Source of the DNA: Callorhinchus milii
Lineage: Eukaryota
DNA: 64,000 nucleotides
Direction: 5' to 3'
Assembly: GCF_018977255.1 (NCBI RefSeq)
Contig: NW_024704742.1
Span: 102,364,001 to 102,428,000, forward strand
Positions within the stretch are counted from its first letter, which is position 1. Every line of letters begins with the position of its first letter. Positions 1-64,000 of the stretch are shown one piece after another. The translations under genes were made by a program, and so were the position numbers. The notes beneath the pieces were generated by a model. That model saw only the letters and a list, made by a program, of their open reading frames with translations, was not told where the DNA came from and did no database searches.

Positions 1-144
1 GCTTACCAACTCTGAGCTGAATACAACAGACAAAAAAAAACACTTAGAATTAATTTTCTGACCTATTGATTTCCTTCTTCAGTCTTCACTTGTCTTCTAC
101 CACACTCTATAGGATGGCAGGCTTGAGCTATCTTAAAGAGGCTT

Positions 145-580
145 TCATAACAAAGTGAGTGTGACTGATTTCAGTGACGTGCTGGGGCCTGGAACAGTAG
201 AAGCAATGAGGTCAGTGAGAAGATGCAGTGCAACTGGCCTCATATTATTGAGATTCTCCAAAACTTTTGAATGTGAATGTATTCCATAGACTTTTCCTGA
301 TTTCTCAGGGAAGACCCTAATTCTACGAAGGCACGGAGCAATTGTTTGGAAGCTCGGTGCTGGGCTCTCATAAGAATGGCCTTTTATGTGTGCATCTTTT
401 TCCCAGCAACTGGAGGTTAGACTTAGCTGCTGACCTTTTCTGGAGGCTACAGCATTGCATTTGTGCAAAGTGCATGAGACACCGCTAGCCGGTAAAGCAG
501 TCCTGAATACTGTGGAGTTTCTCACAGGTACTGCACTTAGAAGCTTCTTTTTATTTTTCATAAAGTGTCTTGCTGATCTC
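145..580 (-). other. Unassigned 138-codon ORF preceded by a splice-acceptor-like site (candidate exon)
   Basis: CTTACCTTTTAG|GAGATC acceptor at 581/580 opens into the longest non-repeat ORF in the window. No recognisable domain. Confidence 0.2.
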
Positions 581-1810
581 CTAAAAGGTAAGACTTAGAA
601 CAAGTTAATGTTATCATTTTCCTTGCACAGCTCAAAGTAATTACCACTATTCTCTTGTATGATGAAGCCTGGGTTTCAGAATGCTAAATAGTCTTTGTTG
701 TTGATGATAAAAGCCTGCCATAATAATTGGGATGAACACCTGTATGACACCTGAACAAAAGGGCACGAAAGGTGTTTTCACAGACGTGCTTCAGCCGATG
801 AAAAACGATGCAGATTAGTTGAGGCTTAACGTTCTCTTTTATCATATTAAATGTTTCAAAAAACTTATATACATCAAATGAATCATTTACTGCATGAGAG
901 GGAACACACTTGTGAGCTATTATTAGCACTTTATGGCCTGGAATATTGTTTCTCCTTCAGCCTTTACAGATTACATCAATTCATCTTTAAGGTAATGGGA
1001 ATTTGTGAATGTAGTACGCAAAGATATGGATGTGCTTTTCTGCACACTAATTTTAATTGACCGGTTTTCACATCACTGTTGAAATAAGCAATAACTTCCA
1101 ATATGCAATCTAAGTCGGGTGGTAAAGACGATAAAAAAATATTGCCCGAGATCTAATTATTTAAATAAATCTTGTTTTAATAACCAAGTATTTTGGAAAG
1201 TATTGTTATTTGGAAAAAGAAGAAGAGTTGCAAGAGATATACCTTGTTTCACTATGTTGACAGAACCTACAAGTCGAGTAAACCCCCACCAAAAGCACAA
1301 AATTGATTAACTCCCTGAAAAATTTGCCAACATGTATCTGGTTGGGAGTAGTGCTGGAGATTATAATAACAGTAATTCTGGCATTTGGTATAGCAACTTT
1401 CAGGAGGGCGTTTCAAAGTGCTTAACAGGATTCGCTGTGAAGACGAGCGACTGTGTATTTGTAGGTGAATGTAGCAGCTCATTTGCACATAGCAATCGGG
1501 CTCCGCCACTGTTAAGTGCTCCAAGACGCCATCCGGGGTGAAGGGCACTGTATAAATGCAAGTTGTTTTTGTAGCAACGTCCTACATACAGCCATGAAAC
1601 GAATGACCATGTTGTATTTGGAGTATTGTTCGCCATGTTGCATATTGCTTTAATGACTAATTGGCAATTGGACATTGTCAATGAAAAGCAAGCAAGTATA
1701 AAAAGATTCTAGGAAAGTGAGTGGGCAGAGTGTGGAAGAGAGTGTAAGTGTAAGGTTTAAATAAAGGAACCAGTGAATCTAAACTGTGTTCTGAATTAAC
1801 AAACATTGCA

Positions 1811-1824
1811 TGGTGTCAGAAGTG
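1811..1824 (+). promoter_or_regulatory. Primer-binding site complementary to the 3' end of tRNA-Leu
   Basis: TGGTGTCAGAAGTG directly follows the LTR terminal CA. It is the reverse complement of CACTTCTGACA-CCA, the 3' end of vertebrate tRNA-Leu(CAA). Confidence 0.85.
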
Positions 1825-1852
1825 AAAACAGAATCTTGGAAGTTTAAGGCAT

Positions 1853-2306
1853 AATTGGCAATAGTTTGAAAGAGACTTTAACATTTTTGGATTAATAGCA
1901 AACATAATGAAACTGTCTGCGAACAACAGTCTGCGATTTTTTTGAACGTGGCCGGTGTGGAAGCAAGGAAATATTTTGCAACCCTAGAAAGGTGGACATG
2001 CCAGTGAATGAGATAATGACTTTTATGATGGAAAGATGCTGTGGGAAAAATAATATGATAATTGACCGATTTCAGTTTGGAACAAGAAAGCGGGGACCCA
2101 CAGAATCATTCAATCAGTACTCTGCGGTACTGAGATCCCTAAGTAAAAATTGCAATTGCGGGACATTAAGAGAGGAAATGATAAGGGACCAGATTGTCCC
2201 AAATAACCCGAGAAGAACTAGAATCGGGCAAATTAAATCAATGGAATATGAAAGGAAAGACAGCTCGGATATAGAATCCAGAGAAAGTGAACAAGAGGAG
2301 GGGTAG
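1853..2306 (+). pseudogene. gag: Decayed Gypsy/Mag-type gag (capsid-like) remnant
   Basis: Frameshifted segments NWQ*FERDFNIF, EQQSAIFLNVAGVEARKYFATL and ORF 1992-2306 KNNMIIDRFQFGTRKRGPTESFNQYSAVLRSLSKNCNCGTLREEMIRDQIV. The last matches the Mag-clade gag pattern N..ER.KF..R.Q...ES...Y...LR.L...C.FG...EE.IRD.IV. Confidence 0.8.
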
Positions 2307-2480
2307 AACAATGAAACAGTGACACTCATAAACAAAGTACACATAAAAGAAAAAAGAAAAAATGAGTGGGTGGTATATCTATGGTGTAAAACAGTAAGAA
2401 AAGTCACTTAGTACATATTAGATGTAGGAGCACAAACCAGTGTAATGGCATGGGAAGAGTATATACAATTGGATATAAAA
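2307..2480 (+). pseudogene. Retrotransposon aspartic protease remnant (truncated)
   Basis: In frame with the gag ORF across TAG stops at 2304 and 2409: EWVVYLWCKTVRKVT*YILDVGAQTSVM. LDVGAQ (2418-2435) corresponds to the LD(T/S)GA active-site motif. Confidence 0.7.
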
Positions 2481-2505
2481 AAATAAAAAAACAAGAGAAG
2501 AAACT

Positions 2506-2518
2506 AAAAGAAGGAAGA
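2506..2518 (+). promoter_or_regulatory. Polypurine tract of the LTR element
   Basis: AAAAGAAGGAAGA directly upstream of the 3' LTR start. Confidence 0.7.
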
Positions 2519-2987
2519 TATTGCATATTACTTTAATGACTTAATTGGCAATTGGACGTTGACAATGAGAAGCAAGCAAGTATAAAAGAATTCTGGGAAA
2601 GTGACTGGGCAGATTGTAGAAGAGAGTGGAAGTGTAAGGTTTAAATAAAAGAGCTAGTGAATCAAAACTGTGTTTTGGATTTACATATATTACAAGCTGG
2701 GACATGAAGCTCCTATCTCTTTGAGTAGTACCATGAGATCTTTAATGTCCTCCTGAACATGCAAATGGGACCTTGGTTTAATGTATCATAAGAAGGAATA
2801 AATACAAGTACTTTATTGGACATGATGGATCCTGTTCTGTATTGGGATAGAGGTCGGTGGATGGACTGGTATCTGTCTTGGATTCATAGTAGAAATGGGA
2901 GGTTGGTGACTATTCGGGAGTATCTGATTCATTTTTGAGTATCCAAACTTTCTCCCTGGAGATCGAAAGGTGAGCTAAGCTTCCACA

Positions 2988-3994
2988 GTGAGGCTTGACT
3001 ATTCAAGTGGTTTGATTATTTGAACATCCTGCTCCTCCCTTCACAAGTTGAACACTATTCAGAACTCTGCAGCTCATGTCCTGTCTCTCACCATGCTTCT
3101 TGAGTCCATCACCCCAATGCTTGCTCCTCTCAACTGGCTTTCCATTCTCCAGCAGATTGAATTCAAGATCGTTATCCTCACATTCAAATCCCTATGTGAC
3201 CACACTCCACTGTAGCTCTGTGGCCTTTTGCAGTCCATTCATCCTAGCCATTCCCTTTCATTGAACATGACAACAATAACAAAATTAAATTTGTATAGCA
3301 CCTTTCACACTGGGAGGAGGTCCGAAGGCGCTGGACAGACAGAGTTTCGGATCTGAGCTGGGAGTCGGGATTGGGGAGGGTGGAGGGCAGCGGGTGAAGC
3401 AGGGTGATCAAAGCACGGTCGAAGAGGAGAGTCTTGAGATAGGTCTTGAAGGAGGCAAGGGAGGGGGTGAGGCGGAGGCACTGCAGGATGGAGTCCCAGA
3501 GAGTGGGAGCAGAGAGACAGAAGGCCTGCCCACCAATCGTGGGGAGAGCGAGGCGGGGGATGTGAAGCAGGCCGGAGCCCGCTGAGTGGAGGGAGCAAGC
3601 AGGATGGTAGTGGGTTAGGAGGTCGCACAGGTTGTGGGGAGCAAGACCATGGAGGGCTTTGACATCCCCCGCCTCGCTCACCCCAACACTGGCCTGCTTC
3701 ATGACTCCCTGCCTGATCTGCCCTACAATCGGTGGGCAAGTGGTCAGTCATTCTGCCCCTGTACTCTGGAACTCCATGCCCGAGTCCATCAATCTCATCC
3801 CTTCCCTACCTTCCCATCTTTGAAGCATGCCTCAAGACATTGTTTCAGTTACACTTTTGGTCACATTTCCTTTCCCTTCCCCATTTCCTTAGATCTCTCT
3901 GCTCCCAGCTTAGGCTCCCAGTCACTTGTGTGAAGCATTCTGAGTCATCCTCCCGAAGTGAAAGGTGCTGTGAAAAATGTAAACTTCTTGTTGT
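2988..3994 (+). mobile_element. Old L2-clade LINE 3' fragment, interrupted by a younger antisense L2
   Basis: Decayed RLDY/IQNSAA/LHWLP/IEFKI-type ORF2 C-terminal coding at 2988-3269, resuming at about 3687 and ending in the L2 3' stem-loop plus TTG tail at about 3994. Confidence 0.8.
3270..3661 (-). mobile_element. Younger L2 LINE 3' end nested in the older L2
   Basis: ORF 3244-3702(-) ALHGLAPHNLCDLL...GGQAFCLSAPTLWDS...FKTYLKTLLFDRA, followed by the 3' UTR and an AAC-type tail at 3270-3285. Confidence 0.88.
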
Positions 3995-6729
3995 CTGACT
4001 GTGCAAGGAGCAGGCATGATGGGTTGGATGTCTTTTTCTCATTCCATACTTTCTTATGTTAAGTGGCTTGATGGTAGATTTGAATGAGATTTATATCACC
4101 ATATTGAGGTCAGTTTAGCAATGCATTGAATATTTATCATATTAAATGTTCTGGGATATGCTGATGTCATTTTCAATGGTGATGTCTGTGAAACTGAATC
4201 TGCAGCTTTAGCTGATGCATCGCAGCTTTTGATTACCAGGCAGCAGTGTACAAAGTGCTTGGGTTTAGTAAAAAACTGCTTTAACTATAGCCAGCAGTTC
4301 AGAGCAATGATTTCAGAACTGTGATTCACAAATTGGAAGTCCTGTGTACACACCCCACTTCACGACCACTGAGAATAGTATCTTGGGTGGGAGGAATCCA
4401 CCTAACACATATCCAAATACAGTGAATTTCAAATGTTCCACTAAATGGACCCAATTCTGTGCAATAAAGATCATTCTATCAAATAACAAGATAGTGCTTT
4501 TTTTGTTGGCTAAGCTAATTTACAACTATGGCCTCAGCGTCCATGTATGAGGGATAGAGGAATTGTTCACCCATTCCATGTCACTATCCTTTAACCCCGA
4601 TGGAACATTTAATCTTGCACATTGGGTAGGATAGAATCAAACTTGGAGGATTGACTGTGATGCCTTACATAGGTTGATCAGTCTTATGCTATTCATTGAC
4701 TAGGTTCACCAGATGAAGAATGTGCTCTTCAGTGAGCTAATGGAGGCCTATTGTTATCCCATCTCCAGAAATGCACTGCCATCTCCCCACCTTACCGCCA
4801 GAATTGTGTTGAGTAAGAGCTAGTACCTTTAGGGAAAGAATGGAGGCAATTTTTATTGCAGCAATAAACAGAGTGGCTCCTTCAGGACTAATTTTTTTTT
4901 AGAATCATACAGCACAAAAAGAGACCATTCGGCCCGTAGAGTCTGTGCCGGCTCTTTGAAAAGAGCATGTATCAATTCTTCCTGAAAGTCAACATGTATC
5001 ATTGTAATGAAGGCTTCAAGAAGGTTTTTCATGGTATTGCCAAGACTTGAGCCTATCTGAAAATGTAACAAGTAAAGTGAATGCCTTCCTTTAAAATGAA
5101 TTGGCCGTTCCTAACTGGCCTTTTGCATTTAAGTAAATTACATTGAAAAGTTGTTCAGTGCTGAATTACCTGTCAAGACCTGAGATGATTGTTTTGCAAT
5201 AATTTTGGCAGCAATGATGGTTTTATACAATGGACTCTGCAGTACATAACAAAGTGGAAGTGCTAACAGTCATTTGCCAATCTTTGTACGCCCACTGCTT
5301 TTCATTTTCTTCTGCCTCCACTGAAGGTCAGTGCAAGAGATAAGCATATGACATTGTTGTGCCAGTTATGCAATGATCTTGCACTTACCATGCATCACAA
5401 AATGTCATCATGCCATTTTGTTTTGGTACTGACTCTTTTCAGGCTGGAAACAGAGATAAGTATTTGCAGAAGCCATAGGAGATTCCGTTCTGGGCATTGG
5501 TTTCCCATGTCCACTGAAACATAGAAATTTACAACACAGAAGACCACTTGGTTCATTTATGTGCCTTTTCTCATAGTCCTGCAACAGCTTCTACTCCAAT
5601 ATTTCTTCGCTGATTAGACAAACACAATAGCAGATCTGCACTGTCTTGAAAAAACTAGTATAGGATGGGAGATTCCTCTCGACGTGAAAGGTGCTCTATA
5701 AATGTAATTTTTTGTTGTATTTTATTGTTGTTGGGAGATTCAAATCAGTTGACTAAAAAATCAGTTTGCACAAAAAAAGTATTGTTACATTGTCTGGGCT
5801 AGTTAATGAATCTGACTGTTATATCAATTTTCAATTTTGCCCGACAATTAAGCACTCATGATGACTCTCTATAAGAACTTCACTATAAATTGGCAGTTGC
5901 AATTCTTACTGGAAAAGTGATCAAGAAAAAAATCAGTAAATGTGGCTCCAAGTGTGCACTACCATAAAGCTTTTGTCGTGTCTAGTTATTGCTGCATTTG
6001 TTTATTGTTGCGGTATAAGGTATGAAAAGAATTCCATGACTATAAGTGCTTTTTGAATCTTTTATGAGTAATAGTTGAGACTGGGCTCTCTTATAAGAGC
6101 AAATCTGTTATGAGAATAGCTTATTTATGATTTAAAAAATTAAAGTCCTTTCTTTCTATCAATCTACAATTTAAGTCCACAGCTAAAGAGCTTTGCATCA
6201 GCACTTAGGATATTGGGATACGGACATGATAGCTGTACAGTAAGTTTTCATTGTTAACTATGCCTATTGTTTCATTGCTAGCTATGCTGTCCTTGAACAT
6301 TATGACGTGGAGGCCAGATTCCGTGGTTTGTCTCACTGGGACCAGGGGCGGAATTTAGATGTAGAGTTTCCCCGAGTCTGCAACCATGCATCTCTTATTG
6401 AATAGTAATAGATAGTGATGTTTGCAGCAGACTGGAAAAGGTATGCTTCTCTCTTAGACAGGAAATGCTGCTTGGTGAGTGATCTCTAAATAGAGAGAGT
6501 AATTCACACACAAAAAAACACATTAGACATAGATGTGGACCAAAGAAAATACCCAAACTGAAATGACCTAATTTGGGTTAATTTACTGAAAGGTCATGAT
6601 CTCAATCAAAATGATTTATTCTTGTCAGGGGTGTCTGATACATGAAGAAACCCATCATCATGTTTAACAGTTTCCAAACTAAATATAGTTCCATGCATCC
6701 TACCTATAACATGAAATTCCAGAGCTATT

Positions 6730-7095
6730 GATTGGACTGGAATGCACTCTCTCCTTGGAGGGACCCCTCCTGCTTACCTAATTCCGGAAAGTATTAGGCG
6801 CATGTTGGCAAGAGCCATGGCTTAGGGACCCCAGAGTGTGGTTGGGGTACTGCTGGAGCTTAACCAGCGAAAACTGCATAACTTGCCATTGAGAGCATTG
6901 TCTGACTGGCTTGCAGATTTAACGGGAGCTAAGTGTGAAGAGTGCCTGCTGTCAGTGATTGGTCTACCCTTCTAAGTCCTGCCGATGAGCCACGCTGGCT
7001 GTCCTATCATCATCCACTTATCTCCTCCCCAATGCGGGAAAGACACTAGTTGATCATTTGACATCCAACAAGCACGGGATTGAGCCCTCATAAAT
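6730..7095 (-). mobile_element. Possible ancient tRNA-derived SINE fragment (unclassified)
   Basis: GC-richer block ending in a B-box-like GGGCTCAATCCCG on the minus strand (about 7074-7087). No family recognised. Confidence 0.3.
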
Positions 7096-7164
7096 GGATG
7101 ATAGGTACTAGGAACTCCATGTGAGCTTCCTGTGGGCAACACAGCTCAACATGAAATGCATGAC

Positions 7165-7806
7165 CCATTCTGCCTTTCCCTGCCTCCACCATTACCTTTC
7201 CCCTCAGGCCACCGAGACCTCCATCCTTGTTTTCATCAGATCCAGACTTGATTATACTAAATCCCTTCTCACCAGACTTTCCAACTCATTCCTCCGTTAT
7301 TATTATTCAGAACTTTGCAGCTCGTGCCCTCTCCCCCATCAAGCTGCATGAGTCGATCTCCCCATCCTTGCTTGGTATTTTCTTTGGTCCATCCCCCAGA
7401 GGATTGAATTTAAGATCCTCATTCTCGTTTTTAAAGCCTTCTTCATTCTTGCTCCTTCCTATCTCTGTGACCTGCTAAAATCTTAGCAACCTGCCCAATC
7501 TCTCTGCTCAGCAGACACTGGTCTGTTCCATGTCTCCCACCCTGTTCATCCCACCATCAGTGGTCGGGCCTTTAGCCTTTCTTCCCCACCCTCTGGAATT
7601 CTATCCCGGAGCCAATGCCTTGCCCCCTCCCTTGCCTCCTTCAAGGCCCATCTCAAGACCTTCCCTTGTTGACCGTGCCTTCGGTCATCCTCCCACCCCC
7701 CTATCTCTTGTCCTCCACCTTTCTTGATTCCAAACCCCAGAGTGTCCAGCACCTTGGAACGTCCTCCGAACGTGAAAGGTGCTATATAAATGCAAGTTGT
7801 TGTTGT
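7165..7806 (+). mobile_element. L2 LINE 3' fragment
   Basis: Frameshifted SRLDY, IQNFAARAL and GRAFS motifs; ends GGAACGTCCTCCGAACGTGAAAGGTGCTATATAAATGCAAG(TTG)n. Confidence 0.88.
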
Positions 7807-7829
7807 ATGGTTCATCACTTTGACTCTGG

Positions 7830-8000
7830 GTAATAATAACAATCCTTGCATTGATATTGGGCCTTATCAGGTCTTGGAGATATCTCAAAGCCGTCCCCAA
7901 ATATACAACAAAGTGAAATAACGGTATATTTTGTGAGTAAAACGCAGAGGCCAATTGCACACAGCAGTGTCCCAAAATAGTCGTGGATTGAGTGACCAAA
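7830..8000 (-). mobile_element. SINE 3' part (L2-tailed), tail-to-tail with the preceding L2
   Basis: TAATAATAACAATCCTTGCATTGATA...GCCAATTGCACACAGCAGTGTCCCAAAATAGTCGTGGATTGAGTGACCAAAT matches the shared SINE 3' module seen throughout the window. Confidence 0.85.
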
Positions 8001-9622
8001 TTTTTTTAGGGTATATTTAGGACTACTATTTATGGACTTTAGTAACGATATAAAATACATCATAAATTCATATCACAATATACAATGTGCAGTTCAAATG
8101 ACTAAATAAATACATTGACCTAGTAATTGATGCAGCTTCATGGAAGTAATGACGCTTTTGCCTGATTCCCAATGGATAGTAGATATGTGACTTATTCGTA
8201 TGGTTACACACATCAATTTTCTATTCCAGACTTTGATTGAAAGTAAAACTGTTCTGGTGGTGGATGTTGCTTCGTCTACATATTGGTTTTATCTATTCTT
8301 AAAAGCATCAGTAAGAATTACTGCCAGTTGGGCTTGTGTCCTGTTGTACAAAGATATGCCCTTTGACTCTGGAGGGCATAAACTTCAGCCCTTCCCCTCT
8401 CGCTGAATTCAAACCTGAATTTTAAATTTCCCCAAAGGGCCATCCCCAATCACTATTTATGAAAAACTTAAAATGAGATTTATATAGCCCAAGAGACATT
8501 ATTATCTCACTGGAAATTTATTGTAAACTTAAAGATTGAGCATAATTTAACTCTTCAGGTGGCAGGCATAGCAGATGTGAAAATGTACAATTTGAGTTAA
8601 TTCAATGAGGGAAGGGTTAACAAAGAAGGATTCCAGATCCACTTAATTTGCTATAATAAGATCCCCAGTACTCACAGTATGCAGGGAGGGAAATATGAGA
8701 CTCCTTAATTTAAAGCACCATTACAAGAATAATTCACAATTTTTAAAGTGCAAACCTTGAATGTCAATGAGTCAAATTTTATAAAATACTGTGCATGTGT
8801 ATGTACACACACACATGCCTAGAATCCTATTCAGAAATGTATACGTCATAAATACTGAACAGATAGTACAACTGATTGAAGTCAATATTATAAGATCAAA
8901 AGAATATGGAAATATCATTATACGGTGATCAAAACATGCACTGATATTGAGAATAATTACATTGAGAGTGCTGTAGACTGCTTACCTAACTCAAACAATT
9001 ACGTATTAGCTCAGCTTGTATTAATAGAAACAGTCAAGACAAAGACGTCACTTGAAAAGAGGACAACAGCTCTTGCATTTATACATTAGAGGCAGGCTAA
9101 GAATGCTAAACAGTAGATCTATAAGCAACGTCAACTCACTATGGCCCTAATGCAGCAGTTTGCTGTGTAGTAGGTAAAGAGGTAATTAAATTAATAATTT
9201 ATTGTATTTGCATACAAATGATGTATTGGATAGTTCCTCCCATCGCTGCAAGGTATTTGTCAGAAGTGTGGCCAACACAGTCATTCAGGTTATACTTAAA
9301 AATACTCCATGTGTTAATATTATCTCACCACAGTTTGGTTGGAAGAACAAAGGTTCAACAAATTATGAAATTAGACTTAGTTCACCAGCAGCTCAAAGCA
9401 AACTCATGATTTCATTTAATCTACGTGACTGTTGGACATTAGTGAATTTAACACAGCAGCTAATCATTTTAACTTAATCATCCTAACAGCTGCTGCTATT
9501 TCTATGTGAAACACACAAGCACAAAGCAGTCTGACAAATGGAATGACCACGTGGGTTCAACAGGGGAAACTGAGCTTCATAAATTAAGGAAAGTTTGCAG
9601 GAAACAGCATCATGATGGAAAT

Positions 9623-9819
9623 ATAAGCAAAACACAAAATACTGCAGATGCTGGAAATCTGAAACAAAAACAAAAGTCGCTGGGAACATTCAGCAGGTCA
9701 GGCAGCATCTATGGAGAAAGGAATGTGAATCAATGTTTCGGCTCCACGATCCTTCGTCAGAATTGATCATGATACAAAAACAGAAGTCGCTAAGTATTCC
9801 CAGCAACTTCTGCTTTTGT
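9623..9819 (-). mobile_element. Penelope-type terminal-repeat mini-insertion with an inverted partial copy
   Basis: AATACTGCAGATGCTGGAAATCTGAAACAAAAAC...CAGCAGGTCAGGCAGCATCTATGGAGA resembles the common shark/ray repeat. It is flanked by the 14-bp direct repeat ATCATGATGGAAAT (9609-9622, 9820-9833), and 9789-9819 is an inverted copy of about 9662-9694. Confidence 0.65.
9728..9764 (-). ncRNA. Minimal type I hammerhead ribozyme motif (decayed copy)
   Basis: The minus strand reads AATT-CTGACGA-AGGATCGTGGAGCC-GAAA-CATT-GATT: CUGANGA and GAAA catalytic boxes, imperfect stem II (GGATC/GAGCC), stem I AATT/GATT, and a loopless stem III (ACAT, a plausible CpG decay of palindromic ACGT). Confidence 0.55.
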
Positions 9820-11362
9820 ATCATGATGGAAATGTTTGAAATACACATTTGATAAGCTTCAAAACAAAGCCTCATGCCATGGGTTGTGAAGAGTAGGTTA
9901 GCATTGAGAGCAGGATCTGCGAAGATAAATGGTGTTTCCTTGGAGCTGAACAGGTTCGAAAGAAACACTTTTGGCAATGAATGTCAGAATTCAGTCCACC
10001 CTCTGAAGTGGTCCTGAGCCAGGCTGGTCTTCGATACTCCAGGGTACTGATGATGACAGTCTAGCCAGCTTGGCTTATCGGCAGAATTTAAAAGAGCAGA
10101 CCAGTCACTGAAGGGAAGGACATTTCACACACAGCTCCTGTTAATCCTACAAGTCAAATCCCGAATGGTTGGGTGGTTTTAGACAGACAAGAAGTACGAA
10201 AGAAGTACAAGAAGTTGGCAGGCAATGCTCTCAATGGCAAGCTCTGTGGTTTTCATTGGTTAGACTCCAACAATACCCCAATGGACACTCTGATTCCCAA
10301 GCCTTGGCTGTTGCTCACCTGTACTTAATGGTCTCAGAAATTGGTAAGCAGGAGGGTTCCCTCCAGGAAGAGAGTGTGCATTCCATTCCAATAAATACCC
10401 CTGGAATTTCCATGAGTAGATGGGATGCGTGGAATTCTCAGTTTGGTTTGGGTACTCTTATGCATGATGATGGGCTTCCACATATGTCAGACACCCGACC
10501 GTTCAAAAAAAAAACAGCAAATGTATCAAGAAAATAGGAGGCAAACAACACTCAGCAAATGAATGATCTCAGTAAATCAGAACTGAAACTTCACCACAAT
10601 GCCAGGCTAGAAGCTGACCTTCTTCTGGTCTGTTCTTGTTCTTAAGAGCCATTATAAGAGCTATTGAGAAGTAGCCATGTAGTATTCCATAATTGAAGTC
10701 TCATTGGAACGAGAGTATTTAGTGGGAAGAAGGGATCGAGTTACTGGCAGGAGGTTGCGTGACTATTATATTTATTTGGTGCAGTGATGATCAGCAGGTA
10801 GTTGAGAAGTAGCTCCAGTTTTGTAGAGAGTATGAAGTCTCATAAGTCAGAGCAGACACTACACAATAACCCAGCCTGCTTAAATCAAGTATTAATAGGA
10901 ATAGAGCAGAGGAGCCAAGAGCAGGAGACCAACCACTGCAGATAGCTGCACGAGACTACCATTGACCAATGTTTCCATGAAACCCTGTAAATGAGCTCTT
11001 TTGTTTTATATAGACAGGTTTGTAAGTCAATTAACTGTTACCTTAATACCTTTTATTTGGATTTTACTCGGTATTGCATCTCTTTGGTTTACTTTTGTCG
11101 AATTGACGTTTTGATTTTCTGCACAATTAAACCCCTCTGTTAAGGTTGCCTGAAGCCATTCTCCAAGAGAATTGCAGCCGACATGACTTCATCTTGGAGT
11201 TTTGACCTCAACACTTTCATAGCTGCCATGGGAACATTCATGAGAAATGCTCCCTACTGTGCCTGTGGCTTGTGTGAGATCTCCAATGTGGAATCTGCTG
11301 CAATTTATATATACCAAATAACAAATTTCAGTGCTCTGTTATATCATTCATGTGAGGGATGG

Positions 11363-11671
11363 TAATAATAAAAATAATCCTTGCATTTGATATAGCGCTT
11401 TTCACGTCGGGAGGACATCCCAAAGCGCTTCACAGAACACACTGTAAAGTGAATTGACTGTATATTTGTGGGCGAACGCGGCAGCCAATTGCGCACAGCA
11501 ATGTCCCACAAACAGTCGTAGATTGAAAATGACCAATTTATTATTGTTTTTTTGGTTTTTTGGAGGGATTATTATTAGGCGTGTGGAGTAAGGAAACTTA
11601 CTGCCTGGAATTGAACTCAGGTCTCTCGCTTGCAAAGCAAGTGCTCTAACCATTGAGCTACAGGACTCCAC
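11363..11671 (-). mobile_element. Young tRNA-Ala-derived SINE (family B, short form), near full length
   Basis: Head GTGGAGTCCTGTAGCTCAATGGTTAGAGCACTTGCTTTGCAAGCGAGAGACCTGAGTTCAATTCCAGG with A and B boxes. Near-identical to 25214-25552 and 40043-40367 apart from a small private deletion after the head; (ATT)n tail. Confidence 0.93.
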
Positions 11672-12842
11672 GATTGGTATTGCCTTATCTGAGTGTTGGA
11701 CTGCTCTATAGTATGCAGAGCACCTTCCAATGTCTCTTGGAAGGAGGGAAGTGACACTTTCATTACAGTTCTTATGCTCCATGAGCCTTCCTTTGAAAGT
11801 TAGCCCCCTGAGGCCAAGGCTGGATTTAAGACCATTATACTACATCTTAAAAGGATCGCATAAGTTGTCAGTCTTATAAAACTGTTTAACAACAACAAGA
11901 TTATATTTGTATAGCGCCTTTCATGTCGGGAGGATGTCCCATTTTAATTGGTTTAATTTACCAAAGAGGATAGGAAAGTGCTACAACCATCTAATTTTGC
12001 ATTCCACTGTTGTGCCAAAATTTCCCGCTGAGCTGAAAAAAGGATATTTTCGTATTCATTACTACAGACTTTAAAAAAAAGTGCACTTTGGATTCAGGGA
12101 ACCTGAACTGTAGACATTTCAAAGTGCCTCAGAGTAGCAGCAAGCTTGATATAGATGAACATGCATGCACAGACACTATCAAGGTTAAGTGGTCACCAGT
12201 GGAATCGCTAATGAAATGACACGTAGCTTAATACACCGATTGTGGCAATGAGAGCAGGTGTGAGCAGGCAGCTCCTTTTTTGTATTTATAAAAAGGTACA
12301 GGATGAAAAATTAACAAAAATGCACTAAACGAGAGGCACTTCTGGCACTCTGCCAGCCCTGTTGCTTTGGATCCAGGCCAACTCCAGGAGCTGCAGCTAT
12401 GTCTTACTGCTTCTGTGGAGCCCGACACCTGTTCCCCTGAGCGTGTCGTGTGGGAGAGACCATGTAGACATGCTAGCACATCTGTCACTGTGCTTGACCC
12501 TGGGGGAATCAGAAGGAACAGTGAGACCAACTAAAACACATTTACATGTGACTGTGTCTGTGGCTGTTGGCTTTGGTGCACTAGATTACAAGTGGAAGAA
12601 ATATAGTTTAACTAAATGTAACCACCTTCTGGCAATAAGTGGCAATTTTATAAACGTTCATTATACAGTATTTAACAAATGTGATAAAGCCAATTACTGA
12701 GTGCAGAGACCAAATACAATAGGATTTTTATCATGTAGAAACAGGTGGAGGTCATCAGGCCCAACAACCCTGCAATTTTATTAGTCCAAGGCAGATTTTG
12801 TTAATCCCATTGCCCTGTCTTTTCTCCAAATCTAGCCAGATA

Positions 12843-13372
12843 GTCAGGCTGGCTCAGTTGGTAGCACTATAGCCTCTGAGTCAGAAGATTTTGGGTGCAA
12901 TGCTTGTAAATCTAAAACACAGTTTAGATTCACTAGTTCCTTTATTTAAATCTTACACTTTCACAATCTGCCCACTCACATTCCCAGAATCCTTGCTTGC
13001 TTCTCATTGTCAGTGTCCAATTGTCAATTAAGTCATTAAAGCAATGTGCAACATTGATTTGAAGCCCCACATTGAGGTAGTGAGCCTTACATTGTTGGCG
13101 ACGTTGTTCTTCAGATGAGACATGAAAGCAAGAGCCCTACTTCTGTCCAGGTTGATGTTAAAGCTCACTTGGCATAATTTGAAAAGAGAAGGGAGAACTG
13201 TTATGGCTAACAATTCCCCAGATAAAACTGGACATTCATGTTTTATCTGGGGGATTGTGGGGTATTACTGTTGCAAATTGGCTGCACTTATGCCTACAAA
13301 ATACATTATACTTTCCAGTAAATCCTGTGAAGTGCTTTGAGACATCCTCCTGACATGAGAGCTATGATATCA
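12843..13372 (+). mobile_element. Old Deu-domain SINE (family A) carrying a solo LTR in its tRNA head
   Basis: Head GTCAGGCTGGCTCAGTTGGTAGCACTATAGCCTCTGAGTCAGAAG, resuming at 13054. Deu core TTCAGATGAGACATGAAAGCAAGAGCCC...GATGTTAAAG; L2-type tail at about 13325-13375. Confidence 0.8.
12896..13053 (-). mobile_element. Solo LTR of the same family as 1636-2694
   Basis: The reverse complement begins TGTTGCACATTGCTTTAATGACTTAATTGACAATTGGACAC and ends ...TGTGTTTTAGATTTACAAGCATTGCA. It aligns end to end with both LTRs, with two short deletions. Confidence 0.92.
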
Positions 13373-13379
13373 AATGTAT

Positions 13380-14925
13380 TTATCCCTAATAAACTTAATT
13401 CCCAATAATTTATTTCGCTTTTATGCCCCCAATCAATTCTCCCTCTACGGTCTCCTAGTGCATTCAATATTTTCTCAATTCCTTTGTGAAAAATTATTTT
13501 CTGTTCACAGAAGTATGAGTTAACTCTAATTTTAAGATCATGTTCCCATGTTTTCAATTACTCTACCAGAAGGAATCATCGTCAAACTATTTAACTTGTC
13601 AATTACATATATTGTTTTCAGATCACTCGTTAACCACCTCACGTTTATGGAATATAACTGCCGAGATCCCCTCCCCACCTAGCTGCTGGTCACTCAACTC
13701 CCCCTCCTCACCCGACCTGCTTGGTTAACCAATCTCTCTCCTCAGGCTTCAGTTCCACTCCCACTCCTCAAAAAACCCACCCTTGATCCCTCACACTGCC
13801 GTCCCATTTTCAACTTACCCTTCCTTGCCAAAAGCCTGGAATGCATTGTTGCGGTCAACTTCGGTCACACTTCTCCCTCCATTCCCTCCTCGAGCCCCTA
13901 TCTTCTGGTTTTCGCCCACAGCACAGAGACAGCTCTTGTCAAAGTCACAAATGACATCCTCTCTATCTGTGACCATGGCTCCCTCTGCCTCCTCATCCTC
14001 CTGGATCTGTCTGCCACGTTCGACACAGTTGACCACGCCATCCTCCTCCACCGCCTCTGCTCCCTCATCCACCTTAGTGGGATCACACTCGCATGGTTGA
14101 GTCCTACTTAACCAGCCGCCTCCATTTCATCTCGGCAAATAATTTCTCCTCCCGTCCCCGCCCAGTCACCTGCGGCGTACCCCAGGGCTCCATCCTTGGC
14201 CATCTCCTTTTCCTCATCTATATGCTCTCTCTGGGTGATGTCATCTGCAGGCACGTGGTAAACTTCCACATGTATGCTGATGACACACAAATCTAAGTTG
14301 CTTCCTCCAGTACCAATTCCAGGTATGCCGTTGTTCTATCAGCTTGTCTGGCAGACATCAAGGCCTGGATGAGTGCAAACTTCCAACAGCCTTCTTCCAC
14401 CTACTCCACATTGCCCTCCTCCAACCATACCCCAAATACAGCTGAAACTCTTGTGCATGTGTTTGTCACCTCCCGCCTGGATTACTCAAACGCACTCCTC
14501 ACCGGTTTCCTCAGCTCCACTACTCAAAAGATCCAGCTCGTTCAGAATTCTACCGCCCGCATACTGATCCGGACTAAATTCCGCACCCACATCTCACCAG
14601 TTCTGGCCAGGCTCCTGGCTTTCCATCACTGAACGGATCAACTTCAAGATCCTCACTCTCATGTTCAAATTCCTTTGCTCTCTGACACCTCCCTACCTCT
14701 TCATAATCCCTAATCCTTCATCGCAGGCATTAATCTGCTAAATCATTCCTGGATGACATCCAAGGCTAGTATATCCTTCCTAAGAGTGGACATGCAAAAA
14801 CTGAGCACAATTCTCCAAATGATATCCGACTGGCACTCTAAGTGACTACAGCTTCCCTTCCTCTCATTTATACTCCTGTTCTCCCATCAGCCTTTTTGAT
14901 CATTTGATGGTCAAAGCATTTTTTA
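13380..14925 (-). mobile_element. Old CR1-clade LINE fragment (13380-13680 and about 14730-14925) split by an L2 insertion
   Basis: ORF 13306-13557(-) KTWEHDLKIRV...FHKGIEKILNAL resembles the CR1 ORF2 C-terminus (TRGH.LK...FF.QRVV..WN.LP). The segment after 14730 has decayed CR1-like TCCAAGGCTAGTATATCCTTCCTAAG. Confidence 0.55.
13690..14720 (+). pseudogene. L2 LINE ORF2 reverse-transcriptase fragment (frameshifted, internally deleted)
   Basis: Motifs LLDLSATFDTVDH (about 13996-14036), [37 protein letters not shown] and IQLVQNSTAR, spread over several frames. Confidence 0.92.
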
Positions 14926-15019
14926 AAAAACATTGAACTATTAAATACAACAACAACTTGCATTTATATAACGCCTTCCACAGAGGCTGATTAGGACAGC
15001 TTTAAGTATGTTTACTGTT

Positions 15020-15225
15020 CTTTCTCCCCTCAAAACAGCCACTATCACCCGCACCTTAAAGAAACCTTCCCGTGACCCATCACAGCTATCTAGCTACTGG
15101 TCCATCTCAAATCTCCCCTTCCTATCCAAGGTCCTTGAGAGAGCCGTTGCCTCCCAGCTTCGTTCTTTCCTCTCCTCTCACTCCCTTCATGAACCCCTCC
15201 AATCGGGTTTCTGTGCTGCCTGTGC
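15020..15225 (+). mobile_element. L2 ORF2 fragment (pre-RT region)
   Basis: KTATITRTLKKPSRDPSQLSSYWSISNLPFLSKVLERAVASQLRSFL...LQSGF matches the YRPISNLPFLSK.LE motif. Confidence 0.88.
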
Positions 15226-15696
15226 TTGTTTGTTTACAACAAATATATAATCACAACTATGTGGGCATTGCTGTTGTTTCAAAAATGTTTTCAGCCAATT
15301 TTTCTCCCCTTAATTCTTCCTCTCCTGAAGATATTTGATTCTTCTTTCATTTTGCTGGGGTATGGAGCCCTTGTTTACTGTGCACAAGTGGTCAATATTC
15401 ATGGATACATCAATAGGCTATTTCACCAAAATATTTCATCAATCCCAAGCCCAATCCTGCCCTTGACTCACATCCCACATGTGTACTTACTGGCTGGAGC
15501 TTCTGGATAGTGACTATGAGAAGAAGTGTTCATGTTCATTTGCTAATCTAGGGATGTTGAGGCTAACTGTAGTGTCCCAACTGCTGTTGAATCAGGGTCA
15601 GGCAGTGGGAGAGGGGAAAGAGGAAAGCAGGACAGAGAAACAATCTCACTTTAAACACTGAAATATCGTGGCTCGCAGCTGAATTATGACCTATAA

Positions 15697-15853
15697 CAGG
15701 GTGATCCAACCTTTTGACTGCTTAGGGCCAGATGCCCTATTTGAGAAATGTCCGCAGGCTGCGTGAGCAATATTTTTGTGTTTCCCTTCCAGAAACATAA
15801 CTTAACATTTACAGGTTATGGAGGGAGTGGGTAGGCCAGGTGAAATGGAGGGT
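15697..15853 (+). mobile_element. hAT (Charlie-like) MITE, one end missing; same family as 40803-40996 in the opposite orientation
   Basis: Starts CAGGGTGATCCAACCTTTT and is the reverse complement of about 40850-40996 (GGCCAGATGCCCTATTTGAGAAATGTC...GTGAAATGGAGGG). Confidence 0.8.
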
Positions 15854-15854
15854 G

Positions 15855-16412
15855 CTGGACAGTCAGGGATTTAGTCCCCCACAGGAGACATGAAGCAGGC
15901 CTGCTGAGCAGAGGCAGCGGACAGGTTGATTTGGCATAAGCAGGTCACAGAGATAGGAAAGAGCAATGCCATGGAGGGCCTTGAAGGTGAGAATGAGATT
16001 TTGAACTCTATTTTCTGCAGGATGGTGAGCCAGTGGAGCTGGGAGAGGGTGTGGGTATTAGGGTCACAGAGGCTGGTGCAGGAGAGGACGCGAGCTGCAG
16101 AGTTCTGAATGATCTGAAACTTGTGGCCTAAGGAGTTGGGAAGGCCGACAAGCATGGAGTTGGCATAGTCGAGCCTAGATATAATGAATGTACGGATGAG
16201 GGTCTAGGTGGCCTGAGGGGAGAGGCAGTGGCAGAATGCATTATGGCACGGTTGTGGGTAGAAAGGACAGTTGAGGGTAAACAAGATGCCAAGGTTCCGG
16301 ACTGGCTCAGTGAGGTGGAGCGTACATCCCTGGATGGCGATGCTGTTAGTGCCTGAGGTGTGGAGGCGCTGACGGAAGCCAATCAGGAGGGCCTCAGTCT
16401 TGTTGACATTCA
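15855..16412 (-). mobile_element. L2 ORF2 C-terminal fragment
   Basis: LNVNKTEALLIG, VRNLGILF and IIQNSAARVLS...LHWL...IEFKI motifs in ORFs 16204-16413(-) and 15871-16155(-). Confidence 0.9.
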
Positions 16413-16414
16413 AG

Positions 16415-16545
16415 AATCAGGTAGTATAGATGCATTCAAGAGCAAGCTAGACCTTCACATGAGGGAGAAGAAGGATATGGGAGGGAGCAAGGAATGGGTG
16501 AAGATTTGTGTGGACTATAAACACTTGAATGCAATATAATCGCCT
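16415..16545 (+). mobile_element. CR1 3' fragment
   Basis: ATAGATGCATTCAAGAGCAAGCTAGACCTTCACATGAGGGAGAAG (FK.KLD..M) followed by a CR1-type 3' UTR; similar to 32820-33060. Confidence 0.6.
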
Positions 16546-16945
16546 GTTCAACATTAGGAGCATTTTCAGTGGGAAACCAATGAGGAGAACTGTATCTACA
16601 GTTTCACAATTGGCAAATGGTTATTTTCAAGAGGGCTGGAAATAAATAGGTTACTGAGTAAATACTGTACTGCTCAAATATGTTTGGTGGATCTTGTGCA
16701 CATAGCTGCAATGGAATGCCTCAAGTGCCGGTTGATAGACTGTTATAAATCAGGGGCATACTGTATCCTTTGAAATGTTTCAACAGTTAAAGTGCACAAT
16801 AACTAAGTAGCTATTTGCCCTAAGAAATTAGAAATAATTAACTGCATACTAATTGGCCCCACAGTCCATTGTGTTTGTGCTACTTGTTGCTTCAACTAGA
16901 ATGAGAAATCAAAGTAACTATAATTTGAATTATCTTTAGCACAAT

Positions 16946-17433
16946 ATAACAACAACTTGCATTTATATAGTGCCCTTCATGCGGGGTAAGGTCCCAGAAC
17001 GCTTGACAGTGGTGGAGTCTGACCTGGAGCCAAGGGGAAAGGGAGGGTCAGGTGACTGTAAGCACGATTAAAAAGGAAGGTCTTTAGATGGAATTTGAAG
17101 TTGGGGAGGGAGGGGGAAAGGCGTAGGGATTGAAGAAGAGAGTTTTGGGGCATAGTGGCTGAAGGCACAGCCACCAATGGTCAAGCAGAGAGGACGAAGA
17201 ACAAAAATGAGGTCGGAGCCAAGGGGTGGATTGGGGTTAATAAGCAAATCGGATAGGTAGGGAGGTGCAAGAGCATGAAGGGATTTGAAAACGAGTGAGA
17301 AGATCTTGAAATTGTTCCATTCAGTAATTAGGAGCCAGTGAAGACTGGCAAGGACTGGTGTGATGGGAGTACGGAGTTTTGTGTGGGTAAGAAACTGGGT
17401 GGAGGAATTCTGAATTAGTTTATGGGTTTCCAC
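16946..17433 (-). mobile_element. L2 LINE 3' fragment
   Basis: LIQNSSTQFLT...ITPVLASLHWL...FKSLHALAPPYLSDLL...GGCAFS; (AAC)n tail at 16946-16957. Confidence 0.9.
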
Positions 17434-18924
17434 GTATATCAGACACCCAGCTGACCAAAAAATCTAGCTACGACAGAACAGAGCATTATCTCAACATCCA
17501 GCAGTTGAATGAGACTTTACCCATTATCAAATGCCTGGAAAGTTAATCCCAGGGTCTGAGTTACAATCCATGGGATACTGTGCTTGGAATATCACTTAAA
17601 AGAATATCTGAGCTCTGTAGTATCTGAGCTCTGAGCTGCATGGTATCAGAGTACTAAACTATCAAGCCTCAGAAAGTTCACCCATCCCTGATAAGATTGC
17701 AACTCCTCTCAACAGAATTTAGATATTTCCAAATAAATCCGATCATTTCCAAATCTGACAGGTACCGATACCAATTAATTCATGTGGTCTACTTTTTCTA
17801 TCCTGCGGTGCTTATCTCTAAGTTTAAGTAAAATAGAGCTGAGTTAGCTAACTCTTAGTCCAGCCTTTGCAAGTCATTAATCTTCACTGGCATCTATTTT
17901 TCACAAATCAATGGATCCCAAGGCATTGTGGAGTGTAGGAGTAGACTTGTATTTGTTTAGCAACACCCTACCTTGGAATTGAAGGTTAATGCAAAATCTT
18001 GTTTCCATCTGTTACATCTATTCACTGAACAACCTAAGCCTTGCTAAAAGATTTAATGAACACTTAATGAAGCACAACTTGACACCATGGAGTTCTAGAT
18101 TGGTGACATCCTAAAACATTGATTTATGAAGCCAAGCCTAAATTTGCTACTGTCTGTGTGAGGTTTGGTAACGTCTCCTCACTATTTGTAATTACTGGTA
18201 AGCCTGTATTGTATTACACCAATTTAAGCAGCAGCATATGCACTGTATTGTTGAAAGACTAAACACAACTGGAACAGTGTGTTCCACTTTCAGAATAAAA
18301 GAGCTGCTGACAAGCTATCGGCGAGGAGGAGGGTAGGAATGTATAATAAAATGTATTATAAAAATCAAATTTCACACATTTTTGTAGTAACTTTTATAGA
18401 AAAATTCAATGTGAGTTTCTGCTGTTTATTTAAGTAGCCATTATTCATAATATACAGTAACTTTATTAATGCATCACTATGTCATGAATAACCTGTGAAT
18501 ATAAATGAACCAAGTATTCATAACTACATTGCCGGCAGTACAATTGCATTCTCTGTGCTGCAGTTTGACATAACAAAATAGTACAATATAGCACAAGGAA
18601 CAATAAAATATGACAATGAAATCATTCCAGTGTTTATGCAGTTGCTTAGATTAATCTAAAACTCAAAATATTCAGCAATATTTCCATCATAATAATTTAT
18701 TAAGCAGAATTTACTATTTGCCTAACTGTCTCCCAGGCATGGTCAGTTCCTGCAACGTTGTTCATTGAATGCAGAAGTTCAGATGTAGAGTTGAACTGGT
18801 GACCAAGGAATTTTAAACATACTCAGTAATGTGTAATGTCTGCTGATACCATAGAACAATTTCCACATGTTTTTCTGTATTCTGAGAAACCATTGTGTTA
18901 AATCTCTGAATCATTAACATTCAG

Positions 18925-19270
18925 TAAGTGAATGTACCTCACAGTGTGGCACTGAACTATACATGCTGGGAAGTCCTAGGTTCAATCCCAGCTAAGTTAC
19001 AAGATCTCACCTTGGACAGCGAGGTGAGATCTTGTAACTTGTCTTTATTATTTCTGAGTGAGAACGGGGAAAATAAGATATCATTCTGATCTGAACTGAA
19101 GTGCAAGTATGTGAACATTGGTTGAAGACTAGTTACGCAGTGCTCGGCTGTCATGGACAAATAACCTGTTCACACAGCCATGGATTAAGTTTATGCACAA
19201 AGCATGGTCACCTGGATGAAGTATCACAGGACTACCAGGACCTACCGATTTATGCTCCTGAATGAAACAA
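18925..19270 (+). mobile_element. Ancient tRNA-derived SINE (family C)
   Basis: CAGTGTGGCACTGAACTATAC...GGTTCAATCCC head and ATGGTCACCTGG body. Related decayed copies lie at about 4550-4760, 29640-29770(-), 31150-31470, 39520-39740, 51070-51240 and 59440-59545. Confidence 0.6.
18994..19040. repeat. Perfect 19-bp inverted repeat (hairpin, 9-nt spacer)
   Basis: AAGTTACAAGATCTCACCT-TGGACAGCG-AGGTGAGATCTTGTAACTT. Confidence 0.95.
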
Positions 19271-19734
19271 AACATATCACACTGCTTTCAAGAGAGCGGA
19301 AAAAATAATAAGCTTCCAGTTTTGAATAGCATTAACATAAATATTTAGGTGATATTTTACAGAGAAATGTTTCCAGAAACCAAAGCTTTATACAAATACT
19401 GTTAAAAATGCACATAGTGTTCTTTCATCAAGTTGGAACCGCTGAATTGGGTCAAAGGCTGCAGAGTTCTGTGTTCCACAAGCTGTAGAAAAGATGTGTG
19501 CATGGAGATGTATCTCAGGATAATGATCAATTCTCTGATGTATTCCTAACAATGGAATTCAATGATATATGACATGAAAACCAAGCCATTCTGACCTCCT
19601 CTCTCGGTACATCACCCAGACCAAAACAATCTTTCAAGGATTGTTATCAAAAGCAGCAACATTCAATAAAAATGGCACTCATTGGCAAATCAACACCGGG
19701 ATCACTTATACTACCGAAACCAGGACTTTTATAC

Positions 19735-20420
19735 ACAACAAAAGTTCATTTATTTAGTGCCCTTTATGTAGGAAAATGTCTTGAAGTGTTTTACAGGATA
19801 TGGTTAGGAGCTGAGCAAAGGGGGTGGTACCCATAGATATAGGCACATTTGAAGAAGTAGCATTTGAGACAGGTCTTAAACCTAGAAAGTGAGTTGGCAA
19901 AATTAAGTCATAGAGGGAGGGAATTCCAGAGGAACTGAAAGAAAACTATTTTAGAAGGAAAATTACAGAGAAACAATTTCCACTGGAGGGGGAATCTGGA
20001 ACAAGGGGGAATAATCTCAAATTAGAGCTAGGTCATTTAGGAATGAAATCAGGAAGCATATTTTCGCCCAAAGGGTTCATGGAAATATGAAACTCTCTCC
20101 CACAAAAGGCTGTGAATGCTGGATCTATTCAAATTTTCAAGACTGAAGTGGATAGATTTTTTCTATGTAAGGGTATCAAGGGTTATAGAGCAAAGGCGGG
20201 TAATGGGAGTTGAGGTACAGATCAGCCATGATCTAATAGAATGGCGGAATAGGCTCAAGGGGCTCAATGGCCTACTCCTGTTCCTATATAAGGCATGGCC
20301 ACCAGGACAGTCAAAGAGAGGCCAGGGGATGTGCAGCAAGCCTGAGATAGCTGAGTGGAGTGGCAAGTGCAACAGTACGGTAGGAGAAGATTGAATAGAT
20401 AACGAGATGCCAGGCACGTA
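19735..20420 (-). mobile_element. Old L2 3' fragment split by a CR1 insertion
   Basis: Tail ACAACAAAAGTTCATTTATTTAGTGCCC at about 19735; TTGAGACAGGTCTTAAA...GGGAATTCCAGAG up to about 19935; resumes at about 20290 with AAGGCATGGCCACC...GGGATGTGCAGCAAGCCTGAG. Confidence 0.7.
19950..20287 (+). mobile_element. CR1-clade (HER1-like) LINE 3' end
   Basis: GGGGAATCTGGAACAAGGGGGAATAATCTC (ESRTRGH-like), FK.EVDRF, and the terminal GATCAGCCATGATCTAATAGAATGGCGG...GGCCTACTCCTGTTCCTAT typical of cartilaginous-fish CR1s. Confidence 0.85.
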
Positions 20421-21383
20421 CACCTCTCTTATCTACTAAACTTGACATTGTATATTGCATTAATACACTTCATAACTGCTGTGCTTTACTCCCTGCACCA
20501 ATTGCTGTATAAAACTTTTCTATGCGACAGCACACTATATTTAACCCAGTAAACTGAACCATTTTACATTACTGCATTAGACTGCACTACCATAGGGCAC
20601 AAATTTCTTTCCTTAAATACAAAACAATTTACTGAAAATAATGAGGGTGAGGAATGACTAAAATAAATTATAGTTTTTTTTCTGACAGCAGCTACCAAAC
20701 CGCAGACAAAACAATAAGTAATGAGAGCCCCAAACTCCCTGAAGCAGATAAAATCTATATATATGTATATATTTTTATTCCATCTACTGTAATATGCTTT
20801 TATAAAATCCAGCTGTACAATGCAGCACAGATTGGGAAGAATTTTGTGTTTTTTTAACCTTTCTTGAAATGATTGTGAAGTTCTGTCACTCTTAGACAAA
20901 TAGTGGAGTAGAAAGAGCCATTGTTGCAAAAGTGGCAGCATGATTAGCATTTCACACGAAAAAGGGTCTTGGGACAGACAATGCCTCTCCTCCAGGGATT
21001 GCCACACACGAGAAGCTAGCTCTGACCATTGTCTCAGAGCCTCCCTCCATCAGATTGGCATAATGTACATGTAGGAAGTACAGTTTATATCCTGAGACAA
21101 TTTTTCTGGTGCAAGGTGCTAATTACCCCACAGTTTCCCCATGACTGCTTTTCAAGCTAAGTCTGAAGTGGCACAGAGTATCTGTATGCTAAAGTGTTCT
21201 CAGGTGTTCTTGGGTTAAGGATGGGTCATCTGCTCCAGATCAGTAGCCAGGGTAGTATCTGTTCTATTCCAACACTATTGCAACACAATAAGTGTTTAAA
21301 TTCTCTTCCATTGTGTAACTAAATCTAGAGTTTCACTAGAGTTTCAACTGGCTCAATTCATACCACTCTCCCCTCTGAGTCAG

Positions 21384-21552
21384 AATAATAATAATAATAA
21401 TAATAATAATCCTTGCATTTGATATAGCGCTTTTCACGTCGGGAGGACGTCCCAAAGCGCTTCACAGAACACATTGTAAAGTGAATTGACTGTATATTTG
21501 TGGGCGAACGCGGCAGCCAATTGCGCACAGCACAGCAATGTCCCACAAACAG
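21384..21552 (-). mobile_element. Young family-B SINE, 5'-truncated
   Basis: (AAT)n-CCTTGCATTTGATATAGCGCTTTTCACGTCGGGAGGACGTCCCAAAGCGC...CCCACAAACAG, near-identical to the other young copies, with a small CACAG duplication. Confidence 0.93.
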
Positions 21553-21689
21553 TTCAAGCCTGCATCTGGATTTTGAACTCACAAATCAGGGCTGACGCTC
21601 GAATACACTGCTGGGGGAAAGCTGCATGGGTAGAGGTGTGATCCTTCATGTGAGATGTTAAACTGAGCTCCTGTCTGTCTGTTCAGGTG

Positions 21690-22163
21690 CCCCTTACTCC
21701 TCCGGAACCTTCCCCTCCTTTGAGCACTTTACCCTCAACCATCCCTCCAACCTTCCTATCATCCCCCGAAACCCTTGGACATCGCCACCCTCCTATCTTC
21801 CCTCTGCTCCGAACTCCTCCTCATCCTAGGCGACTTCAACCAGCACTTCACCCTATCCTGCTCTATCTCCGCTGACTTCTCCTCTCTCCTCTCCCAACCT
21901 CTCCCTTTACATCCACTCTGCCATCCACATCCATGGCCACCCGCTTCATCCACCCACAGTCCTTCCGCCTCGTCCCTCCCTTGCCTTCTTCAAGACCTGT
22001 CTCAAGACCCTCCTCTTTGACCATGTCTTCGATCACTCTCCTTCCCTCCTGCCCTCCACCCTTACCAAAGCCGACTCCCAGCTCCGGTCCAAAACACTGA
22101 TTGTCCAGTGCCTTGGGACGTGCTCCCGACATGAAAGGCGCTATTATTGTTGTTGTTGTTGTT
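21690..22163 (+). mobile_element. Internally deleted L2: endonuclease-region fragment joined to the 3' end
   Basis: ORF 21775-22020 LLILGDFNQH (APE endonuclease GDFN motif) runs within about 130 bp into FKTCLKTLLFD, the 3' stem-loop and a (TTG)n tail. Confidence 0.78.
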
Positions 22164-24801
22164 AATGATCTTGTAGCACTATTCGGTAAGAGAAGGGAGT
22201 TTCTCCTAATATCCTGCAACAGTTTCCCATAATAAAATTGATCATTCACTTCATAACTGTTCGTGGGATATTGCTTTGTGCAAATTGGCTGCTGCATTCG
22301 CCTGCAAAATACAGTCACTACACATTGCAATAAATCCTGAGAAATATTTTGAGATACTCTCCCAACATGAAAGACACTATATCAAATGCAGGAATTACTA
22401 TTATTATTTTAAACATTATTGCTTTACTTGAGTAGCCATTGTCCCTGTCTTTGTTTAATCCATTGATATGTGCTCAATACTCATTCTGGACCAGATATTG
22501 AGAAGCAATTTATAATAAAAGACCAGAGTTACTGAGAATGACATTTTTCTTACTTAATTGCTAAATTTCACAGCAGCACCATGTTTGTTCTGGTCTTTTA
22601 TAAATATTTATGATAGTAATTATATAGAGAAAAAATGTATTTCTCAGAATGTCAAGTAGATTTTAACCAAGCAAATATTCATTGGTGAGCACTGTGGATA
22701 CGGATATTATTCAAGTCATGAACATAGCTCGCAATGTTGCAAACAAAGGAGCCAAAGCTTTTCATCTTCTGAAACCATCAGCCCATTATAAATCAGGGTC
22801 CATAATGACTGCTTTCTGCTGGCATTGCCTGTGTGCCATACAGACAAAGGCGTGTTTCATGCCGCTCTTGCGTCCTGTGCACCTGTTGTTGCCACCAGAG
22901 ACATCATAGTTTCAGAGGAAATCGCAGCTCGGTGGTTGATCTGGTTTCGGGGATTGTATCCAACTTATCGTATAAACGAACCAGGGAATTAAACAGATGT
23001 CAGAAAGAAAGGGATGATTAGAAAAACTGCAGTGCTCTACTCTACCTATGTCTTGCAAGATACAACAGTCTCAGCTGCAGAGGATGAATTTTGATAGGGG
23101 AGCCTGGTAGCGACGATAACCGGCAGAGGAAGGCTGGTGAAAGGAACTGACTTGGTAAATCCCTTTCTTGGCAGAGTACAAGAGACTGTGAGATAGGACG
23201 CTGCAGGGCACATAAATGAATTATGTTCAACTCCAGCTCATGCACGCATTTAACCTCTCCATATGTTGTTTCGTTTTTATGCTTAGGGTATTATTTAATA
23301 CTTCTTGGTGGGTCATTGACCTGCATCAAATACTCAGAGTTAAGTGTTTGAGATTTTAAAAGGTAACCTTTAGGATCGTCTCAAGTTGCAGCAAAGGACG
23401 TTATTAAACCCGGCTGGTCTTCATCTTTTCAAGATGGAGAGTTTGTAAACTAATGACCGTTTTAGGCACAAATCTCCTAATTATAATTATTGCATGAAAA
23501 GGCCACAAGAGCTCCCCTGAGAGTTTTGTTGTTTCTTGCGCTTGCCAATGTGCAAATGAGCAAACAGTACCACCCTAGAGTTTAGATTTTAACCCACTTT
23601 ACCTCTTACCTCACCTACCTCTTCAACTACACCTAAAGTTTTTTTTCTGTTTTGGGAGGAACCCACATTCTGATAATATTCTGTTTATGAACAATACGAT
23701 AGAGAACATCCAGAGTTCTACTTTGCAATACTGTATTTCGTAATAGAGAGTTGCAGAAGCAGAGAGCACTTCCAGTAATATCACAACGATCTAAGGGACT
23801 GCTGAGTTAAAACCATCTACTTCTGAGGTGGAGTTTGTGCTACTTGACATTAATTCTAATTCAATTTCTTATTAAGAAACATTGCATAATAGATTTCATC
23901 TAGTTTATGGCAACAATGCCTATTTGTCACTTTTTAAAATGTGAAAAACCCATTATAAACTAAGTGAAGTTGTAGTTATAGGCTTTGCAATGATGGAAAG
24001 CTGGGTTCTATTCAATAACAGTCAGTATCTTGAGATTTGGGAATTTGTCTTTGTAAGGTTGGGAATTTCACAGTGCTATTTTTGTAGCTTCCAAAGTATT
24101 TTAAGAAGTGAAGAAAGCATGGAATGAGAAAGTACCATTCAGTCTATTAAGTTTCAAAAAGTATGCAAACGCCACCAACCCGACCAAAACACCATCCCAT
24201 CCTACTCAATTATTCGGTGAGAAAGATCTGTGCAGATATTCCCTGATCTCCAAAGGCAATCAAGCAAAATGTATTTTGGTTTTATATTTATTTTATTACT
24301 GTTGGGCTTTTTCCATTGTTATTGTAATTCCAATTGTGAGATTACAACCTTAGAAATATACAGCACAGAAGGCTGTTCAGCCATCATATTTGTGTTGGCT
24401 CTTTTAACAGTAATCCTTTCAGACCCATTTACTTGCCCTTTCTCCATACCCCTTTGGGTGTCCAACTTTAGGGTAGGGTACACTAGATTCACTAGATAAA
24501 TACCTGCAATGAAGGGACTTTACTGTGAGGAGATGCTTGGTAAATTTGGGTTATATGCCCTGGAGTCAAAGAGGTTAACTTAAGTTGAGGTGTTTAAAAC
24601 AATGAGGGCAATTGACAAGTTAGATAGGTGGATGACTTCACTTTAGTTAGAAGAGGAATCCAAAATAAGGCGACATGATCTTATCATTTAGAATTGATTT
24701 TTTTCTTCACAAGGTCGGTTGTGAGTAATATTAAATGCACTGCCCCAGAAAGCCATAGATGAAGAATCAATTAAATAGTTAAATACGAGAAATAGGTATA
24801 G

Positions 24802-25211
24802 AACAACAACAACAAAACAACAACATTGCATTTATAGAGCGCCTTTCACGTCGGGAGAACGTCCCAAGGCGCTGGACAGTTGGGTCGGGACCCGAGCAGG
24901 GGGGAAATAGTCAGGGTGAGGGGAGGGAAGAGAGGGAGCGAGGAGGGGGTAGAGAGTCGAGAGGGAAGGTGATGGCACGGTTGAAGAGAAAGGTCTTGAG
25001 ACCGGTCTTGAAGGAGGAAAGGAAGAAAGCAAAGCGAAGGCACTGGGGGATAGAATTCCTGAGCCTAGGGGCTGAGAGGCTGAAAGCCTGGCCACCGATG
25101 GTAGGGCGGTTGGGGCGGGGGATGTGGAGCAGACCGGAGCCAGAGGAACGGAGGGTACGGGCAGGTAAGTAAGGGGATAGTAGGTCAGAGAGGTAGGAGG
25201 GTGCAAGGCCG

Positions 25212-25246
<35 letters not shown>

Positions 25247-25775
25247 CCTTGCATTTGATATAGCGCTTTTCACGTCAGGAGGACGTCCCAAAGCGCTTCA
25301 CAGAACACACTGTAAAGTGAATTGACTGTATATTTGTGGGCGAACGCGGCAGCCAATTGCGCACAGCAATGTCGCACAAACAGTCGTAGATTGAAAATGA
25401 CCAATTTAATTATTGTTTTTGGTTTTTTGGAGGGATTATTATTAGGCATGTGGAGTAAGGAAACTTGCACAAGGTTTCGCCCTGCCTGGAATTGAACTCA
25501 GGTCTCTCACTTGCAAAGCGAGTGCTCTAACCACTGAGCTACAGGACTCCATGGCCTTGTAGGTGAGGATGAGGATCTTGAATTTGATCCTCTGGGGGAT
25601 GGGGAGCCAGTGGAGGCGAGCGAGGGTGGGAGTGATGTGATCGCGAAGCCTGGTGCGGGACAGTACACGAGCTGCAGAGTTCTGAATGACCTGCAGCTTG
25701 TGGAGGGAGGTGCCGGGAAGGCCAACGAGGAGAGAGTTCCCATAGTCCAGCCTTGAGGTGATAAAGGCGTGGACT
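24802..25775 (-). mobile_element. Young L2 3' fragment (24802-25213 plus 25551-25775) split by a SINE
   Basis: VHAFITSRLDYGNSLL...LHWLPIPQRIKFKILILTYKA | HGLAPSYLSDLL...[12 protein letters not shown]...FKTGLKTFLF; (AAC)n tail. Confidence 0.93.
25214..25552 (-). mobile_element. Young family-B SINE, full length
   Basis: Complete tRNA-like head, CORE-like stub, shared 3' module and about 10 ATT tail units. Confidence 0.95.
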
Positions 25776-27109
25776 GGTAATATGGAGGAAAGGTAAGGAT
25801 TAAAATATCTGTCATATTTAATAACATAGCAGAAGGATTGAATGCCTCCTCCTGTTTTTATATTCTGATACACCTTCCACTCGGGTGCCTGAATAATGAG
25901 GTCACAGATGCTTGTTCTATATTATATGACACGGAAGATGTTTTCCGTTATTGTGATTATAGTCAAATAGCCTCAAAAGTGTATAACTAGCTTTCCATAG
26001 TTTGTTTCATAGGGAAAATCCACTGATATGCATTCTTGATAAAAATGCAAAAATTTGCTCCCACGAGCATTTGATTACGGCACCAATTTCTTCTATTCTT
26101 ATCTAAGCTCTTGATGCTGTTGTTGATACTGCATCTTTCCACAGTGCATTGCAAATGCCATTTATATACAAACCAAAACCTTACCAGTAGCTGTCAAAGT
26201 TTGCTTAAGGTTTGCCTCTGTGCAATTGAAAACTGCATGCAAATATCTTCCCTTCAGAGCTAGAAATTAGTTGAATATGACTGCAATTATGTTGACTTCT
26301 AGGTTGTCAACATTCAAACAATAGATTTGAGTGAGGATATGGGGTACAGTGCACCAACCTCCAAGCTTCTCTTCACCCTACAAAATGTTTAGGAGTAATG
26401 ATGCTGAGTTATTCTTTATTGTGTAGAGAGGACAAAGGTGCAATACAGTATAAACTCGCCTACTTAAATCTACAAACAGTGCGGCGTTCACAAATAATAA
26501 CAGTAATTGTTTAGACATTTTTCAGTGAAATTGTAAGACCAGAGTGAAAACTACAGTGGGAATCGTTGCCACAAAACATCGACTTAGATTTTTCCTTTCA
26601 AGTTGAGAGAAGCATAAAAATGGAAACCACATTAACTGGCATATCAGGGTATTCGTATACTGGCCTCATAAGAAATCCCTGACTGCTTAATTGTTTCTAT
26701 TTTTTCTCTATGCACAGCACTAGATGAATGACATTATTGTAACATTGGTATAATGAATTTTAAAACTAATAAAACTAGAATTGCAACAGAAAACAGAATA
26801 AATTGAGTGTGTGATACAAAATCGCATTCCTAATAGCAGTATAAACTGTGCTGCAGTTTAGTGATCATCCTTGTAGTGCTAAAGCAATTCATAAAACGTG
26901 GTTGTAAGAAGCCATTTCTCTGTCCGGACTATGCATAATTTTACTGTGAAATGGTCAGTGTAGAGCACAGGTGGTGATGGGGTAGGGAGGGGGAGGGGAG
27001 GGGAGAGATGCATGCGGAGTGCAAGGCACAATTCACTTATGTGTACTAATGAACAAGATTCTTCCTGATCTTAACACAGACGCTAGAGCCTTTGAATCAG
27101 CTCTCAGCT

Positions 27110-27335
27110 AACGGCCTTCTCAGTTGGTAGCATTCTTGCTCTCTAAGTCAGAGGCTTTGAGATAGCATCCCGACATAAAAGTTGCCATACCAAATGCAAG
27201 GATTTATTAACATTATTATTGCTATTATTATTATTATTATTATTATTACTTTACAGTATATTCTGTGAAGCACTTTGAGACGGCTCAAATACATGATAAG
27301 GCGCTATATCAAATGCAAGGATTATTATTATTGTT
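27110..27335 (+). mobile_element. SINE head fused to two successive SINE tails
   Basis: CTCAGTTGGTAGCATTCTTGCTCTCTAAGTCAGAGG joins directly to tail 1 (to about 27248, ATT repeat), followed by tail 2 (27249-27335). Confidence 0.7.
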
Positions 27336-27736
27336 ATAGTAACTGACATTGACAGAGTTCATTTATGTCAGAAGAACGTAGCATCTGAATATATGACTTT
27401 GCACTCATATAACATCTTTCACGTAGAATAAATATCTTGAAGTTGTTCACGGTGATGATGGGGATCATCGAGCTGGGAGGAAATGAGTTTGAGTTTGAGG
27501 GTCAGACGTGATTGGAAGGAACTGTGACAAGTAGGACCAGTATACAATACTGATGGGATCAGACCAGAGGCATTCAGCAGTTGCCAATCTGAAGAAATAA
27601 TCGTAAAAATACATATAAAAATAGAAGAGACCCAGAGAGACATTAGCTTACCTTACCTGAAATGTGAAGAACACACTGTTCCAGCTCAAATTATCGATTG
27701 GTATGGCTGCTAAAATTCATTCTTTAATTTTATTGA

Positions 27737-28170
27737 GTGTGTCAGCCTGGCTCAGTTGGTAGCATTCCTGTTTCCAAGCCAGAAGGTTGTAGGTCAAGCC
27801 CTATGTCAGGTCTGGGAACTCATATGATCTCAGCTGACACTCCAATGCAGTGTTGCATTGCCAGAGGTCTGTTCTTCAGATGAGATGTTGAACCAAGGTC
27901 CCGTCTGCCTGCTCAAGTGAATGTTAAACATCCCATGGCGCTATTGAAAAGAAAAGGGAGTTTCGCCCAGTGTCTTGGCCAAAACTCTTCCAATAAAATT
28001 GGCCTTTCACTTCACGGCTACTTTGAAACATTGCTGTGCGCAAATTGGCTGCCGTGTTCACCATGACAATACACAGGCACTCCACTTTATAGTATATTCC
28101 ATGAAGTGCTTTAAGACGTCCTCCCTATGTCAAAGGAGTGATACTAAACATAAGGATTATTATTATTACT
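27737..28170 (+). mobile_element. Full-length Deu-domain SINE (family A; SacSINE1-like)
   Basis: tRNA head GTGTCAGCCTGGCTCAGTTGGTAGCA; Deu core CAGATGAGATGTTGAACCAAGGTCCCGTCTGCCTGCTCAAGTGAATGTTAAACATCCCATGGCGCTATTG...GTGTCTTGGCCAA; L2-type tail. Confidence 0.9.
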
Positions 28171-29789
28171 GCTTATTTAATTACTTAGGTAAACAAATAA
28201 ATAAACTTCATTGAAATTGTTTAAGATTGTAACTACTGTAATTGTAAACAACAAGTCATTATTGGTTTATATTTCAGTTAGGAATCGCTTCAATTATTTA
28301 AAGCAGTCAATTTGTATCTACATTGTTCTTTCAATTCATTTAGTAACTTGCTGAATAATTAAATCCAATCAGTGTTTCAAGTTTATTTTACATTTAGCAT
28401 ATGCATGTAATAGATAGTTGTAGAGTTAATATCTAGATATTTAACTGTTTTATACTTAAAATATACCTTCAGCAAGAACACAAGTCAGAGTATTCACATA
28501 ATAAATACACTTGATAACAATAGTTATTGGATATTTGTTTAACAATGTATTATTTAACAGATCTGTACTTAACAACTGGACAGTTGTTAGATGTACACTT
28601 AAAAGTTATATATTTAAAGTCTGCTGAAGGTTAAAGCATAGAATGATTTAGTGACAATTTGCTTATGTAAAACAGCTTCATGATTAGATATTCTAAAATC
28701 TGCCTTTTTACATATTAGAAACTATTTAGAATATTACTGTGTTACCTTTCCAATCAGGAGACTGTCCTAAATTTAAATTTAAACAAATAGGAACCATTCT
28801 GGTGTACATCAAGTATTCTCAGTCAATTCACAACATATCAAATGCAAGGATTGTTATTATTAATGTCACAGCCTTATCAATAACACCGGAGATCAGATGG
28901 ACCTGTTCCTAGTAATAAAATGCCATTCAAGACAATGGCCTTTTATAGATGCGCTCACTCTGCCTATCGAACATGTGAGTCATGATTTGCAATGTAGCAA
29001 ATACAGTTTGTTGTGAAAAACATGAATAATGAAAGTTCCTTATAAATTAAATGTCTTTCGTCTTTCAAGAAGAGTTAGAAAGCTGACTCATCATCTTCAC
29101 ATGACTGATTTATGTTATACCTGAAATCAACATTTCTCAATTTAAAGGTTCACTGTTCAGGTATGCGTGTCTTAATGCTGCATAGAATTCATTACATTGT
29201 CCATAAAAACCTGATTTGCATTTCACTTTCTTTAGTATAACTTAAATGTAATCAAACTCCAAAAGCTGAAATATCCTTCCACAGGCAATGCAGACAAAGT
29301 CTGCGTTTATGCATTTTATAGTTTGCGTCTTCTTTGTCTAATCATTTTTATTTGAAGTCTTAGTGATGTTGGCTGCCAAGATTTGCTGCAATGGTGCTGG
29401 ATGCTCTGCTGAGTGCCAAGTTGGATGTGGGAGACATCAAGCACATGCACTCACGGATGAAAGTCCCAGATGTCAGTGTGCAATTATAACTTGGAAGGGA
29501 CACTGATAGTGAATTATAGTCTAATTCTAAAGTCAATTACCCACAGTTACTAAATATAATGTTCTGTGCACCACAAACATTCATTAAGCCCCTAACTGGT
29601 TAGTTTCAGTTAAGTGATAATTTCCTCCACCCCAATGTTGTCCCTTTCTCACCCAAACACACTGGGTACAGTTCCCCAGTGTCAGCAGTCCTCTGGTATC
29701 TGCCCCAGTGGCCATTTTTCACGTGTGAGCCTAGATGGTAACTATTGAAAGGTTATTTGAGGGGTCAGACTCTGCTACTGTTAATCGCT

Positions 29790-30690
29790 CCGGGATTTAG
29801 ATGAGAAGGCCCTTCAATCCATTTGATCTCATCGTTCCAGAAAACCCACCCTATTGTGTTACCATCACAACATCAAGCAGTTTATTAAGTAAGTCTTGGT
29901 CTCAAACACTCTTCCTGGTAACGTGTTCCAGTTATTAATTACACTCTAGGTAAAGAAATGTTTCCTGGCGTCTGACCTAAAATTGTTCTTTGCAACCCAG
30001 AGCCTGCGTCCTCCTGTTCTTACTCAGGCCAGTTATAACACCTCAAAGACTTGCTCAGCTGTAATCAGTTAACTCAGGACAGACTAGTAGAACCATAGAA
30101 ATTTACAGCACAGAAGAAGGCCATTCAACCTATTGTGTTTGCGCTGTCTGTTTGAAAGAGCAACCAATTCCATTAGATCGTATTCAGTCCCATTTACCTG
30201 CCTTTAAAAATAAATTCAGTTGATATGAATGAGTGGTATTCATTAATCAACATTGTTGGCAGTAGAACAGTTAACAAGGAGTGGCCTTGGAAACTTGGGT
30301 GTCCACACTAATGAAGGAAAGGCACAGAGGTGATCTTACTGAACAATTCAAGACCCTAAAGGTTTATAGGTAATTTGAACTCTGATAATATTTAACATGA
30401 TCAAAAAATCTTTAACAGGGGGTCATGGACTCAAACTCAGAGGAGTGATGATGAACAATCTGCTCAGATTTAATTAGTTTACATAGAGTGGTGTGGAACA
30501 GATTACCCAATGAAGCATTGGGGGCAGATTGTGTCAGCAAATTCAAAAGGAATGAGATAGGTATTTGGCATGAACTTGATCAACAATGAATAATAAAATG
30601 GGTGGGCTTTTTAATTGTTTTAGTTTTACTTTGGGACTAGCCAGATGGACCGCAATGTATTTTCTCATCCTGCATGTTCCGATAATACTA
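29790..30690. mobile_element. Cluster of old CR1 3' fragments (29790-30020 -, 30090-30205 -, 30290-30690 +)
   Basis: AGAGGTGATCTTACTGAACAATTCAAG (RGDL.E.FK), ACAGGGGGTCATGGACTCAAACTC (TRGH.LKL), GTGTGGAACAGATTACCC (VWN.LP) and CR1-type termini. Confidence 0.7.
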
Positions 30691-30914
30691 CAAGCGTATC
30701 ACAAATAATCTGCCAGTCAAAAATTGGCTTCCAGCACATCAGCATCTTTGCTACCCTGACAAAACTTGTGTGTTTTTTGACTTATCTACACTTCAAATTT
30801 GACCCCATTGCACCAGATGCCCATGGGAGACTGTAGGACGCCTTAATGAGCATGTCACTTCTGCTGATCCATAGGGTGGTGTGACCAGTCAGATTCAATT
30901 TAACAAAAATATTG

Positions 30915-31098
30915 GATTAGATCAGTGTTCTCTTGCCTTTGGGATGCAGGTAGAATTCTAGCCCAGGCTAATAAGATGGTCCTCTCACTGTAAGTTCTGC
31001 AAGGTTCTACAGTGGTGTGAAATGAATTGGGATAGGCTAAGCCCAATTCCTCATGGATGCAAATACACAGGAACAGAAATTGGTATTATTTGACACTT
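30915..31098 (+). mobile_element. LF-SINE-like relic (5' part)
   Basis: GAATTCTAGCCCAGG...GTGTGAAATGAATTGGGATAGGCTAAGCCCAATTCCTCATGGA...AATTGGTATTATTTGACACT parallels the LF-SINE consensus as I recall it (CGAATCCAGCCCAGG...GTGAAATGAGTTGG..CTCAGTCCAGTTCCTAGTGGA...AATTGGCACTAATTGGCAC). Confidence 0.55.
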
Positions 31099-31149
31099 AA
31101 ATGTCAGGCTGACTCATAATACTTGATTTGTATAAATTTATTGCAAAAT

Positions 31150-31470
31150 TTCCAGGTTTGAACCCAAGTCTGTGCTGAGTACACTGACTCCAGCCAAGCT
31201 AGGCCCCAAGTTGGAAAAAAATCAGCCAAGTTCCTGCTCCTGATTGCTATCAAATAACCCAGAATAGAATGTATTCTTGTGTGGGCAGCATGATTAAGTT
31301 CGCATTGGGCATGCTTTCTCAGTGGCTGCAAAGCCTGCTGACAGTCACTGTCTGCACTCACAGCCTTATATATAAAGAACGGCCACTTGGGCCAGTTATC
31401 AGAAGATGTGAAGCTGCCAATAGCACCATACCCAGCAAGTGTCAGCGGAAGGGAGAAAATTAGAAAGGAA
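31150..31470 (+). mobile_element. Ancient SINE family C copy
   Basis: CCAGGTTTGAACCCAAGTCTGTGCTGAGT...AAAATCAGCCAAGTTCCTGCTCCTGATTGCTATC...AAGAACGGCCACTTGGG, shared with the other family C copies. Confidence 0.65.
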
Positions 31471-32334
31471 TATTTTTTGAAAAGGAACAAATTCTGCCAC
31501 TGATAGCATTAAAAAATGCATTATAATGGAAGTAATACGTGAAGTTATGCAATTTACCTTAGTTGCTCAAAGTCATACCATTTTAAAAAATATCAGTTTT
31601 CAAATACGGGTTGAAATATAAGTTACATAACATCTGTAATAATACATTTTTCATGATATGATGAAATACAGTATTCCAAAGTCCTGAGTATCAGATTTTC
31701 TGGTTAGGTGGTAAAAAAGATCTATTTTGAAGCAATTTCCACCATACATCCGTTAGAGTTGTTTTCACATTCAATACCCAGTACATTTTCCGTGCTCTGA
31801 TTTTTAAAAAAATGAGGCTCATGATTCATACAGAAAGCCATTGTAAACTATTCACTGGACCTTTCTTTAGCAAATGTAGTCAAAATACCGGCATCAAATA
31901 CAATCTGAAACTGTAATTAATGAGCGTTTAGAAATAGTACACTGCAGGAAGCATTTCTATGTTCACTGTCAAGTTTTTGTTTCAATTAATTGAAAAGGGG
32001 TGAATTGCAGCTGACTGATACAAAACTAAAAGTAGTTATGAACTGAACGCTTTTATACATCAAAACTGCTTGAATTTAATGAGGCTCATTTAGCAAAACG
32101 TCACCTCAAAAAAACACCACTGGAAGGAAGCTGCTATTTATATGAAGCAACTACTTCAAATCCTGGTCAAATGGCGCTGATCCAAAAGGAATTCAAATTG
32201 CTGGTGTTTACACTTCATGTTGCTTGAAGCAGGAGAACATGTCAAACATTATTAAATTCCTTATCTGGCTCATATGCAGTTGAGCGAAAAACCTGGCTCA
32301 TTGATCAACGTCTCAAGACAGGACTTAACCCTCA

Positions 32335-32627
32335 CAACAACAACAACAAGATTCCATTTATAGAGCGCCTTTCACGTCAGGAGGACATCCCAAGGCGCTG
32401 TACAGTTGGGTCAGGACCCGAGCAGGGGGTAAATGGTCAGGATGAGGGGAGGGAGGGAAGGGAGGGAGCGAGGAGGGAGTAGAGAGTCGAGAGGGGAGTC
32501 GAAGGCTCGGTCAAAAAGAAAGGTCTTGAGACCGGCCTTGAAGGAGGAAAGGGAGGAGGCGGCGAAGGCACTGGGGGATAGAGTTCCAAAGCCTAGGGGC
32601 TGAGAGGCTGAAGGCCCGGCCACCGAG
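32335..32627 (-). mobile_element. Young L2 3' end
   Basis: [18 protein letters not shown]...[14 protein letters not shown]; (AAC)n tail; near-identical to 24802-25100 and 48388-48770. Confidence 0.93.
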
Positions 32628-32819
32628 TGTCCAAAAACAGATCTCATAGTGTTCCTCACAGGCAAAGTAGTAAAATATAGGGTTCCAGTAAATCAGATAC
32701 ATGTTTAAAACTGCAGCAGGCTCCCTTACCATAACTTGGAGTACATCAGAGTAACTCTCTGATGCACCCCAACTTATGATACAAATGTTTTTCTGAAACA
32801 GTTGTAGCAGATCTAATTG

Positions 32820-33175
32820 GGGGGTTGCAAGAACTTTTTTTCACAAAAAGTGGTGAAAATGTGGAACTCATTGCAAAAAGCTGTAGTTGAACCAGAAAGA
32901 ATCAACATATTTAAGAGGAAATTTGATGCATACATGAGGGAGAAGAGAAAAGAGGGGTCGAGGAGATAGAGAGGCTCGTATTGAGTATATATAACACCGG
33001 CGCAGACAAATGGGACTGAATGGTCGTCTCGGTGCTGTATCAATCTGTGTAACTTGATATACTTCTCTGCTCAATAAGAGTGATTGAAACCAAGACATTG
33101 AACTCATTTAGAAAACAGCTTGATGCTCTGGGATTGGTTTTCACGGAAGATGAGATCAAATGGGCTGAGGGACTT
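32820..33175 (+). mobile_element. CR1 3' fragments
   Basis: NFFSQKVVKMWNSL.KAV.....INIFKRKFDAYM coding, and terminal GGGACTGAATGGTCGTCTCGGTGCTGTA. Confidence 0.8.
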
Positions 33176-33535
33176 CATAATCCTTGCACTTGATATAGCG
33201 CCTTATCATGTCATCACAACATCTCAGAGCGCTTCACAGAATATGCTGTAAAGTGCATTGATGGTGTAATTTGTGGGTGAAATACAACAGCCAGCTGCGC
33301 ACAATAGTGTCCCACAGACAGCCATGGAGTGAGTGACCAATTTTATTCAGTGGATTTATTGACCAGGACACTGGGAGAAACTCCCTTCTCTTTTCAAATA
33401 GTGTCATGGGATCTTTAACAACCACCTGAACAGGCAGACGGGACCTCGGTTTAACATCTCATCCAAAGGACGGCACCTCTGACAATGCAACACACCCCAG
33501 CACTGCATTGAAGTGTATTCTTAGAGTATGTGTTC
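33176..33535 (-). mobile_element. Deu-domain SINE lacking its head
   Basis: CCAGGACACTGGGAGAAACTCCC...CATGGGATCTTTAACAACCACCTGAACAGGCAGACGGGACCTCGGTTTAACATCTCATCC. Confidence 0.9.
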
Positions 33536-33684
33536 TTCATCCAAACCTCTCCTCGTGCATAGAGAACCACCTTTGCTATATTGCACTCCTCACACTACAA
33601 TTCAAGTTTTGTTTAAGTCCCCCAATATGATGTTGCAAAGTGGGAATACTTTACTTAGCAGTCTCAGCTTCATGTCAGAGTAAA

Positions 33685-33975
33685 ATGCAACATTGCATTT
33701 GACACAGATCTTCATCATACTGCAATGTCTCAAAGCACTTCACAGACTTTTCTGTGAAGTGTAGTGACTGTGCATTTATAGCTGAACTGTGAGGCCAATT
33801 CACACACAGTTAAATCCCACAAACAGCCATCTTTTACGGGGGCCAAGACACCTGGAGAAACTCATTTCTCTTTTTTCAGCACTGCTATGGATCTTTAACA
33901 TCCACCTGAACAGACAGATGAAGAAAGAACATCCAGAGGGAACACTTTCTGTTCAGAGTGCAGTACTTACATGAT
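33685..33975 (-). mobile_element. Older Deu-domain SINE fragment
   Basis: TTGCATTTGA...CTCAAAGCACTTCACAG...GGCCAAGACACCTGGAGAAACTC...GGATCTTTAACATCCACCTGAACAGACAGATG. Confidence 0.75.
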
Positions 33976-34094
33976 ATGTATCATGAGCCAATTGCTTTTC
34001 ATAACAGACATATCATTGATGTTAGCAATGACAGGCCCCATAGGGAAAAATACATTTCTGAATTTATTGTTTCCTTTTTATGAACAGTCTAATC

Positions 34095-34682
34095 AATCCC
34101 AAATCTATGGAACTCCCAGCCTCAATACCTCCACCTTGGGGTTGAAATCCTTGAGGTTGCAATCCTGGGAATCCCAATCCCAGGATCCTGTATGGTAATA
34201 GCGCTCTCCAAATTCCGGGATTCATTGAAACAAATCTCGGGATTTTGGAATTGTACAAAGACTGAGCTAGGACAGACGATAAGGATGGATGTTCCCATTT
34301 CATCGCAAGTGGGCCACACATTATCAGGAGGACGAACTGGCAGAAGCAGACGGGACAGTGTTTAAATCTCCCCATGGAGGGATATCTCTGAGATACCTGC
34401 TGGTGTGGAGAACGACCATAGGTATCCTGAATGAGGTAAAATTCGGGATCCTGAAATTTAGGGCATTAAAATCCTGAAATCCTGGGATTCTGAAAGGGCT
34501 CCACGATTGCAACCCCTACCCCCACCTCTCCCCTTCTTTAAATTCCACCTGAAAACTTACCTTGTCGACCGTGCCTATGGTCACCCCCGTTTCTCCCGTC
34601 CCCTTTGCTAGACAACCAACCCAGCCACTGCACGGCACTCCAAGGCGTTATCCTATATAAGAGCACTACATAAATGAAAGCT
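34095..34682 (+). mobile_element. Old L2 3' fragment hosting a hAT MITE
   Basis: CTATGGAACTCCCAGCCTCAATACCTCCACC | resumes TCTCCCCTTCTTTAAATTCCACCTGAAAACTTACCTTGTCGACCGTGCC...GCACTACATAAATG. Confidence 0.7.
34136..34518. mobile_element. Non-autonomous hAT-type DNA transposon (MITE), 383 bp
   Basis: TIRs TTGGGGTTGAAATC / GATTGCAACCCCTA (12/14 match); 8-bp TSD CCTCCACC (34128-34135) / CCCCCACC (34519-34526); repeated subterminal ATCCCGGGAT-like motifs at both ends. Confidence 0.85.
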
Positions 34683-35059
34683 ACAGTATTAGTAACTGAT
34701 TTTCCTCATTTTGTGGGACCCACGCTCTCCAGTCCTTGGCTATTTGTAGAGGTGTCACTGACAAGAAGGATACATCTCAGGGGTTCAATGAGGATAGATG
34801 ATTTGGAGTTACTAATCAAGAAGGCACAGTACTGACTTACTATTTCTATGTACTTTGCTGGCACTGTACTGTGCTTTTATGAGTTAGATGGCTTTGGATC
34901 AACCGCATGACCAATCCAAAGAGCTTGTCCCTGTTAAACTCAAAGGAGACACTTCAGGACCCATTCTTGCCTGTGGTCTGCGTCCAGAACTATACAAGTC
35001 TCAGTTTATGTAGAAAACTGAGGATCCCTTGCTGCACCAAAACTATAGTTCAACGATAT

Positions 35060-35305
35060 ATGTATGTGAGGGGAGGCTCAAATTATTCCTTTACTCAGAA
35101 GGTGGCTGGCATATTGTAATTCTCTGCTACAACTGGTTATTGATTTCTTTTAAAAAAAAGAGGGAATTAGAATATTAAAGGTTGTAGGGAGCGAGCAGGA
35201 GAGAAAGGTGACATCAAGTAGCTCATGTGGAGAAAACAACCTGCCCAGACTTGATGGGTCAAATGGGGGTATTTCTGTACTACAGTGTTCTGTGATTCTA
35301 TGATC
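35060..35305 (+). mobile_element. Old CR1 3' fragment
   Basis: TTTACTCAGAAGGTGGCTGGCATATTGTAATTCTCTGC (FTQ.V...WNSL) and terminal ATGGGTCAAATGG...TTCTGTGATTCTATGAT. Confidence 0.7.
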
Positions 35306-35619
35306 TTTTTTCTCTATATTTCAGAGCAAGACTTTGAACAAGACTCTTCTTGATATTTCTTATTTTTAAAATGAGTGATTTCGAAAAAATGTGTTTTCTT
35401 GATGGTGACAGACAGTGATGTGGAGCTGAACTGAATATTCAGGGCTTGTGTTAAATAATCATGACTTTTTGTAGAAGTGGATGCAGGAATAGGGGTTGCC
35501 TCTTTAGTGTAGTTTTTAAGATTAGATTGATCTGTAGATTTACAATGATGTGAAGTTTTTAATTCAAAATAGTTGAGCTACACATGTTGAACAATTTGAC
35601 ATGTCAAGTTAGCTGCAGT

Positions 35620-35950
35620 GCACTTATGCTTCCCTCCACTTAGGCTGTGTGTTCAAGCATCATTAGAGTTAAAGTTTAGGTTGATACCAGACATACAAGA
35701 GGAAAAGGACCAGGCTGACCACTGCAGTGCAGTAATGGACTGCACTGCAGTGTCAAAGATGCTATTTTGTTGGATGAAATATTAAACAATGGTCCCGAGT
35801 GTCTGTCTCAGGTGAATTTTAAAGATCCCATGACATTATTTAGAAAGAAAAGGAAGTTTTGTTGGCAAATGATCCTCCAGATTAATTGGTTACCTCATGG
35901 CTGGTGTAAAATGGCTGCCGTGATTGCCGATAAAAACAGTCACTACACTT
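35620..35950 (+). mobile_element. Deu-domain SINE
   Basis: GGATGAAATATTAAACAATGGTCCCGAGTGTCTGTCTCAGGTGAATTTTAAAGATCCCATGACATTATTT. Confidence 0.75.
35720..35752. repeat. Perfect 14-bp inverted repeat (5-nt loop)
   Basis: CACTGCAGTGCAGT-AATGG-ACTGCACTGCAGTG. Confidence 0.93.
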
Positions 35951-37869
35951 GACTAACAACAGCAAAATTCCATTTATTATACCACCTTCCACGTTGGAAG
36001 GATGTCCCAAGATACTGATTTGTGATCATCTGTGAAGCCGTTTGATATGATAAAATGCAATTTGTTTTTCTTTCTATTAGGGTGAGAGAGGATGATTGAA
36101 TAACGTTATGATCAAGAAGATGAATTTGGTTTTTAAACACACAACTTTGTGTATAGAATAAGTGAATCTATATTTCTATGCACCAACTTGTATCCATGTT
36201 TAATTGTTTTGCTTTGAACTCCTCAACTAACAGTTTGTAAATCATTGCTTGCTTCAGAGGAGCACTGCTATGAAGTAGAAAGACATTTTGGATGCATAAT
36301 GATATCCATTTACTGGAATGTAAACAGTATGTAGATGTATTACAAATGCCAGAGCATAGGCATTATTTGTTTTATGCATTTCACAATAGAATTGTAATGA
36401 ACAGAAATCTTCCAAGCAGGAACATGTCTAGCCATTTGCTAGAGGGCAGAATTGCTGGGTTGAATACTGATTGATCTTCTGATGGTTTCACCTTTGCCTT
36501 TTGATATTCAGCTAGTCTTCATTTGATGTTAGCTGTATTCAAGTTACTGCCTTGAGGTCAAGGTGTACCAGGCATCACTTGTATTTTTGTATTCATTCAG
36601 GTAAACCATTGTTTCCACCAGGGAGGGGACTGTGGAATGCTGTTTTTAAGAGCAAGACATTGATCCATTCTTGGTTATGTGCTTTCCTCCCTTAGATTCC
36701 AATTCACTTCTGTTTATTGAAGATCTCATCTTTCTGCTAGCTGCTAGCTATGGCCATTCTAACTCAACAGCCGAGCTATATCTAACAATATATTGCTGAA
36801 TCTAGTATTTTTTACAATTCTTGAAGCATATCAGAGGCATTCTAGATGACACAAATAGAAATTCAGAAGAAAGCTCTTGTCAAGCCCCCTATAGGCACCA
36901 CCAGCCTGTCAAAACTTTTGTTTGCTTTAATTTTCCCAGATCAATTCAGCCATTGGTTTATAACTCAAAGGGAATCATTTATGAAATCAAGTTATGAGTA
37001 TAGTGTTTGAACACATACATACTGTGCTGGAACAAAGCACAGAGGCAGATGATTGAATCAGTAGTTACTTGGTTTATGATCAGCTTTCCCTTCCATATTT
37101 AAGAACAAGACCTGGATGTTTGGCAAAATTCTCATTAATTACTAACTTGGAATTCTTAGCAATTTGATATACTTTTAAAACATGATCTTTTGAAGAATGT
37201 TCCAGTATTTAAAGTGAGTCATAAGAATGCAAGTTACTACAGCACTGCTAGTTAGCCAATTATATTGTTCAGTATGAATAAACTCTTGAAATTGGTAACG
37301 TGAGAGATGTTTCATTGTGACATGGTTTGGTTAGTAGTAAATTTATGTGAAAAAAATATACATTATAATGACCGCACAGAGTATTGACTATCTTATCATA
37401 ATCAGAATTGAATTATTCACTGTGACTGATACAGACATTTATGGAACTGGCTTGAATTCAAAGTTCCATATAGCGCAGTGAGCTCAATCTAATGTGGACA
37501 GCTGTCACTGGAACTAAGGTGTCCCAGCTGATCATTAAGTTCAAATTGAACCATAATGTACAAATGATCCTTTTTACATTCAGTCTGGCAGTGGGGGCTG
37601 TTCGGATTAATGAGAACTGTATTAAAAATGCACAGAAGGTATTAGGTGGAGGTCATTTAAGGTATGCAGACACAAGAATGTGGAAGAACATCATCTGCAC
37701 TGTTAAGTACCTAGTACTAAAGATTTCACGACCTTCAGTCAGTTATGTGGGATAGGTTGAAACTAGGACAAATCCTAGTGCACAACACAATCTGCACATT
37801 TTTAGAACTATTAAAAATTGCCAATGTTGGGACAATTGCAGCAGCCTGACATGGTCAACACCATTTAAC

Positions 37870-38405
37870 GCAAAACATTGGGTAAGTTTCCTTACTCCAC
37901 AAGTCTGTGTTTACCTAGCAGTGAATAGGAACCCGATTGTCAGTCGATTGGCGGATCGCTTTTCTGTGGTTAATAATCCCTCCGAAAAAAGATGTTGTCA
38001 CCCAATCCACAATTGTTTGTGGGACACTGCTATGCACAAATGTCTGCTGTGTTTCGCCCACAAAATATACAGTCGATTCATTTTGCAATATATTTTATAA
38101 TATAATAATAATAATCCCTCCAAAACCAAAAACAGTAATAAATTGGTCATCTTCAATCCACGACTGTTTGTGGGACATTGCTGTGCGCAATTGGCTGCCG
38201 CGTTCGCCCACAAATATACAGTCAATTCACTTTACAACGTGTTCTGTGAAGCGCTTTGGGACGTCCTCCCGACGTGAAAAGCGCTATATCAAATGCAAGG
38301 AATTAAATTAAGTTAAATTAAATTATATTCTGTGAAGTGCTTTGAGATGTCTCAAAGACATGATAAGGCGCTATATCAAATGCAAGGATTATTATTATCA
38401 TTATT
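37870..38405 (+). mobile_element. Older long-form family-B SINE (headless) with a nested young copy
   Basis: TTGGGTAAGTTTCCTTACTCCACAAGTCTGTGTTTACCTAGCAGTGAATAGGAACCCG CORE-like segment. The body is interrupted at about 38097 and resumes at about 38325 (ATATTCTGTGAAGTGC). Confidence 0.88.
38098..38324 (+). mobile_element. Young family-B SINE, 5'-truncated, with an (AATTA)n tail
   Basis: AATAATCCCTCCAAAACCAAAAAC...GGGACGTCCTCCCGACGTGAAAAGCGCTATATCAAATGCAAGG-AATTAAATTAAGTTAAATTAAATT. Confidence 0.9.
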
Positions 38406-40016
38406 TTAGCCTATTTGCAACTTCATTAATTCTGAGTTTTTTTCCCCAACCAGATATGCCCTTAACTGTCTCCACGCCCACACTACAGAGATCAAATTAA
38501 CAATTTATCAGTCAAACCACATTCTTTCTTCACATGAATGAGGCCATTGAGTTTGCTTGACTCGCAGAAACTTGATTTGAATAAATCTGTTCTTGTGCTT
38601 TGTTCTCAGGTTAGTGATCAAACCCTCATCACACCTGTGTTTTTTGTAACTTTCAGCGATAGACTGTCATTACCTTTGAGTGTTATTTGAGCATTCAGTG
38701 ATAATGTCACAGTATCCCATTGATGTCAGTTTGGCAATACAATTCCAAACAAAAGCTTTTTTAAAAAATCCACACAATTCAAAAAATTAATATTAGTGCC
38801 ATTAAGTTTTATTTTTAATTAAATGGGATGTGAACTCATTTGTTCCCAAAATTGGATCTGGCGTGTCTCATCAACTATGAGAAAGCTTTTGGAATTAAAA
38901 AAAATTGTGCACTTTCAAAATAATTAAAGAGTTTACGGAAGATACGTACATTATTAATTACAGTATATGTAATACACAGATATAAATTAAATGTAACACA
39001 TTTTAATCATTGCTTCACAATACACAAATTAATCTTACCCCATTTGCTTTTGATTTCTCCTCATTTTCCGGCATAAATGTGAATAATTACATCTCCTACT
39101 AGAATTGTTGTTCTTGTTTACAAAATTATACTGGCTTCTCCCTGCAGTATTGGGATAGATCAGCCAGCAGCAATGTCTGTGCATTTCTGAGCACTTTTCC
39201 TTGTTGTCCACCTAATTGATTTCTTTGAATCATCCAGTGATACATTGCTAGAAATTATTTTCGAACAAATAAGCATCAATTTAACCAAATGTACATGGTG
39301 CGAATATGCTGTTTAGCCCTTTAGTCACTGTAATGTGACAAGCATTCCAAGCAGTAAAGGAACAATGGAGTTTAATGCATGAATTTGCAAAGTGGATACG
39401 AAGTGCTAATTGTGATTCTACTTTGTGAACACTGAAAAACGTTTAATTCATGATTTCACAAAGTAACTCATTGCATATCTTTCTGCAGCCTCCTCGTAAT
39501 GTACACTTATGCCATTACAGTGTCTGGCAAGTGTGGTGGTTAGAACTGAATCTAACAGACCAGGATCTTGCTGGTTGTCTCCCAGTCTGTGCTGAGTTTG
39601 CAGGTCTCAGCCACACGGGGAGGCTAAATTGGCCCTGACCTTCCTAGTGTTTGAGGGGGAAAACCAGTCAGGGCTCCTGGCCCCCAAAATATAATACAGT
39701 GAACTTGTTGGCCTTTGGGAGTGCAGAGAGTAGCAGACGGTGAATTATCAAGAGAGTCCTGAGGGAATTTTATGAGAAACGAACAATTGTAAATATCAAA
39801 CCAATTTATCATGCATATTTTTCTTTTTCCTATTTTTATTTTGTTTCCTTTTCTGTTGCTTTACAAACATTGTCTCTTCCTACATTAGCCTTGTGGATAA
39901 AGTAAACATGAAATGTTGGTACAACATTTGAATTCTTTGCTCTTATTTTATTCTATGGTTTTACTGTTCTAGTTATAGATGTATTGTATCTAATCCCATC
40001 AGTTGGCATACATTTA

Positions 40017-40367
40017 GGAGTCCTGTAGCTAGGATTATTATTGTGGCGTCCTGTAGCTCAGTGTTTAGAGCACTCGCTTTGCAAGTGAGAGACCTGAGTT
40101 CAATTCCAGGCAGAGGGCGAAACCTTGGGCAAGTTTCCTTACTCCACACACCTAATAATAATCCCTCCAAAACCAAAAACAATAATAAATTGGTCATTTT
40201 CAATCTGCGACTGTTTGTGGGACATTGCTGTGCGCAATTGGCTGCCGCGTTCGCCCACAAATATAGTCAATTCACTTTACAGTGTGTTCTGTGAAGCGCT
40301 TTGGGACGTCCTCCCGATGTGAAAAGCGCTATATTAAATGCAAGGATTATTATTATTATTATTATTA
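40017..40367 (+). mobile_element. Young full-length family-B SINE (40043-40367) preceded by a 26-bp head+tail micro-copy (40017-40042)
   Basis: GGAGTCCTGTAGCT-AGGATTATTATT-GTGGCGTCCTGTAGCTCAGTG...; candidate TSD TACAT at 40009-40013 and 40366-40370. Confidence 0.93.
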
Positions 40368-40464
40368 CATGAATGTTCTTAATAGCAAATGAACTCAGAT
40401 CATGTGAATTCCAGGTCACGGAGAGGGGGAGGGGGAATTTGTAAAATACTACTGCTACTTACAA

Positions 40465-41090
40465 GAATAATACTTGCATTTGAAGTGCAAGCTACTTATC
40501 ACTTCATCGCGACATCTCAAAATGCTTCACAGGATATATTGTAAAGTGGATTTACTGTATATTTTGTTGGAGAAATGAGGCAGCCAGTTGCGCACAGTGA
40601 TGTCTCAAGCAATCATGGAGTGAGTGATCAATTTGATTTGGAGGATTGTTGGCCAGGACCCCAGGAGAAGAAACTCCCTTCTCTTTTCGAATAGTAGCAT
40701 GAGATCTTTAACATCCACTTGAACAGGCAGATGGGACATCGTTTTAATGTCTTATCCGAAGGACGGCACCTCCAACAATGCTCTTGGTGTGTCAGCTTAG
40801 ACCAGGTGGTCCAACTGGCAGCTTGCAGGCCAATTTCATTTGCCGCCTACCCCCTCCATTTCATCTGGCCCACCCGCTCCCTTCATAATAAATGTTATGT
40901 TATGTTTCTGGAAGCAAAAATATTGCTTATGCGGCCTGCAGACATTTCTCAAATAGGGCATCTGACCCTCAGCAGCCAAAAGGCTGGACATTCTTGGCTT
41001 AGAGTATGTGATTTCAACTCCCGACGTGGGGCTTGAACCCACAACCTTGTAACTCAGAGGCAAGAGTGCTACCACTGCGCCGAATTCACA
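40465..41090 (-). mobile_element. Full-length Deu-domain SINE carrying a MITE
   Basis: Tail at about 40465, Deu core 40650-40780, and head GTGGGGCTTGAACCCACAACCTTGTAACTCAGAGGCAAGAGTGCTACCACTGCGCC (about 41026-41082). Confidence 0.9.
40803..40996 (-). mobile_element. hAT (Charlie-like) MITE, 194 bp, complete
   Basis: Ends CAGGTGGTCCAAC / GCTGGACATTCTTG; 8-bp TSD GCTTAGAC (40795-40802) / GCTTAGAG (40997-41004); second copy at 15697-15853. Confidence 0.85.
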
Positions 41091-42045
41091 GTAATCATAC
41101 ATTAATCAACTAAACAGAGAAACAACAAGGCATTAAAAGTGTAAAAGGTCAGTTAAAAAGGCAATATGATCCATGACCTATGACTTAGTTATACAGCCAA
41201 AACTGATTCTGTCATGGACTACATGCTGACACAAATTTGGTAATGTAAATGCTGCCAACTGCAAGCTCCAGTTTCAGAGCCACATAAAAAGCGATCCCTT
41301 TAACACCATAAACTCCACAAGAATAAATAATCTATAATAATAATCATCCTTGCATTTGATATAACGCCTTATCACGTCTTTGAGACTTATGGTTTTGCAA
41401 CCTGTTTCCATTGCTGTCTAATCGTGATTGCACCATTCTTGTAAATTGTTTGCCTTTATTTCCATAGCAGTGGAATAAATAGGTCTGTTTCCCCTCTGAG
41501 TCACGTTCTCTCAAGATTGAAACCAATTCTCACTTTCCCTTTCTCAGCTTTCTTTGTTGTTGCAGAATTGCTCTTCATTCTCTCCTCCACTCATTCCCTC
41601 CCCCCAGTCAAACCAACAAAAACTCTTTCTTGACAAAGTGATATTAGACCACTTCTTGAGCAAGCTATGTGCACGAAGATGGCCTGGAAGCCAGGAATTA
41701 TTGGAAGCAGGAAAAGTACCAGACTCCCAGTATAGTGCTGGTCCACAGAAAGCAGATCAGCATTAAACCATTCCTGAAGAGCAGAGACATGTTTGAGAAG
41801 GTTTGGCGGAAATTGTTTCAAATGTGGCTAACAGGAGGAGAAAACAATTAAAAATTAAAAACAGGAAGTCCAGAAAGCAGAAATGGGAAACAATTCCTCC
41901 TCGATCTGACTTTCCTCCTTCTCAATCTCCTGTATTTGCTGATAAAGGCTTCCAACTTCCAAAAATTGCTATCAAATAACATGCTCGTCACTCAGCCCCT
42001 CCTCCCCCATGCAATCCATTGAGGAGAGAGGAAGCAGTATAAGTT

Positions 42046-42525
42046 AAGAACAAGAAGAACAACAACAACAACAACAAAATTACGCTTATAAAGCGCCTTT
42101 CACTTTGGGAGGACATCCCGAAGCACTGATCAGTCAGGTATTGGGGCCCGAGCCTGGGGAAGGGGTGGTGTAGGGGTGATGGAAGGCACAGAGGTGGGAG
42201 GGAGACCAAAAGCACGGTCGAAGAGCAGGGTCTTGAGACTGGCCTTGAAGGAGACAAGGGAGGAAGCAAGGCGAAGGGATTGTGGGATGGAGTTCCAGAG
42301 TGTGGGGGCAGAGAGGCTGAAAGCACAGCCACCGATGGTAGGGCGTGTCGGGCGGGAGACATGGAGCAGGCTGGAGCCCAATGAATGGAGGGAGCGAGCG
42401 GGCAGGTTGGTAGGGAGTCAGCAGGTCAGAGAGGTAGGAGGGGGCAAGGCCATGGATGGCCTTGAAGGTGAGGACGAGGATCTTGAGCTCGATCCTCTGG
42501 GGGATGGGGAGCCAGTGGAGCTGGC
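42046..42525 (-). mobile_element. L2 3' fragment
   Basis: LHWLPIPQRI..KILVLTFKAIHGLAP...GGCAFSLSAPTLWNSIPQ...FKASLKTLLFDRAF; mixed (AAC)/(AAG) tail. Confidence 0.92.
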
Positions 42526-45500
42526 TTTAAGGAAGCTTCAAACAGAAGATGACATTAAATGAGGCACAAGTGAAGTGGGTTCAGGTGAAGTACCGTGCAG
42601 ACAGTTTGAGCTCTGGCTGAATTTCTTAATTGGATTTTTAAAGTTTTCTTTCTGATAGCAACTGGTAACAGGAGAATAAATAAGTGATGATGACAGTGGG
42701 GGGTGGGGGTTAAAAGGTGCACATCACTAAAACAGCAACTTAATGGGACCTAAAGCCTCCGAAAGATAAAGTGTGTCTCCTCCTTTCATCTGTTTTGAAG
42801 CTGACCCTTCAGAACTGGGATCTTATGAGATCTCAAGTTGGAACAAAGATAGCGCGAGTCATGTAGGTGTGACGTACATGGAGTTTCCTAGTGGAAATAC
42901 TTTATGTTCCCCGATGCTTTTTCTAACATGTGGGGCTATTTACATTGCTCTTTTACTGCCGTTCTAGATGAGATGTCTGGAAGACGTGAAAAACGCTATA
43001 TCAAATGCAAGGATTATTATTATTATTATTATTTCTGAACTCCATTGTCAAAACCAAATGTCCTGATGAAAAATTGTTGAGTTCCATACCTCTCATTCAT
43101 GGGAAGATGCCGAGTCAAGCCATTATTGGGGAGAGTTCATTCAGCTCTATCTTTCTTTTCTCAGCACAGCCTTGCCACTCGCTGTTGCTTTGTCTGCCAT
43201 CAAATTGTTTTGCCTTACTGGTTTTCCTGACCTTACAACAAATCTGTGTGGTAATCAACTCAGACATTTGACTTGATGCAGAATGTAAATGTTCCTCTTA
43301 TTTACTTTTCCCTTCAGCTTTCCTGAGTGACAAGATCTGTTAGTGTTGAACCAACTCTGCTTTCTCTTTCCCATTAATGTCTGTCACTCTTTTGCTTCTT
43401 TCTCCCTTTACTTAATAATCTTCCCATTGATATAGTGAAGATGCTGATACAGTAAGGTTGTGTGGCAACAAATAAAGTAATATTACAAAAGGATTTGGAT
43501 GTAAAACAGCTAATCATAATAAACCTTCAAATGAGTGAAGGCCAGTTAGCTTATCAAACTCAGTCCTTGCAAAGCCTGTCCTGTTATGGATTTCACTCCA
43601 CGTACATTGTCTCCTAGCAGAAAGTTCAATATATACTCCCTCTCAGAGCGCTTAACAGTGGTGTAGCTGGGCGGGGGGGGCAGTGGCCGTAAGCAAGGTC
43701 GAAGAGGAAAGTTTTCACAAAGCTGAAGTGGCTGTTAACCCAGCAGTTTCCAAACTGAAGCCTCCTCACATATATTGCATTTTCAACTCTTTTCGCTTGT
43801 TAAAGTGGTCTTCTAAATTAAGCAGCGATGATGGCATGGAGGTCACCCTGAATTACAAACGTCAGAATCATTTCTTCACCGACTCAGAAACTCTGAACTG
43901 ACAGTAGATTATACTAGGGTCTGGCTTGCATGATGGGTTCCACTCTAGCAGTGCAGAAGTGGAAGCCAAAAATTTGCAAGAGTTCAGTAATATTTATTCA
44001 CATGTCCAAGAAAAATTGCTCTAAGTTTATAATGTTGAGCATTGTCATATTTGATGTACTTCTGAGAATTCACAAGAATTCTGTTTCCAAAGGTTCTCTA
44101 AAGTATATCCCTTTAACAACTTGAACATATGATAACGATTGAAGGACATGATGAAGGAATGGACACCCAGATGGGCAATGCATAGGCAGTCTGCCCTCCC
44201 AGATTGTTTCTCATAAAGAGAAGTTAATTATGCTTGACAGCATAGAGATTGGAATGATGTACATGAACCACATTGCAAGAGTGAAGTAAGCTTTCTTTTC
44301 ATCAAGGTCAACTATTGTGAAGATAAGCAGTTAAAGACAGCTCAGTCTATTCTAATATCTACTATAAATGGGCTTGAAAATTATTTAATAACTCAGCTAT
44401 ATAGCAATGGGGATTGTTGACCTTGAATTCAGCTGGAGACCTGCTACTTTTATCCATGGAGGCTTTTATGGCAGAACCCCATGAGTATCATAGAGCAACA
44501 TGCAGGACCTATTGTAACAATAATCTTCAAGTTTTTAGCACTAGTATCTTTATTACTTAAATTTGCCTGTTGTCAGGTTAAATGGACGTGAGTGATGTAT
44601 TGTAAGATACCATATGGACATTCTAATATTCATTACTGTGGCTTAGCTGATATTGCTGTATAACTAAAAAGCGGCATATGGAATCAGACAATTGTTCAAC
44701 AAGATAAAAAGGAGATAGGGTACATTTTGTGCTCTAGCTCAGCATAACCAGACAGTGCCTAATCTATCCGTATGACAGACCCATTGTATCTGTCATACTT
44801 TGGGTGCTTTGCTGTTTTACATGTGAAAGATTGTCAAGGATATGAACTGAAAGAAAAAGTAACAAGGATATTACTGGCTCACACATTTTAGAAAGAAAAT
44901 AATTGCTAAGAGGAATTAATATGGTGTCCAGACATATTTTCCCTTTGGATAGTTATAGGTGAAGGTAGGAAGATCATGAAAACTGTTGATTATCTGTTGT
45001 AGAATACTTACTATGTTTCACTATACGTTTTAATAATATAGAGAGAGTGTTTCTAATTTAGCTGTAAATGTACAATGTGATTCTTCCATGGTTGCCAGTG
45101 TTAGGAAGTGTACAAATGACCCTAGTCAATTTTCATTAGGTTGCACGGTAAGATTTGCTGTGTATTCTGGCTTTAAAAGTTAAAATAATTCTGCGTGGAA
45201 ATATTACAAGCACTCTCCTGAGATGGTGTATTTTCAGTTAATTAATTCCATGAATTATTCAGAGTTAACCTTCTTGCCCACTGCTTGTCCCATAGGAGAT
45301 GTGATTTTGTTGAGTCTGTTAAAAGGTTATTTATCCATTCAGTGTAATAATTGCAAGGAATCTTTGGTGTAGTAAAACAAAACTGTGTTAATGATTGCTA
45401 AATATGTTAAGTAGTGATACTGATCTGGTGTGGTTCAATATAAATACTAAGTAATTTTAATTTTAAAAGGACTACTCAAATTACAAAATTAATAATATAT

Positions 45501-47560
45501 AATATATTGTATCATATATTTCTGAACTAGAGAAGCTGAATTACAGTAACTGGCTAGTACTTGATTCATTTGTCCTGCAGCTCAAAGTAGACAACATGAT
45601 GCAATACATCTTATCCATGAGCATATGAGACAGATGAATCCCATTCTTCAGCCACAGTGAAGGCTGTTACTTTCCCTACCTTCCCTGCAGTGACAGTTTG
45701 TGATACCTTTTGTCTTTCTCGGTGGCTCCAGCTTGTTGTATGGTTTGCGGGGGAGGTTATTAGCTGGTGTTGATTCAGTCCTCTAAGTCTCTGGAGCTGG
45801 TTTGAATATGTAATGCATTTATTAATCATTTGTAGTGCAAAATGGCTGTCCCAGCGCACGGTTAGTCAATGTGATTAATGGTAATGGCTTCTTCAAAGGC
45901 TAGTGAGAGAGAGCTGTATAAGATAAATGGTAAATTGTGTAATGGAAAGAAGTATCTTTTCCAATATAAAACATCACCTATATTGTCCAGTTCTTTCTAC
46001 AGTGCAAAGCATAACATTGTCGGTAAAGTGCTCGGTGGACGGCTATATAGTGGAGCACCAACAGTGCAATGATTTTACTTTATGTGCAGGACAAGGCCTT
46101 GTTGCCATGGAAATTTGGTACAAAAGCAAACCCTGCAACTGCCAGCAGTTAAAAAAGGCCTCGAAAAGGCATTTGTTGCTTAGAACTTTGAGGCACAGAG
46201 GACTGGGAATTGAAGCATTCATGTCTCTTTAACTTGGACGGGGTGGGGGGAGAGACGATAAATTTGGTGCCACGGAAAAGCTCTATGCTAAATTCAGCAT
46301 TAACAGGGATTGTTTTCATTCAGGTTATGCAATGGATGAGCAAAAACAGTAAAACATCAGACTGGTTATTAACAGTGCACTGTTGAGCTGGTGGAGGAGA
46401 GCTCCTATGTTGTTGTATTGTTACTTGTAAGAAATGTCTCTGCATATCCTTACTTCTTCTGCAGTGGCATTATTGGTAACAGCAAACTTGATGGTGAACA
46501 GACCAAGCCCACACTTCCTTCTTTCTAATAAACGAAATGTCAAATTGAATCTTTACAACATCCTCGAGATGACCCAGTTCCCTTCTTGTTAAAGATGCAG
46601 CTGCCTAATCAGTAAGCATCTTACTGTCTCACTATTTATGAAGAGGAATGCCTTATCCTTCAATTTAATGTTTTACATTAGGAATGGAGCTGCATCCCTC
46701 AGCTCAGGCCTGTGATTTTGAAGAGCTAAAGGAAAACTCAAACTGCGGACGACCATATTCTTATCTGGTATTTTTTTCATCATACTCTCTGATATCCGCT
46801 GCAAAGCCAAGTCCTTTGTTATTAGAGAATTTGTGGAAACCACTCGCTGACTTGACTTTCATACTGTAAAATGCCTTTTGTTTAGCTTCATAAGACTTCC
46901 TTATCAGGATGGTCTACTGTAGATGGCTAAACAGATAGATGCTGTTAAATTGAGAACAAAGAATGCTGTACACTGCTCTCAAAGGATTAACTTTTGTCAG
47001 AAGCACTGTGAGTATTCAGTGCTACGCATTGCAAAGTGAGAACTGCCTGTTTTATCAAAACAGCTTCTGTCTCGCTGATATCTTTTGTTGCAAGTTTTCT
47101 TCTGAAAGCAACAATAACATACTGCCACTCTAGTGACAGCTTCGTGCCTCTGTAGACCATGTCCTCAAGCCCATAATAAATAAAAAATTATCACAGGGCC
47201 CATCCAGCTCTCTCATGTTTGATACATCCAAGAGAAGATGACAGCAAAGTAGTCCACTTTAACTCCAAAGACTTATTTCTAAAAATCATGACTGTAGAGG
47301 GATAAATATCACAAAACATCTTTTCAACTCCATCTCAGCATAGGCACCGTAGAGTTCTAGTTGTTGTACAACTACTTTAAATTTTATTCCCAGAATGTTA
47401 TTTTTACAGCTTCTTCGAGCATTTCACACTAAACTCATTCCAACAGCATTCACAATTCTTCCTGTAGCAAATGATTCTCCCAATATTTTATTTTAAAATT
47501 AACCTATTGTTTGTACACAAACTGTGGTTTCTTCTTGTGTTGAACAAAACGCAGATCAAC

Positions 47561-47608
47561 AATGTTAAGTGTATGTTTCACCATAATGTTAAGTGTATGT
47601 TTCACCAT
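47561..47608. repeat. Perfect 24-bp tandem duplication
   Basis: AATGTTAAGTGTATGTTTCACCAT x2. Confidence 0.95.
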
Positions 47609-47684
47609 ACAGTTCTTATTCAACTGAGTCCTTATGTAAAGTGATACAGCATAGAAATAGCCCATTTAGAAGCAGCTTGGATAA

Positions 47685-47835
47685 AGGCCATTTAGTCCCA
47701 AAAGTCTGTGTCGGTGCTAATACGCCACACGAGCCTCCACCCACCACTCCTATTCCTCTCTCCTTACCCTTATTCCCTTCTCCCTCCTGTATACATCAAG
47801 TCTTCTCTTAAGTACATTGATGCTATTTGTACAGT
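47685..47835 (-). mobile_element. CR1 3' fragment
   Basis: AGGCCATTTAGTCCCAAAAGTCTGTGTCGGTG...CACACGAGCCTCC is the reverse complement of the CR1 terminus seen at about 32970-33040. Confidence 0.65.
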
Positions 47836-48104
47836 TAATAACATGCCTCATTCATTAATCAGGCAGAAAGGTCAACCATCGAAATTGCCTTGAATTACTG
47901 GGACCTTCCTTGTTGTGGCATTTATGTTTCCTAGGAGCTAGTGCAACCACTGAGAGGCTCAACTTACCTCCTCTGTTACCCCCTTTCCCCCCTCCACACA
48001 TATTTTTGGACTTGATTCTCCATTCACCAACCTTGAAAATGTGAAGCATTAAGTGGGTCCACCAAGACCTTTCTGATGTCCTGTTGAATGCTCTAAGATG
48101 CTTT

Positions 48105-48310
48105 TCCGGGGGTGATAAATCCCTTCAAAGAAAATTAAGAATTTGGTTACTCAATCCACGACTGTTTGTGGGACACTGCTGTGCGCAATTGGCTGCCACG
48201 TTTTGGCCACAAAATATGCAGTCGATTCACTTTATAGTGTATTTTGTGAAACGCTTTGAGACATCTCGAAGATGTGATAAAGTGCTGTATCAAATGCAAG
48301 GATTATTAAC
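48105..48310 (+). mobile_element. Family-B SINE 3' part
   Basis: CTCAATCCACGACTGTTTGTGGGACACTGCTGTGCGCAATTGGCTGCC...TCAAATGCAAGGATTATT. Confidence 0.88.
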
Positions 48311-48355
48311 ATACGAGTTGTTTAGAATTTTCAATTTTCCAATACTTTATTATCC

Positions 48356-49095
48356 AATAATAATCCTTGTACTTGATATAGTGCCTTGGCTCCGGTCTGC
48401 TCCACATCCCCCGCCCCAACCGCCCTACTATCGGTGGCCGGGCCTTCAGCCTCTCAGCCCCGAGGCTCTGGAACTCCATCCCCCAGTGCCTTCGCCTTGC
48501 TTCCTCCCTTTCCTCCTTCAAGGCCGGTCTCAAAACCTTTCTCTTTGACCGTGCCTTCAGCTCCCCTCTCGACTCTCTTCCTCCTCCTCGCTCCCTCCCT
48601 TCCCTCCCCTCACCCTGACCATTTCCCCCTCCTCTCTCCCTCCCTTCCCTCCCCTCACCCTGACCATTTCCCCCCTGCTCGGGTCATGACCCAACTGTGC
48701 AGCGCCTTGGGACGTCCTCCTGACGTGAAAGGCGCTCTATAAATGGAATCTTGTTGTTGTTGTTGTTGTTGCCTTATCATGTCGTTGAGATGTCTCAAAG
48801 CACTTCACGGAATATACTATAAAGTGCAGCAATTGTGTATTTTGTGGGTGAAACACGGCACTCAATTGTGCACACCAATTTCTCACAAATAGTTGTGGAT
48901 TGAGTGACCAAATTATAATTTTTTTTTGGAGGGATTGTTACCTCTGGAAAAGCGATCCACCAATCAACTAACAACTGGGTTCCTACCTATTGCTAGGTAA
49001 ACAGAAGCACGTGGAGTAAGGAAACTTTCCTAAGATTTCGCCCCACCCAGGAATTGAACCAGGGTCCTCTCACTTGCGAGGTGAGCGTGCAAACT
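48356..49095 (-). mobile_element. Full-length older long-form family-B SINE split by an L2
   Basis: Tail 48356-48387, resuming at 48770. Intact CORE-like segment about 48945-49040; head ...GGAATTGAACC...ACTACAGGACTCCAC. Confidence 0.9.
48388..48770 (+). mobile_element. Young L2 3' end with TSD and an internal tandem duplication of about 45 bp
   Basis: TSD TGCCTT (48382-48387, 48770-48775); CTCCCTCCCTTCCCTCCCCTCACCCTGACCATTTCCCCC occurs twice (about 48591-48675); (TTG)n tail. Confidence 0.93.
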
Positions 49096-49179
49096 ACAAT
49101 ACTACAGGACTCCACAATGTAATATAATCCATAATATTAATATTATGATTTCCAATATTATGTGATCCAGGCTCATGTG

Positions 49180-49530
49180 TGTCCGTCTAGCTCAATTGGT
49201 AATACTTTGGTCTCTGCGTCAAAAGTTAGTGGGACTTTAGGACTTTGGACCCATATAGTCTATGTTGACACTCCAATTCAGTGCTGGGGGTGTCCTGCAT
49301 TATCAGAAGTGATGTTAAACTGAGGTCCCATCTGCCTGTCCAGATGGATGTTAAAGATCCCACGGTACTGTTTGAAAAGAATAGTGTCTTGGCCAACAAT
49401 TCCCCAAATAAAATTTGTCACTCACTCCCCGGCTGTTTGTGAGACATTGCTGTGTGCAAATTGGCTGCTGTATTCACCCACAAAATATACACAGTCACAC
49501 CACTTTAGAGTATATCCTTTGAAGCGATGT
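49180..49530 (+). mobile_element. Deu-domain SINE
   Basis: Head TAGCTCAATTGGTAATAC...; core GATGTTAAACTGAGGTCCCATCTGCCTGTCCAGATGGATGTTAAAGATCCCACGG. Confidence 0.85.
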
Positions 49531-49719
49531 TCTTTTAGTCTTTGAAATGGATTGCTGCTAAAATCTTTGTGAAAACTTCTGCGTTAGTGTAGTCATGCAC
49601 AAAAAGATAGAATACTTTAGTTCTAGGATGAAGGATACACCATTCTATGTTGTTGCCTGGTTATGGATTAGTTTAGTGGAGCCCTGGTGTCAGGCACTTT
49701 TCTCTCTTTGGCAAAATAA

Positions 49720-49848
49720 AGCTAGCAATTTTGTAGCAGTTCCCCTACAAAATACACACTTACCACAGTTTACAGTAAATCCTGTGAAGTGCTTTGAGAT
49801 GTCGACCTGACGTGAAAGGCACTATATCAAATGCAGTGATTATTTATT
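49720..49848 (+). mobile_element. SINE 3' fragment
   Basis: TTTACAGTAAATCCTGTGAAGTGCTTTGAGATGTCGACCTGACGTGAAAGGCACTATATCAAATGCA. Confidence 0.75.
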
Positions 49849-52162
49849 TCTGTTCCTTCACACAGAGAATTGAGAACAAGCATCTCTCTGAATTGCCACC
49901 TGAGTTTCTGTTCAATCAGATATACAGGCAGTCATGGGCTGAGGACTGTATTGCATGATCAGGGTAGTAAAAGATAGCTACTACATTACAGTAATAGTCT
50001 AGTACCATGAAGATTCAACAGGTTAATATCTTCAAAAGACAGAGTTGAAAAGAAAATGTTTTGTGTGCGGTCTCCAGAGCAGCCTACCTACGGAAGAAGG
50101 CACATCGAAGCCTGAAGCCCAATGCAACGGCTGAACTATTTTCCCAACTGAGTTTCCTTCTGCCTGAGAAACAGCCCAAATCAAACCACTTCACATCACA
50201 AGACTTTGCTGCAGTATCCGATAGTATCGCATCATTTCTTTCTTACAAATAAACACCTTGAATTTACTTTCCAGTGAACTCTGCGACTTGAATTGTAGGC
50301 ATCTTTTGCTTGAAAGGTCAAGAGCATGTTATTCTGCTTGGATGGAGCTTTATTGGCAGGATTGTGTTTCAGATGAGATGCTCTAATTCATGCACTAATT
50401 GCCAGTTACTCATAAGCATGAAAACCTCCAGTGGTGCTTACTGAGTCATGACCGTCCCCTACATGCATTTTAAACCCTCTGGAGTACACTGAGCTCAGTT
50501 TGGATTCATGCCATTTTGGTGCTTGTGCCATTCTCACATATTTGGAATTGTAATCGCTAGATTTTTAGATATTATTCAGTACTAAAATGTATATTTTGTT
50601 ATATACATGATAAGTCAATGCTGAAATTTAGCTTCAAAGGGAAAGACGAGAGAGAAACGGAGCAAAGGACTCTTGGAAGATTTTCAAACTCCTTCATGCT
50701 CTGATTAGTAGATTCACTTCAATCCAATAGCTCCTGGACTAGCTGGGCCAAGGTTATGCTTTGTAAATTAATGGCATTGACAGTTATACATTAATAGAAC
50801 AAAGTTACATTTTCTGCTTAATGAGGTGGTACAATGGATTTAATATCTAAACATGAAACACTTCGACAGCGGTGGTTTTGCTGGTGACAAGTTAAAGGCG
50901 GTGCTACAGTGCCCCACATGGAGAGGGCAGGGAGGCAATGCAATGATGGGAGTAGTTGGAACAGCCTAAAGTGTTGCTGTAGCAGCAGGATTCTTTCACT
51001 CACATGTCCTGCCAGCCAACAGCGATTGCTGCAATGAAGATACTTTTGAAACTCATATTGAAGCATTCCTCCAGTAACACAGCTGGTAAAGAAAAATAGA
51101 AACCTGCAGTCATGAAACCAGGTTTTATTTCTCTGGCCTATATTGAGCTAGTTGATCCCAGCTGGTGTTGTTAATATGGACATTAAAATAGGTCTTTCCT
51201 CCTGATGGTACTAAATCATGCAAGTGATTCTTGTGCATCAGGTTTCTTTAGCTTTAGCTTTCAATTTGTATATAAACATAATGCAATTTACATTTATATA
51301 GCGCCTTTCACGTTGGGAAGGCATTGACGAATACAACTGGATAGAAAAATGGCACTTGTGTGCAGAGGTGCCAATACAGTGTAATATGGACTAGGAAGAT
51401 GTGGGCTCATGGCCTGTGACTTGCCATATACTGAATTCCTAGAACCATATAAATTATTGCACAGAAGCAGGCCTTTCAGCCCATTAAACCTAGGCTGATG
51501 CTACCAACAGCTATGGAGCTATAAATGAGAATCCAGAATCATTTTAAATGCTATTGTAGTCTTTGCTTCAATAATCATTGTGACAAAGCAAAGCAGTCTA
51601 TTTTCTCATATCTGTCTGGATCAAAAAAGTCTCACATTTTTGAACTCACAGTGCAAGCTGATATTCCAGTGCAGAATCTTTTAGGTGCTTTGGAATTCTC
51701 CCGTTTGCAACAGATCAAAAAATAATAGGTTTGATGGGTTAAGGGGCCTTTTTTTTTTCTTTTTTGTTTTCTTAAGTATTCTGTGAAAAATATTCAAATG
51801 GGAGCTGGTCTCAGTGGAGTTGCATAGTGACAAAACACCTGTTAGTGTTAATTGCACAATATAATATCTTGATTAAATATTTTCCAACAGTAAATAAGAG
51901 TGTAATAATACAGTGCTGTCACATCATTAAACTGCTAAGTAATGCTTCATTAGTGTAATGTAGGAAAATTAGAGCAATATATCACCATGTCAGGAAACTT
52001 TCAGAGCCTCACATCATGCAGTACAATGCTGGTCTAGCACCTGTCTGCTGAATGTCACAGTAAATCACCATGCTGATATGGTGATGTTGTCTTAAACTGA
52101 AAACAAAAATGAGTTGCACGATTCACTGGTTTGTCTCAGTAGGGTTGCATAAGTGTTCACTA

Positions 52163-52325
52163 TTAATAATAATAATCCTTGGATTTGATATAAAGACTTA
52201 TCATGACTTCGAGACGTTTCAAAACGCTTCACAGGATATAAAGTGAATTTTGTGTACGAAACGTGGCAGCCAATTGTGCACAGTAGTGTCCCACAAACAG
52301 TTGTGGATTGAGTGACCAAATTATT
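52163..52325 (-). mobile_element. SINE 3' part
   Basis: (AAT)n-CCTTGGATTTGATATA...GGCAGCCAATTGTGCACAGTAGTGTCCCACAAACAGTTGTGGATTGAGTGACCAAA. Confidence 0.88.
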
Positions 52326-54234
52326 AATATTTTTTATTTATTTGATGCTGCCAAATTTATTTATTTGATGCTATTCATTGATGCTGGCAAACATTTTGCT
52401 CTGTGCATATAATGAAAGTCCTATTCTAAGTGTGCAGTGGAAGGTTTGCTGAAGCTAACAGTCTGAATGAAGCACACTACATTTTGGATAAGTTTTTTTC
52501 TGAACAAAGGTGCATTGAACACTATATTAATTGAATGACTCCGAACTGAAGAAATCACGGAATGATTGGCCTGGCAGTAGAGGGGAGTGTGAATTGTACC
52601 TAAAGGCCTCTAACTGTGAATGCAAAATTTATTTTATAAAGTGTAATTTGCAATGTTTGCAAAGGGGTAATCTGAGCAAACCTTGGGGGTGGAGGGAGGG
52701 GGTAGCAGAGGGGGGTACTGGAACCTGAGAGGATCAGACTGAGGTTGGGGATTTCTGAAAACCACCAAAGCACAAACAAATATGGAAAACAAATCGTATG
52801 GCACTGGAGAGATGGCTTTTTGCTCTCTGGCCCTTTTTGTGTTTTGAACTTTATGCCTGAAACTTTACCTCGTCTTAGACTATAAGAACACTTTGTAGAG
52901 TTGTAGAAATGTTTTTAATTCAGACTGAACTTAAGCCAGTTTTCCACAGCTCTTCAGAAGAACCAATTCCCAACATTTTTGAGTGTATTGAAGAATTTTG
53001 CTCAATCTATTTTAAAAATCAATTTTAGAAATGAAACATCTTACAGACTAAGACTAGGTGGATTTTAGGACTGGCTGCAGGTTTCTCATTCATTGTAAAT
53101 AATACAGACTGGACCCTCTTGCTATGCTGTAAAGGCTGTCTCCTCCTCAGAGCCGCTTTGCTTATGCTCCTGTGCTATGTTACCTGCATGGTGCTAAGGT
53201 AAGGTCAAATGTTCAGCAATGTTTGAATGGAAATGTGAATTCCTTATGCTTCACGGGAAAGGGGGACATTGATGTAATGAGCACTCTGATTGTCCTGTTT
53301 GATTCCGGTCAGGAAAGTGATTTTGAAGGTAGCAGCATTTACACCCCGATGGAGCATGAAATAGAAATCTCTCAAGAGCAAGTGCAGGCACAAGCAACAT
53401 TAACAAACCGCTTCTTTGTGTGGCAAAAATCAATGATAAAATGCAAACAAAGTTTCCAAGGTTCACGGAGCGAGCCTGAGCATCTGTGACTCAATGCACG
53501 GTGATGTGAGGCAGGGGTTCATCTTCAGTTTATGTTCCCTGTCTGGGAGGAAAAGGACATCTCCTGATTTACAACTTGTGGCTCGATTGCACTGATTTGC
53601 CTAGCTGGAGTTTCTACAAAAGAAATGTCTGCCAGCCCAAATCCTTTAGCAGATAATATTTCTCCAGTTATGCTGAGCCCGACTTTCCAGAAGGCAGAGA
53701 GCAGCATTTATTGCTGTCTGTACATGCGGTAAACCTCTTACTGTCCAATTTGCTGACGTTTCCCCCAGTGATCGTAAAAAGAAAAAGCTGTGTACATTTC
53801 CAGTCACCATGTTCCGTCATGGAAATTTTCTCAAGACAAGAAGCCTCTTTAGGCTATTTTGCCTTATGCTTCCCGAACATTCTCACATCTTTTCATTACA
53901 AAATCAAGTTCTTAAATTAGTCGAGTGTCTTCCCCTTTACCACCTTTCCTGGTAACCTATTCCAGCAATTACTTACCTTCTGTGTAATAATTATTATCAT
54001 ATATAGATAATCCCGATACCTGTCTAAAAAGCTCTTCACAACCTTCAACATATAGCCTGATGTAAAGTCACAGAAAACTCAAGTCCTTACATAGTTTAAT
54101 CCGACCTGAAGTCCTTTTAAAACTCATCAATCACCTTTTACTGCCTCTTCCTCCTTACTATTATAATTTTCCAATGAAATGCTCATTAGCGTCATTGAAA
54201 TGTGTATCAAGGTTTCAGGGTTGACATTTGTACT

Positions 54235-54608
54235 GTACAGGTGTAGTTTAGAATGTAGTGACTGGATTTTGTAGCTGAATGCAACAGTCAATTTTGTGCA
54301 CAGTAGTGTCCCACAAACAGCCAAGTAGTTCATGACCAATTTTATTTTGGTGCATTGTTCGCCAGAACAAAGGGTGAAACTCTCTTCTCTTTTCAGTAGT
54401 ACCCATGGGATCTTTAGTCTGTCTGAACTGGTAGAATTCGGTTTAAGCCCATCATCTAAAGGATGGCACCTTCAACAATCCAGAACGCTCCCAGCACTGC
54501 ATTGGAGTCTCAGCCTAGAGAATGTGCTTAAAATGCGATGTGGGGCTTGAGCCCACAACCTTATAACTCAGAGAAGCGAGGGTGCTACAACTGAGCCAGG
54601 CTGACACA
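54235..54608 (-). mobile_element. Deu-domain SINE with an intact tRNA head
   Basis: CCCATGGGATCTTTAG...GGTTTAAGCCCATCATCTAAAGGATGGCACC...GTGGGGCTTGAGCCCACAACCTTATAACTCAGAG...ACTGAGCCAGGCTGACAC. Confidence 0.85.
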
Positions 54609-56174
54609 TTGGAATGCGTTAGATGTCAGTGAAAGAAATCCATCAGCTCCATACCTGACATCAGGCATCTGTTAGTGTTGGTAGAAGAACAGGAAGGTTT
54701 AAGATGCATCCTCTTTGAAGTAGGCACTAAACGTAAAAAGAGAAGAGAGCAGGGATGTGTTTTTCTCCTGGGGCAGCTTCAAACAGGTGGCAACTGGATG
54801 GGGGGGTCACAGGTAGATCTATTTACACAAGGGATATATCATATTATTGCAACTATGTGTGCCATTTCCACAGGGCAAAAGCGGCTGCTCTCATTCTGTC
54901 TATTCTGGGTGGATGAGACTGTACAGTATTATGTTTAGGTAGAGCTCAATACAACCAGACATTTCTGGCCAAAATTGGATTGGGAATTTGCATTAGATTC
55001 TTAATTAAGACAGAAAAGCATTCACTGTCTTTGCACGTGCAACTAAGATGTGCTTTTATATACGTTTGGCAGATAATCCACCAGAATTAATCTTCTTCAT
55101 GTAGCGTTACAGAACATCTAAAATTTGCCAAATTCTTAAATGCAACTTTAATTTTGAAGCCAGTTTTCTGTAACTTCTTTGAAGAGCCAAATAAAACTGA
55201 TTTAAAGTTAAGACTGAATTCCATGGTTTCTATTATAAAGTAAATCTCAACCCAAGTAGGATTTCTCTCCAGTTAGGAAAATAGGAATGTCCAGGACTGG
55301 AAATGACTACTGTTGTCCATCTAGCTCAAAGTAAAAAATCAAAAATAATGAAATTGAATCTATCCCTTATAACCCTGAATTGGATTCTGGATCAAATAGC
55401 ATCTAATGCCCCCTTGAAGTTGTTGATCCAATCTACCACTGCACAGTTAGGGATTAGTGCTGGTGATCTTAATCTTTGTCCATATTAATTTAACCTAAAT
55501 ACTAACCTCCTCCGCCTCCACTACTTAGGGGAATTGCTTTGATTGAAATGGAGATTTCAGTGGGACAAGAAGAGGTATCACCTTGAGTGATGCCACAAAC
55601 CAATATCTCAGAATAGCAGAAGTAATGAAACTGCCAGATGTGTGTTCTCTCTCTCAATAGTGTCATGTTTAAAGTAGCATTCCCATTAATTGGAAGGTGA
55701 GGTCCAGGCAAAATGAGTTGGTGTATTCCAAGCCAGGCTGTGTGATGCTGCTCGATCTCTCTGTTTCCCAGCAAAATTGACAAGGCTGTGTCACTAGAGC
55801 TAGAAAAAAAACTAGTGTGGAATGAAATGCGGAGGTTCTTTTTCCGTCTGTATTTGACATATCTGAGGTTCTTTTTCCCTATTATCTTCCCTTTCTACAC
55901 TAAGACACGCATACTGCTGAGCCAAGAAAAAAGTTACCCTGTTCCTGGCTCCTTCTCTTGCCTCCTTCAGTTTTGCACTGCTGCCAGTTATATTTATAAC
56001 ACAGGTATTAACTATCTCCTCAGAGATGACAACCACTACCATACCCCCTTCCCTGGCAAAAATAGGTCTTGTGTATTATTGGAGCGCATAAAGAGGTCAC
56101 AACCACAATGCTCTGATTTCTTCATGTAGACTTGGTTTATTTTTCAAGGAGCAACAAAATGGACTTAATGCCCA

Positions 56175-56400
56175 GGGCATTCTTAACGCCACTCCTATCT
56201 CCCTCCTCTCTGCGCTCACCTCAACCTCTTTCCTCACCTCACTCTGGTCCTCACTACCTATCCTCACCGTCCTCCCTCCCTGAACTCCCTCCCTGAACTC
56301 CCTCCCCTGTCCTCACTCACTCCCTGTCCTCGGCTCCATTTCCAGACTCGCCTTCAATGAGATGATCTCCTCCTACTTCTCCCCTTCCGTTTCTCTCTCT
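56175..56400 (+). mobile_element. Probable decayed L2 5'/endonuclease-region fragment
   Basis: C/T-rich block with composition and motifs similar to 21690-21900; no clean frame. Confidence 0.4.
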
Positions 56401-57231
56401 AAAAGCACTGTCAAGCACATAGTTCATCTGGAATAATTTATACACATGGATTTGAGTGCCATCACACTCAGCGATTTAATACTTTATTTAAATTAGTTCT
56501 GCTTGATATGAGGGTCACATTTGTTGAAGCATATCTGACAATCACTATCGATGAATAGATGGCTGTCCAGATATCACTTTAAAAATTAATTTCTATTTGA
56601 TGATAGTCACAATTGGTTACGCTTGTGTTTGAGACATAACAAAGTAAGAGAAATGCTCTGAAGTAATGGAACTCAGATGAAAATCAGGAACCAGCATCAC
56701 AGCACTAAAATTATTGACAGAAAAATACTGTCACCATTTCATCTTATTATTAAAGGTTGAGAGAGAGACAGCTCGCAGTCACCTGTGTTCCATCCTGCTA
56801 GCAGACAGCTTCTTTCAATTAATGTCTATCTGACACCAATGAAATATTTGCATAAATCTAGCTACTCCTTTCTCAGCCTTCAGCTAGCATCAGCACCATT
56901 TTTCTGCCATAGAGCTTGCTTTGAGTGGGAGGCACTGTATACTCTCTGTGCAACAGTAAATAAACTGCTCTCTTCCTTTTAATGTCATTGGCAACTTTTA
57001 CTGCCCCTTCCTCTTTAATTCAACATTGAATAGATTGAAGGCCTTTGCCCACCACAGGTAGTAGTTACCATGGTGTTTGGGGGAAGGAAGAAAGATTGGC
57101 CGCAAAAGACTCAGTCTCTGAAGGTGGCTGAGAGCAGGTCAAGCTTGGAAATGTAAGCAGGAAATAACCGGTTGTATGGGTTGCCTGAATTGGTATCTGA
57201 TTTGTACATTAAACACATTTCATCCGATGAT

Positions 57232-57348
57232 CATTTCATTCACAAAATATATAGTAATTCAATTTACAGTATATTCTGTGAAGCACTTTGAGTTGTCTCA
57301 AAGATGTGATAAGGCACTATAACAAATGCAATGATTATCACTATTATT
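57232..57348 (+). mobile_element. SINE 3' fragment
   Basis: TTTACAGTATATTCTGTGAAGCACTTTGAGTTGTCTCAAAGATGTGATAAGGCACTATAACAAATGCAATGATTAT. Confidence 0.78.
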
Positions 57349-58394
57349 TCACCGAGTCTTAGCCTGAAAGACTGTTTTCATCAAACCAAAGACCAGAATT
57401 TTGGAAAATTCTTAAATTCAATAATTTGGAAACCAGTTTTCAACAGTTTTTAAAAGAGAATCAGGATCTAGATTATGACTGAATTTAAGCATTTTCCATA
57501 ATTCTGACCTTTTTAAAAATTTTAAGGGAAAGCAATCTTACAGGCTAAGATAAGATGGAATTCGGGGGGACAAACATCCAAAAGAACCATAAACATCTCC
57601 ATAATTTTGAAGAGAGAATATCTTTTTTCTAAGACTGCTTCAATCTCTATCACATATCGTTAGCAAAAGATTCCTGAATACAGCTATGCAGGGTAACTAA
57701 TAATATGTAAAATTCCTAAAATATTCCCTGTAGTTTCCTGCGGACTATACTTGATGCATCATTGCTTTTATGAACCCATTAGCAAAAAGTTTCTACCTTT
57801 TGGCATGTTGCTGCCTGTCAGTTATTGGGAACCTGGAGTGTTGTAACCCAGAATGCTGCACACTTTTGAACTTAATACTTGGATAATCTTGCATTATTTA
57901 AACCTTCTCCAAAAACTTGACGAAAAGGCTATTATTTTTTAATGTTCAGGCCACAATTGCCCAGTTTAATGTGTCCACTGCTTAAAAATGTACCTTTCAT
58001 ATTGGATTCTAAATCAGTCGTCAGGTGTCTTCAGAGCAAGTTAACAGAGTGCATCCCACTGCTGCTATGGCTTGTGCACTTTTTTCAAATTAATCGGTTT
58101 TCCTGAGCTGTGCTTGTAAACTGTAAAGAAAAATAATTAGACCTATGGAGCACCCACTGTGCCCACAATGATCTGTGCCACAGAGCTCGGAAACCTGGGT
58201 CAGCCGTTACTGATGAGTAAAACAAAGTCATTTTTGAGTAAGGTGTGTGATATCCGTGACTTATTCTTGGAACGTTTTGATTTTATGAATTCAGACTTAG
58301 AATTTCAAATCCAAATTGATACTCGTCTTCTTCCGAAGTGTGAAGATCAAGTGAATGATCCATGTACCTGTATAAGATGATGGGAGGCTTAGCT

Positions 58395-58745
58395 AAGGTG
58401 GACAAGGAAAGATTTTTTCCAGTGGTCAGAAAGGTCTAGAATTAGAGGGCATAGTTTTTAAATCATAACTGGGAGGTCCAGAATGGAGGTTAGGAGGAAC
58501 TTTTTCCACACAGAGAATGGGTGGTGGGAGTGTGGAATTCTCTGCCACAGTCAGTTGTTGGAGGTGGGTGGGCAACCATATACCCACTCAAAAAGAGACT
58601 GGACACTTGGTTAAGGGATAATAAAGTTATGTGGAAAAGACCGTGATATGGGACGAGGGATAGGATTTAGGTTGGGCACTCGTGTGCATTATAAACAGTG
58701 GCCCATTTATTAGGCTAAATGGCCTGTTTCTGAGCTGTGCCTTCT
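58395..58745 (+). mobile_element. CR1 3' end
   Basis: TCTAGAATTAGAGGGCATAGTTTT (SR.RGHSF), AGGAGGAACTTTTTC, GTGTGGAATTCTCTGCC and terminal GGCTAAATGGCCTGTTTCTGAGCTGT. Confidence 0.85.
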
Positions 58746-58748
58746 ATA

Positions 58749-59070
58749 TAATAATAATCATCCTTGCATTTGATATAATGCCTTATCATGTCGTTGCAAT
58801 GTCTCAAAGCGCTTCACAGAATATACTGTAAAGTGGATTGACTGTATATTTTGTGGGCGGAACGGGGTAGCCAGTTGCACACAGCAGTGTCCCACAAAAA
58901 CAGTCATGGATTGACTGACCAAATTACTATTATTACTTTTTTTAAAGTGATTATTATGTCTGGAAAGCGATCTGCCAATCGACAACCGGTTCCTACTTAC
59001 TGCTAGGTAAAATGGCATGTAGAGTAGAAAACATGCCTAAGGTTTTGCCCCGCTCGGGAATCTGACTCAG
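58749..59070 (-). mobile_element. Older long-form family-B SINE, 5'-truncated within the head
   Basis: Shared 3' module plus the CORE-like segment GGAAAGCGATCTGCCAATCGACAACCGGTTCCTACTTACTGCTAGGTAAA. Confidence 0.88.
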
Positions 59071-59279
59071 ATAAGGGAATAAGTAAAATCCGAGGAAATG
59101 GAAATCACTTATAAAAATTATAAATCTATAATAATGTAAAAGTTCAGTATATCTGGAAGATTGTTGGTCAGTATACCAAAATGAACTATAGACTATTCTC
59201 TTGTTTCATATTTATTTTTATAGAATTAAATAACATAGTAGGAGATCATTTTGCCCCATTTTCTTGTGTCAGATAAACT

Positions 59280-59326
59280 CACCCCAGATGGGATATGAAC
59301 CCACAATCCCTAGTTTATTAGTTCAG
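59280..59326 (-). pseudogene. tRNA-Arg-like 3'-half fragment (tRNA pseudogene or SINE head)
   Basis: The minus strand reads AGGGATTGTGGGTTCATATCCCATCTGGGGTG, close to the vertebrate tRNA-Arg(CCT) 3' half as I recall it (AGGGATTGTGGGTTCGAGTCCCATCTGGGGTG). The anticodon arm is decayed and the 5' half is missing. Confidence 0.5.
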
Positions 59327-61055
59327 TCGATTTGGTAGTTTATTTAATGTCCACCTGAAAACAGGGAAACAGGAGCTTGGTTTATTGGCTCATCTAAGGC
59401 TTGGTACATTTTCCGAAGTGTTTATTGGGTTCCTACGATGGCTCAGCTGTTAAGTGCACTCACTGCTCAGTGTGGATCTGAACCATAGGCACTGGGTAGC
59501 TTCCAGGTTCAATCTGTGCTGCGTTAGCTGACCTTCACCTTGCATCTTGACAAAAACACCCAAAATAATTAACAGAGCACGATGTTTCTCTGCAGGTTTC
59601 TGTTGCCAACAACTGGAAAGAAGTGACAAGTTCGTTAATTTTTAGAACAAAGTAATTTTATTTTATGTTGTGCATTTCTGATTTGTCAAAGTTATTTCAA
59701 TTGGAATTGTCTTCTCCATCCCAAGGTTATTGAAGTCAATTGTAGTGTCCTACTGTGATCCCAGTTGAGACGAGCTAACTCAGCACAAAGATGGAATTGA
59801 CCCCCCCAGGCTATTTGCCTCAGTTTCACATTGGGCAGCCTTCTAAAGGGTTTTGTAAAGTAGAATGAATGAATGGATAACCCGATAGTTCATTTGGTAA
59901 AGCCACCGCCCAAAGAATAACTGAGTCGCACCAAGCTCTGCCAACGACTATAAATTGAAAATTTGTACTTTCATTTTATATTGTTTAAAAATCACGTAGT
60001 GCACAATTTTCAGAGTCATTGTTCGTTTCTCTGATGCAAACTGAAAGTGGTCTGCTGACTGAAGCACAATCCTCAATCAGTGCAGCATTGGCAGTGTGCC
60101 AGCTATGGTGCAGACCACATGCTGCTCTGTTGTCAAATAGTAAACCTCGAGAGTTATGATAAGGAGTTTTAATGATTTATAATTTTTTTTACAATCCAGC
60201 AGTTGCTACATTTGGTTAGTAAGTCTGCATCAACAATATTATTACTATTCCATAGATGCATTTGAATAGTGTGGGAAGGTATCCTCATGCCAGCTTTTTC
60301 CTCCTTTCCTCCCCTAGACAACAAGGCAGAAAATAGCACAATTCACTCTCTAGGACAAATTTGAATGCAAATGTCAGTCTCGTGTCTCCAAGCTGGGAGT
60401 AATGCTGTAGTACTGCAGACATTGTATTCATCTCATGATGCTGTCTCTTCAATTATCTAAAGAGCCATTGACACATTTCATGCAAATGCAGATTTCATCC
60501 AAATTAGCAATAGCTCCAAATAGGTATCATAAATGGTGCAAATGCAACTCATTCAACGTAAAGTAAATCCTCTTAGCCTGACAGGTTAACATTTATTTCG
60601 AGATCAGGGTAACTGCTGTGCACTGATATAAACTCCATGATTAAAATGTTGCTTTACCATTTTATCTACATACCCACTGAGTCAAGAGTGTTACGATTTG
60701 ATGACATTCAACATTCCATGAGACAAAGGTACAGTGCAAACTGATGGACTTTAAATCAGTTCAAATAAACAGGATTAAAGATTGTATGTGGTAGGCCCAG
60801 AGATAGCTGCACATCAGTTCTGTACACTCAATTGCCATTGTGCACATCTTAGTGACTAGCTCAAGAACTGCAATTCACAGGAACTCTGCTAGCTGGCCTA
60901 CTGAGCAGAGATGATGCGTTTCATGGCGGAACATACAAGGAAAGGGAGTGTTTAAACATATAAGCCAGACATTTACATTAAAGTGCAACATTCAGTTAAC
61001 TGAATAAATGAACAAATGGCTATAACTTAAATCAGTCAAATAAGAGGATGTTAAA

Positions 61056-61500
61056 AATAACAACAATAATTCTTGCATTTGATATCACGCCTTTCATGTC
61101 ATGAGGAAGTCTCAAAGCACTATATTGCAGAGATACTCTCTTTCAGATTGGACCAGATGGGTAATCTTAAAGAACTAAGTTTTATAGTAAAATCCAGTAA
61201 CACGCTTAAAGACGTTCTCCTTAAAGGCAAGACACTATACCAAATGCAAGGAATATTATTATTATTTCCAAATCGAGGTTCCGCCTGCTTCTTCAGTTTA
61301 CACTATTTGAAAAGACAAAGCAATTTCTCCCAGTGTCTTGGCCAAATACCCTCCAAATTAATTGGTCATTTACCTCAGGGAGTTTGCTGGTGCAATTGAC
61401 TGACTTGTTTGTCTTCAAAAGTAATTACTTATTTGTAATTACTCGTGAAGTGCTTTGAGACATTTCAACAAGATAAGGTGTTATAAAAATACAAGTTATT
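61056..61500. mobile_element. Cluster of SINE tail and Deu fragments (61056-61130 -, 61200-61268 +, 61300-61500 +)
   Basis: TTGCATTTGATATCACGCCTTTCATGTC; CAAATGCAAGGAATATTATT; CTCCCAGTGTCTTGGCCAAAT. Confidence 0.7.
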
Positions 61501-62917
61501 TTCTTTATTTTTCTTTTGCATTCTCTCTATCTCTATCAAATAGCAGTGCTGACGTAATCTCTGATTACATCTCTCACTCCTGGTAGATGTCAATACCTAG
61601 CTCTTCACATTAGCTGCTAAGGGCAAAAACAATCACATAAATGATTATAATTGCTGGGAACAGTGGTGACATCATGCTTTTTTGCTGACAGATGTTTATT
61701 GGGAGCATCTGGGAGTTAGTCGTTTGACAAAATCTTGGAGTGTGATTGGTCAGGACTCCTTGGGGAGGCTGCCACATGTTGTATTAATCTTCTGAGTACT
61801 GTGGTGAGGTGGGGGGAGGGAAAAGTACCTTACTGTAAATCAACATGTTTTTTTACCCTTTGAATCGTCCTACTATTCAAAATTCTAATAACGATACTCT
61901 TGAACAAACAACACTAACTACACAACATCCAAAAAAAGCACAGTTGATCCACTTATCTTAGAAGATCTGCCTCTATTGTGACTTAAGTCTTGTTATGTGG
62001 AGAACCTCGAGCAATTCAATTATTGTGGCTCATCTGTAACAGTATGTTTACATCTGCAGGGCACATTCACTTCATCCTGAAGTCAATATATATCCATCCT
62101 CATTGTAGACCTGAATATTTTTACAAGGGCTCACACTAAATGACTGTAGCATTCACAGAGTCAAGAATATTAAAGTAGAGCATTTAAGTTTTTTTAAAAA
62201 TGCTGACAGTAATTTACACAATTATAAAATTACTTTTCCGAAAATATTGTCTATAAAATCCAATGAAGTGGGGCGTTGCACTGTGTCACTTACGTAGTGG
62301 ATTTCATGGTAATTTGATAGTGAAAGTAAATTTATATTTCCAAATGATCCAACTGCTGCTCTATTTTCACTGCACTATTAGTTATTTTAAAGTAGGAATA
62401 TTTTTAGCTATGAAAACACCGGAAAGTGATGTATTTAGACCTAATGTTTTAATTTCCATTATGTGAATAGAAATAAACTCATCAGACATCTGGCTTTTCC
62501 TGAAATACATTCATAGAGTACCCTGAAATCCAGCATTTACATAATTTTTCACAGTGTAAACATTTGTTCTTTAATCACAGATAGCTAAATTAATCATCTT
62601 TTATTTATTATTTTCAAACTTGATTTTTCAAATGTTCACTGATTTTGCTTTTATTTAACCAAGGCATACCAATTCATTTACACATGGGAGCATTGAAGGA
62701 AACAGGACAGTGTATTTTCAGTGACAAATCCTTTAGAGATAGTATTTTGGGATGTTTATTCTCCACTTTGACAGCCAAATAAGACACGATTTATAATTTG
62801 AATCCTGAAGATCTCCAACACTGCTGCTCCCCTTTAACTGCTCAGCTTACAAGCTTGAAGTGTGGCCTGATCTAATAGCTGGGGGTTGGCAGGAGTGTTG
62901 TCATGTTCACTCCACTC

Positions 62918-63030
62918 GTAATAATATTAATAATAAAGCACTATTGATATAGCGCTTTATCATCGAGACATCTCAAAGCGCTTCACAGGATTTTACTGTA
63001 ACATCTAGTGACTGTGTATTTGTAGGCATC
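62918..63030 (-). mobile_element. SINE 3' fragment
   Basis: TTGATATAGCGCTTTATCATCGAGACATCTCAAAGCGCTTCACAGG. Confidence 0.78.
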
Positions 63031-63124
63031 ATTTAGAGGAATTGAGCTGCGGACATTGCGTTCTCCACTTTTTCAAACACTGCTCTGACCTTAGCTGAGC
63101 CATACCAAGAAAACGATGAACTTT

Positions 63125-63372
63125 GGGGTCTAAGCCTTCAGTCACTAGGCCCATAACCTCTGGGCCTCCCTACCTCTATCCCTCTGCCTTGCCCTTTCTC
63201 TATCTGTCTTTAAATTCCACCTTAAAACCTACTTCTTCAATCCTGCCTATGGGCACCTTTCCTTATTCCCTTGCTCTAGGGAGTCCAACCGCAATACTGT
63301 GAATTGCTCTGAGATGTTATCTTTTGTGAAGATCTCCCTCTTTTGTAAATGCAAGTTGTTATTATAATTTGT
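63125..63372 (+). mobile_element. Old L2 3' end
   Basis: GCCTTCAGTCACTAGGCCCATAACCTCTGG...TTTAAATTCCACCTTAAAACCTACTTCTTCAATCCTGCCTAT...TAAATGCAAGTTGTT. Confidence 0.75.
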
Positions 63373-64000
63373 TAGTTATGCAAACCATGTATAATCCCAT
63401 ATGTGAAGGGGAAAGTTACAGGCAACCTCAACTGGGGACCAAATTGCAGGATTTGTAAAACAATTGTAGCTAGTGAATCCTGGATGTTTCATTGACTGAC
63501 CTTTGCAACTCCATTCAGATTCCAATCTCTGTTTCGACTTCTGTAAAATCTGCATCCGAGCAGAGTTCCTGAGGATCAGCCATGACACATCCCGGATTTG
63601 CTACTTACTAATCCTTTTGCAATTTAGTCCTCTTTTTGTAATTAGCAACCAAAGAAAAGGATTATATGTGATCCTGGAATCCTTTACGTTGGTTGTTAAT
63701 TGCTTAACTAAGGGCACTTGTAATTCCCACTTTACATATGTCTTTACAGATGGTTACTAAACCTTGTAAATTAGGTCCACATGTCAGCTTTCCACATCCT
63801 GGCTGAGGAGTGCAGACCACCTGAAAAGTGACGTAGTTCACTCTTTACATCTGTTGCCCATTCAACATTAACACTAGAGACAGAATAGCAGAGCTGTGCC
63901 CACTCCAGCAACTCTGATCTTTGCACATTACACAGAGAGACTTCCAAATGGTCAGTCTGCAACACATTCATTATTTCCTGGGTGTGAATCCTTTTGTGAT

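Follow-up and report, generated by a model that had tools for sequence, protein, structure and literature searches.

The insert between 9609 and 9833 very probably derives from a Penelope-like retroelement (PLE) with an endonuclease, as a single old copy that was dead on arrival and is reduced to its terminal repeat (pLTR). It is best read as a further copy of an abundant, already described kind of element and not as a new ribozyme mini-element, and the hammerhead motif within it is a passenger of the pLTR. The tail, the inverted partner and the motif point to a terminal fragment of an endonuclease-positive PLE as the most likely identity, and we infer that the insert descends from a parent with an open reading frame (ORF).

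Anatomy of the insert

All positions refer to the 64-kb stretch of DNA that was analyzed (the window). The following features were distinguished at the locus:

9609-9622, no strand: left copy of the target site duplication (TSD), which starts with the 8-bp palindrome ATCATGAT
9623-9765, minus strand (RNA sense minus): main piece, very probably a 143-bp 3′-terminal (pLTR) Penelope-like fragment, tail included, supported by contig depth
9623-9663, minus strand: optional "tail" between the two end clusters of the family, limits approximate
9728-9764, minus strand: minimal type I hammerhead, decayed; A16.2 replaces G, and stem II has an A.G mismatch
9679-9694, plus strand: small stem-loop intrinsic to the element; the same sequence is the apex of the terminal hairpin
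9766-9773, no strand: internal repetition of the target site's first 8 bases, the third copy of them
9774-9791, plus strand: 18-bp fold-back copy of the inverted piece, 16/18 identical to the inverted piece and 17/18 to 9664-9681
9789-9819, plus strand: inverted, tail-less, 5′-truncated second piece of 31 bp, the reverse complement of 9664-9694 (25/31 identical)
9820-9833, no strand: right copy of the TSD

The first-pass annotation had described a 197-bp insert within an exact 14-bp TSD-like repeat, and exactly this was found, with the two copies of the repeat at 9609-9622 and 9820-9833. In shuffled windows, perfect 14-mer repeats separated by 50-300 bp occurred with a mean of 0.13, and 21 of 200 shuffles contained at least one. 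By itself, the repeat is thus evidence of modest strength, and it carries weight because a member of a repeat family sits between its copies. Searches with blastn and nhmmer found no other copies of the element within the 64-kb window. Tandem units are absent from the locus, and one hammerhead was counted both at the locus and across the window. In run X5 (organism B), the flanks 9250-9617 and 9861-10021 were about 86-92% identical, and therefore the locus is orthologous there; a contig bridging the insertion site, as expected for an empty site, was not seen in this run, which covers both flanks. The left flank was mostly or wholly uncovered by the contigs of runs X1 and X9.

The inverted terminus that had been proposed for the right end had to be revised. 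The inverted piece itself is real, but it is part of a 62-nt hairpin (9766-9827) and not a fixed terminal repeat. In this hairpin, 8 target bases and 18 mirror bases (9766-9791) pair with 9802-9827, and both arms contain the target palindrome ATCATGAT (9766-9773 and 9820-9827). Folding of the minus strand of 9760-9833 yielded a z value of -12. The internal bases 9766-9773 match the beginning of the target repeat base for base, and the chance of an 8/8 match at this fixed register is 2.7e-5. The turn of the hairpin is formed by the element's own small stem-loop, which recurs at 9679-9694, and the fold-back copy overlaps with the inverted piece by 3 nt at 9789-9791.

The window also contains repeats of other kinds, and judged by its repeats it resembles cartilaginous-fish DNA. 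A second, rarer interspersed repeat (9922-10177) starts about 90 bp to the right of the insert and reached a depth of up to 3,271 in run X1. A separate repeat family is represented by an inverted pair of about 280 bp with 77% identity (10219-10496 and 6629-6904). At 13683-14108 a weak reverse transcriptase match was obtained (RVT_1, E=2.3e-5, below the curated cut-off), and this region, together with several similar fragments, looks like decayed LINE sequence. A younger family with 89-96% identity is probably a SINE (11363-11674, 21376-21553, 25225-25551, 38106-38301, and 40040-40367). An open frame of 131 codons at 1911-2306 had no Pfam match; we take it to resemble a retrotransposon gag fragment.

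The hammerhead motif

On the minus strand, the hammerhead extends from 9764 to 9728, with C3 at 9760, CUGACGA at 9760-9754, and an inserted A at 9753. Stem II (9752-9748/9744-9740) contains four of five pairs, including G10.1-C11.1, one A.G mismatch, and a 3-nt loop. GAAA (9739-9736) is followed by the loopless C15.2/A16.2, by U16.1, and by U17 at 9732, and stem I (9764-9761/9731-9728) consists of 4 pairs, one of them U.G. The predicted cleavage position is 3′ of 9732. A canonical type I hammerhead with loop 1-loop 2 contacts was rejected, given a 4-bp helix I, a 5-bp helix II with a 3-nt loop, and a helix III devoid of a loop.

The CUGANGA and GAAA boxes alone occurred at chance level in the 64-kb window (6 matches versus 4.66 expected). 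The full structural descriptor had a single match in the window, at 9764-9728, and on this descriptor the five other box matches were rejected. It also matched in 1 of 200 dinucleotide shuffles, which is a favourable figure because the descriptor was composed after the motif had been seen. None of the Rfam hammerhead models matched 9000-10500 at E<=10. At the same threshold, seven miRNA-hairpin models and two snoRNA models matched with values far below the gathering score, and a miRNA reading was rejected.

The descriptor match confirmed the earlier claim of a minus-strand hammerhead with both boxes, stems I and II, and a loopless stem III. Its assignment to the minimal Penelope type also held, as the motif agrees with the published consensus in the available part of the supplement of PMC4209133. 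The traits of PLE minimal hammerheads that are present comprise the core boxes with NUH, the inserted base A9753 between A9 and position 10.1, and the pair G9752-C9740. The family majority, derived from the loose-end consensus, also has both core boxes.

A third claim, that this copy had decayed from ACGT to ACAT, was substantiated by the family as well. The palindromic 15.2-16.2 is lost in the insert (ACAT), and ACGT is present at 9734 in 58-77% of the family depth; C at this position accounted for 71%, 77%, 59%, and 58% of the aligned depth in the four runs. The hammerhead of the insert probably does not cleave, because the palindrome on which a dimeric helix III depends is disrupted and a second hammerhead is absent from the locus. 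Folded as a monomer, the hammerhead structure is 4.9 kcal/mol less favourable than the minimum when taken by itself and 12.8 kcal/mol less favourable within the insert; these values were obtained for this copy only and were not counted toward decay.

The nine helix pairs were compared by eye between two sequences, the insert and the family majority, the latter being composed of the loose-end consensus (agreement 0.38-0.57) and the depth table. Two pairs were changed on both sides and yet remained paired, namely 10.1-11.1 (G-C in the insert versus A-U in the majority) and 2.3-1.3 (A-U versus G-C). One pair was changed on one side, one was broken, and five were the same. The compensatory pairs suggest that the insert belongs to a diverged subfamily whose master retained the fold.

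Abundance, ends, and joints of the family

Public contigs from 4 of 24 runs, representing three organisms and with no contigs listed as RNA, were aligned to 9250-10200 at 80% likeness. The runs yielded 11,461, 3,388, 7,590, and 21,437 aligned contigs, totals that include the neighbouring repeat at a more than 100-fold lower depth. In run X1, the depth over 9602-9761 climbs from about 10 to up to 7.8e5. The summed depth over 9698-9729 was about 6e4 times the flank depth in runs X1 and X5, which is not a copy number. The family of the element is very abundant, and it is so in runs from three organisms.

Loose ends on the left side were located at 9627-9629, 9635, and 9666 in all four runs and additionally at 9662 in run X1; these positions come from 24 of 1,305 rows and are partly determined by the insert's own mismatches. 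Beyond them, the contigs run into AT-rich sequence of low agreement. The spacing of the two end clusters, 31-34 nt, matches the tail of 30-40 bp that PLE insertions carry at one end only (PMC8557442, in the part available). It also matches the two internal initiation sites of an Anolis PLE, between which its tail is located (PMC11167929, in the part available). The tail is carried by the main piece, and the inverted piece begins at 9664, the inner cluster, and is tail-less.

Fifteen of 88 joints were listed, comprising 11 strand switches, 3 skips, and 1 joint that goes back 99 bases. The 11 strand switches among these had different breakpoints throughout, each represented by 1-2 contigs. As the breakpoints vary between copies, the inverted end is a recurring by-product and not a fixed terminal repeat. 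An adjacent inverted, 5′-truncated copy with a variable junction, a trait of endonuclease-positive PLEs, is a feature of the locus. Past 9762 the agreement was low (0.38-0.40), and the majority strings of X1 and X9, from two organisms, shared 12 of the first 15 bases, which weakly indicates that part of the family copies may extend upstream of 9762.

Search for a coding parent

Protein searches with the element gave one candidate (open frame) and three candidates, none of which scored, and another search was empty. The only protein match, P0001, is a 71-aa singleton that aligns over query residues 3-34 and belongs to no Pfam family. A link to an ORF with reverse transcriptase and GIY-YIG domains was not obtained in these protein searches, and such blanks are weak evidence. 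A DNA-pattern scan of viral contigs had 0 matches; other scans found 0 and then 15 loci in metagenomes and 1 in prokaryote genomes. These 16 loci were treated as chance, as none matched beyond 20-21 bases.

The minus strand of 9706-9725 contains a pyrimidine tract that ends with AG and is directly followed by an ATG at 9708. The frame of this ATG is open to the end of the element, and the same frame was found in P0001. The region may represent a splice acceptor together with the opening codons of the parental ORF. In other PLEs, the ORF start overlaps the pLTR (PMC3846280, in the part available).

Comparison with known systems

Minimal hammerheads in the pLTRs of metazoan PLEs are mostly dispersed single motifs that were ascribed to truncated PLEs (PMC4209133; this paper and those cited below are represented by the parts available). 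The insert shares with them CUGANGA plus one inserted base, G10.1-C11.1, a short helix I, GAAA, the loopless 15.2-16.2, and NUH. Unlike them, it no longer has the palindrome, and one pair of helix II is missing. The portion of the published alignment that was compared includes no cartilaginous fish.

Endonuclease-positive PLE units (PMC8557442, PMC3846280) resemble the insert in the one-ended tail, the inverted truncated 5′ partner, the palindrome at the junction, and the flanking duplication. However, the insert has no ORF, and its junction palindrome takes in 8 target bases, which was not found described in the available parts of these two papers. The element Poseidon PAc of Anolis carolinensis (PMC11167929) is similar insofar as two internal initiation sites bound its tail, and its protein cuts and extends both strands. 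One initiation region of PAc is located 111-118 nt past the point where stem II begins, and the end clusters of the family are found about 89 and 118-125 nt past this point. The comparison with PAc concerns layout, and the activity of the PAc protein is documented, whereas the family is known from DNA alone.

Non-LTR retrozymes (PMC7229834; 10.64898/2026.07.22.740005) are likewise short and non-coding, have a type I hammerhead, and are related to PLE terminal repeats. They are, however, defined by tandem units that each contain a hammerhead (10.64898/2026.07.22.740005), and they form arrays and circular RNAs, whereas the locus consists of a single unit with an inverted stub. A survey of the locus and the window revealed no array of at least 2 units each with a complete hammerhead, and a non-LTR retrozyme was rejected at the locus.

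The anatomy of the insert, with a 5′-truncated end plus tail, an inverted tail-less piece, and a TSD, fits published PLE insertions and thus leads to the reading as an ordinary truncated copy. The first-pass annotation had instead proposed a distinct retrozyme-like mini-element. This proposal was not upheld, in view of the single hammerhead, the lack of tandem units, the variable inversion breakpoints, and a layout that is that of an ordinary 5′-truncated PLE insertion.

A proposed insertion mechanism

An Anolis PLE protein cuts and extends both target strands (PMC11167929, in the part available), and palindromes at inverted PLE junctions have already been interpreted as self-priming on an antisense template (PMC3846280, in the part available). 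We propose the following series of enzymatic steps, reconstructed from the pieces, their orientation and identity, the abundance of the family, the end clusters, and the variable joints, all of which were directly observed. The element's endonuclease would cleave both target strands, at positions offset by 14 nt. The 3′-OH of the top strand would then prime a first cDNA at the outer start site, generating the tail and the pLTR from 9623 to 9765, and this cDNA would stop at the upstream edge of the hammerhead (9765). The 3′-OH of the bottom strand would prime a second cDNA at the inner start site, yielding 31 tail-less bases from 9819 to 9789. The 3′ end of the second cDNA would fold on the small stem-loop of the element and prime itself, and the self-primed strand would extend to 9766, copying 15-18 nt of the second cDNA and 8 nt of overhang from the target. 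Finally, the folded-back strand would be joined to the end of the first cDNA, and the gaps would be filled.

The internal copy of 8 target bases is best explained by folding back of the second cDNA into the target overhang, an explanation based on one copy. The hairpin junction is most simply accounted for by a single event, with cDNA primed on both target strands and the shorter of the two products folding back. It is possible, and we put it forward tentatively, that the right end preserves an intermediate of PLE integration, in which the second cDNA, still attached to the overhang, folded on its own stem-loop and copied the target. The 3′ end of the inverted piece can fold into 6 bp with a 4-nt loop, ending at 9789; this snap-back hairpin is weak (-1.0 kcal/mol), and 17 of 200 shuffles were equally stable. 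The last bases of the target (9820-9827) resemble the element at 9657-9663, just before the inner start site, a short homology that may have served to prime the inverted piece. Neither this particular family nor a PLE fold-back that includes target bases was found described in the literature covered, to which most subscription papers, Repbase, and Dfam do not belong. In the available part of the supplement of PMC8557442, two 14-base motifs of the element and three shark genus names had no match.

Alternative explanations

The junction alone could have originated differently. Host repair or replication might have produced the 26-bp inverted copy (9766-9791) as a templated insertion via the palindromic 8-mer, without the reverse transcriptase of the element. 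End-joining polymerases can make templated inverted insertions, and the self-complementarity of the 8-mer and the 3-nt overlap at 9789-9791 are in line with such an origin. We nevertheless regard it as unlikely, because the turn falls on a stem-loop that belongs to the element and because strand-switch joints are frequent in the family (among the 15 of 88 joints listed). There is a slim chance at best that two insertions took place, first a solo 143-bp piece with a 14-bp TSD and later a 46-bp head-to-head pair (9774-9819) with an 8-bp TSD that entered the right-hand repeat. An exact parse is possible, with the same 8-mer on both sides of 9774-9819, and the Anolis endonuclease cleaves near its own ORF-pLTR junction (PMC11167929, in the part available). 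This scenario, however, requires a second cut at the identical target position, with a duplication of 8 bp compared with 14 bp the first time. The pair would be tail-less at both ends, and the hairpin turn exactly on the intrinsic stem-loop of the element would be left unexplained. A fold-back of the second cDNA in a single event is thus the account that we prefer for the junction.

A further alternative concerns the master of the family, which might be a non-coding RNA of short length, either a retrozyme monomer or another non-autonomous PLE derivative, with a PLE protein mobilising it in trans, perhaps via circular RNA. Short pieces do reach very high copy number, and the agreement of only 0.38-0.40 past 9762 looks as though many copies stop near the upstream edge of the hammerhead. 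Speaking weakly against this, X1 and X9 agree in their majority strings at 12 of 15 positions past 9762, with a share of copies going on upstream, and PLE insertions are mostly 5′-truncated to one terminal repeat (bioRxiv 10.64898/2026.07.22.740005, in the part available). The same source reports non-LTR retrozymes in one chondrichthyan genome and dispersed monomer derivatives in many families, and the joint that steps back 99 bases (among the 15 of 88 listed) is tandem-like. A circular template would also be compatible with an intact cleavage site. Yet the locus is without a tandem unit and has only one hammerhead, and the motif is of the minimal PLE type, in contrast to the canonical type that defines non-LTR retrozymes (PMC7229834, in the part available). 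A short-RNA master is therefore very unlikely in our view, and truncation of an ordinary PLE remains the preferred reading.

Implications

The origin of the inverted ends and one-sided tails of PLEs is described as an open question in the available parts of PMC8557442 and PMC11167929. As a sequence, the insert is of little weight, because it is a single decayed copy; it is useful as a record of mechanism. Junctions with target bases within the fold-back establish the order of priming and fold-back, and they can be counted in an assembled genome. If such junctions were recurrent throughout the family, it would be the nascent cDNA itself that served as the antisense template put forward in 2013 to account for head-to-head PLE palindromes. 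Priming from the two initiation sites would then take place on both target strands within a single event, and the tens of thousands of family copies would make fold-back junctions countable.
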